DNA of 64,000 nt. Source: Candidatus Heimdallarchaeota archaeon. Its GTDB lineage: Archaea > Asgardarchaeota > Heimdallarchaeia > Heimdallarchaeales > Heimdallarchaeaceae. The stretch's first letter is position 1, and every line of letters starts with the position of its first letter. Below, one piece after another: positions 1 to 64,000 of this stretch. Location of the stretch: the NCBI GenBank assembly GCA_016840095.1, contig JAEOSZ010000111.1, positions 64,001 through 128,000 on the forward strand. The letters are read 5' to 3'. The position numbers were made by a program, and so were the translations under genes. A model generated the notes under the pieces. The model was given only the letters and a program-made list of their open reading frames with translations. It ran no database searches and had not been told where the DNA came from.

Positions 1-92
1 TATTCCTTCTAACAAGGGTATCTTTACAAGAACTACCCACCTTTTCGGCAGTAGAAATGACCTCTACTTCTTATGGAAAAAAAAACTGTGAT

Positions 93-755
93 TTATTTGA
101 TTCCTACGCCACGAATTCCTCGATGAGCTATCCAATTAATTATTTCGTTCCTGATTTCTTCAATACCTTCTAGTGTAACACATGAGGAATTAACAGCCTT
201 GATATGATTTACATCAATTGGGAGGTTGTGATCAGCTATGTATTCGTATATTGTAGCAATAATCTGATCAATATCCTTTTGTCTTGGCTTTTCAAGGTCT
301 ACTTTATTTGGAACAAGAAGAATCAAAGTGTCCTCATAAATCCATTCCTTGACTATTGCAAATCTTAACCAAACTTCTAGAGACTCTAAAGTACTAAATC
401 TAGTAACATCATATATTAGTAATAAAACTGAAACTCTTAATAGTGCTGGAAAACAATCAAAGACTGATAGGATTTCATCAAAAGTAGTACTTCTAGCAGA
501 TGCTTTTTGCCTTTGCCCTGGAAACACATAGAATTGTAGTGTTGCAGTAACAGGTAAGTTTTCAACATCCACAACCTCACTACTAAACTCGATTTCAATG
601 TTATAGGATTTTTTGGTTTTTAGAAGGATATCATTTAACTCTTCATCAGATACATCTGGATTTATTATCAAACGTGATAGAACTGATTTTCCTGTAAAAC
701 CATCTCCCAATGGTATTACTGAACCGGTAGCATAGTGTTTGAATTCATCTGCCAT
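93..755 (-). CDS. Atypical Ras/Rab-superfamily small GTPase (paralog 2)
   Basis: G1 GDGFTGKS, G4 NKVD, G5 SCV and the Rab-like segment LLIYDVT; G3 DxxG is replaced by FPGQ. Confidence 0.75.
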   Translation of the reverse strand: MADEFKHYATGSVIPLGDGFTGKSVLSRLIINPDVSDEELNDILLKTKKSYNIEIEFSSEVVDVENLPVTATLQFYVFPGQRQKASARSTTFDEILSVFDCFPALLRVSVLLLIYDVTRFSTLESLEVWLRFAIVKEWIYEDTLILLVPNKVDLEKPRQKDIDQIIATIYEYIADHNLPIDVNHIKAVNSSCVTLEGIEEIRNEIINWIAHRGIRGVGIK

Positions 756-841
756 AGTATTCGACCTCTAAAACATTTTTCCAGACTGTTCATTATTAAC
801 AAGTGTATTTGTGGTTAAAATTCTTTTCAAAGAAGCAACCT

Positions 842-1537
842 TCATTTTGTACCTATCCCTTGAATACCATTTTCAGCAATCCAAAACAGGATCTCTTCTC
901 TTAAAAGCTTCAAACCTTCCAATGAGACACAAGAAGTATTTATAGATCTCACCTGATACTCATTGATTTGAATTCCCTTATCAAGAATCATAGAATAAAT
1001 GCCAAACAGTAATTGCTGAATATAATCTAAATTAGGTTCTTTTAAATCGATTTTATTCGAAATAAGTAAGACCAGAGTCTTTTCATGAATCCATCCTTGT
1101 GCTAGTGCTACTTTTAGCCACATCTCTAATGACTTCAATGTATTTGATCTTGAAGAATCATACACTAACAATAAGACTGATATTTTCTGCATAGCTGGAA
1201 AATAAGAGAAAATTGAAAGTATCTCATCAAAAGTTGTAATTCTTTTAGATTCTTTCTGTCTTTGACCTGGAAAAACATAGAACTGTAAAGAAGTATTTAT
1301 CTCCTCTTTGCCAAAAGAAATTCTCTCACTAGAAAATTCTAATTCAATGTTTAATGATTTTTTAGTGTTAAGTATGATATCTTGATGTTCCTCTACTGTG
1401 ATATCTGGATTGATAAGTAGTCTAGTTATAACTGATTTTCCAGTTAAACCGTCCCCTAAAGGTAAAATTGAGCCGGTTGAGTAGAGTTGTGTCACAATCG
1501 TCATCAGTATCGCGCAGGATTCTATATTTTTATACAA
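842..1537 (-). CDS. Atypical Ras/Rab-superfamily small GTPase (paralog 1); real start probably MTIVTQ near 1504
   Basis: G1 GDGLTGKS, FPGQ at G3, NKID, SCV; clearly paralogous to 93..755. Confidence 0.75.
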   Translation of the reverse strand: MYKNIESCAILMTIVTQLYSTGSILPLGDGLTGKSVITRLLINPDITVEEHQDIILNTKKSLNIELEFSSERISFGKEEINTSLQFYVFPGQRQKESKRITTFDEILSIFSYFPAMQKISVLLLVYDSSRSNTLKSLEMWLKVALAQGWIHEKTLVLLISNKIDLKEPNLDYIQQLLFGIYSMILDKGIQINEYQVRSINTSCVSLEGLKLLREEILFWIAENGIQGIGTK

Positions 1538-1578
1538 TTATAATATTTTTCTATGTGTCAACAATTGAACACACGATT

Positions 1579-2226
1579 TTAGATTCTTCCTCCATAAATG
1601 AGTCTGTTCTCTTCAACGCTTCTAGAAGCTAGATTATTATCGTGAACTACACAGATTTCTCTTCTGCCATCTTTGCATTTATGTACGGGATGTAGCTTGT
1701 ATGAGACTGTTCCAAATACTTCTTCAACTTGAATTCCTCTTTCTAATGTAAATGCGTGATCTCTGACTACATCAGCAACAGTATATGTTAAAACCTTATT
1801 ACAGTTATCACACTTAACTACAAACATTTCATTAAGATGTGTTAGAACTCTATCAGTGTCGGTGATTTTTAGAAAAATCCCTATGGCTTCTTCATCTGGT
1901 ATATGTTTCCCTAAAATATCACGAAGCATATTTCTTATTGCTAAGATTGTTACTATAGTAAAGATTCCACCAAAGAAGTAAACAAATGAAACAATAAGCA
2001 AATCATTTGCAACTGGAATAATATCAATGCCTCCCATCTCAAGAGCATTAATGATATAACCTACAACGAAGAAAACGAGCATGATTTGTACAAAAAACCA
2101 TCTTCTATTACTAAAAGCTCGTCTCCCTAACAATCTCATTACAAGGGTTAAAGTTGTGATTGTTGTTATCAGGATTATAACTCCTACAGCTGTAAGAACG
2201 ATACCTATTATTACATCAACATCCAT
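1579..2226 (-). CDS. 3-TM membrane protein with cytoplasmic Cys/His (putative Zn-binding) domain
   Basis: Three hydrophobic segments in the first ~100 aa, then CDNC ... HKC ... VH. Confidence 0.6.
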   Translation of the reverse strand: MDVDVIIGIVLTAVGVIILITTITTLTLVMRLLGRRAFSNRRWFFVQIMLVFFVVGYIINALEMGGIDIIPVANDLLIVSFVYFFGGIFTIVTILAIRNMLRDILGKHIPDEEAIGIFLKITDTDRVLTHLNEMFVVKCDNCNKVLTYTVADVVRDHAFTLERGIQVEEVFGTVSYKLHPVHKCKDGRREICVVHDNNLASRSVEENRLIYGGRI

Positions 2227-2314
2227 GAAACTTTTACAAAAACATTGAATATAACACTTTGCAAAGCACCAATTTACTAATCCATTTCAACATTGTTAAG
2301 TCTCATTCGAAGGA

Positions 2315-2560
2315 TTAAAGGAGTTGCTTAATTTTTTCTACTCCCAAGACTCTTCCTTCAATTATTACTTTACCATCTATTCTTAATGCCGGTGTCATGA
2401 AGACATCAAGATCTGCAAATTTAGTTACATCAGTAAAATGTTCAACTTTGTATTCATCTTCTTTTCCTACTTCTTTAACTGCTTCAAGAACTAGTTCATA
2501 CTGTTTTTCACATTTCTGACAGCCTTTTCCGATAACCTGTATCAATTTCATATCTGACAT
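2315..2560 (-). CDS. Small thioredoxin-like redox-active disulfide protein (MTH895/ArsE-like)
   Basis: GKGCQKC and TPALRIDG motifs; directly follows an ArsP-like permease. Confidence 0.85.
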   Translation of the reverse strand: MSDMKLIQVIGKGCQKCEKQYELVLEAVKEVGKEDEYKVEHFTDVTKFADLDVFMTPALRIDGKVIIEGRVLGVEKIKQLL

Positions 2561-2574
2561 ATTTTCACCTCATA

Positions 2575-3954
2575 TTAAAAAAATGTTATTGGTTCTTTCG
2601 AAACTATCAAACCGAATAATAAACCAGCTAACACTGTAAATATAATTACTAATATTAAATAAACGAAATTTTTCTTATCTCCTATGAACTTTCGAGTTAC
2701 TAAAATGCTTTGAATGGATAGTTCTGGATCTGCCAGTAGATAAGCAAGTAAGACCCCTCTAGCCATTCCAAGATCTAGAAACATTTGAGCAATTGGTACT
2801 TCCATTAATGTAGGAAAATAAGCAACTACACCAAAAGTTACACCGATTAGATTTGCAGTTAGTGAATTTCTACCCACAAGATTCTGAATCAATTCTGGTG
2901 GAATTAATTCTTTCAACATCCCTGCTATAAAGACACCAATGATTAGATAGAGGAAGATTTTCTTTACGAAAAACCAGGTTTCTCTCATCCATTCCTTCCT
3001 CTCTTCTTTATCAATTCTTTTTATAACATAAACGACCATTGCAATTCCAACTACAATTGATAGTACTGCTTTTATCCCCATATTTGATATATCTACAACA
3101 AATGATTCCGATTTGAAATACTCAAAAGAACCAGGTAACACTGCATTATTAGGATCAGAAATTGTGAAATAATTAATTTGGGAAGTACCTGTAAATAGAA
3201 GATAAATCAAACCTGAGAAAAGATTGATTTTATTGTTCTTTACAATGAAAAAACAACCAATTAACAAAGACAAACCTGCACCCCAGATAATAGTTTGGAT
3301 TAATGGTGGATTGGTAACTCCCATGGATTGAAGATTATTTCTATTAAAAACAGCAATTAACACCCCTACAACAAGCACAGATAAAACAAGAGCTCCTTTT
3401 CCAACTGTAAAGAGATTAATCTTCTTTCTTTCCTTAATTTCGGTTTTAGATTCTTCAATATCCATTTTAGATGTTTCTACATCTTCAATCAATTTCTTTT
3501 TCTTATCTTTGAAAATAAGATCCATTAGAAGACCAATAATAATTGCAAAAGAAAGCGCAAGTATTGCTCTAGCTATAGCAATATCCATCCCAATTAGTGT
3601 ACCTGTATAAGTTAAAGCCAATATATTCACAGCTGGTGCAGAGAATAGGAAAGTCATTGCTGGTCCAAGGCCTGCACCTTTTTTCTTAATTCCTGCGAAT
3701 AAAGGTAGAACAGTACAAGAGCATACCGCCAACAACAAACCTGAAATTGCAGCTACTGGATATGCTACTATTTTTCTAGAATCCTTACCCATATACTTAA
3801 CGATAAGTTCCTTTGGAACAAATACTATCATTGCCCCAGCGATAAAAAATGCAGGAATTAAACAAAGAAGCACATGAAGAGACAAATAATCTGCAAGTGC
3901 AAAAACTCCTCCTTGTAACATTGATAAAACTGTTAGCCAAAATGCAGAAGCCAT
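2575..3954 (-). CDS. arsP: ArsP/DUF318 family permease
   Basis: HVLLCLIPAFFIAG, VCSCTVLPLF, APAVN and YFPTLMEVP motifs; multiple TM helices. Confidence 0.8.
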   Translation of the reverse strand: MASAFWLTVLSMLQGGVFALADYLSLHVLLCLIPAFFIAGAMIVFVPKELIVKYMGKDSRKIVAYPVAAISGLLLAVCSCTVLPLFAGIKKKGAGLGPAMTFLFSAPAVNILALTYTGTLIGMDIAIARAILALSFAIIIGLLMDLIFKDKKKKLIEDVETSKMDIEESKTEIKERKKINLFTVGKGALVLSVLVVGVLIAVFNRNNLQSMGVTNPPLIQTIIWGAGLSLLIGCFFIVKNNKINLFSGLIYLLFTGTSQINYFTISDPNNAVLPGSFEYFKSESFVVDISNMGIKAVLSIVVGIAMVVYVIKRIDKEERKEWMRETWFFVKKIFLYLIIGVFIAGMLKELIPPELIQNLVGRNSLTANLIGVTFGVVAYFPTLMEVPIAQMFLDLGMARGVLLAYLLADPELSIQSILVTRKFIGDKKNFVYLILVIIFTVLAGLLFGLIVSKEPITFF

Positions 3955-3971
3955 TTACTTATTCCTGTTTC

Positions 3972-3991
3972 ATATCGAAAAAACACGATAT
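3972..3991. promoter_or_regulatory. Putative ArsR/SmtB operator, inverted repeat ATATCG-N8-CGATAT
   Basis: Palindromic arms between the divergent arsP and arsR genes, adjacent to a minus-strand TATA-like TTTATATA. Confidence 0.55.
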
Positions 3992-4053
3992 ATAAATTTG
4001 TTGGTTTTACTGTCTGGAACATACTTGATTCTAACTTTCTTATAGAAACTTTT

Positions 4054-4509
4054 ATGGCTTTTAACAGAAATTATATTTTGAAAATGTCTAGCAAAGAACA
4101 CCAGCAATCAACTAGAGAACTTGAACAGAAACTAAATCAGTTACATGAACAAGGTATTGTAAGTGAAGCAGCGAACGAGAGAATAAAAGAATTAGAAAGG
4201 ATTGAAGCAAAAGTGCCAGAAATGAAGAAGGATAAGGAACTCAATAAGATGTTAAAATTATTCAAGGCATTGGCAAACAAAAATAGGTTACTTATTCTTA
4301 AACTACTAATAAATGGTGTTAGATGTGCATGTGAAATTGAACACTTGCTAGGGCTTTCACAGTCAACAGTGTCTCACCATATCAGTACTCTCATTGAAGT
4401 TGGTGCAATTGAAGCAATTAAGAGTGGAAAATGGAATCTAGTAGAATTACCTGAAAATAGTTTTTCAAAGGAGTACTTTTTTTCATTAATAGAAGAAACT
4501 TTAGCTTAA
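4054..4509 (+). CDS. ArsR/SmtB family metal-responsive repressor
   Basis: FKALANKNRLLIL ... RCACEI ... SQSTVSHH winged-HTH motif with CxC. Confidence 0.9.
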   Translation: MAFNRNYILKMSSKEHQQSTRELEQKLNQLHEQGIVSEAANERIKELERIEAKVPEMKKDKELNKMLKLFKALANKNRLLILKLLINGVRCACEIEHLLGLSQSTVSHHISTLIEVGAIEAIKSGKWNLVELPENSFSKEYFFSLIEETLA

Positions 4510-4621
4510 GTTATTTTTCAAAACCAAAATTCTAATTTCATTTTTTTCTTCATCTTCATTCAGAAACTTTTAAAGAAACTAATCGCCATTTCGATGTTGA
4601 CTATTATTAACCGTGATGTAA

Positions 4622-5866
4622 ATGTATGAACAATTCAGAGATATAGGTCCTCATTTTGAGTTATCAGATACACATAAAATGGTAAAACAAAGTGTGCGAG
4701 AATTTGCTGAAGCAGAAATTGCACCGCATATAAAGGAGTGGGATCAAGCCCATACTTTTCATAAGCCAATTTTAAAGAAGATGGCAGAACAAGGGATATT
4801 AGGTTTAAGTATTCCTGTAAAATACGGAGGAGGAGGTTTAGATTACATATCACTTGCCATTGCATGTGAAGAACTAGAAAGAATAGATACAGCCTTCAGA
4901 GTCATTCTATCGGTACATAATGGACTTGTTACATCAACTATCTGGCAATGGGGAAATATGGATCAGAAGAAACAATATTTACCAATGCTTGCAACAGGAG
5001 AAAAGATGAGTACTTTTGGATTAACAGAAGCTTCTGCTGGGAGTGATCCAGCGGGACTCAAATCCACATGTAAACTTGAAGGTGATGAATGGATACTCAA
5101 TGGGGAAAAGATGTGGATTAGTTACACTGAATCTTCAGATGTATTCTTAATGTTCGCATATGAAGTAGATGTTCGTCACAAAGGTATGCGTGCTTTCATT
5201 GTTGAAAGAGATTTTGGAGGAATTACAACAGGTAATTTGGAACATAAGATGGGAATAAAAGCAGGTGAAACTGGTTGGATAGCCATGGACAATGTTCCTG
5301 TTCCCAAAGAGAATCTAGTAGGTCTACCCGAAGAAGGTTTCAAAATAGCAATGGGAGCTTTAGATTGGGGAAGATACACTGTTGCTGGTGGAGCAGTAGG
5401 TGGAGCTAAAGCTGCCTTAGAAGCTGCTGTGACCTATGCTAATGAAAGAGAGACCTTTGGTAAGAAAATTGGTCATCACCAACTTGTTCAAGGAATGATT
5501 GCAGAATCTGTTTCCGACATCGAAGCTGCAGAATTATTAACTTGGAAAGCAGGTTGGACAAAGAACTTAGGGAAAGTAAATACAAGAGAAACAGCTTTGG
5601 CAAAATGGTATGCGACAAATGCAGCTGTAAGATGCGCCGATAGAGCTATACAAATTCATGGAGCTTATGGTTTTTCCGATGATTATCCTGTCGCTAGATA
5701 TTACAGGAATGTTCGTGGAGCAACTATCTATGAAGGAAGTAACGAAATCCAAAAGATAATCCAAGCAAGATATGAACTTGGCTACTATGAGGATAAGCCA
5801 CTTAGATGTATGCCACCCAAATACGACCCAGATGAATGGGCAAAAGAAGAAACAGACAAATTTTAG
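4622..5866 (+). CDS. Acyl-CoA dehydrogenase
   Basis: FGLTEASAGSD, LNGEKMWIS, QIHGAYG and IYEGSNEIQ motifs. Confidence 0.95.
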   Translation: MYEQFRDIGPHFELSDTHKMVKQSVREFAEAEIAPHIKEWDQAHTFHKPILKKMAEQGILGLSIPVKYGGGGLDYISLAIACEELERIDTAFRVILSVHNGLVTSTIWQWGNMDQKKQYLPMLATGEKMSTFGLTEASAGSDPAGLKSTCKLEGDEWILNGEKMWISYTESSDVFLMFAYEVDVRHKGMRAFIVERDFGGITTGNLEHKMGIKAGETGWIAMDNVPVPKENLVGLPEEGFKIAMGALDWGRYTVAGGAVGGAKAALEAAVTYANERETFGKKIGHHQLVQGMIAESVSDIEAAELLTWKAGWTKNLGKVNTRETALAKWYATNAAVRCADRAIQIHGAYGFSDDYPVARYYRNVRGATIYEGSNEIQKIIQARYELGYYEDKPLRCMPPKYDPDEWAKEETDKF

Positions 5867-5932
5867 TCTTTCTTTCTATTTTTTTATTGTTTTCTAATAA
5901 ATATTAAATATAACTCCGGAATATTCAAAATT

Positions 5933-6589
5933 ATGTCAGATGATAATGTGTTCATTGTTCTTTATGATTTATCTGACAAAAAGTTAACTGAATCTTTATA
6001 CGATTATAGTGATATAATAATTAAACATTGGAAATTTCTTAAGGCATTAAAGAGCGAAAAAAAATTGCTATTCTCTGGTACAACTCTTGATTCATTCCTT
6101 GAATTTGCAATCATTAAAACTGATACAAGAGAAGAAGCACAAAGACTAGTAAGCAATGATCCTTTTGTCTATAATCGATTACTCCAAGTTTTTCTTTATG
6201 AATTTAGAACCTCTCTTCTAACAAAGGAAAATACTATAGAAGTATTGGAAGAGGAATTTTTAGATATTGAATCTATTTATGATGAAGATACAGAATTCTA
6301 TATGGGAACCATAACAGCTAGGCCTACTTTTATTAATGATATGACAGAAGAAGAAGAAAAAATAATGAGTGATCATTTTGAACATCTGAAAAAGAAATTT
6401 GATAATAAGCAACTATTACTCGCAGGACCAATTTTATCTGAAGGGCAATTTGGAGTATCAGTATTTACAGCTGAAAATCTGAATGAGGCAGATGAATTTG
6501 TGCAAAATGATCCAGCTGTTATTGAAGGAATTATGAAACCTGAGGTTCATCCTTTTCGAATTTTTCTAATTGAGAAAAATAAGGATTAA
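5933..6589 (+). CDS. Tandem YCII-like domain protein
   Basis: Two repeats of H..L....G.. / NDP (HWKFLK..NDPF; HFEHLK..AGP..NDPA). Confidence 0.75.
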   Translation: MSDDNVFIVLYDLSDKKLTESLYDYSDIIIKHWKFLKALKSEKKLLFSGTTLDSFLEFAIIKTDTREEAQRLVSNDPFVYNRLLQVFLYEFRTSLLTKENTIEVLEEEFLDIESIYDEDTEFYMGTITARPTFINDMTEEEEKIMSDHFEHLKKKFDNKQLLLAGPILSEGQFGVSVFTAENLNEADEFVQNDPAVIEGIMKPEVHPFRIFLIEKNKD

Positions 6590-7017
6590 GAGAATTTTGC
6601 TTCTATCTCTTTTATTGCATCTTTCATTATTTGGTTAACTTCATCAGCAAGCTCATTTAGTTTATCCACTTTAACAACGCTCATAGCTTCCTTAGGATTT
6701 AATGCAGAAACAACAATCTTTCCATTTTCGTTTTCATAGATAATAACATTACATGGTAATAATGCACCTATTTCTGGAACTAGAACAATAGCTTTGTGTG
6801 CAAATGGAGGATTACATGCTCCAAGAATTTTGTATGGACGAATATCTGCATCAATTTTCTTCTTCAAAGTTTCTTTAGCATCTATTTCAGTTAGTATTCC
6901 AAATCCATGATCTGCTAGCACTTTGCGTGTGACCTTTTCAACCTCACTGAATTTATCATAACCAACATTGAGTTCTGTGGAAATAACAAGTGACATAAAT
7001 AATTGTATGTCACCCAA
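6586..7017 (-). CDS. DUF302 family protein
   Basis: GFGILTEID, YKILGACNPPFA and LLPCNV motifs. Confidence 0.9.
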   Translation of the reverse strand: MGDIQLFMSLVISTELNVGYDKFSEVEKVTRKVLADHGFGILTEIDAKETLKKKIDADIRPYKILGACNPPFAHKAIVLVPEIGALLPCNVIIYENENGKIVVSALNPKEAMSVVKVDKLNELADEVNQIMKDAIKEIEAKFS

Positions 7018-7043
7018 CCAAATAAGTTTTTACATTAGAAAGA

Positions 7044-10000
7044 TTAGTTTCTTTTTTTCTTTCGCAATATAAAAACCATAAGTGAAATTGTCATTAAGGC
7101 TAGAAAGATTGTATATCCTGAAGTTTTCTCTGTTTTCTCAGTTACTGTAATGAGAACTTCATCAACCATATAATTGCCACTAGTGTCAAATACTATTAGT
7201 GTATAATTATACATGCCTTGAGACCAACCATCAATGTTGAATACTATATCCTCAGAATTAGTCCAAACTCCTGTCTTATTTGATGTTCCATTGATGTATA
7301 GTATGTAGTTATCTGGTTTCAGATCCAAAGCTACCCAGCTTAAGACATTCCCTAAACTTCCTTCTTCATAACTCCTATCAGATGGTCCTAAAAGTTCTGG
7401 AAGAGTTGTATCTACAACTACAACAAGGACTTCATCAGTAATCATATTGTTGTATAAATCATAGAATTCAATTTTGTAAATATACTCACCTAGTTCATGT
7501 CCATCCAAATCAACAGTTATTGGTACTCCATTACTCCAACTAGCAGCTTGGATATTCACATCATTGATATAAAGAATATAGTTATCTGGATTAATATCTT
7601 GAGCATTCCAATCTATTTCAAAACCGACATCTCCCAACTCAAAGAATACATCTTCTTGTTCAATCAATGAGGGAACATCAATATCAGGAAGAACAGTTAC
7701 ATTCACGAAATCAGATAATGTATTGCTGTAAATGTCGTAGAATACAATTTCATATGTATAATTACCCTCACTTAATCCATCAATATTTACTACAATTATC
7801 TGACCACTAGAATATGATCGACCAAATTGGTAAACATCATTAAGATATACTAAATATGCAGCTGGTTTTAGATCAGTACCAATCCAGGTGATGGTATTTC
7901 CTGTACTTCCTACAATATAACTAACGTCCTCTGGTTGTGTTACAACTGGAGCAGTTGTATCTTCAACAGTTACTATTACTTCGCTGGATGTAACATTGTT
8001 ATCGAAATTATCATGAATTTCAAGATAGTAGGAATAGGTTCCCACATCTAAACCATCAACACTTATTTCTATCAAGTCAATATTAGTCCAATTGCTCTCA
8101 TATAAGAAAGCACTATCTCTATAGACTCTATAAAATGAAGGACTTAAATCAGTTACATTGTAAAATAGAGAATTATTAATTGAACCCAATTCATAGGTGA
8201 AGCTAACTGAACTTCCTAAAATTGTAGGGTAGACATTATCTATTGTTATCTGTCCAACTACATCCGTGGCAGTTAAACTGACTTGATCAACAACTATTAT
8301 CTGAATTTCATATGTTGAGTATTCTGGTAAAGATGATGTGTCCCAAAGCAATGGATTATAGAAATCACTGTCAGAATCAGTTATGTTTTGCCAACTTATC
8401 CAATCTAGACCATCCCAATACCGATATTGCCAAAATGCATCTTGAATATCTGCAAAGTCTGTAGTCCACTCTAGAGAGACCGTTCCCTTCAGAATATCAT
8501 TATCATGTAAACTCGTAATGTTAACATTCGGAATTGTATTGTCAACTGTATATTGTTGAGTTACAGCAGAAGTAAATGTATTACCAAATAAATCTGTAAC
8601 TTTGACTTTGAAATTATAATTAGCACCATCAGTTAACGTTGTAGTGTCTAAATCGTAATAGTTGCTAGTAGTAGTTGCTAATGATGTAGAATCAACAAAC
8701 CACTCATAATTTGCTATGTCTGGATCATTGCCAGTTACGCCAAGTCTTGTGATTCCACTGATATATGTAACACTTTGGTTAATATATGTAGGACTCACAT
8801 TGGATAATGTTATTTCTGCACCATGATGCTCAGCTTCATAGTCCATTATTAGTACTTCACCATATCTAGTTAAAGGAGATGTTTTTCCTAATCCGTCATA
8901 TAACTGAAAATCAAGGAAAAGTCGTTGATCATGTTCTCCTGCAAGTTCTGTGAGATTGAAAAGATTGTGTATTGTTGTAGTAAATACTTTGTGTCCACCT
9001 ATAGTATAAATATATGATAAACTAGTCAAAGTAGTTTCATAAATAATTGTATCAGGGAATGGAAATGGGTTATCCAATACAATTCTGAAGTACATGCTTT
9101 GTATTTCGTCATCCCTTTCATATGCTCCTACATTATCGTATGCTGCTACTATCCAATCTGTTGTTTCATGAACATAGACATTATCTCCCACCATATACGA
9201 ACCACTGAAGTGTGATGCACCTTCATACAAAACAGGTCCTTTATTGTTAGTCTTAATCCAGATTGCTGTATTTGAATCGCCATTTCCAAGTCTATCCTCA
9301 GTATAATAACTCATTTGATAACCTGGATCTGCGTCAGGTAGATTGTTTACATTCCAATTAATAACCCCGTCTCCCGTTCCAATAGTTTGCCAGGTATTGA
9401 AGACATTTCTATACATCCAGATGTCTTCAGTTCTATCAACTCCACAACCATAAATATCAATTGGGTTTGCATAATCTTCAGATAATTCCAAAATACCTGA
9501 AGTGATATCATTTAACGAAGATGAACTAGATTTCACCAAATTATCATAGTTGACATCTGAAGATGTACTAATATAATCCCAACGGAAATACTCCCCATAA
9601 GATCTTATATTCTCAAAATAGGTATCCTTAACCTCAAAAGTAACTAATGAACTTCCCGAACTGCCTTTGTTAAACCAAGGACTAACACCATAATCATTAC
9701 TAGTAGGTGTCCAATCACTCCATGCATCTGAATCAAGTCTCCAACGGTATTCATGGGTTCCAGTTCCAGGGATACCTTCTATGGGAGTAAAATCAGCTCT
9801 GAATTTCACACTATTTTTTAAATATTCAGGACTTGTGACATGTGATCCACCATAATAATATATTATGTCATCAACAATTGGACCTTCCATTGTTGGCGGC
9901 TCTCTGTCGAATACTTGTAAGTAATAATCCTCAGCTAAAGCTGATGCAACAACAGTTAAATCAGCAGCTTGTGTTTTGAAACCAAACCATAATAACCGAT

Positions 10001-10982
10001 AATCAAGGTCACCTGTACTCCATGAATTCCCATCATCTGTCCAAGCTGAAAGATCTAAATCAATGTCTATTTTCATCCCAATACAATAGCTTCCAGCAAA
10101 AGTAGTTTCTTTATTGTGCATGTAAACATAATCATCATTAGGGTCCCCAAACCATCTGTAACCAGCTGCTCCAAAATTGATATAGTCGCCTACATCTAAA
10201 TCACTTACTTCAAACCTGAACAGATTTCCAGGTAATTCATGATAAATAATTCCATGAATCCTATAAGTTTCAGCTGTAAGTCTTACTATTGATTCCCCTG
10301 TGGCACCCCATTTATTTATGGATGGATCATAATATGCTTTTGTAACTTCGTGAAGTTGTACGTCTAGTTGTATTTCCGCATCAACTCCTAAGAAGATTTC
10401 ATATCCATGACCTTCAAAATGACCTGAGTTTCCTTCATACCCTAGTTCTGAAATAGAATCACTGCCAAAAATAGCAGAATAATAACCTCCTGCTTCTCCT
10501 TGTATTTCATCATTGATTCGAATCAAAGATGATGTTTGAGTTATATAACCTTCAATTGTCTCTATTTCAGCAGAAATAGCTTTCAAACCGGGCTCATCAA
10601 AATTGACTTCTAGTTCCCATCTCTCTGTTGCTTCATTCCATTTACTACTACCTAAATAAACTGGATTCTCAAAATCAGTTTTATCATAAAAATCTACTTT
10701 TTGTATTCTTCCTGATGTTTCAGATAAAAATAAGTTATCTACGAACAAAGTAATAGGTTCAGTGTAATAATGATCCGATGAAATTGAGTGTGATTTTAGC
10801 TCAATATCTGATGAATCTTTGTTGACAATATTAGTTGATGTTTCTTTCAATAATTCTGTTTCTGTTGAATGAAAATCTGTTGTATTGAAATTTGCTTGAT
10901 TTTCATTAAATCCTGTACTTGAAAACGAAATACTGCTTAGTAAAAATAGAAATAATATAGCAACACCTAAGCTTCTTCTCAT
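7044..10982 (-). CDS. Large secreted, C-terminally anchored surface glycoprotein with Ig-like repeats
   Basis: Signal peptide MRRSLGVAILF from ATG 10982; many N-x-S/T sequons; four ~90-aa repeats; C-terminal TM plus RKKKRN. Confidence 0.8.
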   Translation of the reverse strand: MRRSLGVAILFLFLLSSISFSSTGFNENQANFNTTDFHSTETELLKETSTNIVNKDSSDIELKSHSISSDHYYTEPITLFVDNLFLSETSGRIQKVDFYDKTDFENPVYLGSSKWNEATERWELEVNFDEPGLKAISAEIETIEGYITQTSSLIRINDEIQGEAGGYYSAIFGSDSISELGYEGNSGHFEGHGYEIFLGVDAEIQLDVQLHEVTKAYYDPSINKWGATGESIVRLTAETYRIHGIIYHELPGNLFRFEVSDLDVGDYINFGAAGYRWFGDPNDDYVYMHNKETTFAGSYCIGMKIDIDLDLSAWTDDGNSWSTGDLDYRLLWFGFKTQAADLTVVASALAEDYYLQVFDREPPTMEGPIVDDIIYYYGGSHVTSPEYLKNSVKFRADFTPIEGIPGTGTHEYRWRLDSDAWSDWTPTSNDYGVSPWFNKGSSGSSLVTFEVKDTYFENIRSYGEYFRWDYISTSSDVNYDNLVKSSSSSLNDITSGILELSEDYANPIDIYGCGVDRTEDIWMYRNVFNTWQTIGTGDGVINWNVNNLPDADPGYQMSYYTEDRLGNGDSNTAIWIKTNNKGPVLYEGASHFSGSYMVGDNVYVHETTDWIVAAYDNVGAYERDDEIQSMYFRIVLDNPFPFPDTIIYETTLTSLSYIYTIGGHKVFTTTIHNLFNLTELAGEHDQRLFLDFQLYDGLGKTSPLTRYGEVLIMDYEAEHHGAEITLSNVSPTYINQSVTYISGITRLGVTGNDPDIANYEWFVDSTSLATTTSNYYDLDTTTLTDGANYNFKVKVTDLFGNTFTSAVTQQYTVDNTIPNVNITSLHDNDILKGTVSLEWTTDFADIQDAFWQYRYWDGLDWISWQNITDSDSDFYNPLLWDTSSLPEYSTYEIQIIVVDQVSLTATDVVGQITIDNVYPTILGSSVSFTYELGSINNSLFYNVTDLSPSFYRVYRDSAFLYESNWTNIDLIEISVDGLDVGTYSYYLEIHDNFDNNVTSSEVIVTVEDTTAPVVTQPEDVSYIVGSTGNTITWIGTDLKPAAYLVYLNDVYQFGRSYSSGQIIVVNIDGLSEGNYTYEIVFYDIYSNTLSDFVNVTVLPDIDVPSLIEQEDVFFELGDVGFEIDWNAQDINPDNYILYINDVNIQAASWSNGVPITVDLDGHELGEYIYKIEFYDLYNNMITDEVLVVVVDTTLPELLGPSDRSYEEGSLGNVLSWVALDLKPDNYILYINGTSNKTGVWTNSEDIVFNIDGWSQGMYNYTLIVFDTSGNYMVDEVLITVTEKTEKTSGYTIFLALMTISLMVFILRKKKRN
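7140..8230 (-). repeat. Four tandem ~90-aa Ig-like protein repeats (approximate bounds)
   Basis: Recurring pattern Y/F-x-x-GS/GD ... D..P..Y..Y..D/G ... DG...G.Y.Y....D...N ... V.V at the protein level. Confidence 0.7.
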
Positions 10983-11138
10983 ATTAACTCCAAAACACTT
11001 AGGAAATATAAATTTACTTCCGTTTTTGTTCAAAATTCTCCCCTCTGAGCAAAACAAACTGGAGAATTATGGTAATATCGACTATTTAAACGTTCATAAT
11101 TAAAAAATAGGGGATTTTGGAGTAAAATAAGAGTAAAA

Positions 11139-12140
11139 CTATCTCATTTTATCCTTATAGTAATAATTTGGCTTGTACGTCAGAGGCCATTCTGGTTCAT
11201 TATCCAAGATTTCTTCTATTTGAGTCAAGACATCTTTGGATAATTCAACATCAGAAGCCTTTACGTTTTCTATAACGTGTTCTGGTTTGGTTGCTCCAAT
11301 AATTGCAGAAGAAATTTCTGATCTTCTCAGTATCCACGCAAGTGCTAGTTGCCCCAGTGTTATGTCTAATGAAGAAGCTACTTCTCCAAGTTTTTTGACC
11401 TTTTCAATAGTTTCCTCTGTAAGATTTTTCTTTAGAAATTCTGACTTGTCTGCTCTACTTCCCTCAGGAATGCCTTCATTATATTTTCCGGTTAACAATC
11501 CTTGAGCTAGAGGGGACCAAACAGTGAATCCCATACCATGAGTTTTTGCTACTGGTATAATTTCCAATTCTATATATCTGACAAGCATATTATACAAAGG
11601 TTGTTCTACTATTGGTTTATGAGCTCTAATATCCTTGGCAATAGCATTTGCTCTTTCTAGTTGAGCAGCTGTCCAAACAGATGTACCCCAATATCTAACT
11701 TTACCATCTCTTATCAAATCATCTAGAATTTCTACAGTTTCTCGTAATGGTGTCATGTAATCATATCTGTGCATGAAGTAGATGTCAATATAATCCATGT
11801 TCAATCGATCAAGTGTACCTTCAATCGCATTCAACATATTTTTACGACTTAGTCCCCATCTATTAACATCATAATCATTCATTGCCCAGAAGAGTTTACT
11901 CGATATAACCAAATCTCTTCTATTGAAAGTTTCATCAGAAAGGAAATCTGCAATGACTTTCTCTGCTCCTCCTCTGGCATAAATTTCTGCTGAATCGATA
12001 AAATTGATTCCATTTTCAATAGCTGCTGTCATACATTTTTTAGCCATTTCATCTTCAACAGATCCACCATAGGTTAACCAAGAACCTAGAGAAATCTCAC
12101 TAACTTTCAAGCCCGATTTTCCAACTTTTCTATATTTCAT
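11139..12140 (-). CDS. Aldo/keto reductase (Kv-beta/Tas-like)
   Basis: GKSGLKVSEISLGSW, DSAEIY, DIYFMHR and WSPLAQGLLTGKY motifs. Confidence 0.95.
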   Translation of the reverse strand: MKYRKVGKSGLKVSEISLGSWLTYGGSVEDEMAKKCMTAAIENGINFIDSAEIYARGGAEKVIADFLSDETFNRRDLVISSKLFWAMNDYDVNRWGLSRKNMLNAIEGTLDRLNMDYIDIYFMHRYDYMTPLRETVEILDDLIRDGKVRYWGTSVWTAAQLERANAIAKDIRAHKPIVEQPLYNMLVRYIELEIIPVAKTHGMGFTVWSPLAQGLLTGKYNEGIPEGSRADKSEFLKKNLTEETIEKVKKLGEVASSLDITLGQLALAWILRRSEISSAIIGATKPEHVIENVKASDVELSKDVLTQIEEILDNEPEWPLTYKPNYYYKDKMR

Positions 12141-12246
12141 AAAATCACTTTTAGAGTCTAATACAGAATCAACTAAATTTGTCTGAAATAAAAAGTATGT
12201 GGATTACCAAAAACCATTGTTAACTTAGTCATGAAATTGAATAAAA

Positions 12247-14046
12247 TCAAATGAACACTATTTCTCTGAAGAAATTTAATTCCTCTAAAGACATTCGATT
12301 AGGATATTTGAATTTCTTAATATATGTTCGAAATCTTGAATTCATAACATCATTCTTTATCAAATGTTGTGTTTTGTTCTCAGGAAAAACTACAGATACA
12401 ACATAATACTGCCTTCCCTCAAATCGAGGATCCGCTATGTTGTCATCTTTACCCCAGAATGAGAAAACTATCATACTATGATCTTTAATTGAAGGGGCAG
12501 GGAGTGGACCATATACACCTGTTTCATATCTTTGTCCTTGACCAACTGTAACATAACAAAATCCAATAAACTCATCCATGTTTATATCAAATGAATCTAA
12601 CTCTGCTCTAATTATCTCTCCCCCAGCCATTCCAAATCGAAATAATCCGACACCAACATTTTTGCCATAAGCTATTTTTCTTTTCAAATCGATATAGTCT
12701 GACGTTTCTTTTGTGTATCGAATGAATTTAGTTCTTCTTTTCTTAGTAGGATAAATGATAATGAAAAGTATAATTCCCAAAAAGATTACAGGATATACTA
12801 TAATGGAGAAGTAAAAGAACCAACTTCTATTTTCTGGTAAATTCTGAGGAATTTCAACTGCTTCATTCAGAGGATATAGATCAAATTCTTCCATGGAACC
12901 ATCTATAGTATAATCTCCTACTCCCAACCATTCATTCCAAAAATTCCCCTCCTTTGAATTTTGGTCAAACCAATAGTTTTCGCTGCCATCTATGGAGAAT
13001 GCTTGACTTATCCCTCCAAGATTATTTTCTATGAAGTTGTTGTGGTGAATAAGATTATTTGAAGAATAATTTAGAACTATTCCATATCTATAATTGAGTG
13101 TTAGGAAATTGTATGAAATTTCATTCTCATTAGAATTAAATAAATAAATTCCGTCATCGCTACTATCTAGAATAGTGTTATTGAATATGGTAAAATCATG
13201 TGTATCATCTAAATAGAATCCTATAGAATTATTAAATGATAGATTTTCTTTAAGTTGAATGTTATCAGAATCTTTGAAATAAAATGCTGGTCCAAGATTA
13301 TTGGCAATGGTATTTTGAATAATAGAAGTTAATGATATTTCCCATAGATATAACCCATTTTCTATATTTTTGAAGCACAGATTCTTTTCTATTAGTGAAT
13401 TCCTACTAAAGAAAACCTCAATCCCTATTTTGTTTGTTTCACAAAAGTTATTAGAAATTATTACTTCATCACAAAATCTACTTGTAGCACCATTGCCAGA
13501 ATTCATCGAAAGAATGTTATTGGTTATTTGACTTTCATCTGAGTCTATACAATTTATCCCATCTGACCCACTTGCTGTTATTGTGTTGTTATCTATTACA
13601 GTTCCTGGTGCTCCCCAAATGTCAATTCCATAAATATCGTGTTCTATTATTGTATTATTGCTGATTTCTGCAGTTCCAAATGCAATCCAAGAAATCCAGA
13701 TTCCAATTTGTGTAACATTGATAAAACAATTTTTGATAACAAAAAAATTTGTTGTATCACTGATATTTATACCACATGTTTGAGTGTTTGAAGAGATATT
13801 GAGGTTTTCAAGTCTATATGGATCTTGTTCGGTTCCACTTCCCGGAAAAATTGAGAAACCACTGTCATTGTATATGTGAACTGGGTTACTTTGAATTAAG
13901 TAGGAATTAGGATGAATTTGCTCAGTAAAACCATTCACTACAAGAATAGACTTGTCATGAAAATTCACCATTGGAGAGATAGTATAGCCTACTACAAGCA
14001 ATAAGGTTAGGAGACAAGAGTATCTAAAGATTTTTTCCAATGACAT
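12247..14046 (-). CDS. Single-pass membrane protein: extracellular NosD/parallel beta-helix and a cytoplasmic longin/uDENN-like domain
   Basis: Signal peptide, GSGTEQDPY, Asn-rich GI repeats, GNFW..DLYPL, TM, then GQG..GVYGPLP..DPR domain (fold of the last domain is inferred). Confidence 0.7.
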   Translation of the reverse strand: MSLEKIFRYSCLLTLLLVVGYTISPMVNFHDKSILVVNGFTEQIHPNSYLIQSNPVHIYNDSGFSIFPGSGTEQDPYRLENLNISSNTQTCGINISDTTNFFVIKNCFINVTQIGIWISWIAFGTAEISNNTIIEHDIYGIDIWGAPGTVIDNNTITASGSDGINCIDSDESQITNNILSMNSGNGATSRFCDEVIISNNFCETNKIGIEVFFSRNSLIEKNLCFKNIENGLYLWEISLTSIIQNTIANNLGPAFYFKDSDNIQLKENLSFNNSIGFYLDDTHDFTIFNNTILDSSDDGIYLFNSNENEISYNFLTLNYRYGIVLNYSSNNLIHHNNFIENNLGGISQAFSIDGSENYWFDQNSKEGNFWNEWLGVGDYTIDGSMEEFDLYPLNEAVEIPQNLPENRSWFFYFSIIVYPVIFLGIILFIIIYPTKKRRTKFIRYTKETSDYIDLKRKIAYGKNVGVGLFRFGMAGGEIIRAELDSFDINMDEFIGFCYVTVGQGQRYETGVYGPLPAPSIKDHSMIVFSFWGKDDNIADPRFEGRQYYVVSVVFPENKTQHLIKNDVMNSRFRTYIKKFKYPNRMSLEELNFFREIVFI

Positions 14047-14178
14047 TTTTTCTAATAAATATAGTGTAAAAGAAATTTCTTAAATGCTGCTATATTACTT
14101 TCTTACATATAATTTTGATTTGATGATACACAAAAAAATTCATAAGATGCCCATTCAAAATATCCAACGGGTATATAA

Positions 14179-15351
14179 ATGGCATCTGAAATTGAAATCA
14201 TTGCATATTTTGAGACTCCAAGAGATCCATTGCCTTTAAGCTACATAGCTAAAGGATTAGCAGGAGTTGAAACAATTATTGCTGCTATCAATCCAAGGGC
14301 AACTGAGGAAGTTATTCGAGGGATATTAAGATCAGCAAAGAAATCCAAGTCTGTAGTGATATTTGAATTAGCCTTAAGTGAAATGTCACTAAGTGGAGGA
14401 TATACAGGATATACTCCCCAAAAATTCGCAGACCGATGTAAATCGGCAGCAGAAAAAGAAAAATGGTTTGCCTATTCTTTACATGCTGATCACCTTACAT
14501 TGAAGAAAGGTACAGATGAAGAAATGGCATTTTTAATGATGGAAACTAAAGCCAGAATTGAAGCAGGTTTTACAGGTTTTGCAATTGATACTTCTTTCCT
14601 CTTTAACAAAGAGGAAGTAACTGTAGCTGGACAATTGAGTGAAATTTTATCGAAGGGGCTCATTTTATTCCAATTTATCAAAGAGTTAATGGGAGAAAAA
14701 CCTTATGGGCTTGAAGGCGAAGTTGGGGAAATAGGTATAGCTGATTTTACTTCTGTTGAAGAGGCAGTTCATTATGTTACAACTCTGATAAGAAGTGATA
14801 TTTTCATTGATTATCTAGCAATAGCAAATGGGTCAACTCATGGAGTTAGTGTTGATGCTGAAGGAAAAGTCGTTCCACAACTGGGAATCAATGTTCAAAG
14901 AACAGTGGAGATTACTGAAGAATTTAAGAAATTGGGAATTGATACAAGAATTGCTCAACATGGAATTACTGGTACTCCTGTTGAAGTCATAGCTTCAACT
15001 TTCCCTCATGGTAGCATAGCAAAAGGAAATATAGGCACATTCTGGCAAAGACTTGTTCAAGATGTACTTGCCAAATATGAACCTGAGCTTTATGGCAGAA
15101 TAAAAAGTTGGGTTCTTGAAAAATATGGAAAACCGGATGTTGATGAACATAAAACCTTTGCAAAAAACTCTAAATATGCTTGGAAAGAATTCTTCAATGA
15201 AGTTGAGAATATTAGTGAAGAAGCTAAACAAGCTATAATCACACAAGCTGAAGCTGATATGGATGAATTCATAAAAGCTTTAAAGATGGAAAATACAGCC
15301 AGTTATTGCATAAAATATATGGTTGATAACTTCCTCACAAATACATACTAA
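14179..15351 (+). CDS. fba: Class II (metal-dependent) fructose-bisphosphate aldolase
   Basis: LHADH, EGEVGEIG, AIANGSTHG, AQHGITG and KGNIGT motifs. Confidence 0.85.
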   Translation: MASEIEIIAYFETPRDPLPLSYIAKGLAGVETIIAAINPRATEEVIRGILRSAKKSKSVVIFELALSEMSLSGGYTGYTPQKFADRCKSAAEKEKWFAYSLHADHLTLKKGTDEEMAFLMMETKARIEAGFTGFAIDTSFLFNKEEVTVAGQLSEILSKGLILFQFIKELMGEKPYGLEGEVGEIGIADFTSVEEAVHYVTTLIRSDIFIDYLAIANGSTHGVSVDAEGKVVPQLGINVQRTVEITEEFKKLGIDTRIAQHGITGTPVEVIASTFPHGSIAKGNIGTFWQRLVQDVLAKYEPELYGRIKSWVLEKYGKPDVDEHKTFAKNSKYAWKEFFNEVENISEEAKQAIITQAEADMDEFIKALKMENTASYCIKYMVDNFLTNTY

Positions 15352-15361
15352 GGTCAGAAAA

Positions 15362-16279
15362 ATGTCTATATTGAAATATCACACACTTGAAGCGTACTTA
15401 GAAGATATACCAGAAGATGATCTCAGAGAACTAGTAAGAGAAATAATTGATATTAGTCTAGATGTACCAAAACAGATACTAACTTTTCTAATAGGAGAAA
15501 ATGATTATTCAGGGATTATCAACATCTCTGGTGATGAACAATTAAGTCTAGATATCGCAACACAGGAATTATTCATGCAAAGAATTCCAAACAATCTCTA
15601 TTCTCTATTGCTGGGTGAAGAGACAGATGAAAATAGCATAATGGAAGGAACAGGAAACTTAATCGTTTTAGGTGATTTCATTGATGGTTCTTCCATTATT
15701 AGAACAAGGAGTCCTGGAGCAATAGTCAATATTATTGATCAAGAAGGTCATACTCATGCAGCTTTAACAGTAAGCTTCACTTTGTTCTTGCGTTTTGATC
15801 TGGCCACAGAGTTGGGTTTCATTCAATTTATTTATGATGGAGAGAAGTTTCGAGTAATTAGAGATGAACTAGATATCAGTCCAAGTAAAAGCCCTGTTTT
15901 TGGATTGGGTGGAAAATATAATGATCATTCTGCAAAACAAAAGCTATTCGTGGATGCTCTGGATATAAAAGGAAAGAACAGATATGGAGGATGTATGGTC
16001 CAAGACATGAATAATGTTTTTGAAAAAACTGGTGTCTTCGGATATTTTGCTCCAAAACTTAGATTCTGCTATGAGATTATACCTTATCTTTATATCTTAT
16101 CCAAAGTCAATGGAGATGGATTTTATATTACTGCAGATGGACATGAAATCAAATTCGAACGAATAAAACCATTAGATGTAAACAAACTTACCTCTATGCA
16201 CTATCTGCATCAAAGAGCTGGTTTTGTTGGTGGATCTAAGGATTTAATAGAACTTTGGTTCAAAATAGAAGATCTCTAA
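15362..16279 (+). CDS. Divergent class I fructose-1,6-bisphosphatase (FBPase/SBPase superfamily)
   Basis: NISGDEQLSLD, GEE, DFIDGSS, RYGGCMVQD and KLRFCYE motifs; start taken at ATG 15362. Confidence 0.75.
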   Translation: MSILKYHTLEAYLEDIPEDDLRELVREIIDISLDVPKQILTFLIGENDYSGIINISGDEQLSLDIATQELFMQRIPNNLYSLLLGEETDENSIMEGTGNLIVLGDFIDGSSIIRTRSPGAIVNIIDQEGHTHAALTVSFTLFLRFDLATELGFIQFIYDGEKFRVIRDELDISPSKSPVFGLGGKYNDHSAKQKLFVDALDIKGKNRYGGCMVQDMNNVFEKTGVFGYFAPKLRFCYEIIPYLYILSKVNGDGFYITADGHEIKFERIKPLDVNKLTSMHYLHQRAGFVGGSKDLIELWFKIEDL

Positions 16280-16382
16280 AACCCATATTTTCTTTTTATT
16301 TTATTATTTTTTCAAGGTTCTTGAGTAAAACTTTTAATTAGGAAAATATAATATGTATTAACGACCCGTATTATTTACTTAA

Positions 16383-17498
16383 ATGTTTAGGTGCGTGCAT
16401 TTGGTTAAAACTACAATAAGTCTAATTAAAGCTGACATAGGATCAAGTCCTGGTCATGTTACTGTTTATGAGCCTTTAATGGCTAGAGCGGAAGAACTAA
16501 TGGAAACGGCTAAGGATGAAAATATCATTCTAGATTTCGTTGTGTTCAATGCTGGTGATGATACTGAACTCCTTCTATCTCACATTAAAGGAGTTGATAA
16601 TGAAGTTATACATAAGCTTGCTTGGGATACTTTTATGACGCTTGGTAATGAAGCAAGAGAAATTGGTCTTTATGGAGCGGGGCAAGATCTCTTGAAAGAT
16701 ACATTTTCAGGTAATATAAAGGGTATGGGACCTGGATGTGCTGAATTTGAGTTTGAGGAACGTCCAGCTGAACCTCTTTTAGTTTTTGCTATGGATAAAA
16801 CTGAACCTGGTGCATTCAATTATCCTATATTTCAAATGTTTGCTAATCCGTTTAATACTGCTGGATTAGTTATTGATCCAAATATGCATGATGGTTTTTC
16901 CTTCACTGTTATGGATGTTTATATTAGTAAATTCGTTGAATTAAGTTGTCCCGAACAAATGTATGACCTACTTGCATTAATTGGTGCGCCAGGAAAATAT
17001 GTTGTCAAATATGTAGATAGCAAGAATTCAGACATCGGAAGAGCAGCAGCAATATCCACAGATAAACTATCTTTAGTAGCAGGAAAGTATATCGGAAAAG
17101 ATGATCCTGTTGCTGTGGTTAGAAGTCAAAGTGGATTTCCTGCAGTAGGTGAGATAGTTGAAGCATTTACTTTAGGACATCTAGTATCTGGTTGGATGCG
17201 AGGTTCTCATCGTGGTCCTCTCATGCCTGTACCTTTGGATTATAGTCAGTGTGTTAGATTTGATGGCCCCCCTAGAGTGGTTGGATTAGGTTTTCAATTG
17301 AAAAATGGTATGTTTAAAGGAGGGGTGGATCTCTTTGATGATCCATCATTCGATCCTACACGAGCAAGAGCAAATGAAATTGCTGAATACATGCGCCGTC
17401 ATGGACCATTTGAACCTGGTCGTCTTCCTCTAAGTGAGATGGAATATACTACTTTGCCTGGAGTATTGAAAAAACTTGAAGATAAATTTCATGATTAG
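16383..17498 (+). CDS. fbp: Bifunctional FBP aldolase/phosphatase (class V FBPase); probable start TTG 16401
   Basis: IKADIGS.PGH, GAGQDLL, DKTEPGAFN, GKYIGKDDP (Schiff-base Lys and Tyr present), GWMRGSH and GPFEP. Confidence 0.95.
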   Translation: MFRCVHLVKTTISLIKADIGSSPGHVTVYEPLMARAEELMETAKDENIILDFVVFNAGDDTELLLSHIKGVDNEVIHKLAWDTFMTLGNEAREIGLYGAGQDLLKDTFSGNIKGMGPGCAEFEFEERPAEPLLVFAMDKTEPGAFNYPIFQMFANPFNTAGLVIDPNMHDGFSFTVMDVYISKFVELSCPEQMYDLLALIGAPGKYVVKYVDSKNSDIGRAAAISTDKLSLVAGKYIGKDDPVAVVRSQSGFPAVGEIVEAFTLGHLVSGWMRGSHRGPLMPVPLDYSQCVRFDGPPRVVGLGFQLKNGMFKGGVDLFDDPSFDPTRARANEIAEYMRRHGPFEPGRLPLSEMEYTTLPGVLKKLEDKFHD

Positions 17499-17501
17499 AA
17501 A

Positions 17502-17945
17502 TTATTCACCTTTTTCTCTTTTTCTTTTTTCTTCTCTTGTTTTTTCTTCTCTTATCTCCTTCTCACTCAGAAGCATGTAAATGAAGTATCTAATTGGTTC
17601 ATGTAGAGGTTGGTATATGTTAGGATCAAAATCAATAACATGAGCACATAAGTCATCAATAACGAATTCATCGGTATCGAGATCATAAATTAAAGGATAA
17701 TATCTGCAGCCTTCAGGTCTATTTTCATAAATTGTGCATCTATTTTCCTTCAGGAAAAAACACTTACTAGCTATATTCCTTAGAACCATGAAACCATCTT
17801 GCTCTTCTAGAAATTCATCAATTTGGAACCCTAATTTTTCAATTCTTGTTATGTCTCTCTCTGCTAATGGCATTTCTGTTTCTAGACAACATTCGTAACA
17901 TCTATCAGAGAATGGACAATAGAGTTCTAAATCAGGGATTGTCAT
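17502..17945 (-). CDS. YkgJ family cysteine-cluster protein (putative Fe-S/Zn)
   Basis: CxxxxxCxxCC, CFFL, CTIYENRPEGCRYYP. Confidence 0.85.
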   Translation of the reverse strand: MTIPDLELYCPFSDRCYECCLETEMPLAERDITRIEKLGFQIDEFLEEQDGFMVLRNIASKCFFLKENRCTIYENRPEGCRYYPLIYDLDTDEFVIDDLCAHVIDFDPNIYQPLHEPIRYFIYMLLSEKEIREEKTREEKRKREKGE

Positions 17946-17949
17946 AGTT

Positions 17950-19335
17950 TTACCTACTTGATTGAATTTCTGTAACAGTATCCATAAGTTGTGTTTTGAA
18001 TTCTACTGATAGTTTTTCTATGGTTTCTTTGTCATCAGCTTCTATTGTCATTCTGATTATAGGTGATGTATTTGAGGGTCTAATTAGAACCCATCCTTCT
18101 TGTAAATTGATTCTAACACCATCCATAGTATTTACATTTTCATATTTTGATAGAATTTTTTGCTTAAGTAAATCCACCACGGCAAATTTCAAATCATCGT
18201 CGCATTGAATTTCTTCTTTCCTTAATGGATATGATGGAATTTCATCCACTAAAGTTGACATTCCTCTTTTTTCTCTATTAAGTATTTCTGCAATCTTAAG
18301 AGGAGTTACTATGGCATCATCGAATAAGAAATATTCTGGTAAAATTATGTGCCCACTGGATTCTACTCCAAGAGGAGAATCTTCCTTTTTGGCCTCTATT
18401 GTAAGAAATGTATGACCAACTGGAATTTGTTTAACTTTGTATCCTAAAACCTCAAGTTGTTCAGCTACTGATTTTGAACATTCCACATTTGCAATAATTG
18501 TCCCTTTCTTTTGTGCTAAACCGTATTTTCCGATGATAATTCCTGTCTGATCAGCTGAAAGAATTCTTCCTAAATTATCTACTATAACTGCTCTATCTCC
18601 ATCCCCATCAAAAGCCACACCAAAATCACATTCATGTTTTTTAATTGCATTTACTAACTCTGTAAGGTTTTTTGGTTTCGGGTCAGATGGTCTTCCTGAA
18701 AATGTAGGATCAGTTTCACAATAGACTGTTATTATTTCAAGTCCTAAGGAAGTAAATATCTTCGGAGCTGATAAGGTAGTACTACCTCCACCACAATCGA
18801 TTGCAACTTTCAGATTATCTGTAAACTTAAATTTTTGCTTAAAGAAATTCTCATATTCTTCTTCTATATTATAAGATTTTGAATTTCCTATATCTCTCCA
18901 GTCAACAACTGTATATTTCTCATCTATAGCGATATCTCTAATAGCCATTAGTTCTTCTTCAGCAAAACCAACACCATCAAAATGATAGAATTTGATCCCA
19001 TTCCATTCAGGTGGGAGATGACTTGCAGTAACAAAAGCAGTTGCTGTTTTCTTCAAGAACCATCCAGCATAAAGAGTTTGACCAAAAGCTGTAGTTCCTA
19101 CATAAATGACATTAATTCCTGTTGCTGTTACACCTGAAATAAATGCATGAACCAAAGGAAAACTTGATTGTCGTATTTCATTTCCAACCACTACTTCTTC
19201 CCCATTAAGCATTTCTTTCACATATGTACCAAAAGCCAAACCTATTTTATGCATAATAGGTGCTGTAATGTCTTTGTTGTAAACTCCACGTATGTCATAT
19301 GCTCGAAATATATTTGGAGAGATATCGTTATTCAT
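17950..19335 (-). CDS. Phosphomannomutase/phosphoglucomutase
   Basis: FRAYDIRG, TASHLP, FDGDGDR, ESSGH and RPSNTSP motifs. Confidence 0.95.
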   Translation of the reverse strand: MNNDISPNIFRAYDIRGVYNKDITAPIMHKIGLAFGTYVKEMLNGEEVVVGNEIRQSSFPLVHAFISGVTATGINVIYVGTTAFGQTLYAGWFLKKTATAFVTASHLPPEWNGIKFYHFDGVGFAEEELMAIRDIAIDEKYTVVDWRDIGNSKSYNIEEEYENFFKQKFKFTDNLKVAIDCGGGSTTLSAPKIFTSLGLEIITVYCETDPTFSGRPSDPKPKNLTELVNAIKKHECDFGVAFDGDGDRAVIVDNLGRILSADQTGIIIGKYGLAQKKGTIIANVECSKSVAEQLEVLGYKVKQIPVGHTFLTIEAKKEDSPLGVESSGHIILPEYFLFDDAIVTPLKIAEILNREKRGMSTLVDEIPSYPLRKEEIQCDDDLKFAVVDLLKQKILSKYENVNTMDGVRINLQEGWVLIRPSNTSPIIRMTIEADDKETIEKLSVEFKTQLMDTVTEIQSSR

Positions 19336-19413
19336 TGTTTTAAGAGTAGATAAGAGGTATAAAAATTTGCTTACACGTAAATCTTTTATTTAAGTAATAT
19401 AGTCATCGAAGCT

Positions 19414-20151
19414 ATGCACATTGCTATAGTTTATCTTCTAGTTTTTATTAGCTCATATGTTATAGGTTCTATTCCATTTAGCTGGATAATTACTAAAATT
19501 AAAACTGGAGAAGATTTGAGAAAAATAGGTTCAGGAAACGTAGGAGGAAGAAATGTTTATCGAGCTACTAAATCTAGAAACTGGGCATTGTTTGCTGGTT
19601 TCTTAGATATCTGCAGATCTTTAACAGCTGTAGCATTAACATTTTATCTTTCAAATATATTATATTTCAAAAATCACTCGAAGTATAATTTACCTATAAC
19701 TGGTTTCTTTCCAGATACTGCTCTTGCATTTAGTCTTACTATAGCTGGAGTTGGGGCAATTCTTGGACATAATTGGTCTCTATATCTTCTTCCTGGTCAC
19801 GGTGGTAGAGGTATTACTGTAGTTCTTGCTTCAATGTTGTATGCTAATCCAATAATGATTGCATTTTGGATTGTATTATGGCCAATTGTGATAACCATAG
19901 TTGGTTATTCCTCAATTACTTACATTGTTACTACAGCTTTGGTTGGAGTTATAGCGTTATTTTTCCCAGTAGTAATGCCTTGGGTTCCTTATAATTTGGC
20001 AATTGCACTTATTCTATTTAGCATATCACTCGTTATGATTAGCCGACAAAGGGACAACATTAGGAAGATTAGAACCGGTGAAGCTAAGAAAATGAAAATC
20101 TGGAAGGCAGTTTTTGGGAAAAAGAAGATGTCAGATGAGATTCTTAAATAA
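19414..20151 (+). CDS. plsY: PlsY-family glycerol-3-phosphate acyltransferase homolog
   Basis: GSIPF, GSGNVGGRNV and GHNW..GGRG motifs; motif 3 reads RQRDNI, lacking the usual His. Confidence 0.8.
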   Translation: MHIAIVYLLVFISSYVIGSIPFSWIITKIKTGEDLRKIGSGNVGGRNVYRATKSRNWALFAGFLDICRSLTAVALTFYLSNILYFKNHSKYNLPITGFFPDTALAFSLTIAGVGAILGHNWSLYLLPGHGGRGITVVLASMLYANPIMIAFWIVLWPIVITIVGYSSITYIVTTALVGVIALFFPVVMPWVPYNLAIALILFSISLVMISRQRDNIRKIRTGEAKKMKIWKAVFGKKKMSDEILK

Positions 20152-20160
20152 ATCTACATC

Positions 20161-21111
20161 CTATGGTTTGAAAGCAGTAACTGTGATGCTTTGAATAGCA
20201 TCCCCAAGAGAATCTATATCCTCTTTGATATCTTCATAATCTTCTATTTCAAGTGGTTGTCCATCAACCACAAGAACCTTTTCTCCTTGTTTGGTATCAA
20301 TATCTCCATTAAACTCCTTTTCTACAAGAAGCCCTGAAGTCTTCTCGGTTACTTTTATACCCACAAATCCTGCTTTTTTAATGAGTTCTAGATATCTATC
20401 TTTAAGCTCAGCTCCAGCAACACATCCAGCTAATAAGTCTTCGTTATTCCTTAATGAATCAGGAAGTTCCTTGAGAAGTACTATATCGGAAATGGATAAT
20501 CTTCCTCCTGATTTAAGAACTCTGAAAGATTCATTGAATACTCGTTGTTTCTCTGGAGATAAATTGATAACACAATTTGAGATGATAACATCAACAGAAT
20601 TATCCGCAACCGGAAGATTCTCAATCTCACCTAGTCTAAATTCAACATTTGTATAATCATACTTACGTGCGTTTTCTCTTGCTAGGTCTATCATATTTGG
20701 TGTCATATCTACTCCTATTACTTTTCCCGAAGATCCTACTTTTTTAGATGAAAGAAAACAATCCAGACCTCCTCCAGAACCAAGATCTAAGACAACTTCA
20801 CCTTCTTTCATTTCGGCAATTGCTGTAGGATTACCACAACCTAAACCCATGTTAGATTCTTCAGGGATTTCTGCTAATTCTGCTAAAGTGTAGCCAATTG
20901 CTTTACTCACATCTTCTACATTAGGGGTACCACAGCAAGAAGATTCTTGAGATTTCTTATCAGTATCAACTTGAGTTTCAGAGCTATCACCACAACATGA
21001 TGTTCTCTGAGTTTTCTTAGCTTCAACAACTGAGTCAATATTCCTTTTTGCTACATTTCCATATCTATCTCTAACTACTTTTCTGACTTTTTCTTTCTCT
21101 AATTCTGTCAT
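20161..21111 (-). CDS. arsM: Arsenite S-adenosylmethionine methyltransferase
   Basis: [24 protein letters not shown] and GCVAGA motifs; N-terminal CC pairs. Confidence 0.92.
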
Positions 21112-21120
21112 TTAATCACC

Positions 21121-21402
21121 TTAATCTTCAATTAATTCTTTCATTATTGGTTTGAGTGATAGTTTGATCATACCATCTATTGGATTTGTTTTCATTAAAG
21201 AGATACTTGCTATCTTTCCTCTATCATTCATGCTTATTACTACGAGTTTATCTCCTTCCTTCAAATCCATTTTCTCTCTTAGGTTTTTGGGCAGAACAAT
21301 TTGTCCTCTGCTATCGATATTTACAACACCTTCTATATGACAGCAACCTGAACCCTCACTACTCGAACTACAACAATCTTCAGTTTGTTTTTTATCACTC
21401 AT
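21121..21402 (-). CDS. AbrB/MazE-fold regulator with Cys pairs (HgcAB-associated/HgcC-like family)
   Basis: CCHIEGVVNIDSRGQIVLPKNLREKMDLKEGDKL; start taken at MSDKK. Confidence 0.75.
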   Translation of the reverse strand: MSDKKQTEDCCSSSSEGSGCCHIEGVVNIDSRGQIVLPKNLREKMDLKEGDKLVVISMNDRGKIASISLMKTNPIDGMIKLSLKPIMKELIED

Positions 21403-21523
21403 TTTGTTCATCTGTGATATAGATGCAATCAGACATATATAAATTTTCCGAAAAATCAGAAAAATCAGAAAATACACATATTCATAAAAAATGCTTTTAA
21501 TGTTGTTCAGAAACTAAAAGTCA

Positions 21524-22018
21524 ATGAAAAAAGCACTAATTCTTACTGGAACACCAGGGACAGGTAAAACTACAATCGCGGATCTATTGGTAGAAAAAGG
21601 TTACAGAGCAGTTAATATTGGAGAATTAGTAAAAGAGAAAAAGCTATTTGATTTTTTTGATGAAGAACGAGAAAGCTATGTAATAGATGATGATGAGCTA
21701 AATAATGCTCTTACTGATTTAATTGAAGAAAATACTTCATCCCATGATTTGATAATAGATGGTCATGTAGCGCGACTCCCTCCCCAGTTGGTATCAAAGT
21801 GTATCGTTTTTCGTTGTTCTATCCGTAACCTGAGACAGAGACTTGTGTTACGTGGTTATACTGATTCAAAGATTGACGAGAACGTTGAAGCAGAAATAAT
21901 GGAAGTTATTTACACCGACATGATGCAACTATATGGTAAAGATTTGGTTAGAGTTGTCTCCACAGATGCTTCCATAGAAGAAACATTTGTGGAAGTGTTA
22001 TCAATTTTAACAGGTTAG
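21524..22018 (+). CDS. Archaeal adenylate kinase 6 / Fap7-like NTPase
   Basis: GTPGTGKT, DGH and RGY..KIDENVEAE motifs. Confidence 0.9.
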   Translation: MKKALILTGTPGTGKTTIADLLVEKGYRAVNIGELVKEKKLFDFFDEERESYVIDDDELNNALTDLIEENTSSHDLIIDGHVARLPPQLVSKCIVFRCSIRNLRQRLVLRGYTDSKIDENVEAEIMEVIYTDMMQLYGKDLVRVVSTDASIEETFVEVLSILTG

Positions 22019-22028
22019 TATTTAGGAT

Positions 22029-22388
22029 CTATCCAGTTATTCTGATGGATAGTACTCCTCTTTTATCTTTGATTACTGAAACTGCTTCATTTGGAGCAAC
22101 TATCGTAAATCCTTTGTTTTTGGTTCCTTTACCAAAAAGCTTAGCCCATTTAAAGTCTTCTCCATTCTCGAATGAGAACATCTTGACACCAACAAAGTTT
22201 TTGTAATCAATTTTATTCATGGTTCTTTCAATAAGATTGAGCTCCTCAGTGTGAGAGAGCCCATCCTCTAGAATCAATATGCTATTCCTCATCACTTTAG
22301 ATAAGATGTAACTGATTTTTTCTTCACTTGAAAGATCATCCGTTTCTGTATATGGAATAAAATCTACTCTATACTTCATCCTTTTCAC
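22029..22388 (-). CDS. oapB: OapB/DUF2073 family protein
   Basis: LSSEEKI..IL, ILEDGLS.EE.LIE.TM and GFTIVAP motifs; overlaps the stop codon of oapA. Confidence 0.8.
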   Translation of the reverse strand: MKRMKYRVDFIPYTETDDLSSEEKISYILSKVMRNSILILEDGLSHTEELNLIERTMNKIDYKNFVGVKMFSFENGEDFKWAKLFGKGTKNKGFTIVAPNEAVSVIKDKRGVLSIRITG

Positions 22389-22999
22389 CTTACCTTCTTA
22401 GCCATTTCGGCTATTTTATTATACAATTGCTCTATGCCATCACCCTGTAACGCAGAAACAGGGATAACATGGTAGTCACAAAAAGCATTTTTGATTTCAA
22501 CTATATCAGCATCAGGTAGATCAATCTTATTTGGAACTAAGATGAAAGGTTTCTTCTGATGTTCCAAGTTACCAATTATCGTAAAGTTTACCTGATCAAA
22601 AGGTGATTTTGCAGCATCTATCACAACGAGTGCTACATCCACATTTTCTAGAAACTTAATTGCCTCCACTATTCCTCTTGTTGCTTCTTTAGCTCTTTGC
22701 ATCGCTTCTCCTGCAGAAAGTCCATGCTTCATGAATTCTTTTGGATTTACAGAGGATGCTATACCAGGCATATCTATTAGCGTAAGATCTAGAGATGTTC
22801 CATTTGAAGAGAAGTTAACCTTCTCAAGCTTCTGAATTGTTCTAGTCTCGTGTGGAATTTCACTGACAGTTCCAACTTCTTGCTCAGCCCAATCTATTCC
22901 AATTTTGTTTGCAAGAGTGGTTTTACCAGCATTTACTTCACCGTAGAACCCCAAATTTATTGATTTTGGCTTTGATTTCAGCCACAATCTCCATGACAA
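22385..22999 (-). CDS. oapA: Era-like GTP-binding protein OapA
   Basis: GEVNAGKTTLAN, VSEIPHETR, DMPG, RAKEATRGI, NKID and SAL motifs. Confidence 0.88.
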   Translation of the reverse strand: MSWRLWLKSKPKSINLGFYGEVNAGKTTLANKIGIDWAEQEVGTVSEIPHETRTIQKLEKVNFSSNGTSLDLTLIDMPGIASSVNPKEFMKHGLSAGEAMQRAKEATRGIVEAIKFLENVDVALVVIDAAKSPFDQVNFTIIGNLEHQKKPFILVPNKIDLPDADIVEIKNAFCDYHVIPVSALQGDGIEQLYNKIAEMAKKVR

Positions 23000-23182
23000 T
23001 TATTTCACCTACACAAGCTTACTCACTTGTTAACTTAAAACGAAATATTATTGACATCACACCCTCGTATTACGTTGTCAGTTTCTGTTACATTTCTTGG
23101 TTTTTTTTGCGAAATGGTCATCTAATAAGATTTATTAAGTCAAAAAGAAAGAAACTCGAAACAAGGATTACCTAATTAGGTT

Positions 23183-24268
23183 GTGGTTAAGATTTTCATA
23201 ATGGGTGCTAGTATCAAAGTATGGTTGAGATTTCTTTGGCAGAACAAATTCAACATCAGCTGGAAATATATCCCGCGAGCATTTGCAATAACGTTGGTTA
23301 CAGCATTATTTACACCTCTTATAATCTATGAACACCTAAGATTTAATCGTAAAGTTAGAAGAACAGAGATTAAGGAACCCCCAGTATTTATTATGGGTCA
23401 TTGGAGAACTGGAACAACTCACTTACAAAATCTCCTCCTCCTCGACGATAAATATGGATACTTAGATCTAGTTGAAGCAACTTTTCCTCATCTAATGCTA
23501 GGAAGTTACAAGTTTATTGCAGCAGTAATGAAACCATTAATTCCTGCAACTCGTCCCATGGATAACATGTCCATGACTGCAGCAACACCACAAGAACATG
23601 AGTTTGCCATAGTTGATCTATGTTTACTCTCCCCACAGTCAGGTTTGTTCTTTCCAGATAATAGAGACAGTTATCTTAGGTTTGGTACTTTTGAAGAAGC
23701 TTCAGAAGAAGAAATTAATGAGTGGAAAGAAAACCTAATGTTCTATTTGAAAAAATTAACATATAAGGAAAAAGGCAAACCATTACTTCTAAAAAACCCT
23801 CTAGATACATATAGAATCAAGCTTCTCTTAGAGCTCTTTCCAGATGCTAAATTCATCAACATTTATAGAAACCCATACAAAGTCTTTTTCTCAACTGTTA
23901 AGCTCCATAAAACCAATACACACTTGTTTTGGCTACAAAAACCGGATTATGAACTTTATGATTTCATTCTTGATTTATATGTTGAAATTTATGACAAGTT
24001 CTACAAAGATTTTGATTTGATTCCAAAAGAGCAGATTATTGAAATAAAATATGAGGATCTTATTGCAAACCCACTAGATGAATTATCCAAAATATACAAC
24101 TATCTTAACCTAGGTGATTTTGAGCAAGTGAAAAACAAAGTTGAGACTTATCTCTATTCTTTGAATGACTATAAGGTTGGAAATTATGAAATATCAAAGA
24201 AAGATAAAGAGCTTATTTACTCAAGATGGAATGAAACCATTGACAGGTGGGGTTATGAAAAACCCTAA
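23183..24268 (+). CDS. PAPS-dependent sulfotransferase (Stf3-like)
   Basis: GHWRTGTTHL, RPMDN, LLKNP and IYRNPY..F.S motifs. Confidence 0.88.
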   Translation: MVKIFIMGASIKVWLRFLWQNKFNISWKYIPRAFAITLVTALFTPLIIYEHLRFNRKVRRTEIKEPPVFIMGHWRTGTTHLQNLLLLDDKYGYLDLVEATFPHLMLGSYKFIAAVMKPLIPATRPMDNMSMTAATPQEHEFAIVDLCLLSPQSGLFFPDNRDSYLRFGTFEEASEEEINEWKENLMFYLKKLTYKEKGKPLLLKNPLDTYRIKLLLELFPDAKFINIYRNPYKVFFSTVKLHKTNTHLFWLQKPDYELYDFILDLYVEIYDKFYKDFDLIPKEQIIEIKYEDLIANPLDELSKIYNYLNLGDFEQVKNKVETYLYSLNDYKVGNYEISKKDKELIYSRWNETIDRWGYEKP

Positions 24269-24286
24269 AAACTATCAGTAAACGTT

Positions 24287-25453
24287 TTACAAGCAAACCA
24301 TATCTTTTGGGGTATTTGATAATCGAATTACACCATCTTTAGTAACAACACAATCATCTTCTAAACGAATACCAAAATCTCCAGCAAAGTATAAACCAGG
24401 TTCTACAGTTATTACAGAGTTTTCAAGTAATTCTTTAGCAGGTCTTTCTGGATAAGCTCTATAAATACCCACTCCGATATCATGTGTCTCAATACCAATT
24501 GGGTGACCTGTTGAGTGAATATACAACTTCTCATGATCATATCCATATTCTTCAAACTTATCTCGAACTGCCATTTCTACATCATGAGAAGAAACTCCTG
24601 CTCTAATTTTTGTGTATGCAGCTTCTTTTGCTTCATGTACAGCTTCATGTGCTCTAAGAACTTCTTCTTTTGGTTTGTTACCTATCCAATATGTGTGAGT
24701 AATGTCTGAATTAGACATCTCGTAGGCTACTCCATAATCAATTAAAAGCACTTGATTTTTCTCTATCTTCCCTGTTCCTGCTTTATGGTGAGGTATAGCT
24801 GCATTTGGTCCTGATGCTACAATGGGCTCAAAAGCTACTCCCCCTCTTTTGTTACATTCAAATTCTATTATAGCTGCTAATTCTTTTTCAATCATACCAG
24901 GTTTGATTAAAGGTTCAATAACCTCTTCCATCAATTCTTCAGCTAGCTTAGCAGCAATTTTGTGGTTCTCAATTTCCTTTTGTGTTTTAACAGCTCTTAC
25001 ATCAAAAATGATATCTTTAGCAGAAACATAATTTAGATTTTTGTTCATACTAGTTAACGCATTAAAAGTTCCACTGGTTAATATATCAGAACTAAATTTT
25101 GAAAATACTTCACTAGCCTCAACGTAATTTAATGCAACTGTGGATTTATCTAAGAAACCATTGAATAAATTCTGTACTAGCTCTGTTAATTCACTACCTT
25201 TTTTGTATGCTTTGACTTCGTAAATTTCTTCATCTACTAGCATTGCTTCCATCTGAGATGTTATAACTGATGGTTTTCCTCTCTTAGGAATCAGAGTCAA
25301 AGTTGGTGATGCAAACCATTTTTCTAGTAAATATTTTTGGTGTATATCGTATGAATGGTGGCAAAATACTATCCATCCATCTACATTATGATTGTCTAAA
25401 ACTGCTTGAATTCTATCAATTTTTTCACTCAAAATCCACACATTCCTTAACAA
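24287..25453 (-). CDS. M24 Xaa-Pro aminopeptidase
   Basis: PHH, LIDYG..SDIT, HSTGH.IG.ETHD, EPGLY and RLEDD motifs. Confidence 0.92.
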   Translation of the reverse strand: MLRNVWILSEKIDRIQAVLDNHNVDGWIVFCHHSYDIHQKYLLEKWFASPTLTLIPKRGKPSVITSQMEAMLVDEEIYEVKAYKKGSELTELVQNLFNGFLDKSTVALNYVEASEVFSKFSSDILTSGTFNALTSMNKNLNYVSAKDIIFDVRAVKTQKEIENHKIAAKLAEELMEEVIEPLIKPGMIEKELAAIIEFECNKRGGVAFEPIVASGPNAAIPHHKAGTGKIEKNQVLLIDYGVAYEMSNSDITHTYWIGNKPKEEVLRAHEAVHEAKEAAYTKIRAGVSSHDVEMAVRDKFEEYGYDHEKLYIHSTGHPIGIETHDIGVGIYRAYPERPAKELLENSVITVEPGLYFAGDFGIRLEDDCVVTKDGVIRLSNTPKDMVCL

Positions 25454-26045
25454 TTTGTTTAATGTTATCCGGTAAATAATCGTTCTTTTCTAAATCTATT
25501 AAATCTTTAAATTTGTCTATATCACTGTATGCGTTTTTACTTTCTAAAATCTCAAATGATAATTCAAGTTTCTCAAATACATCTCTAAATCTTAAAGCAG
25601 AGTTCTTACCAAAAACTAATGGGAAAGTGTCTCCTTTATTGAAAATCAAAATACTAGTTCCATTGTCCTTAGTAGGTCCAAGTAGTATTTTCCTCTCATT
25701 ATAATTCTTATCAAGAATAAATTGTAAATCTTCGGATTTAATTAAAGGTAGATCTGCCATAACAACAGTAATTATATCTTCTTGAATCTCCTTGAAGGCT
25801 TCATTTAATGATTCATTTAATTCATCCCCCTTGTCATGAAGTATAGAGAAATATCCTGAAAAATCTAATTTTTTCTTTTTTGTAAGGATATACAAATTTG
25901 CATCATGTTCAAGTTTAGCAATTTCATCTATTAGATTCTGAGTCATATGATGAAGCAGTTTTTCAACCGATGAATCTTTTAAACTGGATCGTAATCTACT
26001 CTTATCGTTTATTGTTCCTCTGTATGGTATTATTATTGCTTTCAT
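25425..26045 (-). CDS. cofC: 2-phospho-L-lactate/PEP guanylyltransferase (F420 synthesis)
   Basis: KSRL, MADLPLI, DNGT and DID..DL motifs; in an operon with cofD. Confidence 0.8.
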   Translation of the reverse strand: MKAIIIPYRGTINDKSRLRSSLKDSSVEKLLHHMTQNLIDEIAKLEHDANLYILTKKKKLDFSGYFSILHDKGDELNESLNEAFKEIQEDIITVVMADLPLIKSEDLQFILDKNYNERKILLGPTKDNGTSILIFNKGDTFPLVFGKNSALRFRDVFEKLELSFEILESKNAYSDIDKFKDLIDLEKNDYLPDNIKQIVKECVDFE

Positions 26046-26835
26046 CAGCTATTCTTCCAGTATAATCTGATACTAAATATTGCATAAATTCTGGGTTTTG
26101 CATTAGTGGTCTAGCAACAGAAGCTGCTTTTGCTCCTGCTTTTAGCATTGTATGAATGTCATTTATTGTTCGAACTGAGTTATTTCCTATTATTGGGATA
26201 TCCGTTAATTCTACAAATTTTCTAATTATTTTAATGTTAGCTCTTTTTTGACCTGGTAACATAGCATCAACATGAATGTAGGAAATAGAATAATCTTCCA
26301 AAATCTTTGTTAGACCAGAATAATCACCAATAATATGTCCTCGAATTTTTATTCCTAGGGGAAAAGAGGGTAATAGTTTTCTTATCGAATCAAGCAGAGT
26401 TTCAAGTTTTTCAGGTTTTAAAAGTAAATTATGCCCACCATTAATTTTTAGAATCTCTTCTTGTCTACAATGAGCATTAATTTCTACAATATCAACAAAC
26501 TTTGTGACTTCATTTAGCCATACTTCAGAAAAATAATCTGCATTTATGAGTCGCACATTGAAACTAACTAGTTGATGATTAGTCTGTTTCTCTAAATTTA
26601 GGTTTTCTAAACACCATGATTTAACTTGATCAACTTTGAATTGGAGGAGGAATTCATCTCTACCTCTTTCTATCATTCTTGTTGTGGTTAGATGTGATTC
26701 ACGGTCTATTGAAAATCCTCCTAGTGTTACCATTCCTGCTCCATAATTTAGAATCTTTTGGCAAAAAGCTCCATCTGAAATTCCTGCTATAGCTGATTGA
26801 ACAATTGGTGGTATAAATCTAGGATTTGCACTCAA
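26002..26835 (-). CDS. MJ0144-like dihydrouridine-synthase-family flavoprotein
   Basis: AIAGISDG, RGRDEF, EINAHCRQ, HVDAM, IGNNS and SVAR motifs. Confidence 0.8.
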   Translation of the reverse strand: MSANPRFIPPIVQSAIAGISDGAFCQKILNYGAGMVTLGGFSIDRESHLTTTRMIERGRDEFLLQFKVDQVKSWCLENLNLEKQTNHQLVSFNVRLINADYFSEVWLNEVTKFVDIVEINAHCRQEEILKINGGHNLLLKPEKLETLLDSIRKLLPSFPLGIKIRGHIIGDYSGLTKILEDYSISYIHVDAMLPGQKRANIKIIRKFVELTDIPIIGNNSVRTINDIHTMLKAGAKAASVARPLMQNPEFMQYLVSDYTGRIADESNNNTIQRNNKR

Positions 26836-26841
26836 GATAGT

Positions 26842-27768
26842 TTACCCCCTATTTAGGATAAATGATGCTAGATTTTTTGATATACCTTTTTCATTGAATA
26901 AGATATTCTGTGTTATTACTTCTAAGTTTGTTTCATTTTCTATATCTTTCCTGAAATTTCCGTCCGATTCATGAATAATTATTGTGGAACAAACATCTTT
27001 GTAGAGCCTAGCAATACCTAAAGGAGATACCTCAAGTCCTTTTGCTTTCATCAGATTTTCTGTTGGTCCGCTTATTGGCTTATCCCCTATAATTGGACTG
27101 ATAGCTATACATTTACTCTTATTCTTTTCGAGTGTTTCTCTTATTGCGGATACATCTAATATTGGTCCTATGCTGGTTATGGGATTACTTGGGCCTATAA
27201 TTATTGTATCAGAGTTAACCAATTCTTCTTGTGCAGAACGAGAAAAAATAGCATTTTCCACATTTCTTACATAGATATTCTTTATTTCTGTTTCTCCTTT
27301 ATGTTTAACCCAAAATTCCTGGAAGTGAATATCTTCATCGTTGTTTGTAACTATACGCGTTTCAATGTGGTTTTCTGAACTTGGATAGATTTTACTTCTT
27401 ATTCCTAACTTGTTTATTAAAGAATTAATTATTGAAGACTGGTTCTTTCCGTTCTGCATTTCAAATGTTCTGAAAATATGCAAACCTAAATCTTTGTCTC
27501 CTAATCTGAACCATGTATCTATTCCATATCTGTTTAGAGCATTTAATGTATTGAAGGATTCATCCTTTACGCCCCAATATTTTTCAACATCTAGTAATTC
27601 ACTGAAAAGATAGAGTATTGTGTCGATATCTGGTGAAACATATAATCCATAGATCCAGATATTATCAGCTGAATTTGCAATAATAGCTAGTTTATCATCA
27701 TTAATAATTTCTCTGAATCCTTGTATTAGTTTAGGGGTTCCTGTTCCTCCAGATAGGAAAGTAATCAT
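26842..27768 (-). CDS. cofD: 2-phospho-L-lactate transferase (F420 synthesis)
   Basis: LSGGTGTPKL, SPDIDT, LGDKD, HFQEFWV and GPSNPITSIGPI motifs. Confidence 0.95.
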   Translation of the reverse strand: MITFLSGGTGTPKLIQGFREIINDDKLAIIANSADNIWIYGLYVSPDIDTILYLFSELLDVEKYWGVKDESFNTLNALNRYGIDTWFRLGDKDLGLHIFRTFEMQNGKNQSSIINSLINKLGIRSKIYPSSENHIETRIVTNNDEDIHFQEFWVKHKGETEIKNIYVRNVENAIFSRSAQEELVNSDTIIIGPSNPITSIGPILDVSAIRETLEKNKSKCIAISPIIGDKPISGPTENLMKAKGLEVSPLGIARLYKDVCSTIIIHESDGNFRKDIENETNLEVITQNILFNEKGISKNLASFILNRG

Positions 27769-27796
27769 TTTGAACCCTCAAATCTTGAAAAATACC

Positions 27797-28747
27797 TTAT
27801 TTTTTAGCTGTCTTCTTTGCAGTTGTTGTCTTCTTTGCAGTTGTTGTCTTCTTTGCAGTTGTTGTCTTCTTTGCAGTTGTTGTCTTCTTTGCAGTTGTTG
27901 TCTTCTTTGCTGCTGTAGTTTTTGGTTTAGCTGTAGTTTTTGTTGCTGTTGTCTTCTTTGCAGTTGTTGTCTTCTTTGCTGCTGCTGTCTTTGGTTTAGC
28001 TGTAGTTTTTGTTGCTGTTTTAGCTTTAGTCTCTGGTTTTGTCTCCTCTTTTTGTTTTTCTGGAGTTTCCTTAGGTTTTACTGGTGCAGTTTTCTTTGGT
28101 AGTTTTTTCTTGGGAGTTCCTGTTTCCACCAATCGTAATCTAGAAGTTGATTTTATTACAACTCTATAGTAGGAACCATTTTCTCCCATATCTGGGTTTC
28201 GAACGATTTTGATAACATCACCAGGTTTTGCTTGTATTGCTTTTACTGCAGCATCAGTTTCTAGTATCTTTGGTATTTGATGTTTCTGAATCTGATATCT
28301 TTCCAAGAATCCTTTTATGTCTCTAGTTCTGAGCTTAACATGCTGACGAACTAGTTGATGCTCAAAGATATTAAACAATGGATTAGTGCTACTAATAATT
28401 TCAATTCCTAATTTTACAGATTCCTTTTTTGCATAATGTGTTAATGGGGATTCTGCAATTAGTAAGGCTTCATCTAGTTCCTCTTCTTCTTGTAATTTAC
28501 CTAGAAGTCTGATTAATTTCACACCAATTTGAGGATTTTTTGGGAATCGTGCAATAGCTGTTACTGTTTCTTTTTCCTCACTAAGCTTCTTAGCATATAC
28601 ATCTAGAAAATCATCGTCTTCTTTTGTATCACTAATCTTAAATCCTCTAAACTCAAGAATTTCCTTAACTCCATCCACAATCCTCTTTTCCTTGGCTTTT
28701 TGTTCCTTAGAAGACAAGTAAGTTACCTCGGCATCCTTAATAATCAA
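27797..28747 (-). CDS. rpo5: RNA polymerase subunit Rpo5/RpoH homolog with Rpb5-like N-terminal domain and Lys/Thr/Ala-rich C-terminal tail
   Basis: aa ~125-197 FNIFEHQLV..H..IPKILETD..AKPGDVIKIVR..YYRVV match the Rpb5 C-domain; aa ~20-120 resemble the eukaryotic Rpb5 N-domain; aa ~210-316 are low complexity. Confidence 0.85.
   Translation of the reverse strand: MIIKDAEVTYLSSKEQKAKEKRIVDGVKEILEFRGFKISDTKEDDDFLDVYAKKLSEEKETVTAIARFPKNPQIGVKLIRLLGKLQEEEELDEALLIAESPLTHYAKKESVKLGIEIISSTNPLFNIFEHQLVRQHVKLRTRDIKGFLERYQIQKHQIPKILETDAAVKAIQAKPGDVIKIVRNPDMGENGSYYRVVIKSTSRLRLVETGTPKKKLPKKTAPVKPKETPEKQKEETKPETKAKTATKTTAKPKTAAAKKTTTAKKTTATKTTAKPKTTAAKKTTTAKKTTTAKKTTTAKKTTTAKKTTTAKKTAKK
27810..27910. repeat. 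Coding tandem repeat, 18-nt unit GTCTTCTTTGCAGTTGTT, 5 perfect copies plus a partial one (AKKTTT on the minus strand)
   Basis: Units start at 27810, 27828, 27846, 27864 and 27882; degenerate copies continue to about 28020. Confidence 0.95.
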
Positions 28748-28794
28748 ATTAATTAAAATCTTTTGACAAGTGAGAGGTTTTAATTAAGTCTATT

Positions 28795-29157
28795 TCATTC
28801 TTCTTCTGTTTGAAATTTGATGTAATAAGAACCATCTTTATTTCGACTTATAATTGGTTTAGTGTCACCATTTTCTGTAAGTAATTTTTCTATATCTACT
28901 TCAAAAATTCCTTCACTTGTAAGTCTGATTGCTTCTAGTCCATCTTTTATATCAGTTTGATGAATCTCTTTCTCGACAATAAGATCAAGTTCTTCCTCTT
29001 TCTTCTGGTCAGTAGATCTTTCCTTATAGGTTTTGAATTTAAATGACCCACAATGTGGGCATCCATTAAGTAGAATTTGACTGTTCAATTCAAGTTCTTG
29101 TTCGCATAATGCACAAATTGTGATTTTATTAGATGGATTTGACATATAATCACACAT
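28795..29157 (-). CDS. oapC: OapC/DUF2072 Zn-ribbon protein
   Basis: CALC..ILLNGCPHCGSFKF, EAIRL..GIFEVDI and DGSYYI motifs. Confidence 0.8.
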   Translation of the reverse strand: MCDYMSNPSNKITICALCEQELELNSQILLNGCPHCGSFKFKTYKERSTDQKKEEELDLIVEKEIHQTDIKDGLEAIRLTSEGIFEVDIEKLLTENGDTKPIISRNKDGSYYIKFQTEEE

Positions 29158-29173
29158 TCTTCTTGTTTATCAT

Positions 29174-30034
29174 TTATTCAAGTTTAATACTAGAATTATA
29201 TAGGAAAGGACCTCTATGATCACATTTTGGACATCCTTTTCTTTCTAATTCTTCTATAGTATTGAAACCTCCTTCAGAACCAACAGTAAAGACTTCACCA
29301 CATATCGTTTTACAGCTATAAGTTTGCAACTTACTATTACTCTCTCTATAATACATCGGTCCATAATAGTGATTAGGAATTGTTTCTTTTGAATTTGCTT
29401 TTACTTTGATAATGTACATATCTGATACAGATTTGTTCAGTGGTGTATCATGTTCATATGTATTGAAGTCTGTTTTTTTCTCTTCAATTTCTAAGTTCAT
29501 TTTCTCAATCAATTTTTCTAGAATACACATCCTTTCATCTTGAATATCAAAGGAAAGGAAAATTTTGGAGGATGTATTCTTGTTTGCACATTGAACAGCT
29601 CTTGTTAAACCTATTTCCAATCCTTCCTCAGTCATTGGAGGTTCAAGAAAGATATAGTCGAATTGATCTTTGAGAATAATTATCATTCTGATTCTAATAT
29701 CATGGTTTACATATCTTATAGATCTGATTTTTTGCTTAACTTTCATATTAAAAACGATTTCAGGTATTCGTTTGTCAATGTCTAAAACTGCTAAATCCTT
29801 TGGTTTTGAAAGAACTCCGATAGGTAAAGAAGTCAAGTCCATATCTCCTAGAAAAATTATCCTCTTTCCATTATATTCATCAGGATTTATAACTAGAGCT
29901 CTCTCTAAACTCGAGCTTTTTGTAACAAAATATTGATCAAGCTCCTTATTTGGTGTCCCTCGCAGTTCATTCAATTCAAGAAAAGCTTTGTCAATTTTTT
30001 CAAAAAGCTCATCTTTTCCTGGATTTATACTCAT
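29174..30034 (-). CDS. Branched-chain polyamine synthase (BpsA/DUF43)-like protein with C-terminal Cys motifs
   Basis: LDQ, IFLGDMDLTSL, LDIDKRI, FD..F.EPP.T..GL and FN.Y motifs. Confidence 0.65.
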   Translation of the reverse strand: MSINPGKDELFEKIDKAFLELNELRGTPNKELDQYFVTKSSSLERALVINPDEYNGKRIIFLGDMDLTSLPIGVLSKPKDLAVLDIDKRIPEIVFNMKVKQKIRSIRYVNHDIRIRMIIILKDQFDYIFLEPPMTEEGLEIGLTRAVQCANKNTSSKIFLSFDIQDERMCILEKLIEKMNLEIEEKKTDFNTYEHDTPLNKSVSDMYIIKVKANSKETIPNHYYGPMYYRESNSKLQTYSCKTICGEVFTVGSEGGFNTIEELERKGCPKCDHRGPFLYNSSIKLE

Positions 30035-30078
30035 TAAGATTGGCTTATTATACTAATTTAAAAAAGGTTCGCTGCATC

Positions 30079-32346
30079 TTAAGAAAGAAAAGTTAGCTGT
30101 TTTAGAACGTTAAATAATTCATCGATTGGAAGCTTCTGTAATTTCTCATTTTCTCTTGTTTTTCTGTCTAATTCTTTAAGCAAAATACTGAACTCGTAGG
30201 CTGATTTAGATAATTGTGCAAATGTTGAATCATATTGAGCAATTGATTGTAAATGATCACTAGCATCCTTTGCTGCCTTAGCACCATCGTTAAAGTGAGA
30301 AGCAGCTTTGTAATTTTCCTTATTTGTATTTGCACCAATTCCGAAAATTGCTTTTTTGGTTGCTTCAAGAAAATCAGTTAGAGCTAGCGATAGAATCTTC
30401 TTAATTTCTATTGCACCCCAATTAATATTTGAATCTTGTAAATTAAACATCTCCTTGTGATTCAACAACTCCAAACAATTTTCTGCAATTCGTTTGTTGA
30501 TTATATCAAATAGTGCAAAATGATTGAAATTATGGTTGATTATGGCAAAATAATTTTCCTTGATAGAATCTTCTCCAGAAAGAGATAATCTATATCCTTT
30601 GGCAATTTTATCGATTACTGTATTCAAAAACAAATATTGTCTTGATAGTTCAAACAACCGCAATTCTACATCTTGTCCTTGAATAAATGTTTGACTATAC
30701 CTGTGCTCTACCCACTCTTTATCAATAATTGATTCACTACTGAGTTGAGATATTTCAAGAGCCTTTGTAGAGTAATAATGAGCTTTTGCATGATATATTA
30801 TATCCAAAACTTCGTTTGATTCTTTTTCTGCAAGATTTTGTTCTAAATACATAGAATTAGCTAAAAACTCCAAACACTCTATGTCTTTTACAATGTAAAC
30901 TTTCTTTTCTGTTTTAGGAAGAAAGTATGCAGAAATTTTTACTGTTCCTATATTCTCTAACAGAGGTTGGATATCATCAAGTTTTATTTTAGTATCTGCT
31001 TTCTCTATTTCTATTAATTGTGTAGAAATATCATTGATTGCATATTCCAGTCTTTCAATAAAACGAACAAGATTCTGTTCTGCTTTTTTCATTGCTTCAG
31101 AGAGAGGAGTATCTTCAAGAAGAGCAATTTTAAGTTCTTGAACAAAATTAAGATAAACAAAGGGGAGACTACTAACATAGTTGATATTTACTTTCAGATC
31201 TGGTCTGTTAACAATTTCTTCAATTTCTTCAACAATACCTTGGATATTTTCCTTTTTGTTATCTGTTATAGTACTGTTCAACAAAGAGGTTTTAGCAGCC
31301 AGTTCTGCAATTCCATGAAAGAAGCTATGTACTGTTTGATCTTTCTTTATACCTTCTTTCAGAGCTAAGGTCCTTTCGGTCATTTCTACATTAGAATCTA
31401 AGATTGTTAGTGCCTCTCCTTCAAGTCCCAAAACTAAGTTCAAGTACTCTACACTTGCAATAAAACTATTACTTTTAGCTGCTTCAAAGCTCAATCTTAA
31501 ATAATGATCTATAAGTTCCTTGTTTCTTTGAGCTTGGTTTAAAGAGATGTGGCTAGTTTCAATTTCTTTTCCTTTTAATTCTGGATCTTCAGGAATTTGC
31601 TTATAATAATCTAGTGCGGTTTCAAGGTGACTTAAGCTTCTCTCAAATGCAAAATGAGTGGCTACTGAATCTTTCCACCACCAATCTTCTCCTAATCGTT
31701 TTAGAAATTGTGCAGTGAATGATACATCAAATTCTGCCATAATTAGTTCATAAGCACCTTTTTCCTCAATTAATTTCTCTTCACTATAACCGTTTGGTGA
31801 TTCTTCTAGTAGATGAATAATCTGTTGTTTTTGATTAAGCAAAAGGAAAGTTAGCATCACTTCTTCAATATTTGAAGCTCTTGGATGAGAGGAGTCAAAA
31901 TAGGTTTGTGAAATAGTGTTGAGTATTCTATATCCTTCGATATATGCAGTACAATATTCAGGTGATGGTTGAGTTCCAAAAATTCCTGTATTTACAATAT
32001 CTGCATAAATGATCATTAGAATTGCTAGTTCCATTTGAAACTCTTGTAAATCTTCTAATTTTTGAGTAATTATGCCTTTTCTCTCCTCATCTGCATCTAT
32101 TTGTACTCTGTCTCTTGTCCATTCATCCAGAAAACGACTATAGAGAAGATGAGATAATGAAGAAACATTCGAAAGAGTATCAGCACAGAATCGCGAAAAA
32201 TCTAACCAAACTTGACTAATTTCATCCAAATCATCAATTTGTACAAAAGATTGGTAAATTCTTTCACGTTCTAATTCCATTAATACAAACTGCTTGAATG
32301 GTGAATCACTAAGTAGCTTGACTATCTCTTTCGAAAATAACATCAT
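30079..32346 (-). CDS. Large predicted all-alpha hypothetical protein
   Basis: 755-aa uninterrupted ORF, Leu/Glu-rich amphipathic helices, no recognised motif. Confidence 0.6.
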   Translation of the reverse strand: MMLFSKEIVKLLSDSPFKQFVLMELERERIYQSFVQIDDLDEISQVWLDFSRFCADTLSNVSSLSHLLYSRFLDEWTRDRVQIDADEERKGIITQKLEDLQEFQMELAILMIIYADIVNTGIFGTQPSPEYCTAYIEGYRILNTISQTYFDSSHPRASNIEEVMLTFLLLNQKQQIIHLLEESPNGYSEEKLIEEKGAYELIMAEFDVSFTAQFLKRLGEDWWWKDSVATHFAFERSLSHLETALDYYKQIPEDPELKGKEIETSHISLNQAQRNKELIDHYLRLSFEAAKSNSFIASVEYLNLVLGLEGEALTILDSNVEMTERTLALKEGIKKDQTVHSFFHGIAELAAKTSLLNSTITDNKKENIQGIVEEIEEIVNRPDLKVNINYVSSLPFVYLNFVQELKIALLEDTPLSEAMKKAEQNLVRFIERLEYAINDISTQLIEIEKADTKIKLDDIQPLLENIGTVKISAYFLPKTEKKVYIVKDIECLEFLANSMYLEQNLAEKESNEVLDIIYHAKAHYYSTKALEISQLSSESIIDKEWVEHRYSQTFIQGQDVELRLFELSRQYLFLNTVIDKIAKGYRLSLSGEDSIKENYFAIINHNFNHFALFDIINKRIAENCLELLNHKEMFNLQDSNINWGAIEIKKILSLALTDFLEATKKAIFGIGANTNKENYKAASHFNDGAKAAKDASDHLQSIAQYDSTFAQLSKSAYEFSILLKELDRKTRENEKLQKLPIDELFNVLKQLTFLS

Positions 32347-32423
32347 TTATTGTTTCGCTGAATAGTAAAAAAACGTTTTGTAACTCTCTATTACAGCTAA
32401 TGATGAAAAAGACTGTTTTCTTA

Positions 32424-32690
32424 CTAAGAATTAGTCTTCTCTTCTTTACCTTCTTTGTACCATTCTGGTTCTCTTAGCTCTCCAAGATTTTTATTAAACT
32501 CCTGAACAAGTTTTCTAGCTTGAGAATTTGTTTCAACAGCTATTTTTTCTACTTTACTAAGATTGATTCTATGTTCACAGTATGGACACATTTTAGTTTT
32601 TTGAGTTGCTTTACAATAACTAAACTTCCCACAAGAAATTTTGATGCAGCGTATAACATAATATTCATTTCTAATACTATTACTCTCCAA
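32424..32690 (-). CDS. DUF1922-like Zn-ribbon protein
   Basis: YYVIRC...CG ... KTKMCPYC ... ARKLVQE. Confidence 0.7.
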   Translation of the reverse strand: MESNSIRNEYYVIRCIKISCGKFSYCKATQKTKMCPYCEHRINLSKVEKIAVETNSQARKLVQEFNKNLGELREPEWYKEGKEEKTNS

Positions 32691-33102
32691 CTATTGTGAC
32701 TGCAACTCTTCGAGATCTAGGTCTAACATCTAAGCAAACAAACACTGGTTGTTGCCATGTACCTAATTGTAATTTTCCATCTATTATTGATATCGAGATG
32801 CTTGGTCCAATTAAAGATGCTCGAAGATGGGAATGTGCATTAGAATCAATAAAATCATGTTTATAGCCAGCTCCTTTTGGAATTAACTTGTGAAGTATTT
32901 GTTTAAAGTCATCTAAGACACCACTCTCATATTCTATTGTTGTTAAGGCACCAGTGGATCCTATAGTATTTGCTGATAGAACTCCGTTTTTCACTGCTGA
33001 TTTTGCAACTATTGAACTGAGCTCTCTTGTTAAATCAATGATATCGATTTCACCGTTTGTATTGAACTGAATAACCTTTGAGAGAACCTGCATTCTGAAC
33101 AC
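32680..33102 (-). CDS. YjbQ/UPF0047 family protein
   Basis: IEYESG, NAHSHLRASLIG and LGTWQ motifs. Confidence 0.92.
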   Translation of the reverse strand: MFRMQVLSKVIQFNTNGEIDIIDLTRELSSIVAKSAVKNGVLSANTIGSTGALTTIEYESGVLDDFKQILHKLIPKGAGYKHDFIDSNAHSHLRASLIGPSISISIIDGKLQLGTWQQPVFVCLDVRPRSRRVAVTIVGE

Positions 33103-33228
33103 CTTGTTAATCTATGTCTTATCTATGTGATGTTTGTTAAAAATCAATCGGTAACAGAATTACTTTATCTATTGTGAAGACTTCCAAAAGAAATAAGAAT
33201 TAGATTCGCACAATAGTTTTAGAGAAAC

Positions 33229-33933
33229 ATGTCAGACTCAGAAATAAAAATGAATATTCTGATTGAAGAAGCAAATGCAAATTACAAAGCAAACAGATAC
33301 AAAGATGCTGCAAGAACATTTGAACATCTTATTACTTTAGCTATTCAAAACAATGAACTTGAAGAAGCTATATATTTTGCATATAGAGCAGCTGATTGCT
33401 GGAGGAAGAACAATAACACTATGAATAGAGCAGTTATTTTTAGAGATATAGGAAATATGGCATGTAATTTTAGTGTTCAAATCATAGAAGCTTATTTATC
33501 AAAACTAAAGGATTTGGAGGAGAAAGCCAAAGCTCTTGAAATTGCTGGTGACTGTTTATTGGGAAGGGACACAAAACTTGCTAAAGAAAGATATAATGAA
33601 AGCATTGATATCTATAATCAACTTGCAGAAAAGGATAAAGATTCAAACAAAAAGGTTCAGTTCTTAAGAGATGCCTTGGAAGTTACTATAAAACTTGATA
33701 ACGCAAAAGCAAAGAAAGAACTAATGATAAGAATTGCGAACACTCATATTTCACTATCAGAGGATGAAATGAAGAAAGACACACCTGAAGGAATACAAGT
33801 AGCTTTAAGATCCTATGAAGATGCCCTTGAGATGTTTAAAGAACTAAAAATGAAAGAAGATACTCAAGTAATCACAAAGAAAATAGCGGAATTAAAGAAG
33901 AAAGTAGAAGAATACGACCCATTTGCAACCTAG
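33229..33933 (+). CDS. TPR/alpha-SNAP-like helical repeat protein
   Basis: Repeated A..Y/F..AADC and AGDC helical hairpins. Confidence 0.55.
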   Translation: MSDSEIKMNILIEEANANYKANRYKDAARTFEHLITLAIQNNELEEAIYFAYRAADCWRKNNNTMNRAVIFRDIGNMACNFSVQIIEAYLSKLKDLEEKAKALEIAGDCLLGRDTKLAKERYNESIDIYNQLAEKDKDSNKKVQFLRDALEVTIKLDNAKAKKELMIRIANTHISLSEDEMKKDTPEGIQVALRSYEDALEMFKELKMKEDTQVITKKIAELKKKVEEYDPFAT

Positions 33934-34033
33934 ATTATATTCTCTTTGCAGAAATTTAGTGTTAATAACAATAGTATTTTTATTTCAGATAACAAAAATA
34001 TAAAAGAGTAAGATATTTAAACAAAAACAATCT

Positions 34034-34110
34034 GATCCCGTAGCTCAGTTGGATAGAGCGTTTGCCTCCTAAGCAAATGGTCGTGCGTTCGAATCGCATC
34101 GGGATCGCCA
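34034..34110 (+). tRNA. tRNA-Arg(CCT)
   Basis: Acceptor GATCCCG/CGGGATC, anticodon arm TTTGC-CTCCTAA-GCAAA, T-loop GTTCGAATC, encoded CCA. Confidence 0.95.
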
Positions 34111-34137
34111 ATCTTCTATTAAATTCCACCTAAAAAA

Positions 34138-34689
34138 GTGGTAGAAATGAAACAATCTGTCTCAGTACAAATTCCAGTTTATATTAGTAACTTCAAAACA
34201 TGTAATCCAAAAATCTGTACTGCAGTCAGAGTGCTAAAATTCAAGAAAGCTAAACCTATTTTAATAGAACAGATTAATCCAAAACATATTGTTTTAACTC
34301 CTTTTGCAGAATATGCTTTATCTCCTATAGATAGGGAAAGAGCTAAGATTCATGGTTTAGTTGGTGTAGATTGTTCGTGGAATGATATAGAGGGGGGAAG
34401 AAAAGCTTTAGACAAAGGAACTGGTCGAGCTTTACCGTTTCTTATCGCTGCTAATCCCAATAATTATGGAACCCCTTCTAAACTCAGCACTCTTGAAGCT
34501 GTGGCATCAGCTTTGTATATACTAGGTTCAGAAAAGCAAAGTAGAGCTATGTTGTCTTTGGTAAGCTGGGGAAATGAATTCCATAAAATTAACGAAGACT
34601 ATTTGAAAAAGTACTCTGAAGCGAACGATAGTAGTGATGTTATTAAAATACAGAAAAAGATAATGGATAAACTATATAATGAGAAATAA
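34138..34689 (+). CDS. tsr3: SSU rRNA aminocarboxypropyltransferase Tsr3
   Basis: CNPKICT, VDCSWN, RALPFLIAANP.NYG and KLSTLEA motifs. Confidence 0.92.
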   Translation: MVEMKQSVSVQIPVYISNFKTCNPKICTAVRVLKFKKAKPILIEQINPKHIVLTPFAEYALSPIDRERAKIHGLVGVDCSWNDIEGGRKALDKGTGRALPFLIAANPNNYGTPSKLSTLEAVASALYILGSEKQSRAMLSLVSWGNEFHKINEDYLKKYSEANDSSDVIKIQKKIMDKLYNEK

Positions 34690-34734
34690 ACAGCTTTTCT
34701 AGAAAATGTTCAGTTACAGAATTTTTTTTAATAT

Positions 34735-35877
34735 GTGATTTCATTGAAGAGTGATATGAAAATAGGAATTAACTGCTTTCCAACTGTGGGCGGTTCAGGT
34801 ATTGTTGCAACACAACTAGCTATCGAACTTGCCAAAAAAGGTCATGATATCCATCTTATTAGTTACGACACCCCATTTTTACTAAGGACTTTTAGACACC
34901 CCAATATTACTCTAGATTTGGTTGACATTATTTCCTATCCCTTGTTTAAAGATATTGGAGCTCCTTATACAATTTTAGCTGGTTCAAAATTGGCAAAAAT
35001 CGCAGAAAAATCTGATCTTGATTTACTTCATATACACTATGCTATTCCTACGGGAGTATCTGCATATCTTGCAAAACAGATTTCTAATGTGCCTGTTGCA
35101 ATTACTGCTCATGGTTCAGATATACATACACTAGGAATAGATCCAGCCTACAATCCTGTTATATCACATGTTTTTGATAACATTGATGGTTTGTCAACTG
35201 TATCAGAATACATGAAAAGGGAGATGGAAGAAAAATTTTCGCATAGTAAGGACATCGAGGTTTTATACAATCCTATTGATATTGAGAAGTACAAAAGAAT
35301 AGATACTAAGCTTTGTGATTTTAGAATACAATATGAGAATAATTTTGTACATGTTTCAAACTTCAGACCTGTAAAAAATGCTCCATTTATCGTTGAATCA
35401 TTTGCTGAAGTTGTAAAAGAACATCCTGATACAGGTTTAATTATGGTTGGAGAAGGACCTGAGAGAAAGAAATGTGAAGAACTGGCAAACAAATTAAATA
35501 TCAGAGATAATGTTATATTCCAAGGAGTAAGGGTTTCAATCACTCCAATCTATAACTGTGCTTCAGCTCTAATATCTGCCAGTAGCAATGAGAGTTTTGG
35601 TTTAACTTTAGCAGAAGCAATGTCTTGTGAAACTCCAGTTATTGCACCTAAAGTAGGTGGAATTCCAGAAGTAATAGACCATGAAATTAATGGCTATGTC
35701 TACGAATTAGGAAACAATGAAATGTTAACAAAATATATGCTAGAATTGCTAGAAGATTCCCGAAAAGTAAGAGAGATGGGTGCTAAAGGTAGACAAAAAG
35801 TTGTAGAAAAATTTGAAGCAAGTAAAATTGCAGATAGATATGTTAATTGGTACGAAAGAATTCTTGAAGAACTATAA
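34735..35877 (+). CDS. bshA: N-acetyl-alpha-D-glucosaminyl L-malate synthase (GT4)
   Basis: MKIGINCFPTVGGSGIVAT, YPLF, HIHYAIP, HGSDI, HVSNFRPVK and ESFGL: BshA-type motifs. Confidence 0.88.
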   Translation: MISLKSDMKIGINCFPTVGGSGIVATQLAIELAKKGHDIHLISYDTPFLLRTFRHPNITLDLVDIISYPLFKDIGAPYTILAGSKLAKIAEKSDLDLLHIHYAIPTGVSAYLAKQISNVPVAITAHGSDIHTLGIDPAYNPVISHVFDNIDGLSTVSEYMKREMEEKFSHSKDIEVLYNPIDIEKYKRIDTKLCDFRIQYENNFVHVSNFRPVKNAPFIVESFAEVVKEHPDTGLIMVGEGPERKKCEELANKLNIRDNVIFQGVRVSITPIYNCASALISASSNESFGLTLAEAMSCETPVIAPKVGGIPEVIDHEINGYVYELGNNEMLTKYMLELLEDSRKVREMGAKGRQKVVEKFEASKIADRYVNWYERILEEL

Positions 35878-37494
35878 TCGAGCATTAATATATCCAATTC
35901 CTCCTATTGGAGAATCTTCAGAATAGTAGCGTCGATATGATGCTAAATAATCACTTAAACCTGTTACACTTGCCATGATGAACCAAGGCCAACTTACTTC
36001 TTGCCATTTGTGATTATCATCATACATTCCAAACTGCCAAGATTTGTATTTCTCAATATTACTATTTTGTTTATCGGAGATTTTTGTTATTTCTAACATT
36101 TTTGCTTCAATAATCTTTGCAAGATTACTAGATTCAGCTGTCAATTGTTCTTGTTCTCCCTTCCTTCTAGCTTTGGCTAATCGTCCTAAAGTTTTAAAGA
36201 AATCTCCTGCAAAAAGAGATAAAGTCTCATCTCCAAGCTCTTGATTTAGATTTTCAATCCATGGAGTATTATATAACATTCTTGTATATTTTACATATAT
36301 TGGAAACTGAAGGCCTATTTTTCTAGTTGCTGGAATTACTTGAGCATTGTAGTTTATCTCTCCTGGACCAGAAACTCTGATGTATACTGGCATTATAGAT
36401 TGAAGCAGAGCTTGATTAGTATCTAATCGAGGTACTAATCTCAATGGAAGATTAGATAGATCAATGTTTTTTTTATCCACGACAAAAGAGTAGACTGTTT
36501 TATCGTTTGGACATATCCCAGTGAAGTAAAGTGAGTCTTCCTTATCTTTGCAAGATAATTGAATCCTGTGACCATCTTTTGGACTCTCATAAAAGAAAGG
36601 AGCGTAATCTTCATCTTTCTTTGCAGTTGTAAACTGATATCCCAATTTTTCAATTGCTTCTGTAGCTTTATTAAATTCTTCAATATATTCAGTTCGTTTT
36701 TTGATAAAGGGTCTGTATCCATCAACTGATAGTTTCCTTATCTCTGGATGAGATGAAGGAAAGAAAACAACACCCCAATCATTGAAGATATTGGCTTGGA
36801 TTCCCCAGAGTAAAGTTATCCATTCTCCTATATCTTTGGAAGATCTATAAGTTTCTCTAATGAAAGTGAGAATATGGTCTACTTTTTCTGTGAAAACCTT
36901 CTGAGAGGTTTTATCCAGGGAGGTTCTAAACTCGTTAAAGATATTTCTAATAATAGAAAGATTTTCTTCAAGCCATAAATATTCATTTGAAGCAATTTTG
37001 CTAGAAACTAAACCATCAATTGCACTAGTTAACGAAATTGGTTTGCTTGCAGATGATTGATTATTGGGAAGATGAATGGTAGTGATTTCAGGTTGAATAC
37101 TATCATGAGTATTAACTAAGAACATAGGAACTAAGTAATGATTTTTCATTTTACTAACATCTGAGATTGCAGCAACTGTAGCAATTTTATTCCCAATTAT
37201 ACCTGAACCCCCAAAAATTGTAGCTTGTTGTCCCCCTAAAACTACTCCTTTGTGAATTAAATCAATATTGGCTTCAACTTTTGATGTCAGTAAACCCAAA
37301 TCTTGGTGATAATTTTTGAGTACACGTTTCAACTCTTCTATCTTATTGGAATCAATTGTAATTTTAGGCAATTCTTTAGCTACCTGAATTGAGTCTGAAA
37401 TTGTTCGAGGAACGTTTCCATAGAAATACTTGATATCTGATTTATTTGATCCATCATTAACGAATTTTTCGTACATATCGCCTATAGTTCCCAT
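35872..37494 (-). CDS. bshC: Bacillithiol cysteine-adding enzyme BshC homolog (divergent)
   Basis: GGQQATIFGG (cf. TGQQ.GLF.G), THD and GPGEINYNAQ (cf. GPGE.AY.AQ); ~540 aa; convergent with bshA. Confidence 0.75.
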   Translation of the reverse strand: MGTIGDMYEKFVNDGSNKSDIKYFYGNVPRTISDSIQVAKELPKITIDSNKIEELKRVLKNYHQDLGLLTSKVEANIDLIHKGVVLGGQQATIFGGSGIIGNKIATVAAISDVSKMKNHYLVPMFLVNTHDSIQPEITTIHLPNNQSSASKPISLTSAIDGLVSSKIASNEYLWLEENLSIIRNIFNEFRTSLDKTSQKVFTEKVDHILTFIRETYRSSKDIGEWITLLWGIQANIFNDWGVVFFPSSHPEIRKLSVDGYRPFIKKRTEYIEEFNKATEAIEKLGYQFTTAKKDEDYAPFFYESPKDGHRIQLSCKDKEDSLYFTGICPNDKTVYSFVVDKKNIDLSNLPLRLVPRLDTNQALLQSIMPVYIRVSGPGEINYNAQVIPATRKIGLQFPIYVKYTRMLYNTPWIENLNQELGDETLSLFAGDFFKTLGRLAKARRKGEQEQLTAESSNLAKIIEAKMLEITKISDKQNSNIEKYKSWQFGMYDDNHKWQEVSWPWFIMASVTGLSDYLASYRRYYSEDSPIGGIGYINARL

Positions 37495-37575
37495 ATTTTA
37501 GAGTAAAATTGTATCTTCTTAATAATTTTTATATGACTTATCTTTTAACTAGTTATAGCTAACAGGTGATAGAAA

Positions 37576-37938
37576 ATGGTTGGAAATCATAATTTTGCTC
37601 ATATAGAATTACCAGTAGATGACGTTTCAAAGGCAAAAGAGTTCTATGAAAAAGTCTTTGATTGGGAAGTTACTATAGAAACAGGATTTGAAGACTATGC
37701 CTTCTTCAGAGAAAGTGAAGATGGAATAGGAGGAGCTTTTCAGAAAGCAGAAAAAATGCTTAATGAAGAAATGATTATTTACATCTCAACTGATGATATT
37801 GGAAAGACCTTCGAAAAGATTATAGCTGCTGGTGGAGAAATAATTCAAGAAAAAACTAAGATTTCAGATGAATATGGGTTTTATGGTAAATTCAAAGATT
37901 CTTGTGGGAATATACTGGGATTATGGACTCGAAATTAG
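37576..37938 (+). CDS. VOC/glyoxalase family protein
   Basis: HIELPVDD..AKEFY.KVF.W, AAGG and FKDSCGN.LGLW motifs. Confidence 0.9.
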   Translation: MVGNHNFAHIELPVDDVSKAKEFYEKVFDWEVTIETGFEDYAFFRESEDGIGGAFQKAEKMLNEEMIIYISTDDIGKTFEKIIAAGGEIIQEKTKISDEYGFYGKFKDSCGNILGLWTRN

Positions 37939-38173
37939 TTTTGACTGCCTTAAATTGCAACAATTTATTTGCATTAGTAGCTCTGAGAAACAATAATCTA
38001 TTGCTATTTTTTTTCTAGATGCCGACATAAACCTAACTACCTATTTTTTCTTCAGTTTTTATCTAAAGAATTAACTAATTATTACTTATTTCATGTTGAT
38101 TCTTACACAAATTTTTTAAATATAGAATTCTTAATGAAACAACAAGAAACAATTCTAAAGGTGAAAACAAGAA

Positions 38174-38338
38174 ATGGCTAAAGAATGCCCCAAATGTCAC
38201 AGTAAGAGTCTGAAAGAAGTGGAGGACAAATCTAAACCAATTGCGTATTTCGGACATCAACCAATCTACAAGAAGAAAATTGTCTGCAAAGACTGCACAT
38301 ATGAATGGTTCGATGAAGGCGGCGCAGAGGCTGGATAA
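38174..38338 (+). CDS. Small Zn-ribbon protein (54 aa), absent from the ORF track
   Basis: My translation: MAKECPKCHSKSLKEVEDKSKPIAYFGHQPIYKKKIVCKDCTYEWFDEGGAEAG*; two CxxC pairs, GGTGA ribosome-binding site upstream, pyrimidine tract downstream. Confidence 0.8.
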   Translation: MAKECPKCHSKSLKEVEDKSKPIAYFGHQPIYKKKIVCKDCTYEWFDEGGAEAG

Positions 38339-38426
38339 CCTTCTCTGTTCTATTTTCTTTCTCTTTCCCTTACAAAATGAAATCTAGATATTATTTCTCT
38401 TCTGTACTCCCAGTAGGGATTCTCTG

Positions 38427-39581
38427 ATGAAATTTAAAACAATCATTCGCAAGTATCTCTTCCGTTTTTTAGTAATTGCCATTATGGTTGGAACTTTGTT
38501 ATATTTCTTCTTAACTTTAGATGTTAAGGGTTCATTTGTGCTCTATAAATCTGTAACAGTTTATCTTCTACTATTAGCTCTTCTTTTTATGATTATTAGT
38601 GCAATAGTCAAAGCTTATAGGTTTTACATATTAGTTAAACCTTCATCTCCTGATCTCAAATTTATCAAATTTCTATTACCTTATTTTGTTGGATATGGTT
38701 TTAGCGTTCTAGGACCTTTTAAAACTGGAGAAATAGCAAGTGTTGAGATAAACAAAAGATCACTAGATGTTCCTCGATCTTCTTCCTTGGCAGCTTTAGC
38801 ACTTTTCAGAATAGTAGATATGTTTGTTGTTCTGGTTTTTTTCATAGTTGCACTTGGTACAACTGTTCCTCAGATAATTACTAACATTGAACAAAAAAGT
38901 GCATTACTTCAAGCTCAGTCATCGGTTTATTACATAAAACAAAAAATCCCTATCTGGGAATTTTTATCTTCTGGTTTAACTGGAAATCTTCAGCTAGCAA
39001 TTCAAATTGTCTTTTACATAGCGATTATAGCAACAATAGTTCTTACTTTTATTTTGTTCTTTCCTCCAGTTGGGAGATTTGTGCTGAAAATTATTATCAA
39101 AGTCACTGGTAAAATATCACTTAAAGGTAAAATATGGTTGGAAACCAAAGTTGTCAAAGCTTTGGATGAGTATTATGATTCGCTTAAGCTTCTCTATACG
39201 AAGAAAATAATTGCTATTTTAGTTATTATTACAACTGTATTTAGATGGATAATAGAGTTTTATTCACTAAAATTCACACTCATGGCTTTTGGTGGAGATA
39301 TATCTTTAGTAAATTCTGCATCAGTAACATCAATTACACTACTAGTTGGTTTACTAACTTTCGTTCCAGCAGGTTTGGGAACTGGTACAGTAACTACTCA
39401 ATCTCTGTTCAAAGGACTGGATATCTCCTCAACAGTTGCTGGAGCTACAATAATATTTCAAACCCTTATTGGAACAGGTCTTACACTTTCGATTGCAGCA
39501 GTATCCTCCTTTTTCTTAAAGGAGAAAAAAGAGGAGATAAATGATGAAATAAGTGAAGTAATATCAGAAGAGAATGAGTAA
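38427..39581 (+). CDS. Lysylphosphatidylglycerol synthase TM / UPF0104 flippase-like membrane protein
   Basis: Multiple TM helices; P.K.GE, R..D and PAGLG motifs. Confidence 0.8.
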   Translation: MKFKTIIRKYLFRFLVIAIMVGTLLYFFLTLDVKGSFVLYKSVTVYLLLLALLFMIISAIVKAYRFYILVKPSSPDLKFIKFLLPYFVGYGFSVLGPFKTGEIASVEINKRSLDVPRSSSLAALALFRIVDMFVVLVFFIVALGTTVPQIITNIEQKSALLQAQSSVYYIKQKIPIWEFLSSGLTGNLQLAIQIVFYIAIIATIVLTFILFFPPVGRFVLKIIIKVTGKISLKGKIWLETKVVKALDEYYDSLKLLYTKKIIAILVIITTVFRWIIEFYSLKFTLMAFGGDISLVNSASVTSITLLVGLLTFVPAGLGTGTVTTQSLFKGLDISSTVAGATIIFQTLIGTGLTLSIAAVSSFFLKEKKEEINDEISEVISEENE

Positions 39582-39583
39582 AA

Positions 39584-40306
39584 CTAGATACCTTTTTTGA
39601 GACGATTAATCAAGAAATGATGAAAACCTAATTCTTCCATTTTCTTACATGTGAGATCAACATCGTATTCTAATCTTATGTGTTCATATTCAAATTCCTT
39701 GGTTTTTTCATTTATTTTGAATGTTAAGAAGGATGATTTTGGATTATTGTCTCTGGGTTGTCCAACTGATCCTGGATTTAAGAGATGCTTTCCCTCATTG
39801 ACTATATGAAGAGGTTTGTGAGTATGTCCTAAGAATAGAAAGTCAATTTCAGTAAACTCTCTTGTAATCTCAAAGAACATGTTGTACGACCATGATGGTA
39901 AATCAGGTGAAACATAATCCCTGAGAGGTCTTCGTGGGGATCCATGTACAAACATGGCATTTCCTTCAGATATGAACAAAGGAAAAATTGAGAAGAATGG
40001 ATGAGATCCTAGTAATTGTTTTTCTCTAGTAGAAAGTTGACTTTTTGTCCAAGAAAGAGAGATCTTTGGTAAAGGATTGAAATACTTGAAATTGTCTTTC
40101 CAAATAGCATAGTCATGATTTCCAACAACATGGATTTGAGCTAAATTTTCTACAATTTCTATGCATTCCTTTGGATTAGGACCATATCCTACTGTGTCTC
40201 CAAGATAGATAATAATATCAGGAGATAAATCTTTGATACTATCTGTTACAACGTTGAGTGCTTCTAGATTAGAATGCACATCTGAAAATATTACCAGATT
40301 AATCAT
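39584..40306 (-). CDS. Calcineurin-like metallophosphoesterase
   Basis: SDVHSN, LGDTVGYG, GNHD, HGSP, GHTH and NPGSVGQPRD motifs; start ATG at 40306. Confidence 0.92.
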   Translation of the reverse strand: MINLVIFSDVHSNLEALNVVTDSIKDLSPDIIIYLGDTVGYGPNPKECIEIVENLAQIHVVGNHDYAIWKDNFKYFNPLPKISLSWTKSQLSTREKQLLGSHPFFSIFPLFISEGNAMFVHGSPRRPLRDYVSPDLPSWSYNMFFEITREFTEIDFLFLGHTHKPLHIVNEGKHLLNPGSVGQPRDNNPKSSFLTFKINEKTKEFEYEHIRLEYDVDLTCKKMEELGFHHFLINRLKKGI

Positions 40307-40388
40307 AGATTTATCAACTAAAGAATTAATAATCAAACCTAATAATAAGATTTTGTCAAAGAATATGAAATAAAAGAAAAAGAAGAGT

Positions 40389-42437
40389 TTATTCTTCTGG
40401 AACTGTTTTGAATCGTCTTGTAGCAATAGCTCCAACAACTGCAAGACCTACTGATGAGACGAATATTATCAAGGCAATGATGTTAAGAGTAATGCCCGAA
40501 TCTAAATCGATATCCATAAAAACTTCTACTAAGAAGGTTTCATTATATCCATAACCTCTTTTATGTATTCGAATAGAAACATCAATAAATTGAGTTTTGA
40601 TACTTGAATCTGGTAGAATAGCTCCTTCAAAGTTAATATTATCTCCAGTGTTATTCAGCTGTTCATTATTGATGTCTGATTTTAGTTCTTGGATAACAAC
40701 CCATGCCTGAACATCTGGAATGAAACTTCCTTCGTCACCTGTAATAGAAATACTAACTGAAACATTATCTCCTTCAACAATTGTTGTGTCTTCTATAATG
40801 AAGTTATCATAAGAAATTTGATGCTGTAGATCTAGTAGCCAATTCAACTGTCTTAAGAAAAGATACTTGTTATCAGCTCTAAGGATATTAGTTGTGTTAA
40901 ATATATCAGCTGAAGCAAAAGTTAGAATCTTTCCACCTCTTTGTAATTCTAATGCTGCCTGAATAGTTGCAGAACCATTTAACGAAATATCTTCTGTACT
41001 ATTGAAAACACCATCCTTTACTTTGTCAATATAAAATTCTCCAGTTTTGTTTATTGAAGCGTATAAATCTCCTTCTTGGAATTGATAATATCCTTCACCA
41101 AATAAAATGGTCCCAAGGGTTGCATTAAGGTCATCAAATTTAATTGCTGATCCTTGTACGTATTCAATCGAACTAACTGTTTGATTAGTAAATATATTGT
41201 CTTGAGTTATGTAAGGAAGATTGAGTATGTCATTTGTATCAAATTCTATAGTAGCGTTGATTCCCAAATCTGTTGAATAAAGTGTTTCATTAAATATTTG
41301 GAAACCAAAGTTACTAAGGAGAAAATTCAATTTACTTTCTTCATCAGCTGTATCACCTAAAACATAGAGGTTTCCACCAGAAGCAACAAAGAACCTGATA
41401 TCATCTATTTGATCTTCTGTTAAATCAGTATGTGATCCAACAAGGATAAGTACATCCAAATCTTTAATTCTTTCATAAGTTATATCATAACCTTCAGAAG
41501 CCTTCTTCAGAGTGTTATTAAGACCATAAGTGTTTATGATTGAATTCATTGATGTTAGATTTCTCTCATCTGTATTAGATGAATCAGAGATATATGTCAA
41601 AATGTTCAGTTTGCTTAAATCTTCTTCATACGAGAAGTAATCATGAACAGTTTCTAAATGGATTGTATTAAAAGCTGTTATTTCGTTAGTTATTTCCGTA
41701 TAATTAAAAGCTGCTGTATTGTTTTCATAAACAATGAAGAGATATCTTATAGTTTCTCCTTCTTTTAATGAAATATCTTTTCCATTTGTGTCTCCAGAAT
41801 CTAACTCTTTTGCAACTTCGAAAGAAACTTCATATCTATTGAAGTCATCAAGTTCTGTTGTTAAAGCCGAAATAGAATTTTCATATCCTGTCATATTAAT
41901 ATCTAGGACTAAAGAATCAGGTGTTGTGCCATTGAAATATGCATCTTGGGCTCCTTCAGCTCTATAATTAATCACAACGGCGTCATCTGATGCTTCATTG
42001 CTATAACCAATTCTGTCATCAAAATTTCTATCGAATAAAATGGAATACCATGTATGTGATTGGTTATTATAAGAATCACCAACTGGGATTGTTGTATTGA
42101 TAGGTATAAAAATTTCACTAACATAGCTAACTCCCATAAATAAATGAGTAGCATTTGATTGAACACGAATGGTTAGAGATATTCTGTTGCCACTTGGGCC
42201 AAAAGATGCATTGTGTATTGTAGCATTTTCCCACTCTCCAGCATAGCTTTCTAAAACTCCATCAATTACGGGTGGAGTGTTATTAAGTAGCACTATATTT
42301 TCTAGTGAAGGAAAGGCTGGGTTACTATTTTCATCAATTGCTGTAGTTGTAAATGATATACCTACAAAACTTGCTGTAACCAAACTTATGATGTATATAG
42401 ATACAAACAATAGTTTTCTAAGATTTTGTGTTCGCAC
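40389..42437 (-). CDS. Secreted, membrane-anchored glycoprotein (DOMON/CBM9-like plus GATase/GIFT-like domain)
   Basis: GTG start at 42437 after GAGGAG; signal peptide; PVIDG..EW; DVLILVG..FVASGGNLYVLG; C-terminal TM. Domain names are inferred. Confidence 0.65.
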   Translation of the reverse strand: MRTQNLRKLLFVSIYIISLVTASFVGISFTTTAIDENSNPAFPSLENIVLLNNTPPVIDGVLESYAGEWENATIHNASFGPSGNRISLTIRVQSNATHLFMGVSYVSEIFIPINTTIPVGDSYNNQSHTWYSILFDRNFDDRIGYSNEASDDAVVINYRAEGAQDAYFNGTTPDSLVLDINMTGYENSISALTTELDDFNRYEVSFEVAKELDSGDTNGKDISLKEGETIRYLFIVYENNTAAFNYTEITNEITAFNTIHLETVHDYFSYEEDLSKLNILTYISDSSNTDERNLTSMNSIINTYGLNNTLKKASEGYDITYERIKDLDVLILVGSHTDLTEDQIDDIRFFVASGGNLYVLGDTADEESKLNFLLSNFGFQIFNETLYSTDLGINATIEFDTNDILNLPYITQDNIFTNQTVSSIEYVQGSAIKFDDLNATLGTILFGEGYYQFQEGDLYASINKTGEFYIDKVKDGVFNSTEDISLNGSATIQAALELQRGGKILTFASADIFNTTNILRADNKYLFLRQLNWLLDLQHQISYDNFIIEDTTIVEGDNVSVSISITGDEGSFIPDVQAWVVIQELKSDINNEQLNNTGDNINFEGAILPDSSIKTQFIDVSIRIHKRGYGYNETFLVEVFMDIDLDSGITLNIIALIIFVSSVGLAVVGAIATRRFKTVPEE

Positions 42438-42620
42438 TTTGTGTCTACTCCTCAAAGGGTTTAATAAAGCGCTAGCATTTGCCTTTTTAAACTTTATTTC
42501 TGCAAAGAAGAAATGAACATCATTGTGATGCAACATTAGCAAAATACTTATTTGAAGGAGATACAACTGTATTATCGTAACTCAATTTGAAGTTGTGAGA
42601 AGTCTCCGGAGAAGAAAACC

Positions 42621-43844
42621 ATGACTGAATTAAGAGAAAAACTTCTAAAAGAAGAATTTCAAAAGCAAAAAAACATCAAAGGTTTTCCAGTTGAAGCACT
42701 TTTAGATGTTTCAAAAGATGAATCTAAATTTTTAGTAGAATTAGGACTACAAACGATTGAAGATCTAGCAAATAATTGGAATGAACACTATGAAAAAATG
42801 ATTAAGAAGATTCCAAAGGAAAGAGTCAATAGCTGGATAGCTGCTAGTCGATTATTATCTCTGGAGGAAACCGAAAAAGTTACAACAGGTGCAAAGATAA
42901 TTATGGTTGGAATTGATAATGCTGGAAAAACTTCTTTGTCCATAGCATTGAAGCATAGAGGTGCCTTATCATTATTATTCCAAAAATTATATGCTTTAAC
43001 ACCAACACGAGGATTACTAAGGAGTAAAATTGAAGTTTTTGGATTGGATGTTCATATGCATGAATTGGGTGGACAGAGTATATATCGTGAAGATTACTTA
43101 AACAATCCACAACAATATTTTATTGGCACAGATGTCATTATTTTTGTAATAGATGTTCAAGCTAAAGACAGATTTGAAGAGAGTTTTGAATATCTAAAAC
43201 AGATTACCAATGTCACAAATGCTTTGAAGCTTAAAGTTCCTTGGAAAATATTCTTTCACAAATCAGATCCTGATTATGAAATAGATGAGAAAAGTACAGA
43301 AGTGTTCAGCTCAATTATTGATTACATGTCTAATAACTGTCCTTTCTTCAATCCTGCAAAAGATTTCTTCAGAACAAGTGTGAAAATACGTTCATCGATT
43401 CTAGGTGCTTTCTCACACATCTTTAGAGAAATTTCACTGATTGAACAAGGCATTCAAGAAGCATCTCAGGAAGTTGCTCAACAACTAAATGCAGATTTCT
43501 TTGGTCTATATGATTCAAGAAGCAATGTTTGTTTTGCACAGTATAAAACAGATGAAAGATATATTGATATTGCTCATAATGCATATTATGAAGCCATTGA
43601 AACGATTGTGAATATTCGAGAGGCATTTTTACGAATACGTAGATATACCTTGGATGATGATATTAATGAGATATTCATTTTGAGAGATTTGCGGTTCGGT
43701 GGAGATATTTATATCATGGCAGTACTGACGCAAGATGAGGAAATGGCAAGAAATCTCGATCAGGATGCAGTACAAGAGATCATTGAAAATCAACTAAGAG
43801 ATTGGATTGAATTTAGAGGATACGCAGCTTTCCCCCTTGATTAA
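42621..43844 (+). CDS. Arf/Rag-like small GTPase with N-terminal HhH-like and C-terminal roadblock/longin-like domains
   Basis: GIDNAGKTS, PTRG, ELGGQ, HKSD and TSV motifs; N-terminal L..LGL.TIEDLA. Confidence 0.8.
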   Translation: MTELREKLLKEEFQKQKNIKGFPVEALLDVSKDESKFLVELGLQTIEDLANNWNEHYEKMIKKIPKERVNSWIAASRLLSLEETEKVTTGAKIIMVGIDNAGKTSLSIALKHRGALSLLFQKLYALTPTRGLLRSKIEVFGLDVHMHELGGQSIYREDYLNNPQQYFIGTDVIIFVIDVQAKDRFEESFEYLKQITNVTNALKLKVPWKIFFHKSDPDYEIDEKSTEVFSSIIDYMSNNCPFFNPAKDFFRTSVKIRSSILGAFSHIFREISLIEQGIQEASQEVAQQLNADFFGLYDSRSNVCFAQYKTDERYIDIAHNAYYEAIETIVNIREAFLRIRRYTLDDDINEIFILRDLRFGGDIYIMAVLTQDEEMARNLDQDAVQEIIENQLRDWIEFRGYAAFPLD

Positions 43845-43948
43845 ATTCAAACAATTTTTTGATTTCTTTTGCTAATTTCTTTAGATTATGCAAATGAAGT
43901 AAACAGTAATAGAATAGAAAACATATCAAATAAGAAAGTAACTAAAAT

Positions 43949-44040
43949 GCCCCGATAGCTCAGCCTGGCTTAGAGCGGTGATCTCGTAAATACTTCGAGA
44001 AAGTCGCAAGACGGGGGTTCAAATCCCCCTCAGGGCTCCA
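43949..44040 (+). tRNA. tRNA-Thr(CGT) with a 13-nt intron at 37/38 (43989..44001)
   Basis: GCCCCGA/TCAGGGC acceptor, U73 discriminator plus CCA, GTGAT-CTCGTA[aatacttcgagaa]A-GTCGC; CTCG/CGAG central helix of a relaxed bulge-helix-bulge motif. Confidence 0.88.
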
Positions 44041-44092
44041 TTAATTTCTTTTCTGCTTAAAGTTTAAATATATGCAAAAAATCTAATCTATA

Positions 44093-45019
44093 ATGACTTC
44101 ATACCTTTTTATTGTAAATCCAAATGCTAGAAATGGCGATATTGGAAAGATGTGGCCTAAAGTTGAAGAGGAAATCAAGAAACGAGGTTTAAATTATACA
44201 GTTGAAATGACAAATGAGCCAAGACATGCAATTGAAATAGCAAAATCAAGAGGAGAGGAATTTGATGTTGTTGTTGCTACTGGGGGAGATGGGACAGTAA
44301 ATGAAGTAGCTAATGGTTTGTATGGGCTGAATACAACTTTTGGGATCTTACCACTAGGAAATGGTAATGATTTTGCACTTGGTATAAAACTTGATGAGGA
44401 TTATCATAGGAGTTTAGATATCCTTGAACAAGGATTAACCTGCGATTTAACTGTTGGTTTAGCTAAAGCTGATGATGATGAAAGATACTTTGTTAATATT
44501 GTAGATACAGGTGTAGGAGCTACTGTTTCAGTTGCATCCTTCACAGAACTTAAGTGGTTAAGAGGATTTCTCAAATACTACATTCTTGCTTTTAAGAAGC
44601 TGTTTCAATATCGTTTGGTAGACACCGTGATGCAAATAGATGATCAAGAGGAATTTAAGTCAAAGCTTCTCATGATTGCTGTTGGTGCAGGAAGTAGATT
44701 TGGGGGAGGTTTTCACATATTACCTGAAAATTATCACTATCGGAAAGATTTTGGCATTCTACTTGCTGAGGATATTAGAAAATTAAGACAAATATACTTG
44801 CTTCAAATCCTGAAACCCGGAAAACACTTAGGTAAAAAAGGTGTTACCCATATAAGAGGAAGTAAAGTAACTCTTCAACTAGGAAGACCACTTCCAGTTG
44901 AAGTTGAAGGTGAAATTGTAAACTATGGTGCTACTAATGTTTCATTTGAAGTTGCACCTTTATCAATGAAAACAATTGTACCCCAAGAATTACTAGATTT
45001 ACAGAAAGCTGAACCATAG
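44093..45019 (+). CDS. Diacylglycerol/sphingosine kinase family lipid kinase (YegS/DgkB-like)
   Basis: IVNPNA, GGDGTVNEV, PLGNGNDFA and FGGG motifs. Confidence 0.92.
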   Translation: MTSYLFIVNPNARNGDIGKMWPKVEEEIKKRGLNYTVEMTNEPRHAIEIAKSRGEEFDVVVATGGDGTVNEVANGLYGLNTTFGILPLGNGNDFALGIKLDEDYHRSLDILEQGLTCDLTVGLAKADDDERYFVNIVDTGVGATVSVASFTELKWLRGFLKYYILAFKKLFQYRLVDTVMQIDDQEEFKSKLLMIAVGAGSRFGGGFHILPENYHYRKDFGILLAEDIRKLRQIYLLQILKPGKHLGKKGVTHIRGSKVTLQLGRPLPVEVEGEIVNYGATNVSFEVAPLSMKTIVPQELLDLQKAEP

Positions 45020-45073
45020 AAAAAGAGATAAGCCCATATCTCTATTATTTTCTTTAGTATACCATCATGAAGA

Positions 45074-45562
45074 GTGATTCAGATACTGGTGAGTTTCATG
45101 CATGTAGGATTCATAATTCAACCCTTATCTCCCACAGATACTTTGGATAAAGTCATTAGCATTTTAGATAAGGATAGAGAAATGTTCCCTAAAGAAGGTG
45201 TTCTTTTTTTTATAGAATCATACAATGAAACCTATGGAAGCCATATTACCAAACAAAACCAAATTACAGGACTCGATGAATGGTTTAAAGAATATCCTGT
45301 AAAACAAGGAGATATAATTATTCTATCTAAATATTCAGAAGGATACTATTTATCGTCAACATCTGAAATTGTAGAACAGCAACACCATTTCACGCTGGAA
45401 ATGGATAGAATTCTCTCAATGGAACCTGGAGATATTTTGTGCCCAAATTGTAGGTATAATCTTGAACATGCAGGAAGAACTTCAAGAAAAGATTCGTACA
45501 TCTTAAAGTGTGCAAGGTGTGGATTTGCATTAGTTAAAAAAAGTGATTACGATTTAGAATAA
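45074..45562 (+). CDS. Hypothetical protein with C-terminal Zn ribbon
   Basis: CPNC ... CARCG. Confidence 0.6.
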   Translation: MIQILVSFMHVGFIIQPLSPTDTLDKVISILDKDREMFPKEGVLFFIESYNETYGSHITKQNQITGLDEWFKEYPVKQGDIIILSKYSEGYYLSSTSEIVEQQHHFTLEMDRILSMEPGDILCPNCRYNLEHAGRTSRKDSYILKCARCGFALVKKSDYDLE

Positions 45563-45704
45563 TAGAAGAACCTACTGATTCTATGTTATTAGCAACTGTA
45601 ATGACAATTTAACCTAAGAATTCTGTAACTTTTTTTTTATAAAGTGTGCATGTGAAAATACCTATGTATTATGTGCCTTTTTGTGCTGATGTGATTTTAT
45701 TTGC

Positions 45705-46325
45705 ATGAAATTTATGCTACATAACATATGGATTGCTAAAGATACTGGTGAATGCCTATTTCATCGTAAGTACGGTAGCATAGATCATGATGAGAATCTT
45801 ATTACAAGTTTTCTTAGTGCTATTGAGATTTTTGCACAGAATGTTGATGAAGGGTGTGATCATCTACAAACTACTCGGTATAAGTTCATCTATACAACTT
45901 CTGATAAAACGGTAACCGTTGCTTGTGTTGATAATACCGATGATGATTGTATCATCAGGGATGAATTACAGAAAATTCAATCAGAGTTTCATAAACGTTT
46001 TGCAGATGAGTTGAAAGAGTGGAGAGGGAGAGTAGAACACTTTTCTCAAATGAGTGATTATGTAGATGCGCGACTTGAAAAGTACAGCACACCTGTTGCT
46101 AATTTAGTTTCTTCCAAATTAGAACTTAATCCTCAGATTATAAGCAGGGATGTTGGTAAGAAATTTAGCAGCCAACAACAAAAAGTAATTTCTCTGTTGA
46201 AGTATAAAGGATCTGCTACTCTAAATGACATTGTAAAACTGATGAAACTAAATGAGGAAGATGCTCAACAAGCTACAAATGATTTATTGTACAAAAACAT
46301 CATACGTCAAGTTCCAATATCTTAG
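45705..46325 (+). CDS. Longin-like domain fused to a winged HTH
   Basis: IWIAKDTGECLFHR..LITSFLSAI..FA (longin-like); C-terminal QQKVISLL..ATLNDI..L (wHTH). Confidence 0.65.
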   Translation: MKFMLHNIWIAKDTGECLFHRKYGSIDHDENLITSFLSAIEIFAQNVDEGCDHLQTTRYKFIYTTSDKTVTVACVDNTDDDCIIRDELQKIQSEFHKRFADELKEWRGRVEHFSQMSDYVDARLEKYSTPVANLVSSKLELNPQIISRDVGKKFSSQQQKVISLLKYKGSATLNDIVKLMKLNEEDAQQATNDLLYKNIIRQVPIS

Positions 46326-46379
46326 AAGTTTTCAAAAGACAAAGGTTTTAAAGTATTTTAAGTCAAAGCCATTGATAGT

Positions 46380-48908
46380 ATGTCTCTTATTGATTACTGG
46401 AATTTACTATGGGATTTAATTAAAAATGATCCCAATATTGGAATTGGTATTCTTATTGCTTTGTTAGGCTTAATATTTCTTATATCAGAAATTGTTACAA
46501 AAATAAGACATGGAACAACTTCAGAGAATCTGATGTTAGCATTTATTGCTCTAACTTTTGGCCTTGTTTTAATTTTTCTTAGCAACTGGTTAATAGCGAT
46601 AGCTTTGAGTCTATTTGTATTAGCTGTTTATCAAACATATATGCTTAGAGAATCACCTGTGTGGAGGGAACTAATGATAATTTCAGTAGTAACGTATTTC
46701 GTATTCTTAGTAGGAACAGTAGGAGACAAAGTGTGGCAACTTGTAACTGGTGAAAAAAATGAGTTATTTACAGGTTGGGCTTATAACTTAATGTTATATG
46801 TTTTCATAATTCTTGCACTAATATTCTTTGGAAAGAAATTCGTACTAGTTAGTCGTTTTATGTCTCCTCAAGTATTATACTTGACACTCTTTGCACTTGT
46901 TTATGTTGCTTTATATGGAGTTGGCAAGTTAATTCCAGGATTTGATAACCTTACATGGAATTATATTGGACTTACATCATTTTCATTGTCCAATTTCTTC
47001 ACAATTGGTGGTAGTTCTATTTCAGCAAGTGCAGGAAATCACCTGGGAGGTCTAGTTAAGACAGATTCCCCCTTAGTTCTAAGAACAATCTTTCTTTCTT
47101 TGGGACCTTGGGAAATGATTATTCTTCTTTCAATCTTAATGTATTTCATATCTGGTTGGCTTCTCACAGTACTACTGGGAATAAAACCAACTGATGATAA
47201 AAGAGTTCTGAAGGTTGTAGAAGAAGTAAGAATCCGTTTAGGAATAAAGAGAAAAATCAAGGTTGGTTTTGTTGAAGCCCCAATTTTAAATGCGATGGCC
47301 TATGGACCTTTGTTCGATCAAAGAATAGCACTCATTTCATCAAGCCTAGATGAGTTTAGTGATGATGATATTAGAGGAATTGTTGCACACGAATTAGCTC
47401 ATAACCAAAGAGGTCACATCATTTGGCTTCAATTGTTAGCTTGGATTGAGATGATTATTAAGAAAGCATTTTTACTACCTGCAACAACCTTAGACTATGC
47501 TGCAGTTAAAGGACTTATCCCATTTGGTTTGTATTTCCTGATTAGCTATGGAATTATTGCAGTTCTCTATATCTTTGTTAGAATCTTGGAGGGTGACGCT
47601 GATCTACAAACTAAAAAAGCAGGTTATGGTAGAGAGTTAGCTCAAGTTTTGTACAAACTTGAAGGCTTTTATCAAGGTGTTGCGGGTGATTTTGGAATAA
47701 ATGTTCAATTATTGACAGGCAAAGAATTTAGTCCTGAGGAGAAACAAAGGTTCCAAGGAGAAGCAGCAATGAGACTCTATAAACATCTTTACCGTCCTGG
47801 TAGATGGGATATGGTTGCAAATCTGTTTATGTCTCACCCACGAACAGCATACAGAATAGTAGCTGTTGTAAGTGATGATTATTCCCCAGTCAAAGGTGCA
47901 TTACTGCCCTTTTGGTTAGTTTTACCTAATTTCATTAGAGGAAATGCAATCAGAAAAATGAGCAAAAGAAGAGATGATTTCTCAAAATTAATTTCAGATA
48001 GATACAACGAATATCACGGAGAAGATGGTGTAAAATCATTTCTTGAAATTACGAGAATGCATGATTTAATCTCAATGCTCAAAGGTAGATATGTTGTTGC
48101 ATACGATAGAATTTTTGATGATTGTATAGAAGGTGAAGTTATAGATATTGAAATTAGTGATACTATAGTCAGACCTCTTCTTTTGAATATTCAAACAGAA
48201 AAAGAAGTTAAGAAAATTCTCTTTACAGATTATGTTATTCATGACGCTCAAAAAGAGGACAAATATATCTTGAAAAATGGTAAAATGGGTAAATTAGTCT
48301 CTTGGGATTTAGATGAAAAAAATCAAAGTCCAACATTTACTTTTCAAGAAATTTCCGACACTTCTAAAACTTTCAAGCGAGATTATACAGGAAAACCGAT
48401 ATCACATTTCACAGAATTGATAGGACAGGAAGTATTCAGCTATAATGATGGATTAGACAGGAAGGCAACTTTAACAGATATATCCTTTGAAAAGGATTTT
48501 GCTTCCTCTAAACTTACTCTTGAGACAGATGATAATGGTAAGATGAAAAAATTTGAGCTCACAGGGAGAGATGTTATTATTGACTTACCACCAGTATTAG
48601 TAAGACTTAATCCTGATAAAAAGGGTCATCAAACAGGTTTGATAGAGTCTATTGTAGATAAGTCAGTTATTCTTTATACAAAAGAGGAATTAGAAACTGG
48701 CATTGCGTGCTCTATAACAAGTGTAAGTGATGAAAAAATAACTTATAAAATAAAAGATAAAGAATCTGAAGTTGAAAGGAAGAAGGTTGATTATATCTAT
48801 ATTTATACAGATATTCCAAAGTTCATGATAAAGAAGCATATATCTTCTCTTGATAGGATTATGATGCGAATCTCAAATATTCGTGATATGAAGTATATTT
48901 TTGGATAA
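46380..48908 (+). CDS. Extended M48 (HtpX/Ste24-like) membrane zinc metalloprotease
   Basis: NAMAYG, HELAH, EGDAD and SHP motifs; many N-terminal TM helices; ~290-aa beta-rich C-terminal extension. Confidence 0.85.
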   Translation: MSLIDYWNLLWDLIKNDPNIGIGILIALLGLIFLISEIVTKIRHGTTSENLMLAFIALTFGLVLIFLSNWLIAIALSLFVLAVYQTYMLRESPVWRELMIISVVTYFVFLVGTVGDKVWQLVTGEKNELFTGWAYNLMLYVFIILALIFFGKKFVLVSRFMSPQVLYLTLFALVYVALYGVGKLIPGFDNLTWNYIGLTSFSLSNFFTIGGSSISASAGNHLGGLVKTDSPLVLRTIFLSLGPWEMIILLSILMYFISGWLLTVLLGIKPTDDKRVLKVVEEVRIRLGIKRKIKVGFVEAPILNAMAYGPLFDQRIALISSSLDEFSDDDIRGIVAHELAHNQRGHIIWLQLLAWIEMIIKKAFLLPATTLDYAAVKGLIPFGLYFLISYGIIAVLYIFVRILEGDADLQTKKAGYGRELAQVLYKLEGFYQGVAGDFGINVQLLTGKEFSPEEKQRFQGEAAMRLYKHLYRPGRWDMVANLFMSHPRTAYRIVAVVSDDYSPVKGALLPFWLVLPNFIRGNAIRKMSKRRDDFSKLISDRYNEYHGEDGVKSFLEITRMHDLISMLKGRYVVAYDRIFDDCIEGEVIDIEISDTIVRPLLLNIQTEKEVKKILFTDYVIHDAQKEDKYILKNGKMGKLVSWDLDEKNQSPTFTFQEISDTSKTFKRDYTGKPISHFTELIGQEVFSYNDGLDRKATLTDISFEKDFASSKLTLETDDNGKMKKFELTGRDVIIDLPPVLVRLNPDKKGHQTGLIESIVDKSVILYTKEELETGIACSITSVSDEKITYKIKDKESEVERKKVDYIYIYTDIPKFMIKKHISSLDRIMMRISNIRDMKYIFG

Positions 48909-48968
48909 GTTTCCACAAAATCCCACTTCTTTCAAATTTTTTTAATTTTCTAAATTAGTTTGTAGATT

Positions 48969-49592
48969 TCAATATTTGATATGGTCAATTCCTTTAGTTT
49001 GACCTATATGCCCTACTTTTTCTCCAAATGTCCAAAATTCACCACATCCTGCAACCATCCCAAAGAACTGTTTTGATTCAGGATCTAATCTTCCATTTTC
49101 ATCAGTAACTCCCTTATGGACACTAGTTCTTACAACTTCAGCAAAAAAAACAATCCGATTTGGTGGTAGTTCATGGGAAGAAATTATCTTACATTCAAGT
49201 ATTATAGCTGCTTCTGCTATTCCAGGGGCATCAATATACTTTGAAGAAATTCTTGTTAAATTTGCTTTTTTAAATTTATCCTCTCTTTCAGTTTGACACA
49301 TATCTATAATATCAAATGAATTAGTCCATGAAGTGTCAGGTACATTTAATGTAAACTCTCTGTGCTTGAAAATCAAATCAAGAGCAGCATGTTCATGCTC
49401 ATTTGTAGTACTTTTCTTAGTAACACTAATACCGATTTGTGGAGGATCTCCATTCAATATGAATGTCCAAGCACAGGTAAGATCATCTTCTATATCTTCA
49501 TCGCCTTTAACTCCCAATATGATTGCTGGAACAGGTGGGAGCATTGGTCCAGGTTTTTTTAAATCGATTCGAGTTTCACCAATATTATTCAT
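48969..49592 (-). CDS. Flavin reductase-like FMN-binding protein
   Basis: PVPA, PPQIGIS, EFTLNVP, DKF and AP.I.EA..LEC motifs. Confidence 0.85.
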   Translation of the reverse strand: MNNIGETRIDLKKPGPMLPPVPAIILGVKGDEDIEDDLTCAWTFILNGDPPQIGISVTKKSTTNEHEHAALDLIFKHREFTLNVPDTSWTNSFDIIDMCQTEREDKFKKANLTRISSKYIDAPGIAEAAIILECKIISSHELPPNRIVFFAEVVRTSVHKGVTDENGRLDPESKQFFGMVAGCGEFWTFGEKVGHIGQTKGIDHIKY

Positions 49593-49816
49593 CTACTTAC
49601 ATGGGATATTTCCAAATTTAAATCATTCTGAATGCTGGAAATCTATTAAATCAAGCTATCCGTTCTATTACTTTTTTTGTAAAAAACAACTCTTCTTACT
49701 CTTTTTCGAATTCGGTAGTTTAATGTTTTTTGTCAATATATTGCGTTTTAACATGTTTCCAGTATATTATGCTGATATTAAACCTTGTTTTTAATAAAGC
49801 CCCTTTCTTAGACTTA

Positions 49817-50185
49817 ATGAATAGTGAAGAATCTATCATCAACTATGTACTTAGGAATGAACTCGCTTCAAGAAATGTATCAGTTAGAGAAAATGCCACT
49901 TTTAAATTTGGTAGAAACAAATATGTGATAGATTTCTATCTAAATGGGCATGATATTGGTATTGTAACAATGAACTGGAAACGAACTATTCCAACAAATA
50001 AGTTACTCCAACTTGAACAACTTATAATATCGCTAAAACTGAAAAAACTAGTTCTCGTGTGCAATTCTATAAGTTCTAACGCAAAAGACTTCCTAGCACG
50101 ACGCAACATCCCAATACAGGTCATTCATCTAAATGAAATCTTGTATAAAGAAAGAAGGATTGAGGATTTGATAGCTAGTTATTAG
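49817..50185 (+). CDS. Small restriction-endonuclease-like (Mrr-type) fold protein
   Basis: IDFY..IGIV.MNWKR.I and LVLVCN.IS.NAK pattern; start taken at ATG 49817. Confidence 0.5.
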   Translation: MNSEESIINYVLRNELASRNVSVRENATFKFGRNKYVIDFYLNGHDIGIVTMNWKRTIPTNKLLQLEQLIISLKLKKLVLVCNSISSNAKDFLARRNIPIQVIHLNEILYKERRIEDLIASY

Positions 50186-50188
50186 AAT

Positions 50189-51235
50189 CTAAAGAAATGA
50201 ATCTAAGATTGTTTGCTTTGAAAGTGGAATAGAACTAAATCCTTGTTTTCTTAGTTCTGCAGCAAATCTAGTTGTATATCCATAAATTGTGTATATCTGA
50301 TCCGGATTGCTTAATTTGCAAATCTCAACTAGTTCATTATAATCTGCATGATCGCTTATAGGGTAACTATGGTCCACAGCCATTCTGTAATTGTAGTTGT
50401 CTGAAATAGCCCACCCAGTAAAAGCAAATAACTTTACATCATATTTCTTTTTCAGATACGAGAAGAAGAAATCTCTCCCAGATTTAAGTGGAGTAAAAAG
50501 TATCCATTGATTTTTTTGGTCAAGGAAATTAGATTCTTTTGCTTCTGTATATGCCATTGCTGGAATAGATCCTTTAATTTTCTCTTCCAGAAGCAAGGAG
50601 TTTATTTTGTAATTAGACCCATGCATGACAATATTATCAGAAAGATGCGAAAAAGCATTATAGAGCATTTGAGCTTTACCTAATGCATAACCCATCAGTA
50701 CAACAGGAATATCATTCTCTAGATATTCCGAGATTTGTTCCTGTGCTTCCTTTATCACATTACCATATGCTGGAAATATATAATCAGGTGACCCAAATGT
50801 ACTTTCTATAATTAAGATATCACACTTTTCTGGAGAGAAAGGTTCCAAGAATCCTTTATCTCGGGATGAAACATCCCCCGTATAAACAAGCTTCCCTTCT
50901 GAAGATTCAATTATTAAAGCAGTAGACCCTACAATGTGTCCACTAGGTTTTTGTTTGAAAGTTGTAGAATCAACAGTATATGATTCAAAATAATTCCCCT
51001 CTTCATAGTTTTTAACAAAATTCTTCAAAAGAATTTTTGTTGTAGGTGATGTAATAATGTCAGTTTTAGGAATTTTTCTTGGGATATGATCTGAATGAGC
51101 GTGACTATAGAATACAAGAGGATAATACTGTGAGTTCGTACTATCACAAGCAAGTTTCCAATTATTACCATTAACCCTTATTGTTTTAGAGAGAAAAACT
51201 TTCATTATCCTCAGCACAATTGTGCAGATTTGCAA
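50189..51235 (-). CDS. MBL/beta-CASP nuclease
   Basis: SHAHSDH, GHIVGS, YTGD, ESTFG, YALGKAQ and SDHAD motifs. Confidence 0.88.
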   Translation of the reverse strand: MQICTIVLRIMKVFLSKTIRVNGNNWKLACDSTNSQYYPLVFYSHAHSDHIPRKIPKTDIITSPTTKILLKNFVKNYEEGNYFESYTVDSTTFKQKPSGHIVGSTALIIESSEGKLVYTGDVSSRDKGFLEPFSPEKCDILIIESTFGSPDYIFPAYGNVIKEAQEQISEYLENDIPVVLMGYALGKAQMLYNAFSHLSDNIVMHGSNYKINSLLLEEKIKGSIPAMAYTEAKESNFLDQKNQWILFTPLKSGRDFFFSYLKKKYDVKLFAFTGWAISDNYNYRMAVDHSYPISDHADYNELVEICKLSNPDQIYTIYGYTTRFAAELRKQGFSSIPLSKQTILDSFL

Positions 51236-51271
51236 TTATAAATATAATGTAAAAATAAGAAAAAAATAGAT

Positions 51272-51928
51272 TTATGCTTTATAAGGCATAATTTCTATTG
51301 CGATATTATCGTCTGTTAGTTCAACATCTCTAGCAGCCTTTTTAATGGCTTCCTTGGCTATTTGAACCATTTGGTCAGTTGTTAATTCATCTGAATACTT
51401 TTCTTTAAGATAAGCAATAGCTTCTGAATCACCTTCTCCCATAGCTTTTGCTTTACATGAAACAACTCCACCACCAGGATCAACGAATTGTAAACTTGGT
51501 CCAGTTTCGTCTATTCCACCAAACAGCATACCAACACCAAATGGTCTTAATCCACCTTGTTGTGTAAAGACTTGAACATAATCTCCAGTTTTAATTGCTA
51601 GTCCTCTAACATCCATTTGAACAGAGTATGTTAGTTTAAATATCTCAGCTTCAAGACGAGCTCTACTTATCAGAACACGACCATCAGCAGCTACTCCTGC
51701 AAAAATTGCTTGAATATTATCAGAGACTTTGTGAATTTTCAGATCAGGTTCATTGAGATCTACAACTCTTAATAAACCAGCTAAAACAACACCATGTTTA
51801 CTCTTTATTCCTATTGCAATACTTCCTCTTCTAACTGATTCTCTTGCATATTCAGTTTGAATGATACGTCCTTCTGGAGAATACATTAGAGGTGATCTAT
51901 CATAACCCATTGATTGTGGTCCTAACAT
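51272..51928 (-). CDS. psmA: Proteasome alpha subunit
   Basis: YDR..YSPEGRI.Q.EYA, G..ADGR and RPFGV motifs. Confidence 0.93.
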   Translation of the reverse strand: MLGPQSMGYDRSPLMYSPEGRIIQTEYARESVRRGSIAIGIKSKHGVVLAGLLRVVDLNEPDLKIHKVSDNIQAIFAGVAADGRVLISRARLEAEIFKLTYSVQMDVRGLAIKTGDYVQVFTQQGGLRPFGVGMLFGGIDETGPSLQFVDPGGGVVSCKAKAMGEGDSEAIAYLKEKYSDELTTDQMVQIAKEAIKKAARDVELTDDNIAIEIMPYKA

Positions 51929-51932
51929 TTTC

Positions 51933-52595
51933 TTAAGCCTCCAAGTAACCTTTTACTTCATCAGCTGCCAATCTCTTGACACCTTTTTTGTTCACTAACA
52001 AAACATCAATTCCGTCACCAGTAGCAGTATCTCTGCTTGTAGCTGTAGCTAAAGCAGTTATTGCAACTTTGAGTGCTTCTTCTTCAGTTAAACCATCTTT
52101 CCAGGTTGATTCTAAAACACCATATGCAACTAAAGATCCAGAACCTGTAGATGCAAAGTCTTCTTCAGTGATTCCACCTGCCATATCTAGTGTATAAATA
52201 TGTGGTCCATCCTTATCCAGACCTGCAACAACCATGGCAACATAATATGGAAAATATGACCTATATTGTTCATACATGATAGAAGCCAGTAAATTTCCAG
52301 CCATTTTTGTAGTAGGTGAGTAACCTCTTCCAAGCGAATAGAGGTTGAGATTAGCTCTTGTAAGATGAACTAGATATTGTGCATCTCCAACCAATCCTGC
52401 AATTGTAGCAACTGTAGATTCATTGAGTTCATGGACTTTTTCAGCTTTCTTTGAAGCAACAAAAGATCCCATAGAAGCTCTTTTGTCAGCCGCTACAACA
52501 GTACCTCCTTTAAATCTAACAGCAACAGTTGTAGTTCCATGCTTGGGATCCATCATCGGATTATTTCCCATTCCATTGAAATTCGGATTATTCAT
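51933..52595 (-). CDS. psmB: Proteasome beta subunit with 20-aa propeptide
   Basis: G/TTTV cleavage site, AADKRAS, AGLVGDAQ, GSGS and RD..TG motifs. Confidence 0.95.
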   Translation of the reverse strand: MNNPNFNGMGNNPMMDPKHGTTTVAVRFKGGTVVAADKRASMGSFVASKKAEKVHELNESTVATIAGLVGDAQYLVHLTRANLNLYSLGRGYSPTTKMAGNLLASIMYEQYRSYFPYYVAMVVAGLDKDGPHIYTLDMAGGITEEDFASTGSGSLVAYGVLESTWKDGLTEEEALKVAITALATATSRDTATGDGIDVLLVNKKGVKRLAADEVKGYLEA

Positions 52596-52657
52596 ATTAA
52601 TTCCTCATTATTTTTTATTTAATTTGTTTAAATATATAGTGTTCTATGAATGATTTT

Positions 52658-53374
52658 CTAATTGTATGTATCTTTGATAAAATCTTCAACAATTTCATAA
52701 TCTTCAATTTCTATATTAACTTCATCTAGAGAATATATCTCATTTCTTATCCAGTTTGTAGCTTCTTGTATTTTGTTGTAACTAGGTAAGGATGTTCGAT
52801 ATTCAATGCTAATTTGGTTTCCTTTTTGAATGTAGAGATGAACTCTATCATTATTGTTGTCTTCCCAACATAATTCAATACCTTCTTTGTTTTCTCTTTT
52901 GTAAAGAAATCTAAAATTACCGAACCATCTCTTTTCAAATGCTGAAACTAGTATTTCAGATTTTAATGGTGGAATTAAATGTATCTTTTTCCATTGGGAA
53001 TAGAACCTGTTGTTCTGTATGTTAATAGCATTGTTAGTTATTAAATCCTTGATTAATCCTTTAGTATAATCGCTTCCAATATTTGTAAGTTCATATGTCC
53101 CATTATCTCTTCTGGATAGAAATTCTCTATCTATTAACCTTTTCAGAGCTTTAGTTAATTGATTTTGATGAAGCAAAGTAGTTTTCTTTAACCCTGAAAA
53201 ACTATAAGAGATTTGAGAATCTGATAAAGTTAATAATAGTTGGACCTCTGGTAATGTTAAATAATCATACTCATTACTATAGAAGTAATCCTTTGGAAGA
53301 TTGCCTAACTCAAGGTTGTTATTGTAACCTTCTTTCAAGTTAGAAAAATCTCGATACCCTTGGTCCATATTCAT
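52658..53374 (-). CDS. Winged-HTH domain protein
   Basis: SFSGLKK...LHQ..LTKALKRL ... YELT..G. Confidence 0.65.
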   Translation of the reverse strand: MNMDQGYRDFSNLKEGYNNNLELGNLPKDYFYSNEYDYLTLPEVQLLLTLSDSQISYSFSGLKKTTLLHQNQLTKALKRLIDREFLSRRDNGTYELTNIGSDYTKGLIKDLITNNAINIQNNRFYSQWKKIHLIPPLKSEILVSAFEKRWFGNFRFLYKRENKEGIELCWEDNNNDRVHLYIQKGNQISIEYRTSLPSYNKIQEATNWIRNEIYSLDEVNIEIEDYEIVEDFIKDTYN

Positions 53375-53458
53375 AGTATTATCAATATTATATTATCATA
53401 GTACTTTATAATGACTTGGTTTTTGCAGAATTTAAAGGAAAAAGAACAAAATATCTTT

Positions 53459-55204
53459 TCAGTTATCTTTCTCTCTATTGTTTTCTTTCTCTATTTCACT
53501 TGAAGGACTGACTGAAGTAGGATGTAGGTATACTTCTCCATCTAAAATCGTATATGGTATTCTTCTTTCATCTATCCATGGAGCTGTTTCTCTGAATTCC
53601 TTGAACATATCATTACTCACAATCATGGCATTCTCTTCTTCTGCTAGACGCAGAATGAATTTATCACCATCAACTCTAGCAGGTAACATTTTCATCGCTC
53701 CTTCCTTGACTAACCTATCTAACCGTTTTTGTTCATCAATTTGGTATCGCAATGCTGCATCTGCAACCGTAACGATTTTCTTGAAATTAGCTCTACTTAA
53801 TCGATTGATCATTGCTTCTATATTATTTATTTGTGGTTTATTTGAAAGACTCTTTTCTTCCCATGCTATATTTGAACCATCTAGAATAACCGTTTCTAAA
53901 GGATACGATACTTCAGGGAAAATTCTTGAGCTTGTAGTTCGAACTCTTCTTGCAATTCCTAAAATGATATCTCTAGAGTAATAAGCTAAACCTATAATCA
54001 GTGAAACAAAGAAGATACTGTAAAAAATAATTGGTTGAAAAATAATTGGAGAGCTTTCAACTGGTATAACTGATACAGCTTGAAATTGTGTAAATAGAAG
54101 GATAGTATACCATTTCGTCTCAGATACTGTAATCCATTCTAAATCTATACTAAAGGATAATGGGTGTGTTCCATCAATTTGAGGAACACCATAAATGTAA
54201 TTGTTGTGTCTACCTCCCGCAATTCCCACAGAAACATCTTCAATACCTTCAAAAATTATCTGATCGCAATGAATCTCTGGAACAACGTATAACGTTTCAT
54301 TTTCGTTGTTAATTATCTGATATGTTATCACATAATCCTCTCCCATATTCACAGAAATAGGTAGTTGAAAACTGTCAATAACTAAATCAGGTTCTACGAT
54401 TATTTCTAGTGGATCACTTAGATAAACCCTTGGAGTATCTGGATCATCAATAGTTCTAAAGGTTATTGTAAATGAGTGTTTTTGGAAAAGGTAATCATCA
54501 GGATAGAATGAAATTATACCATCGTAAAATGCCCCTTCTGCAATTTCAATATTCTGTATTGAATGCGATCTTGTCATTGAACCATCTGTTCCAGTTTTTG
54601 TAATTTCATTTGTTACAGTTACATTTGTAACTGTAGTCCCTCCTACATTATTTATTCTACATGAAACTTGATTATCTTGATACCTTGTAAGAAAAGCAGG
54701 ATTTGAAGGAAAGAACATCCTGACTTGTCCGAAAGGTAGAACAATTAGAGTAAAGGATGCTGTAGCATTGTAAGTTGTTGTTGTAGTACTGTTCGCAACA
54801 GCTTTAACAGTAAAAACTCCTCCGTCTTGACCATTAAAAGTTTGCCAAGGGACTGTACGATTGAATTCATCTGTCGTATTTACCCAAACAGTTTCTTCGA
54901 AGATATTCTCACTAAAAGTGTTAGAGATATTGTAATAAACAGTTGAATCAGGGATTAGTGTATTATTTTCGTAGCAAAACTTCATAGTTAAATTGAGATC
55001 GTTTACTCCTCTAGTAATCTCTGATGGATTTGTATAAAAGCTGAAAGTAGCATTTTCAAAGCTTTGAATAACATATCGAGAGTTCTCTTCTATAGGAGGT
55101 TCTATAGCTAGTGCTACATTAGAAGTAGGATTAACAGTCATTGCCAAAAAGAAAATTCCTACTAAAACTATTAGAATGCTATTATTCAATAACCTCCTAA
55201 GCAT
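53459..55204 (-). CDS. Type I membrane protein: glycosylated Ig-like ectodomain, TM and cytoplasmic Zc3h12a/Regnase-type NYN (PIN) ribonuclease
   Basis: Signal peptide; many sequons; TM at ~aa 388-409; ILDGSNIA (D442), DGD (D512/D514), IVSNDMF (D532) and WI.ERR motifs. Confidence 0.85.
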   Translation of the reverse strand: MLRRLLNNSILIVLVGIFFLAMTVNPTSNVALAIEPPIEENSRYVIQSFENATFSFYTNPSEITRGVNDLNLTMKFCYENNTLIPDSTVYYNISNTFSENIFEETVWVNTTDEFNRTVPWQTFNGQDGGVFTVKAVANSTTTTTYNATASFTLIVLPFGQVRMFFPSNPAFLTRYQDNQVSCRINNVGGTTVTNVTVTNEITKTGTDGSMTRSHSIQNIEIAEGAFYDGIISFYPDDYLFQKHSFTITFRTIDDPDTPRVYLSDPLEIIVEPDLVIDSFQLPISVNMGEDYVITYQIINNENETLYVVPEIHCDQIIFEGIEDVSVGIAGGRHNNYIYGVPQIDGTHPLSFSIDLEWITVSETKWYTILLFTQFQAVSVIPVESSPIIFQPIIFYSIFFVSLIIGLAYYSRDIILGIARRVRTTSSRIFPEVSYPLETVILDGSNIAWEEKSLSNKPQINNIEAMINRLSRANFKKIVTVADAALRYQIDEQKRLDRLVKEGAMKMLPARVDGDKFILRLAEEENAMIVSNDMFKEFRETAPWIDERRIPYTILDGEVYLHPTSVSPSSEIEKENNREKDN

Positions 55205-55298
55205 TTATACACTTCTATTTTTTTATTCAAGATAACATTTGAACTGGGTTTAATAAATTTTTGTTAATGTTTTCTGATTCTATAAGAATAAGAATAAT

Positions 55299-55624
55299 GG
55301 ACGATGCAGAAATACCCCTGATTCTGTTCGGAAGCCATTAGGATCTTCCTGGCAACATTCATCTAAGCACTTTACCCAGTTCTTACGAACTCTACTTAAG
55401 CTTGCTCCACGATGTTTGACCGTTTCATCGTATCCTAGTTTCTTCTCAGCAATTTATTCTAAACATGTCACCAGTCTATTTATCGCATCATTGTTATCGA
55501 AACTAGGGCGTTCGTTTCTGTTTCAAGAGCCATATTCTCATATGGTGGATTTACATCCACATCGTTATTATGGAGTCAGGAGGTTCCTCAGCAATAAGCC
55601 GAAAGTTGCCCTTTTGCTTCGTCC
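55299..55624 (-). ncRNA. rnpB: RNase P RNA
   Basis: Minus strand: P1 GGACGA.GCA/TGC.TCGTCC; GAGGAACCTCCTGA pairs with AACAGAATCAGGGGTA (P4 with bulged U); internal ACAGAAAC and GAAACGG motifs; GGAGCAAG. Confidence 0.93.
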
Positions 55625-55683
55625 AACTAAAAGTATTGAATTATACTGATAAATGTAGCTGTAATAGTGAGTAGTTTTGTAAT

Positions 55684-56895
55684 CTAGATAACTTTCAGAT
55701 TTTTACCTATTTTCTCCATTGCTGCTAAGATATAATCGATTTCTTCCTCAGTATGAGTTGCCATTACACAACATCTTAATCTTCCTGCATCTAGAGGGAC
55801 AGCTGGATAAACTATTGGTGGTACCAATATACCTGCTTTTCTCATTTGTTTTGCAAATCGAAAAGTTTTGACATCATTTCCAATAATGACAGGTACAATG
55901 GGCGTATCCTTACTCTTTAATGTATCATACCCTAGCTCTTTAACACCATTAATGAAATGAGTATAGTTTTTCTGTAATGCTCTTATTCTCTCTATATCCG
56001 TTTCAATTATTTCTATTGCTTTAAGAGCTACAGCAGCTGATACTGGTGGAAGAGCTGCACTGAAGATAAACGCATTAGAATTGAACTTTAGATAAGTAAT
56101 AACATCCTTATTAGCAGCAATATATCCTCCTATTGATGGAATTGCTTTACTTAAAGTTCCCATGTAAATATCAATAGCTCCAGGTTCAAGATTGAAATAA
56201 TCATCAATTCCTCTTCCATTCGGTCCTATAGTTCCTATTGAGTGAGCTTCATCTACCATTGTAAATGCTTTGTGTTGTTTTGCCAATTCAATAATTTCTG
56301 GCATCGGAGCTATATCTCCATCCATACTATAAACTCCATCTACAATAACAATCACACGTTTGTAATTCTCACGATGTTCTTCAAGAACTTCAGCTAAGTT
56401 ATCCATGTCATTATGATTGAATCTCTTCCAATCTGCTTTTGACAATATACAACCATCATATATACTCTGATGATCATATTTGTCAATAATGATCAAATCA
56501 TCTTTTCCAAACAATGTGGATATCAAAGTCATATTAGTTACATAACCGCTGCTTAGAACCATTGCATCCTCAGTTCTTTTAAATTCAGAAATTTTCTTTT
56601 CTAGAGTATGGTGTAAATCTGTAGTTCCTGTTAGTAACCTAACACCACCTGCTCCTACACCATATTTATCCATAGCTTCATGTCCTACTTTTATGATTTC
56701 AGGATGAGTAATGAGTCCCAAATAACTATAAGATCCCAACATTAGTAATTCTTGACCATCCACTAGAACTTTACTAGATGCAGCATTTTGGATAGGGAGC
56801 ATGTAAGAGTTTAAACCAAGTTTCTCAAAGTACTTGGCTCTCTTTAAGAAATTCTTAATTTTAGTATTATCTGTGATTTTAGTAATTTTTCTCAC
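55684..56895 (-). CDS. PLP-dependent alpha-oxoamine synthase (BioF/KBL/serine palmitoyltransferase family)
   Basis: GSYSYLGL, HQSI, FNHND, DGVYSMDGD, DEAHS and GTLSKA motifs. Confidence 0.9.
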   Translation of the reverse strand: MRKITKITDNTKIKNFLKRAKYFEKLGLNSYMLPIQNAASSKVLVDGQELLMLGSYSYLGLITHPEIIKVGHEAMDKYGVGAGGVRLLTGTTDLHHTLEKKISEFKRTEDAMVLSSGYVTNMTLISTLFGKDDLIIIDKYDHQSIYDGCILSKADWKRFNHNDMDNLAEVLEEHRENYKRVIVIVDGVYSMDGDIAPMPEIIELAKQHKAFTMVDEAHSIGTIGPNGRGIDDYFNLEPGAIDIYMGTLSKAIPSIGGYIAANKDVITYLKFNSNAFIFSAALPPVSAAVALKAIEIIETDIERIRALQKNYTHFINGVKELGYDTLKSKDTPIVPVIIGNDVKTFRFAKQMRKAGILVPPIVYPAVPLDAGRLRCCVMATHTEEEIDYILAAMEKIGKNLKVI

Positions 56896-57060
56896 CTAAA
56901 CTAACTTGTAACTTTCTAACTAGAATTTGAAATAAATATGTTACTAATAAAACTTCACTTGAAATCTATCAGAAAAATAGTTACAATGAATATTTCGTAG
57001 TTGAAATAATTATTTGTGGGGTTTAAATAGGTTTGATAGACTGAGATAAATGAAAGTAAT

Positions 57061-57426
57061 ATGGCAAGTTTTTGGGGATTTTCTAGAGAATCAAAGGATA
57101 TAGCAAAGCAAACAATAGAAAAACATCTGCAACATATTACTACAAAAAAAGGTCAGATCACTGTTGAAGAATTGATTAAGCTTTTATGGAATGATTATCA
57201 TCTTTTTGAGCATTATCTTAAGCTCAATCTACGTTTAGAAGAGCTAGAAGATGAAGCAAAAATAATTATAGATTCAGAAAAAAACTTACGACCAACAAAA
57301 ATGACTGTAATTGAATCAGGAGAAATAAGAGAAATTGATGTTTGGGATTTTTATCAGAAGAAGGAACAAGCTGAAACTAATAAGAAAATAATAGAACGAT
57401 ACAAAAACATTAACTATCTTGCTTGA
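57061..57426 (+). CDS. Hypothetical protein
   Basis: 121-aa ORF that fills the gap; TTTAAATA about 30-40 nt upstream. Confidence 0.55.
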   Translation: MASFWGFSRESKDIAKQTIEKHLQHITTKKGQITVEELIKLLWNDYHLFEHYLKLNLRLEELEDEAKIIIDSEKNLRPTKMTVIESGEIREIDVWDFYQKKEQAETNKKIIERYKNINYLA

Positions 57427-57498
57427 ACTAATATTTAATCGAAAAATATAAAGAGGAGGGAGATTAGAAAACACAAGCTTAGATTTATATTATAACAA

Positions 57499-57574
57499 GG
57501 GCCAGTAGTTCAGTGGATAGAATGGCTGCCTGCGGAGCAGTTGGTCGACGGTTCGAATCCGTTCTGGCCCGCCA
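57499..57574 (+). tRNA. tRNA-Arg(GCG)
   Basis: GGGCCAG/CTGGCCC acceptor, GCTGC-CTGCGGA-GCAGT anticodon arm, GTTCGAATC, encoded CCA. Confidence 0.95.
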
Positions 57575-57580
57575 TTTTCT

Positions 57581-59503
57581 TTATTTCTCTCCCACATAGC
57601 CATCTCCAAACCACTTGAAGATGATTTCATCCATACGTTGTTCTATGCTTTTCTCAATCTCACCATGAAATTTGCTTGGGATATTAACAAGGTTCAGGTT
57701 TTTCACTGTTTCATGTAAAGATCTTCTTTGATGAAAAGTATCTTTCCTTGTTATAATGACCATTCCAGTATCTTTTTCACCGAATTCAGCCAATATTACT
57801 ATGTTTTCACCATAATCTATTTTCATAACTTTTCCAATTTCACCTGCAAAAACTTCACTTATTATATCTTTTGCTGCTCTAACCATCCCACCAAATAACA
57901 ATATATCATCAACTATTTTTTCTGATTTTATATATTTCTTCAAAGGAATTCCGGATCTATGAAGTATTATGAGTTGATTTGGAGAAATTTCGATTGGATC
58001 TTCTCCTACAGTTATTTTATATCTGATTAAATTTACTAACTCTCTTATTGTTTTCTGAGTTTCTAAAATAATCTTTCTTTGTTCTGCTCTATCTTCTGTG
58101 CTCAAAATTGATATAAATTTCTGATTAATATCTTCAAGAATGTTCTTAACTTCTTTTCTTTGTTGTGTTTCATTGGCAAACGTGTTAAAATCTTCAAGCA
58201 GTTTTGTACATTTATCTAGTTGAACTTGATTTGGATTTGAAATATAATTGAAAAGATGAACCTGCAGTAAATCTAAAATTATTTTAGCACTAAGGTGATC
58301 CATTCTCTTTTCTCCAGCAACCTTTAGTGCTTGATTTAAGTAACTCAAAGCTTTTGCAATGTTTAATTTTTGTATTTCTTTTTTACCTAAGAGATAGGAT
58401 ATGTGAGGATTAGAATTTATTTCATCTTCATTCCGACCATCTAGAATGGATGTTAACACTTTATTGAAATCATCGATTTTTCCTTGTTCAATCAATAGTT
58501 CAGCTAAAGAATAATCCACAAGATCATCTTTTGATCCAATTTCATCCAGTATTTCCTTTGATATAGAAAATTCCTGAATTGAGGTGGTGAATTCCCTTTT
58601 CTGAGCATATATTTCTCCAAGATGGGAATGTGCAAGAGCTACTGATCTTCTATCTCCCCACCGTTCATACCAAGTTATCACTTCTAATAATCTCTTCAAA
58701 GCATTATCTAATTTCCCTTCCATTCTCTCAACAACAGCTATGTTTGAAATAGCAGAAATCTTCCCTCTTTCCTTTTTAAGTTCTCTATAACTACTTTGAG
58801 CTTGTTCAAAGTATCTAATCGCTTCTCCCCAGTTTGCACCATATTTCTCCAGAATACCTAAAAGCATTTGAAATAGTGCTACGTAAATTCGATCACCATA
58901 GTTTTTTGCTTGATGCAAAAATTCTTTACACTTATTTTTTGAGATTTCAACGTTTTGTTCTATTCTCTCTAACCATAGTTTACCATAATTACAATTCAAC
59001 AAAATTTCTTGGAAGATATCTTTCTTTTCACCTAATAGTAATGATTCTAGATTTTCACATAAATTCTGATAAATCTCTAATGACTCTTTTCTCTTACCCT
59101 GCCTATTCTTTAATCTGGCTATTCCGTGCATACTAAAAGTCTTGATGAAAACATCCTCTGAAGATTTCAATTCTGAAAAGATGATTTCTGCTGATTGGTA
59201 ATCTCCTTTTCTGATATGTGCTATACCTTGCCAAAAAAGTAAATAAGCATTGTTTTTGTATTTTTGCAATTCTTGATTCAACATGTCAAATTTTGATAGA
59301 TTATAGAGTAGCTTACCCAACATGAAAAGCAATATATCAGAAGGGGTTTCAATTTTATTACGAATATTATTTACAATTTCTAGCTGTTCATTCAAAGAAT
59401 TTTTAGAGTATTTCTGCGCAATTTTCACATATAAATCCCTTTCATCAGATGTCAGAAAACTTGTATAGTGATGAATTTCAGGGAATATTTGTGTTTCAAC
59501 CAT
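57581..59503 (-). CDS. TPR repeat protein with C-terminal longin/roadblock-like domain
   Basis: Multiple TPR motifs (LG..Y...G...A); C-terminal LIILHRSGIPL..LFGGM.RA. Confidence 0.75.
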   Translation of the reverse strand: MVETQIFPEIHHYTSFLTSDERDLYVKIAQKYSKNSLNEQLEIVNNIRNKIETPSDILLFMLGKLLYNLSKFDMLNQELQKYKNNAYLLFWQGIAHIRKGDYQSAEIIFSELKSSEDVFIKTFSMHGIARLKNRQGKRKESLEIYQNLCENLESLLLGEKKDIFQEILLNCNYGKLWLERIEQNVEISKNKCKEFLHQAKNYGDRIYVALFQMLLGILEKYGANWGEAIRYFEQAQSSYRELKKERGKISAISNIAVVERMEGKLDNALKRLLEVITWYERWGDRRSVALAHSHLGEIYAQKREFTTSIQEFSISKEILDEIGSKDDLVDYSLAELLIEQGKIDDFNKVLTSILDGRNEDEINSNPHISYLLGKKEIQKLNIAKALSYLNQALKVAGEKRMDHLSAKIILDLLQVHLFNYISNPNQVQLDKCTKLLEDFNTFANETQQRKEVKNILEDINQKFISILSTEDRAEQRKIILETQKTIRELVNLIRYKITVGEDPIEISPNQLIILHRSGIPLKKYIKSEKIVDDILLFGGMVRAAKDIISEVFAGEIGKVMKIDYGENIVILAEFGEKDTGMVIITRKDTFHQRRSLHETVKNLNLVNIPSKFHGEIEKSIEQRMDEIIFKWFGDGYVGEK

Positions 59504-59504
59504 T

Positions 59505-60155
59505 TTAAAGCTCCGAATGCTTTTTCTTGTAGAAGGGACTATTTCTTTTTAGAGGAATTATATTGAAAGCTTCTGCATATTCTGTAGCTGCTTGAGCTCC
59601 TCTCATCTTTGTTCTACTCTTGTGAAAGTCTATGTAAAAATTCTCTCCACCTTTAGATAATTGTGATTCATAGCATTTTATTGATTGTTCTTTTTTCTCA
59701 TAATACTCGCTAATATCTACTAAAATGTGTGGATTGGGAATCAAAATAGTTGTTTCAGCAACATACAGTTTGGAAACAAGATGAGAATTATCATACTGTG
59801 TTTCATGAGCTGCCCACTCAATACCTTCTAATGCGATTTTGAATGTTGTTCTGTGATCAATATGGTAATCGTTCTCTAAGTGAGTTATTACTATTTCGGG
59901 TCGAAAGTCAAGAAGATAGGAAATGAAATCTTTTATTAATTCTGATTCTTTGCTTTTAACATCAGGATAATCAAAAATCACAGGTTTCTGGACACCTAAC
60001 ACTTTAGTTGCATTAAGATACTCCTCTTTTCTGACTGAATCAGAAGAAAGACAAAGTGTGCTGACTTCATTGCCTAAAGCTACATATTTTGCTATGGTTC
60101 CACCAGAACTTAATGCTTCATCATCTGGATGAGCGAATACAAATGCTATTTTCAC
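59505..60155 (-). CDS. PIG-L/LmbE family N-acetyl deacetylase (BshB-like)
   Basis: AHPDDE, DYHIDH, YESQ and RG....YAEAF motifs. Confidence 0.88.
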   Translation of the reverse strand: MKIAFVFAHPDDEALSSGGTIAKYVALGNEVSTLCLSSDSVRKEEYLNATKVLGVQKPVIFDYPDVKSKESELIKDFISYLLDFRPEIVITHLENDYHIDHRTTFKIALEGIEWAAHETQYDNSHLVSKLYVAETTILIPNPHILVDISEYYEKKEQSIKCYESQLSKGGENFYIDFHKSRTKMRGAQAATEYAEAFNIIPLKRNSPFYKKKHSEL

Positions 60156-60210
60156 AATTGTGTTAATGAAACAGAATATAAAAAGAATTCCAAGAACACT
60201 AGACTTGAAT

Positions 60211-61224
60211 TCATTCTTCTAAATATTTTACTACTTCAATACCTGCTTTATAACCATCTCCTATAAGAATAGGAGTGTAATCCAATTCTCCCTTAATGGT
60301 TCCAGCAGCAAACAAACCTTCTATATTTGTTGAATTATTTATTTGTGTGTTAATGAACCCATCTTCAGTTGTTGAAATATTAAGTTCTTCAAAAATTGAT
60401 AAATCTGGTTTATCCTTTAGCTCTATGAATACACCATTTACTGAAAGTTCTTTCATCTCACTTTCTTCTTGATACCTTAATCCTTCTACATTTTGACTTC
60501 CAAAGATTTCCACAGTATCAAGATTAACATTATTTCTTATTGTGATGTTAGAAGCTGCAGTTAGTTTCTTTAGAAATCTTTTATCGCAACCTAACTCATC
60601 ATCTGGACATAGAAGAGTTACTTTCCTACAGTACTTTCTTAGAAAAAGAGCTCCTCTAGCTACAAAATTACCTGTGCCTATAATTACAACCTTTCTTCCT
60701 CGAAAGAGAGCTCCATCGCAGACAGCACAATGTGAAACACCTTTGTGAACAAAAACCTCTTCTCCTTTTATTGTGTGATGAAGTTCTGGAAGACCGGTTG
60801 ATATTATAATTGATTTAGCTTCAATTGATTTTTCTTCAGTGTTGATAATGAACTTATTTTCTTCTTTAGATACAGATTTGACCATTTCATTAGTAATGTT
60901 CAATACTGGAACAACTTGATTAACATCTGACATGATTTCTTCTTTAGGAATTTCTTCTGCAGAATCAGAAGATATTTTGTCTTGAATAAACTCTAAGTTG
61001 AGACTCTGCACTTGGTCAACGATTTGTTGGATAAAATCAACACCAATAATTTTGCTAATACCTGGCAGAGTTTCTAATTCTCCTTTCTTTGCTGTATTTG
61101 AATCGAATGGAATACCAAACAATTTAATCTTTAAATCAGGATTTTTACTATATGCAGCAATAGCTGCTGATAAACCAGTAGCACCTGAACCAATAATAGC
61201 CAAATCACAATTCTCTGCATCCAT
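60211..61224 (-). CDS. Thioredoxin-reductase-like FAD-dependent oxidoreductase (divergent)
   Basis: IIGSGATG, STG, GVSHCAVCDG and GLFAAG motifs; the NADPH-binding GGG motif is altered to GTG. Confidence 0.8.
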   Translation of the reverse strand: MDAENCDLAIIGSGATGLSAAIAAYSKNPDLKIKLFGIPFDSNTAKKGELETLPGISKIIGVDFIQQIVDQVQSLNLEFIQDKISSDSAEEIPKEEIMSDVNQVVPVLNITNEMVKSVSKEENKFIINTEEKSIEAKSIIISTGLPELHHTIKGEEVFVHKGVSHCAVCDGALFRGRKVVIIGTGNFVARGALFLRKYCRKVTLLCPDDELGCDKRFLKKLTAASNITIRNNVNLDTVEIFGSQNVEGLRYQEESEMKELSVNGVFIELKDKPDLSIFEELNISTTEDGFINTQINNSTNIEGLFAAGTIKGELDYTPILIGDGYKAGIEVVKYLEE

Positions 61225-61351
61225 ATCAATACACTACTATTAAAATAAAAAAACTTTGTTGATAAGGAAAAGTCGAACATCAAAGTATTGACAAAAGATT
61301 ATTTTTGAAAATAAAAAATGAAAAATAAAAGATGAAAAAGGAAAAAAGGGC

Positions 61352-61567
61352 TTAGTTGTCTACAATAAAGTAGAATACTGACCTCATATCGTTTAAATTA
61401 CTTCTCTTAATTATTAACCCTAACTCAATCAATCTTCTTAGGGCATATCTTGCAGTTCTTGCAGGGATTGCCGAAGCTTTAATTAGTTGCTTTTGAGTTA
61501 GTGGACCCTTTTTTTCCAAAATAGAAAGAAGTTTTTTTCCCGAAACTGGTATTTCTTCATCTGCCAT
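61352..61567 (-). CDS. Small winged-HTH transcription regulator
   Basis: GPLTQKQL..IPARTARYALRRL..NLNDMR..Y. Confidence 0.85.
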   Translation of the reverse strand: MADEEIPVSGKKLLSILEKKGPLTQKQLIKASAIPARTARYALRRLIELGLIIKRSNLNDMRSVFYFIVDN

Positions 61568-61597
61568 ATTTGTTATCCCCTTGCTTAGTAAGTAATA

Positions 61598-61677
61598 CGG
61601 ATAAGCTACTCTTATAAAAGCAATCTCAGTATTTTATCCGCGATTGCTAGAGAGTTTCTAGAGGATTTATCCGCGAT
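61598..61677. promoter_or_regulatory. Repeated putative operator TTTATCCGCGAT (61633 and 61666) plus inverted half-site CGGATAA (61598)
   Basis: Exact 12-nt direct repeat with 33-nt period, upstream of the wHTH gene and flanking a TATA-like element. Confidence 0.55.
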
Positions 61678-61882
61678 ACACTGTTTGATATTTTACTTTT
61701 ATTCTAACGTAATATCGCACTAATACACAGCTAATTTTTTAGTGCTAAGAAGATAAGTGCTAAATGGCTATTTAAACTCATAAGATTTCTGATGACAAAT
61801 TGCTCTCTTTAGTTTATTTTTGGTTAAATCATAATAAAGCTTATAATGGTTAAACAGTCATATGTTTCTTTAGTGAGGTCTT

Positions 61883-62341
61883 GTGAGTCACAAAGTTGAA
61901 AGTTCTCCAGAAATATACCATTTAGCTAATCAGCTACAAAGAATCAACTATCTTGGGAATGTACAGACCATTCAAATCGAATTTGAATTTATACCTGAAG
62001 ATAAGAAAGTTGAACTTGACGATATGTTTCAAGACTCAACAGGTATTGGAAAATTTAAGTCTGATTTGATAATTCTTGAACAGATTTCTGGAAGAGATAT
62101 GTTGGAAATCATAAATACACTCCATAATATTAGTTTGATATTTGGTGATCTTTCAATCATAGATGGAATAACTTCGTTAGTTGAAGTAAGTTACAAAGGA
62201 GAAACGTACTTTGTAGTTGTTGCATATAACCCTTCAACCAGTGGTTTGGAGTTAATTTCAACATCAGAGAGTAAATTATATTTTGAGTTACTAAATTTTA
62301 TTAGAACCAAATGGGCTCTTTCAAAGACTTTCATCAAATGA
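61883..62341 (+). CDS. Hypothetical protein
   Basis: 152-aa ORF, GTG start after GAGGT. Confidence 0.6.
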   Translation: MSHKVESSPEIYHLANQLQRINYLGNVQTIQIEFEFIPEDKKVELDDMFQDSTGIGKFKSDLIILEQISGRDMLEIINTLHNISLIFGDLSIIDGITSLVEVSYKGETYFVVVAYNPSTSGLELISTSESKLYFELLNFIRTKWALSKTFIK

Positions 62342-62358
62342 TGGAATTGAATCCATTT

Positions 62359-63462
62359 TCATTCAACCAGTTTATCACTCAAAATTTGTTTCAGAAGCTT
62401 AACTTTAATTTGTACATCCTCATCTTCAAGTTGCTTCTTCTTGTTTTCTACTTTCTCGCTTATGTCATAGAGAATGTAGGAAGCAACATGAAAATCTACA
62501 GTTAACCCTTTGGAATAAAGATCCTGTAGTACAAAATCAGACCCCATTTTTGATAAAGCAAAATTATATCCCTTGAGAAATGCTATAATGTCCTTTTTTG
62601 TTTCATCAAAGTTTTTGTATTTCTGAAATTCTTTAATTAAAGGTTTAGCAAAAAAAGTTCCTATATCTTCTGCTCTATCTCTGCCTGGCATGATAAATTC
62701 TGGATCAATGATATACACTTTTATTTTTGGAGGAAACTCTTCAGTAATCTCACTCCCAGCTGAAGTAACATCTGAAGAAAATAATAGATTCCCTTGGTGA
62801 AAATCTCCATGAATTAGAGTTGAACCAAGAGATTCTTCTAAGGAAAGAAAAGAAGGAAGCATTAAATCCAAAATTTCTGATTCTAAAGAAGTGTCATTCA
62901 GAGTAGACAAAAGATACAATACTAGCTTCTTGTAAGGTTCTGTAGCAAATTTATTAGTTTCAACACCATGGATAGTTGATAGAGTCTGACCTGCTAATTG
63001 ATGTTTAAAATTCTTGTCGAGACTTGTCTCTCTAAAACTTTTTCCTGTAATCCCTTCGTAGATAATGCATCTATTTGAGTGACTCTTATAAATAATTTCA
63101 GGGATGTAAATACCAGGAAATCTTTCAGTTGTTTTGGAGATTATATCATAATTCTTTATTTCTTTGTTGTATCTCACATCGTCTGCTGAAAACTTTACAA
63201 CCAGGTTAATTGACTGTTCTCCAATATCAGTATTCAGATAATATGTTACGAAATGTACTTTAGATTTAGAGGTTCCTTTCTCAATTGAATTAACTTCCTT
63301 TATGGATATCAAAGAAGGTAATTCACCAGTAGTTTCGAAAATCTGTGATTTGAAATATGAGTCAAGACTCTCTCCAATTGTTGTAAGAATTATTCTTAGT
63401 TTTTGTTTCTTTCTAACTGAATCAGGAGAGAAGGATTCTGTTTTCTCATTCAAAAGACTCAC
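62359..63462 (-). CDS. APH/choline-kinase-like phosphotransferase
   Basis: VVKF..E, HGDFHQGN and IIDPE motifs. Confidence 0.75.
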   Translation of the reverse strand: MSLLNEKTESFSPDSVRKKQKLRIILTTIGESLDSYFKSQIFETTGELPSLISIKEVNSIEKGTSKSKVHFVTYYLNTDIGEQSINLVVKFSADDVRYNKEIKNYDIISKTTERFPGIYIPEIIYKSHSNRCIIYEGITGKSFRETSLDKNFKHQLAGQTLSTIHGVETNKFATEPYKKLVLYLLSTLNDTSLESEILDLMLPSFLSLEESLGSTLIHGDFHQGNLLFSSDVTSAGSEITEEFPPKIKVYIIDPEFIMPGRDRAEDIGTFFAKPLIKEFQKYKNFDETKKDIIAFLKGYNFALSKMGSDFVLQDLYSKGLTVDFHVASYILYDISEKVENKKKQLEDEDVQIKVKLLKQILSDKLVE

Positions 63463-63537
63463 TTTCTAAACCAATTATTAAAAACAAGTAAAAACCCACT
63501 GAAAAACTTACCTCTAATTTCTTCTCTCTTTCCCCAG

Positions 63538-63921
63538 TTATATTAGAAGATTTAGTGGATTTAACATTCCGATTATTTTGTCTCCGTCTACTACAATAAG
63601 ATGATTGATTTTGTGTTCTTTCATTTTTAATAATGCAGATGAAATAGTTTCATGAGCACTGATTTTTATTATTGGAGTTTGCATGACTTCTCGAACTTTA
63701 ACTTTTTTCAATTCCTTATCTTCAGAAATGACTTTTATAATATCCTTACTAGTGAGAATTCCTATTGCATTTCCATTATCTGCAACCAGCAAAGATCCAA
63801 CATCAAAATCTGCCATAATTGATGTGGCTTCGTAAAGATTTTTTGATGATTTTATATACAAAATTCCTTTTGTCATTACACTCGAAACTGGGTCATCAAT
63901 TTCGTAGGTTCTAAGTGTCAT
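63538..63921 (-). CDS. Tandem CBS domain protein
   Basis: VSSVM..VGSLLV..GILT.KD and VREVM..HL.V motifs. Confidence 0.9.
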   Translation of the reverse strand: MTLRTYEIDDPVSSVMTKGILYIKSSKNLYEATSIMADFDVGSLLVADNGNAIGILTSKDIIKVISEDKELKKVKVREVMQTPIIKISAHETISSALLKMKEHKINHLIVVDGDKIIGMLNPLNLLI

Positions 63922-64000
63922 CAGTATTATCTAGAACATTTAGAAGTTAAAGATTTTGTATAATGCAATAAAATTAAGACAAGCGATAAAGATAATTACC

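Follow-up and report, generated by a model that had tools for sequence, protein, structure and literature searches.

Eukaryotic Rpb5 (RPABC1) and archaeal Rpo5 (RpoH) are the closest described relatives of the protein considered here, and their solved chains stop at the last strand. Lysine-rich tails that act on DNA have been described on other proteins. In Sulfolobales, the polymerase subunit Rpo13 adjoins Rpo5 and carries a disordered, Lys-rich C-tail of 20 residues (11 Lys in 22) that is required for non-specific dsDNA binding; deletion of the tail abolished DNA binding, and dsDNA was preferred (PMC3479171). In Streptomyces, TopA is stabilised on DNA and made processive by its lysine repeats, which recur across many of the DNA-binding proteins in this genus (PMC5714199), and those of HupS are acetylated in vivo, leading to weaker binding (PMC11229371). 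The actinobacterial repeats of TopA, HupS/HupB, Ku and HrdB combine one or two lysines with Ala/Thr/Pro spacers, vary in copy number and end in acidic residues (PMC5714199, PMC11229371). Here we describe an rpo5 gene from a Candidatus Heimdallarchaeota archaeon, located in a window of 64,000 nucleotides (the whole stretch of DNA analysed, to which all plain positions refer). The jaw and assembly domains of its product align end to end with Rpb5, and the chain then runs 118 residues further than the solved ones, ending in a lysine-repeat tail. The part of the literature that was searched yielded no account of a lysine-repeat tail of 70-150 residues on a core archaeal RNAP subunit.

The rpo5 (rpoH) coding sequence occupies 27797-28717 on the minus strand, ending with a TAA stop at 27799-27797, and its translation most likely begins at the TTG at 28717 to give 306 residues. 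This start is preferred because a Shine-Dalgarno-like GAGGT, read from the sequence at 28725-28729 (minus strand), lies 7 nt ahead of it and because database homologues begin there; a start at 28747 was dropped on the same grounds. An earlier sequence-only reading of this DNA had placed the stop correctly at 27797 but took 28747 as the start and overlooked the ~110-aa jaw domain. The gene stands between oapC (28795-29157, minus strand), which adjoins it in 30 of 30 family loci, and cofD (26842-27768, minus strand), which adjoins it wherever family loci reach that far, and the order bpsA-oapC-rpo5-cofD is kept throughout Heimdallarchaeaceae. The region is flanked by oapB and a gene for an OapA-like GTPase (22029-22999) as well as by oapC, and a Dus-like gene sits between the F420 genes cofD and cofC. 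A scan for sigma-70 promoters returned 9 candidates against 11 expected, that is, no excess.

The window gene is the sole PF01191 match in its source genome (Heimdallarchaeaceae, 89% complete), rpo5 is single copy in the Heimdallarchaeaceae genomes searched, and rpoB and rpoA lie on another contig, away from the window gene and with no rpo5 next to either. On this genomic evidence the window gene is the genome's working copy, encoding a regular Rpo5 subunit; a specialised paralogue was considered and ruled out by the single copy. Named Rpo5 homologues come from Ca. Heimdallarchaeota, one of them Heimdallarchaeaceae. In one further genome (G015, 78% complete), which yielded no two-domain gene, a short rpo5 precedes rpoB on a contig of 9 kb; this short gene is probably contamination. 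Family f11 (L256, L260, L265) has two tandem two-domain rpo5 paralogues, and many f11 genomes give two matches.

Residues 1-110 (28388-28717, minus strand) form a domain homologous to the eukaryotic Rpb5 jaw, with a restriction-endonuclease-like fold according to profile and Foldseek comparisons; Pfam also gave a weak Mrr_cat match here. Residues 115-187 (28157-28375, minus strand) are the Rpb5_C assembly domain (Pfam E 1.6e-21, 76.3 bits against a curated cut-off of 23.5), and NCBIfam PRK09570 scored 79.2, slightly below its cut-off of 83. Profile alignment covered positions 10-187 against plant NRPB5A (E 1.3e-31), with human Rpb5 matched as well, and the best Foldseek matches of the structure model (pLDDT 79) were full-length Rpb5 chains (E 2e-13, TM about 0.55). 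The ESM Atlas yielded only two-domain Rpb5-like clusters, below 0.9. Since Rpo5 of two-domain size is widespread in Asgards, the jaw-plus-assembly form is not peculiar to this genome. Core and tail are linked by an 8-residue motif (residues 189-196; 28130-28153, minus strand), modelled with low confidence as a short helix, which is common to all five Heimdallarchaeaceae genera sampled and was not seen in the other Asgard Rpo5 examined. Families f3 and f4 of the same order have an Rpo5 of 440-500 aa (L038-L047) in which Rpb5_C is preceded by apparently three tandem jaw-like domains, the first and second of them separated by a Lys tract, a form for which we found no description.

When Rpo5 was modelled with Rpo1'' and residues 800-905 of Rpo1', the complex scored 0.79, against 0.01 for the best of three controls. 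Among solved complexes 58 of 80 attain that mark, and among mismatched pairs 2 of 110 do; at least 87% of contacts agreed between runs, with partner pLDDT of at least 81. The docking on Rpo1 that had been presumed from the sequence is recovered in the model; as the pair is a textbook one, this outcome indicates that the complex resembles solved polymerases and is no demonstration of binding. In the model the assembly domain provides the docking surface, and the last strand of the Rpo5 core packs against Rpo1' 861-873, a region which we take to lie outside the DNA channel of the polymerase. By a simple length estimate (Rg about 3 nm and contour length 42 nm for a chain of 110 residues), the tail would be long enough to reach DNA from an anchor near this region.

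The tail itself (residues 197-306; 27800-28129, minus strand) comprises 110 residues, mainly Thr, Lys, Ala and Pro, with a net charge of +30 and a pI of 10.6. No other Lys-rich low-complexity segment found in the source genome is as long or as basic, and the composition of the tail suggests that it is disordered. The sequence-only reading had recognised a Lys/Thr/Ala/Pro tail of ~105 aa after the Rpb5 C-domain, with near-perfect AKKTTT hexads from an 18-nt tandem repeat, and we confirm both points. The perfect array (27809-27910, minus strand) spans 102 nt and consists of five identical 18-nt units and partial flanks, 5.7 units in all by TRF, and AKKTTT occurs six times in the tail. TRF also found a looser 69-nt period across 27809-28019.

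Repeats of this kind could be inflated in assembly or hide an earlier stop, and 6 of 24 genus loci indeed end, or have N, within the tail. We examined three public marine-sediment runs from one study, the source sample possibly among them. The 18-nt unit appears there as a 48-nt unitig at about 3-4x flanking depth in all three runs, where about 4 is expected, and one public contig spans the stop codon and the beginning of the array without mismatch; no public contig crosses the whole array, and the copy number of 5.7 is the assembly's figure. Repeat multiplicity and stop are thus supported, and with comparable tails in 23 other genomes an artefact is exceedingly improbable: the tail is real and not a misassembly. 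One public contig has a 3-nt deletion at low depth that may be an error.

Among relatives, a basic tail is found in all 24 genomes of the genus that hold a two-domain rpo5; 18 of these tails are complete, and six are cut by contig ends or N gaps. The complete tails are 73-152 aa long and their repeat units differ: next to cores 73-92% identical to the window Rpo5, main repeat periods run from 9 to 72 nt and differ by clade, and the commonest hexamer is not the same between clades. These comparisons support recent, lineage-specific repeats, consistent with the recent expansion and possible length variation first suggested from the array. In a second genus, both genomes begin a basic repeat and the assembly then breaks. 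Three sister genera have tails of 16-64 aa with charges of -19, -9, -9 and +3, in which acidic residues typically come after a Lys tract, as in the disordered C-terminal domain of Bacillus RNAP delta (PMC9674986), an unrelated subunit whose tail is opposite in charge to that of the window Rpo5. Hodarchaeales-like and other Asgard Rpo5 examined mostly stop at the last strand. A tree joins the two basic-tailed genera with support of 83/81; given this support, a single origin of the basic tail in the two genera is proposed only tentatively, as is the direction of change. Because the basic tail is confined to these two genera, it is not ancestral to eukaryotes. Three further observations concern tails elsewhere. 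Family f12 (L250-L252, L261) has an independent acidic Rpo5 C-tail of 30-39 aa; in P0004 the tail moves into another, Gln/His-rich, repeat reading frame through an assembly indel or a real frameshift; and contig C138 of G000 holds, on its minus strand, a stand-alone, tail-like ORF of about 24 Lys/Thr-rich codons.

The 18 complete tails have a charge per residue of +0.30±0.03 (range 0.25-0.35), and tail charge follows length with an r of 0.93 that is overstated because related genomes are not independent. Tail codons include 762 for Lys versus 2 for Asn (234 versus 2 after repeats are collapsed), and Asn codons are nearly absent even though 39% of four-fold third positions are pyrimidines. The tails contain no aromatics and hence no Tyr, Arg makes up 0.6%, and Thr ranges from 7 to 34%. 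Thus composition is conserved and sequence is not, as charge density is constant, Asn is nearly excluded and the repeat units differ. We infer from these patterns that slippage rewrites the tail while selection keeps its length, disorder and positive charge.

Lysine repeats also occur on Topo VI-B, L35Ae, S3, S4, S11, Alba2 and the DnaG linker, and on this sequence evidence the Rpo5 tail exemplifies a habit of the whole family that is not special to RNAP. The L35Ae linker is equally basic (0.17-0.32 per residue). Topo VI-B, a protein of ~4,200 aa, has a basic repeat tail in all Heimdallarchaeaceae genera; one genome, whose Rpo5 tail is acidic, builds it from the same AKKTTT unit. On S3, the distal tail is basic in the two basic-tailed genera, and the remaining genera have a neutral or acidic one; the charge of this distal tail (0.24±0.11) is about three times more variable than that of the Rpo5 tail, with which no co-variation was seen within the genus (rho 0.27). 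Alba2 tails range from Glu-rich to basic across genomes whose Rpo5 tails all lie at about +0.3, and neither a similar basic tail nor a matching acidic one was found on Rpo6 in the same genomes. Because Alba2 flips, S3 varies more and Rpo6 is tailless, the charge of the Rpo5 tail looks protein-specific.

Several features of these other proteins were recorded alongside. The N-terminal repeat tails of Alba2 (L114-L123, G000 C4:4290-4640) vary within a single genus between strongly acidic and basic, and none was found in the sister genera examined. Topo VI-B (L312:2319-14879, minus strand; G000 C4:1-2820) contains many RAD51D_N/HhH-like modules and a conserved QTTL-type motif in its tail, and its gene adjoins that of Topo VI-A and often Alba2 too. 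L35Ae-like and S4 proteins are joined to HhH domains by long repeat linkers (L166, L164, L200-L225). There are two DnaG primase copies with unlike Lys/Pro-rich linkers (G000 C59:3631-5202 and C44:819-2405), a pair that may reflect bin contamination (7.8%).

Nucleosomal histones (PF00808) were not found in the source genome or in most family genomes searched, and the same holds for most of the f1 and f3 genomes that were searched; related Kariarchaeaceae also lack them (10.64898/2026.07.02.735847; 10.64898/2025.12.06.692711). The source genome does encode two Albas and a tailless face-to-face histone of 56 aa (G000 C10:15446-15537; also L270-L280), missed by PF00808 and cut by the contig end, whose best solved match is HTkC (9f2c). 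The suggestion that the tail displaces chromatin therefore needs rewording, since the chromatin would be of face-to-face histone and Alba and not nucleosomal. Acidic-tailed relatives also have no nucleosomal histone matches, and in the two sister-genus representatives with complete genomes the Albas recur together with a weak match to the face-to-face histone; because the chromatin set is shared in this way, chromatin type alone cannot explain the basic tail. For these reasons we dropped the idea, prompted at first by the PF00808 result, that the tail replaces missing histones. In a survey of family f3 (L036-L060), Alba (PF01918) was found in 0 of 12 genomes searched.

How, then, does the tail compare with the systems introduced above? 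Like the C-tail of Rpo13, which lies near Rpo5, it is a Lys-rich and probably disordered extension tethered to RNAP; Rpo13, however, is a separate subunit in the jaw's place, whereas the Rpo5 tail has about five times the length, is encoded by repeats and occurs alongside a jaw domain. Rpo13 (helix-turn-helix core, PF12136) had no match in the source genome at E 0.1, and the likeness is one of analogy, not homology. As in Actinobacteria, lysine repeats in Heimdallarchaeaceae are spread over many nucleic-acid proteins including a topoisomerase, here Topo VI-B, and the six AKKTTT hexads fall within the actinobacterial pattern of one or two lysines alternating with 3-5 neutral residues, in composition only. 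The actinobacterial repeats have been tied to GC-rich genomes (PMC5714199), whereas here they lie on a core RNAP subunit of a 33% GC archaeon and the tail ends in Lys, not in acidic residues; the likeness is convergent. The Lys/Ala/Pro/Thr composition also resembles that of the histone H1 C-terminal domain and chlamydial Hc2. Two Rpo5 homologues carry a precomputed match to PF07382, presumably the HC2 family, and the window Rpo5 gave no Pfam or structural match to the winged-helix globular domain of H1; this similarity is compositional.

By analogy with the Rpo13 tail and the Streptomyces TopA repeats, we think it somewhat likelier true than false that the Rpo5 tail acts as an electrostatic, non-specific tether to DNA. 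Short in-frame repeats would slip and so make and remake a polycationic tail, and selection would act on its composition, that is, Lys with Thr/Ala/Pro spacers at about +0.3 per residue over at least ~70 residues. Held by the polymerase, such a tail would bind the nucleic acid backbone non-specifically, chiefly DNA near the enzyme. On DNA covered by face-to-face histone and Alba, it could keep the polymerase bound for longer while promoters are sought and as transcription starts and elongates; both the DNA binding and the effect on transcription are proposed from analogy. The tail would then belong to a family-wide set of tethers with Topo VI-B, the L35Ae linker, S3 and Alba2, and lysine acetylation could act as a dimmer on it. 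Several points weigh against a tether. Sister genera manage with short acidic or weakly basic tails, and in the model the core's last strand lies at Rpo1' 861-873, away from the DNA channel. Repeats just as basic are present on ribosomal proteins, and in the two genera with a basic Rpo5 tail S3 turns basic too; the cause may therefore be proteome-wide.

The most serious alternative, which we nonetheless regard as unlikely, is that the tail is a tolerated appendage: slippage lengthens exposed termini across the lineage, selection acts only for solubility, disorder and non-aggregation, which would favour Lys and exclude hydrophobic residues and Asn, and transcription is little affected. In the two genera many proteins unrelated to one another bear repeat tails, the repeat unit turns over quickly and sister genera have short tails, all of which fits this explanation, as does the near absence of Arg, a strong nucleic-acid binder, although histone H1 tails are likewise Lys-rich and Arg-poor. 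Under drift alone, however, there is no reason to expect Rpo5 to keep its charge density fixed when Alba2 tails of the same genomes flip sign, and no complete genome-derived tail of the genus is shorter than 73 aa even though a single substitution makes a Lys codon a stop. Less probable still, in our judgement, is a partner other than template DNA, such as nascent RNA or rRNA, the acidic tails of factors or ribosomal proteins, or nucleoid condensates. A polycation cannot discriminate among polyanions, acidic disordered segments exist in the lineage (the proximal S3 tail and some Alba2 tails), and the anchor point lies outside the DNA channel according to the model and to polymerase structures; against this, the neighbouring Rpo6 has no matching acidic tail, the S3 and Rpo5 charges do not co-vary within the genus, and the Rpo13 precedent favours dsDNA (PMC3479171).

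The sequence-only reading had further proposed a convergent CTD-like regulatory element with Thr and Lys residues that could be phosphorylated or acetylated. On such a view the modified repeats would form a code for specific reader factors. The resemblance lies in tandem repeats on a polymerase subunit, as in the Rpb1 CTD of RNAP II, in a genome whose Rpo1'' ends without repeats and has no CTD. S/T-P-x-K/R sites are in excess when pooled (47 versus 18±4 in shuffles), the source genome encodes three Sir2 proteins and one or two kinase-domain proteins, and HupS repeats are acetylated (PMC11229371); the presence of the Sir2 and kinase genes by itself says little. Unlike the CTD, however, the window tail sits on Rpo5 and not on the largest subunit, is strongly basic and has no Tyr/Ser-Pro heptad. 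Duplicated repeats in a few lineages account for the site excess, 7 of the 18 complete tails have no such site, and the window's own hexad lacks Pro. A residue-by-residue code would need a stable unit, and with no unit conserved within the genus, a variable Thr content and no Tyr, the CTD analogy is unsupported; we consider it highly improbable.

The preferred tether reading and the comparisons behind it bear on the biology of the family in several ways. Within one family, the same conserved Rpo5 core carries long basic, short acidic or near-absent tails, a natural swap set for charged disordered polymerase tails. The lineage stands close to eukaryotes, and most of its genomes that were searched gave no nucleosomal histone. 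The spread of lysine repeats over nucleic-acid proteins in the manner of Actinobacteria arose again in an AT-rich archaeon, and the Rpo5 tail bears nothing on the origin of the Rpb1 CTD. A bolder possibility, to which we give only a slim chance, is that the Rpo5 C-terminus is a tunable polymerase-chromatin interface in Heimdallarchaeaceae, taking the form of an acidic, delta- or chaperone-like tail in some genera and in others of a long polycation whose hold is switched by lysine acetylation and Sir2. If this were true, a modifiable RNAP tail, independent of the Rpb1 CTD, would regulate transcription through face-to-face-histone chromatin.

Follow-up and report, generated by a model that had tools for sequence, protein, structure and literature searches.

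A single-pass surface protein with a predicted cytoplasmic Zc3h12a-type nuclease domain, encoded by a core gene of a Heimdall-group order

The locus and the architecture of its product

The window analysed here is a stretch of 64,000 nucleotides from contig JAEOSZ010000111.1 of Candidatus Heimdallarchaeota archaeon (Heimdallarchaeaceae), an Asgard origin that our homologue search bears out. It contains the 581-residue open reading frame to which an earlier note on this DNA had drawn attention, present as described there (Table 1), with rnpB directly upstream and a wHTH gene and psmB/psmA downstream, a stable synteny of housekeeping character. The predicted protein, P0001, runs from an N-terminal signal or anchor segment through a 350-residue, sequon-rich ectodomain and one transmembrane (TM) helix to a C-terminal NYN domain of the Zc3h12a type. 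The earlier note had read this same order, with a beta-rich ectodomain and a cytoplasmic nuclease, and Pfam matches, hydropathy, structure models and homologue statistics agree with it, the ectodomain being all-beta in AF2 models. The gene product looks like a single-pass surface glycoprotein with a predicted cytoplasmic NYN RNase domain, in a receptor-like layout.

Table 1. Features of the gene and of its product, in window coordinates
Feature	Position	Strand	Basis
Whole CDS (P0001), 581 aa	53459..55204, stop codon included	-	ORF list and translation; >100 full-length homologues
N-terminal signal peptide or signal anchor, aa 1-33	55106..55204	-	MLRR start, hydrophobic core ~9-29, A-L-A at 31-33
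D1, macroglobulin-like Ig sandwich, aa 50-156	54737..55057	-	pLDDT >90; conserved sequons N80, N92, N138
D2, ASH/PapD/CARDB-like Ig sandwich, aa 157-271	54392..54736	-	Invariant N186, G188; 6fvi_A Z 10.7
D3, CARDB/MG-like Ig sandwich, aa 272-384	54053..54391	-	7e1y_A Z 10.8, 6rqj_A Z 10.1
Transmembrane helix, aa 387-410 (hydrophobic stretch ~385-410)	53975..54046	-	Kyte-Doolittle peak 2.23; model helix 391-424
Basic juxtamembrane helix and flexible linker, aa 411-435	53900..53974	-	Conserved Y408, D412; RRVRTTSSR
Zc3h12a-type NYN (PIN-like) RNase domain, aa 436-565	53510..53899	-	PF11977, fold, conservation
C-terminal tail, variable and acidic, aa 566-581 plus stop	53459..53509	-	Unconserved; pLDDT <50

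At the N-terminus, a hydrophobic segment at residues ~5-29 (Kyte-Doolittle peak 2.19) is followed by A-L-A|I at 31-34, and the structure model has a helix at 3-24 and a low-confidence linker at 25-47. The protein matched no family in an NCBIfam search, and a search of the ESM Atlas by features gave no usable match. A literature search for transmembrane, Asgard or archaeal NYN (Zc3h12a, PF11977) proteins, with subscription journals mostly outside its coverage, likewise turned up no paper on a protein combining signal peptide, ectodomain, TM helix and NYN domain; the earlier note, too, knew of no characterised protein built this way.

Membrane topology

The distribution of charges and sequons across 76 homologues indicates that the NYN domain lies on the cytoplasmic side, inside rather than outside the cell. 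Within 15 residues of the TM helix, lysines and arginines together average 0.57 before it and 4.09 after it, while N-X-S/T sequons average 11.7 per homologue in the ectodomain against 0.5 in the cytoplasmic part; the MLRR start of the protein points the same way. P0001 itself has no sequon in the cytoplasmic part and 10 in the ectodomain, where 4.8 are expected and a count of 10 is reached in 24 of 2000 shuffles. Three of its sequons (N80, N92 and N138) recur in every one of the 50 close-family rows, and N194 recurs in 46. As this argument is independent of cleavage, it holds whether or not the signal peptide is removed. Every member of the clade has a TM helix ~30-50 residues ahead of its DGSN motif. 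That of P0001 has no dimer motif of the GxxxG type; beyond it, residues 417-428 of the juxtamembrane linker are modelled at pLDDT <50.

A nuclease domain of the Zc3h12a type

The earlier note had proposed an HMM check of the nuclease assignment. Against PF11977 (RNase_Zc3h12a), for which the Pfam gathering cut-off is 23 bits, the whole protein scores 62.9 bits (E 3.8e-17, residues 436-557) and residues 425-581 alone score 66.8 bits, over profile positions 2-138 of 154. The only PDB entries that a profile of the NYN domain matches are nuclease domains of ZC3H12A/B/C and KHNYN (E 2.6e-11 to 3.4e-9), and the AF2 model of residues 435-564 ranks the PIN domain of ZC3H12C first of 48,161 chains (7ndj_A; Z 16.3, rmsd 2.1 Å, 129 residues, 26% identity), with PRORP1 second at Z 12.5.

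All three motifs named in the earlier note are present, DGSN at 442-445, D-G-D at 512-514 and S-N-D at 530-532. Six residues (D442, N445, D482, D514, N531 and D532) are invariant in the 76 homologues, with E536 conserved to at least 90%; D512 is not conserved across the wider clade, D482 being invariant. In Regnase-1, D141, D226 and D244 are needed for activity (PMC3413151), and D225 is the fourth essential aspartate. The first three align with the invariant D442, D514 and D532, and the position of D225 falls, in this alignment, in a 7-residue deletion, with G513 there instead. The label 'Regnase-1-type' given in the earlier note describes the nuclease domain and not the rest of the protein, which ends 16 residues past the NYN domain and has no CCCH zinc finger after it; no cysteine occurs beyond residue 313, and no zinc-finger Pfam family matches. 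Without that finger, the protein belongs to the NYN domain family rather than to the Regnase subfamily.

An ectodomain of Ig-like sandwiches

The model of the ectodomain (pLDDT 93.3, pTM 0.81) consists of three generic Ig-like beta-sandwiches, each with Ig-like fold matches at Z 10-12 and rmsd 2.2-3.5 Å, such as that of D1 to 2p9r_B (Z 11.9, rmsd 2.2 Å, 95 residues aligned). Its neighbours in structure atlases are CARDB/NPCBM_assoc surface proteins. No named Pfam family reaches its gathering score over the ectodomain (A2M E 0.019-0.044, CARDB E 0.15, TRAP_beta E 0.36), the weak A2M/CARDB matches falling at residues 262-307. Neither a ligand-binding fold nor a pocket or recognisable ligand site was identified in the three domains, and the ectodomain homodimer prediction (A3 x 2) scored 0.00, an outcome that counts neither for nor against a dimer. 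Reading D3 and the TM helix as a TRAP subunit was rejected, the match to 8b5l_q of the ribosome-Sec61-TRAP complex (Z 9.2, rmsd 5.9 Å, rank 40) being no better than other Ig-like matches.

A vertically inherited core gene

All TM forms of the Heimdall group make one clade of more than 100 proteins (SH-aLRT 93), Heimdallarchaeaceae- and Kariarchaeaceae-labelled members included. The host genome has a single copy; of 21 genomes sampled in the host family, 19 have the long form, as does most of the order. The earlier note had suggested a survey of the architecture across Asgard genomes, and in the genomes sampled the fusion is conserved; an assembly chimera or one-off fusion is rejected, since the homologues, over 100 of them, come from separate contigs, some in closed genomes of 3.1-3.3 Mb. 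Both parts of the protein are under purifying selection, with dN/dS of 0.016 in the NYN domain and 0.12 in the ectodomain, which implies that the ectodomain too is functional. NYN domains are 78-98% identical where ectodomain domains are 23-85% identical, D3 evolving fastest (dN/dS up to 0.37). No defence family in PADLOC-DB matches the protein at E <= 0.001. We take the gene to be core to one order of the Heimdall group and inherited vertically, and neither a mobile nor a defence gene.

The nearest prokaryotic relatives of the NYN domain, at 36-41% identity, are soluble proteins of ~170 residues in other Asgard families and a Methanobacteriaceae 'Zc3h12a-like ribonuclease' of ~345 residues; a word-indexed search with the NYN profile returned archaeal proteins only, with no eukaryotic sequence among the matches. 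Other membrane-tethered NYN forms, which arose independently, include proteins with N-terminal TM anchors (P0103, P0144), an NYN-TM arrangement and, in another family of Asgard archaea, a PQQ beta-propeller-TM-NYN protein (G053/L017, identical to P0141 over its length). On the tree, the NYN domain of this last protein branches outside the Heimdall TM clade, indicating an independent fusion. P0113 carries a third kind of ectodomain.

Each of the six Heimdallarchaeaceae loci examined with Rfam or by reading, among them those of the window, L002, L004 and L016, has rnpB directly upstream, and L029-L031 have the same rnpB gap and gene order. As 10 loci of other families encode the same protein without rnpB beside it, the adjacency looks like synteny at the level of the family. 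In the 19 family genomes that allow comparison, the wHTH gene is always adjacent; in other TM-NYN families it lies on other contigs, including another contig of the 10-contig assembly G054. An operon with the wHTH or proteasome genes as functional partners was rejected on this ground, the arrangement being taken as synteny and not as a module. Neighbours in other families include an AlaX-like tRNA-editing protein and a PIN-domain protein, and no partner signalling genes were found in the neighbourhood. By eye, a T-rich stretch follows rnpB and a TATA-like box precedes the ATG, which suggests separate transcription of the two genes. Public metatranscriptome contigs over positions 53300-55700 cover only rnpB (~55319-55611), and such contigs cannot show absence.

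Candidate readings: a tethered ribonuclease or a sensor

The reading that we tentatively favour, with a little less than even confidence in it as a whole, is that of a membrane-tethered RNase core gene whose ectodomain anchors, positions or clusters the enzyme. The NYN domain would sit ~25 residues from the membrane on its cytoplasmic side. It would most likely be a Mg2+-dependent endoribonuclease whose targets are RNAs at the inner membrane face, perhaps mRNAs undergoing translation at the membrane, and the three Ig-like modules would most plausibly fix, position or cluster it through contacts with the cell envelope. The PF11977 score, PDB profile matches confined to the ZC3H12 type, the ZC3H12C fold, and the invariance of the equivalents of the three catalytic aspartates of Regnase-1 favour this, as do the topology indicators, the single-copy core status in a housekeeping context with no PADLOC match, the purifying selection on both parts of the protein and the independent recurrence of membrane tethering. 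Against it stand the alignment, which shows no D225 equivalent, and the lack of any additional RNA-binding domain, such as Regnase-1 has in its CCCH finger, together with RNA contigs that cover only the neighbouring rnpB. A conserved ectodomain of 350 residues is, moreover, needless for a plain anchor, and the independent joining of a different ectodomain to TM-NYN, as happens in receptor families, favours a sensor.

A ligand-gated sensor RNase, as the earlier note had proposed, is a plausible second account. Here the ectodomain would bind an extracellular cue (a partner cell, a virus or an envelope component) and clustering of the NYN domains would lead to RNA cleavage, making the protein a possible functional analogue of IRE1 assembled from unrelated parts. 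The receptor-like layout, the modelled flexible linker between juxtamembrane helix and NYN domain and the purifying selection on the ectodomain are consistent with this, and the fusion of a PQQ propeller and TM helix to the same nuclease, along with the third ectodomain of P0113, amounts to the modular swapping typical of receptors. Regnase-1 activity, for its part, depends on head-to-tail oligomerisation of the NYN domain. No ligand fold or pocket was identified, however, and Ig sandwiches of the CARDB, MG and PapD types are common in structural surface proteins; the TM helix is devoid of a GxxxG-type dimer motif, the neighbourhood of partner signalling genes, and a single copy in housekeeping synteny differs from the expanded, variable families usual for sensors. 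We regard as possible, but somewhat doubtful, an outside-in RNA-cleavage switch in which an Ig-like (or, in another family, beta-propeller) ectodomain of a surface receptor controls how a membrane-bound Regnase-type nuclease clusters and how active it is. A constitutive membrane-tethered RNase fits the single-copy status, the housekeeping synteny and the lack of a defence match about as well as a sensor does.

Three further accounts are improbable. An enzyme that processes stable RNA alongside RNase P or in tRNA metabolism is unlikely: the position directly downstream of rnpB in the Heimdallarchaeaceae loci checked, the second-best structural match to PRORP1, the grouping of PF11977 with PRORP among PIN-like nucleases (PMC5499597) and the AlaX-like and PIN-domain neighbours elsewhere speak for it, but the adjacency is absent from the 10 loci of other families, the gene appears by eye to be transcribed separately, the RNA contigs end inside rnpB, and tRNA processing would have little use for a membrane anchor and an ectodomain. 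Still less likely is an antiviral or abortive-infection effector that cuts RNA indiscriminately once a virus touches the cell surface, although the exposed ectodomain evolves faster than the nuclease and the eukaryotic relatives Regnase-1, KHNYN and N4BP1 act against viral RNA (PMC5499597); the protein matches nothing in PADLOC and lies outside defence islands, its gene being core, single-copy and flanked throughout the family by the same housekeeping genes, and the domain-wide dN/dS, at 0.12-0.16, shows no trace of an arms race. Least likely of all is a non-catalytic NYN domain whose sole role at the membrane is to bind RNA or a partner protein, for while the alignment shows no D225 equivalent and members of the Pfam family vary in their number of active-site residues (PMC5499597), D442, D482, D514 and D532 are invariant and E536 at least 90% conserved across the whole clade, which together with the extreme purifying selection is an active-site pattern.

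A nuclease domain that in animal Regnase-1, KHNYN and N4BP1 serves mRNA decay and antiviral defence is here a single-copy, extremely conserved core gene, tied to the cell surface in an order of archaea near the eukaryotic root. If the enzyme is controlled from outside, it would represent a new and very simple form of transmembrane signalling, leading from receptor directly to RNA cleavage with no kinase, and a second, independent solution to the job of IRE1; in archaea, such a switch would correspond to the IRE1/RIDD-like or Regnase-like regulation that acts on membrane-bound mRNAs, made with a nuclease domain that serves eukaryotes in mRNA decay and innate immunity. A constitutive enzyme would be a parallel to bacterial RNase Y and RNase E, with a bearing on how Asgard archaea handle mRNAs for secreted and membrane proteins; to our knowledge, no membrane-tethered RNA-decay nuclease has been described in archaea before, and this would be the first. 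With a small cytoplasmic domain and predictable catalytic residues, both possibilities are easily testable.

Comparison with known systems

By HMM, profile and fold, the nuclease belongs with the Zc3h12a-type RNases (Regnase-1/MCPIP1, which is ZC3H12A, ZC3H12B-D, KHNYN and N4BP1), and it has in common with them the DGSN and SND motifs and the Mg-binding aspartate (D514, equivalent to D226). It differs in lacking the CCCH zinc finger, KH and ubiquitin-binding domains, in its archaeal host and membrane tether behind a 350-residue ectodomain, and in an active site where, by alignment, the 7-residue deletion takes the D225 equivalent, D482 is an extra invariant residue and E536 replaces D248. IRE1 is alike in layout, with a sensor-like domain beyond the membrane, one TM helix and a cytoplasmic RNase, but its domains are unrelated, as the earlier note had said: PF11977 is the sole Pfam match in the cytoplasmic part of P0001, with none to a kinase or KEN domain. 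Bacterial RNase Y, with an N-terminal TM helix and HD/KH domains, and RNase E, with a membrane-binding helix and an S1 domain, are likewise endoribonucleases attached to the membrane on its cytoplasmic side, as predicted for P0001, and neither has a large ectodomain.

Among PIN-like nucleases, bacterial PIN.COG4956 combines four TM helices with PIN and TRAM domains (PMC5499597); it resembles P0001 in joining such a nuclease to the membrane and differs in having TRAM and no large ectodomain. The soluble Asgard and Methanobacteriaceae relatives are without signal peptide, ectodomain or TM helix. The PQQ-propeller-TM-NYN protein, by contrast, shares with P0001 a signal peptide, an ectodomain, one TM helix, a basic stop-transfer segment and the NYN family, its ectodomain being a PQQ/BamB-like propeller where P0001 has Ig-like sandwiches.

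Architecture and topology

The protein P0001 joins an ectodomain to a C-terminal NYN domain through a single transmembrane (TM) helix (a layout termed TM-NYN here). Its layout, the indicators of its topology, its fold and its catalytic residues can be seen directly, while its activity, substrates and regulation are inferred. The reading that we tentatively prefer is that of a membrane-tethered, cytoplasm-facing endoribonuclease, part of the order's core gene set, in which the NYN domain would cut RNA at the cytoplasmic side of the membrane and the ectodomain would position or cluster the tethered enzyme.

Translation, hydrophobicity and sequon counts bear out the open reading frame with two hydrophobic segments and a sequon-rich ectodomain of ~350 aa that an earlier note had described from the sequence alone. 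The ectodomain (350 residues) holds 10 N-X-S/T sequons vs 4.8 expected from composition, with at least 10 reached in 24 of 2000 shuffles, and the C-terminal part holds 0. Across 76 homologues, the K+R count over the 15 residues on each side of the TM averages 0.57 before vs 4.09 after, while sequons average 11.7 in the ectodomain vs 0.5 in the cytoplasmic part; those at N80, N92 and N138 are present in 50/50 close-family rows and that at N194 in 46/50. Because of the basic N-terminus and the asymmetry of K+R and sequons around the TM, the predicted topology is N-in, ectodomain-out and NYN-in, with or without cleavage of the first segment. The full-protein AF2 model (mean pLDDT 83.9; NYN blocks ~84-92) has a single long helix at 391-424, extending ~14 residues past the membrane, then a low-confidence linker (417-428) and the NYN domain.

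The TM-NYN gene, its product and its surroundings (nucleotides of the window; aa of P0001)
Feature	Position	Strand	Details
TM-NYN gene (P0001)	53459-55204	minus	581-aa ORF
First hydrophobic segment	aa ~5-29		MLRR before, A-L-A at 31-33 after
D1	aa ~50-156		macroglobulin-domain-like; 2p9r_B, Z 11.9, rmsd 2.2 Å
D2	aa ~157-271		ASH/PapD-like; 6fvi_A, Z 10.7
D3	aa ~272-384		CARDB/MG-type; 7e1y_A, Z 10.8
Second hydrophobic segment	aa ~385-410		basic RRVRTTSSR next
rnpB, archaeal RNase P RNA	55302-55621	minus	same strand as TM-NYN; RF00373, 156.8 bits
wHTH-like protein, 238 aa	52658-53374	minus	downstream of TM-NYN; weak MarR/SarA match aa 37-91
psmB, proteasome beta	51933-52595	minus	downstream of wHTH gene
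psmA, proteasome alpha	51272-51928	minus	downstream of psmB
Metallo-beta-lactamase-fold protein, 348 aa	within 50189-52595	minus	after psmA; weak RMMBL (RNA-specificity) match
Class-II aminotransferase, alpha-oxoamine synthase type	55684-56895	minus	upstream of rnpB; Aminotran_1_2, 194.7 bits
tRNA gene	57499-57571	plus	66.4 bits; kept near the compared locus L004
TPR-repeat protein, 640 aa	57581-59503	minus	kept near locus L004

The ectodomain and its evolution

Modelled separately, with a 76-sequence alignment as input, the ectodomain folds into three beta-sandwiches (pLDDT 93.3, pTM 0.81), in keeping with the beta-rich character first ascribed to it. Foldseek matches agree, comprising complement/A2M MG arrays, the S-layer protein SbsB, adhesins and integrins; ESM Atlas neighbours are archaeal and bacterial CARDB/NPCBM_assoc/DUF11 surface proteins, and Pfam matches to A2M, CARDB and TRAP_beta are each sub-threshold. 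The modelled fold is the one common among prokaryotic surface proteins, and it indicates no particular ligand. As a separate observation, D3 with the TM helix (aa 273-421, window ~53942-54388) aligns with the TRAP-complex subunit 8b5l_q, a chain of a ribosome-Sec61-TRAP structure (Z 9.2, rmsd 5.9 Å, 138 aa), at rank 40 and without standing out among Ig-like matches.

NYN identity to P0001 is 78-98% in homologues whose ectodomain domains share only 23-85%. In the closest informative pair, the window vs locus L029 (dS ~0.8-1.1), dN/dS is 0.016 for the NYN domain and 0.12 for the whole ectodomain (0.11-0.13 for each of D1-D3); when a more distant orthologue is compared, the D3 value rises to 0.37. 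Purifying selection thus acts on the NYN domain and the ectodomain alike, with about eight times more relaxation in the ectodomain, and at the domain-wide level dN/dS carries no arms-race signal.

Distribution and origin

A word-indexed search returned 62 full-length homologues (42-84% identity), whose named sources are all Heimdallarchaeota or Heimdallarchaeaceae MAGs, among them Ca. Heimdallarchaeum aukensis with a 3.08-Mb contig. An exhaustive search with the NYN part gave 31 cluster representatives (E <= 1e-30), nearly all of 540-620 aa and ending in the NYN domain. Their N-terminus is hydrophobic, a TM precedes the DGSN motif by ~30-50 residues, and the shorter sequences are fragments; Kariarchaeaceae and Heimdallarchaeota LC_2 appear among source names of the wider NYN set. 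When PF11977 matches were counted in 201 sampled genomes of the phylum, the window's own family had one in 19/21 genomes (frames of 581-648 aa, plus one of 484 aa near a contig start), with one match per genome save for a second, weak match in G003. The rest of the order had matches in 7/7 (all seven long form), 1/1 (long form) and 2/2 (one long form, one weak fragment) genomes of its three families; in other families of the phylum its presence varies, and what occurs, if anything, is mostly a soluble NYN protein of ~170 aa. The gene is single copy in the window's genome.

When 172 NYN domains were placed on a maximum-likelihood tree, the 42 TM-type rows grouped as one clade (SH-aLRT 93) free of other architectures, and N186, G188 and P272 are invariant, marking the ectodomain as homologous across it. 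Because of this single clade with an ectodomain homologous throughout, the fusion has a single origin followed by vertical inheritance. The earlier note had allowed for a one-off or an assembly chimera; with one clade and an ectodomain shared across it, the fusion is neither. We found no description of the ectodomain-TM-NYN architecture in the literature searched.

Other tethered NYN proteins and possible ligand gating

Surveying the architecture more widely, as had been suggested, uncovered further ectodomain-TM-NYN forms. A 670-aa protein from another Asgard family (L017 1957-3969 (-), genome G053; P0141 is identical over its own length) begins with a signal peptide and a PQQ/BamB-like beta-propeller (PF13570 256 bits, PF13360 177 bits), which a single TM and a basic stretch connect to a PF11977 NYN domain, and P0113 is a 454-aa protein with signal peptide, ectodomain without a Pfam match, TM and NYN domain. 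Other layouts are short NYN proteins anchored by an N-terminal TM (P0103, P0144), a polytopic membrane domain with NYN (P0133) and NYN-TM-TM (L018 532-2880 (-), G049). Because L017/P0141 and P0113 fall outside the Heimdall TM clade, tethering of the nuclease arose several times, at least twice behind different ectodomains, with L017/P0141 an independent fusion. Among soluble forms, a paralogue of 645 aa whose NYN domain is C-terminal (L008 6517-8454 (+), G169) has a Pfam PRORP match (E 5.4e-8) below cut-off, and several Asgard genomes (L019-L028) encode long proteins, also soluble, in which partial NYN-like segments stand in tandem.

Repeated tethering behind different ectodomains is the strongest argument we found for a receptor-like module, and such swapping lends weight to the surface sensor originally proposed, an RNase gated by a ligand. 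We regard this as possible and less probable than the membrane-tethered enzyme we prefer; neither the generic ectodomain fold, nor the single copy, nor the housekeeping context favours ligand gating.

Genomic neighbourhood

A gap of 97 nt separates the 3' end of rnpB from the TM-NYN start codon downstream of it. Metatranscriptome contigs from three studies match rnpB at 100% identity over ~263-282 nt, and none of the public RNA contigs compared covers the TM-NYN gene. The order rnpB-TM-NYN-wHTH-psmB-psmA is conserved in every Heimdallarchaeaceae locus examined; the wHTH gene adjoins the NYN gene in 19/19 family genomes with both coordinates known, and the psmB/psmA/metallo-beta-lactamase set accompanies the TM-NYN gene within the family; in G092 the set is divergently arranged. 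By eye, T-rich runs follow both rnpB and the TM-NYN stop codon, and a TATA-like TTTATTAAA stands ~35-40 nt ahead of the TM-NYN ATG. We read the neighbourhood as housekeeping synteny, not an operon. A role in stable-RNA processing tied to RNase P is unlikely; adjacency to rnpB is found in 0/10 loci of other families with the same protein. In these families the wHTH homologue is unlinked to the gene, G092 being the exception. In Kariarchaeaceae-type loci (L005 3941-5767 (-), L009, L010, L013, L014) the gene instead has two recurrent neighbours, a conserved protein of ~608 aa whose N-terminal PIN domain gives sub-threshold PIN_12/PIN matches and an AlaX-like tRNA-editing protein (tRNA_SAD).

A role in defence seems more improbable still: PADLOC gave no meaningful match for P0001 and its neighbours. 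The wHTH-like protein, whose C-terminal half is without family assignment, has a weak PADLOC WH_III-A match (E 7e-6).

Comparison with Regnase-1

Residues 436-557 match RNase_Zc3h12a (PF11977; E 3.8e-17, 62.9 bits), above the cut-off of 23, as the earlier note had anticipated, and its motifs DGSN (442-445), DGD (512-514) and SND (530-532) are all there; NCBIfam has no family for P0001. Run against all PDB sequences, a profile built from 29 of the clade's NYN domains matched ZC3H12A, B, C and KHNYN only, spanning the whole domain (E 2.6e-11 to 3.4e-9). Among 48,161 representative chains, the AF2 model best matched the ZC3H12C PIN domain 7ndj_A (Z 16.3 and rmsd 2.1 Å over 129 aligned aa, at 26% identity) and then plant PRORP1 (Z 12.5), both above every Ig-like match. 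A survey of the PIN superfamily in 2017 listed only 23 archaeal PF11977 proteins, prokaryotic members having no stated function (PMC5499597).

Mutating D141, D225, D226 or D244 abolishes Regnase-1 activity (PMC3413151). By alignment, D442, D514, D532 and E536 are equivalent to Regnase-1 D141, D226 (the Mg ligand), D244 and D248, and the D225 position falls inside a 7-residue deletion of P0001, with G513 standing there. The clade carries an extra invariant Asp, D482, where the second strand ends. A non-catalytic NYN domain is the least probable account. Lacking both a zinc finger and any further domain for RNA binding, P0001 is a member of the PF11977 domain family and falls outside the Regnase/ZC3H12 subfamily. 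Of the description 'Regnase-1-type RNase', the zinc finger and, by alignment, the D225 equivalent are missing, while the PF11977 domain, the fold and the equivalents of D141, D226 and D244 are shared.
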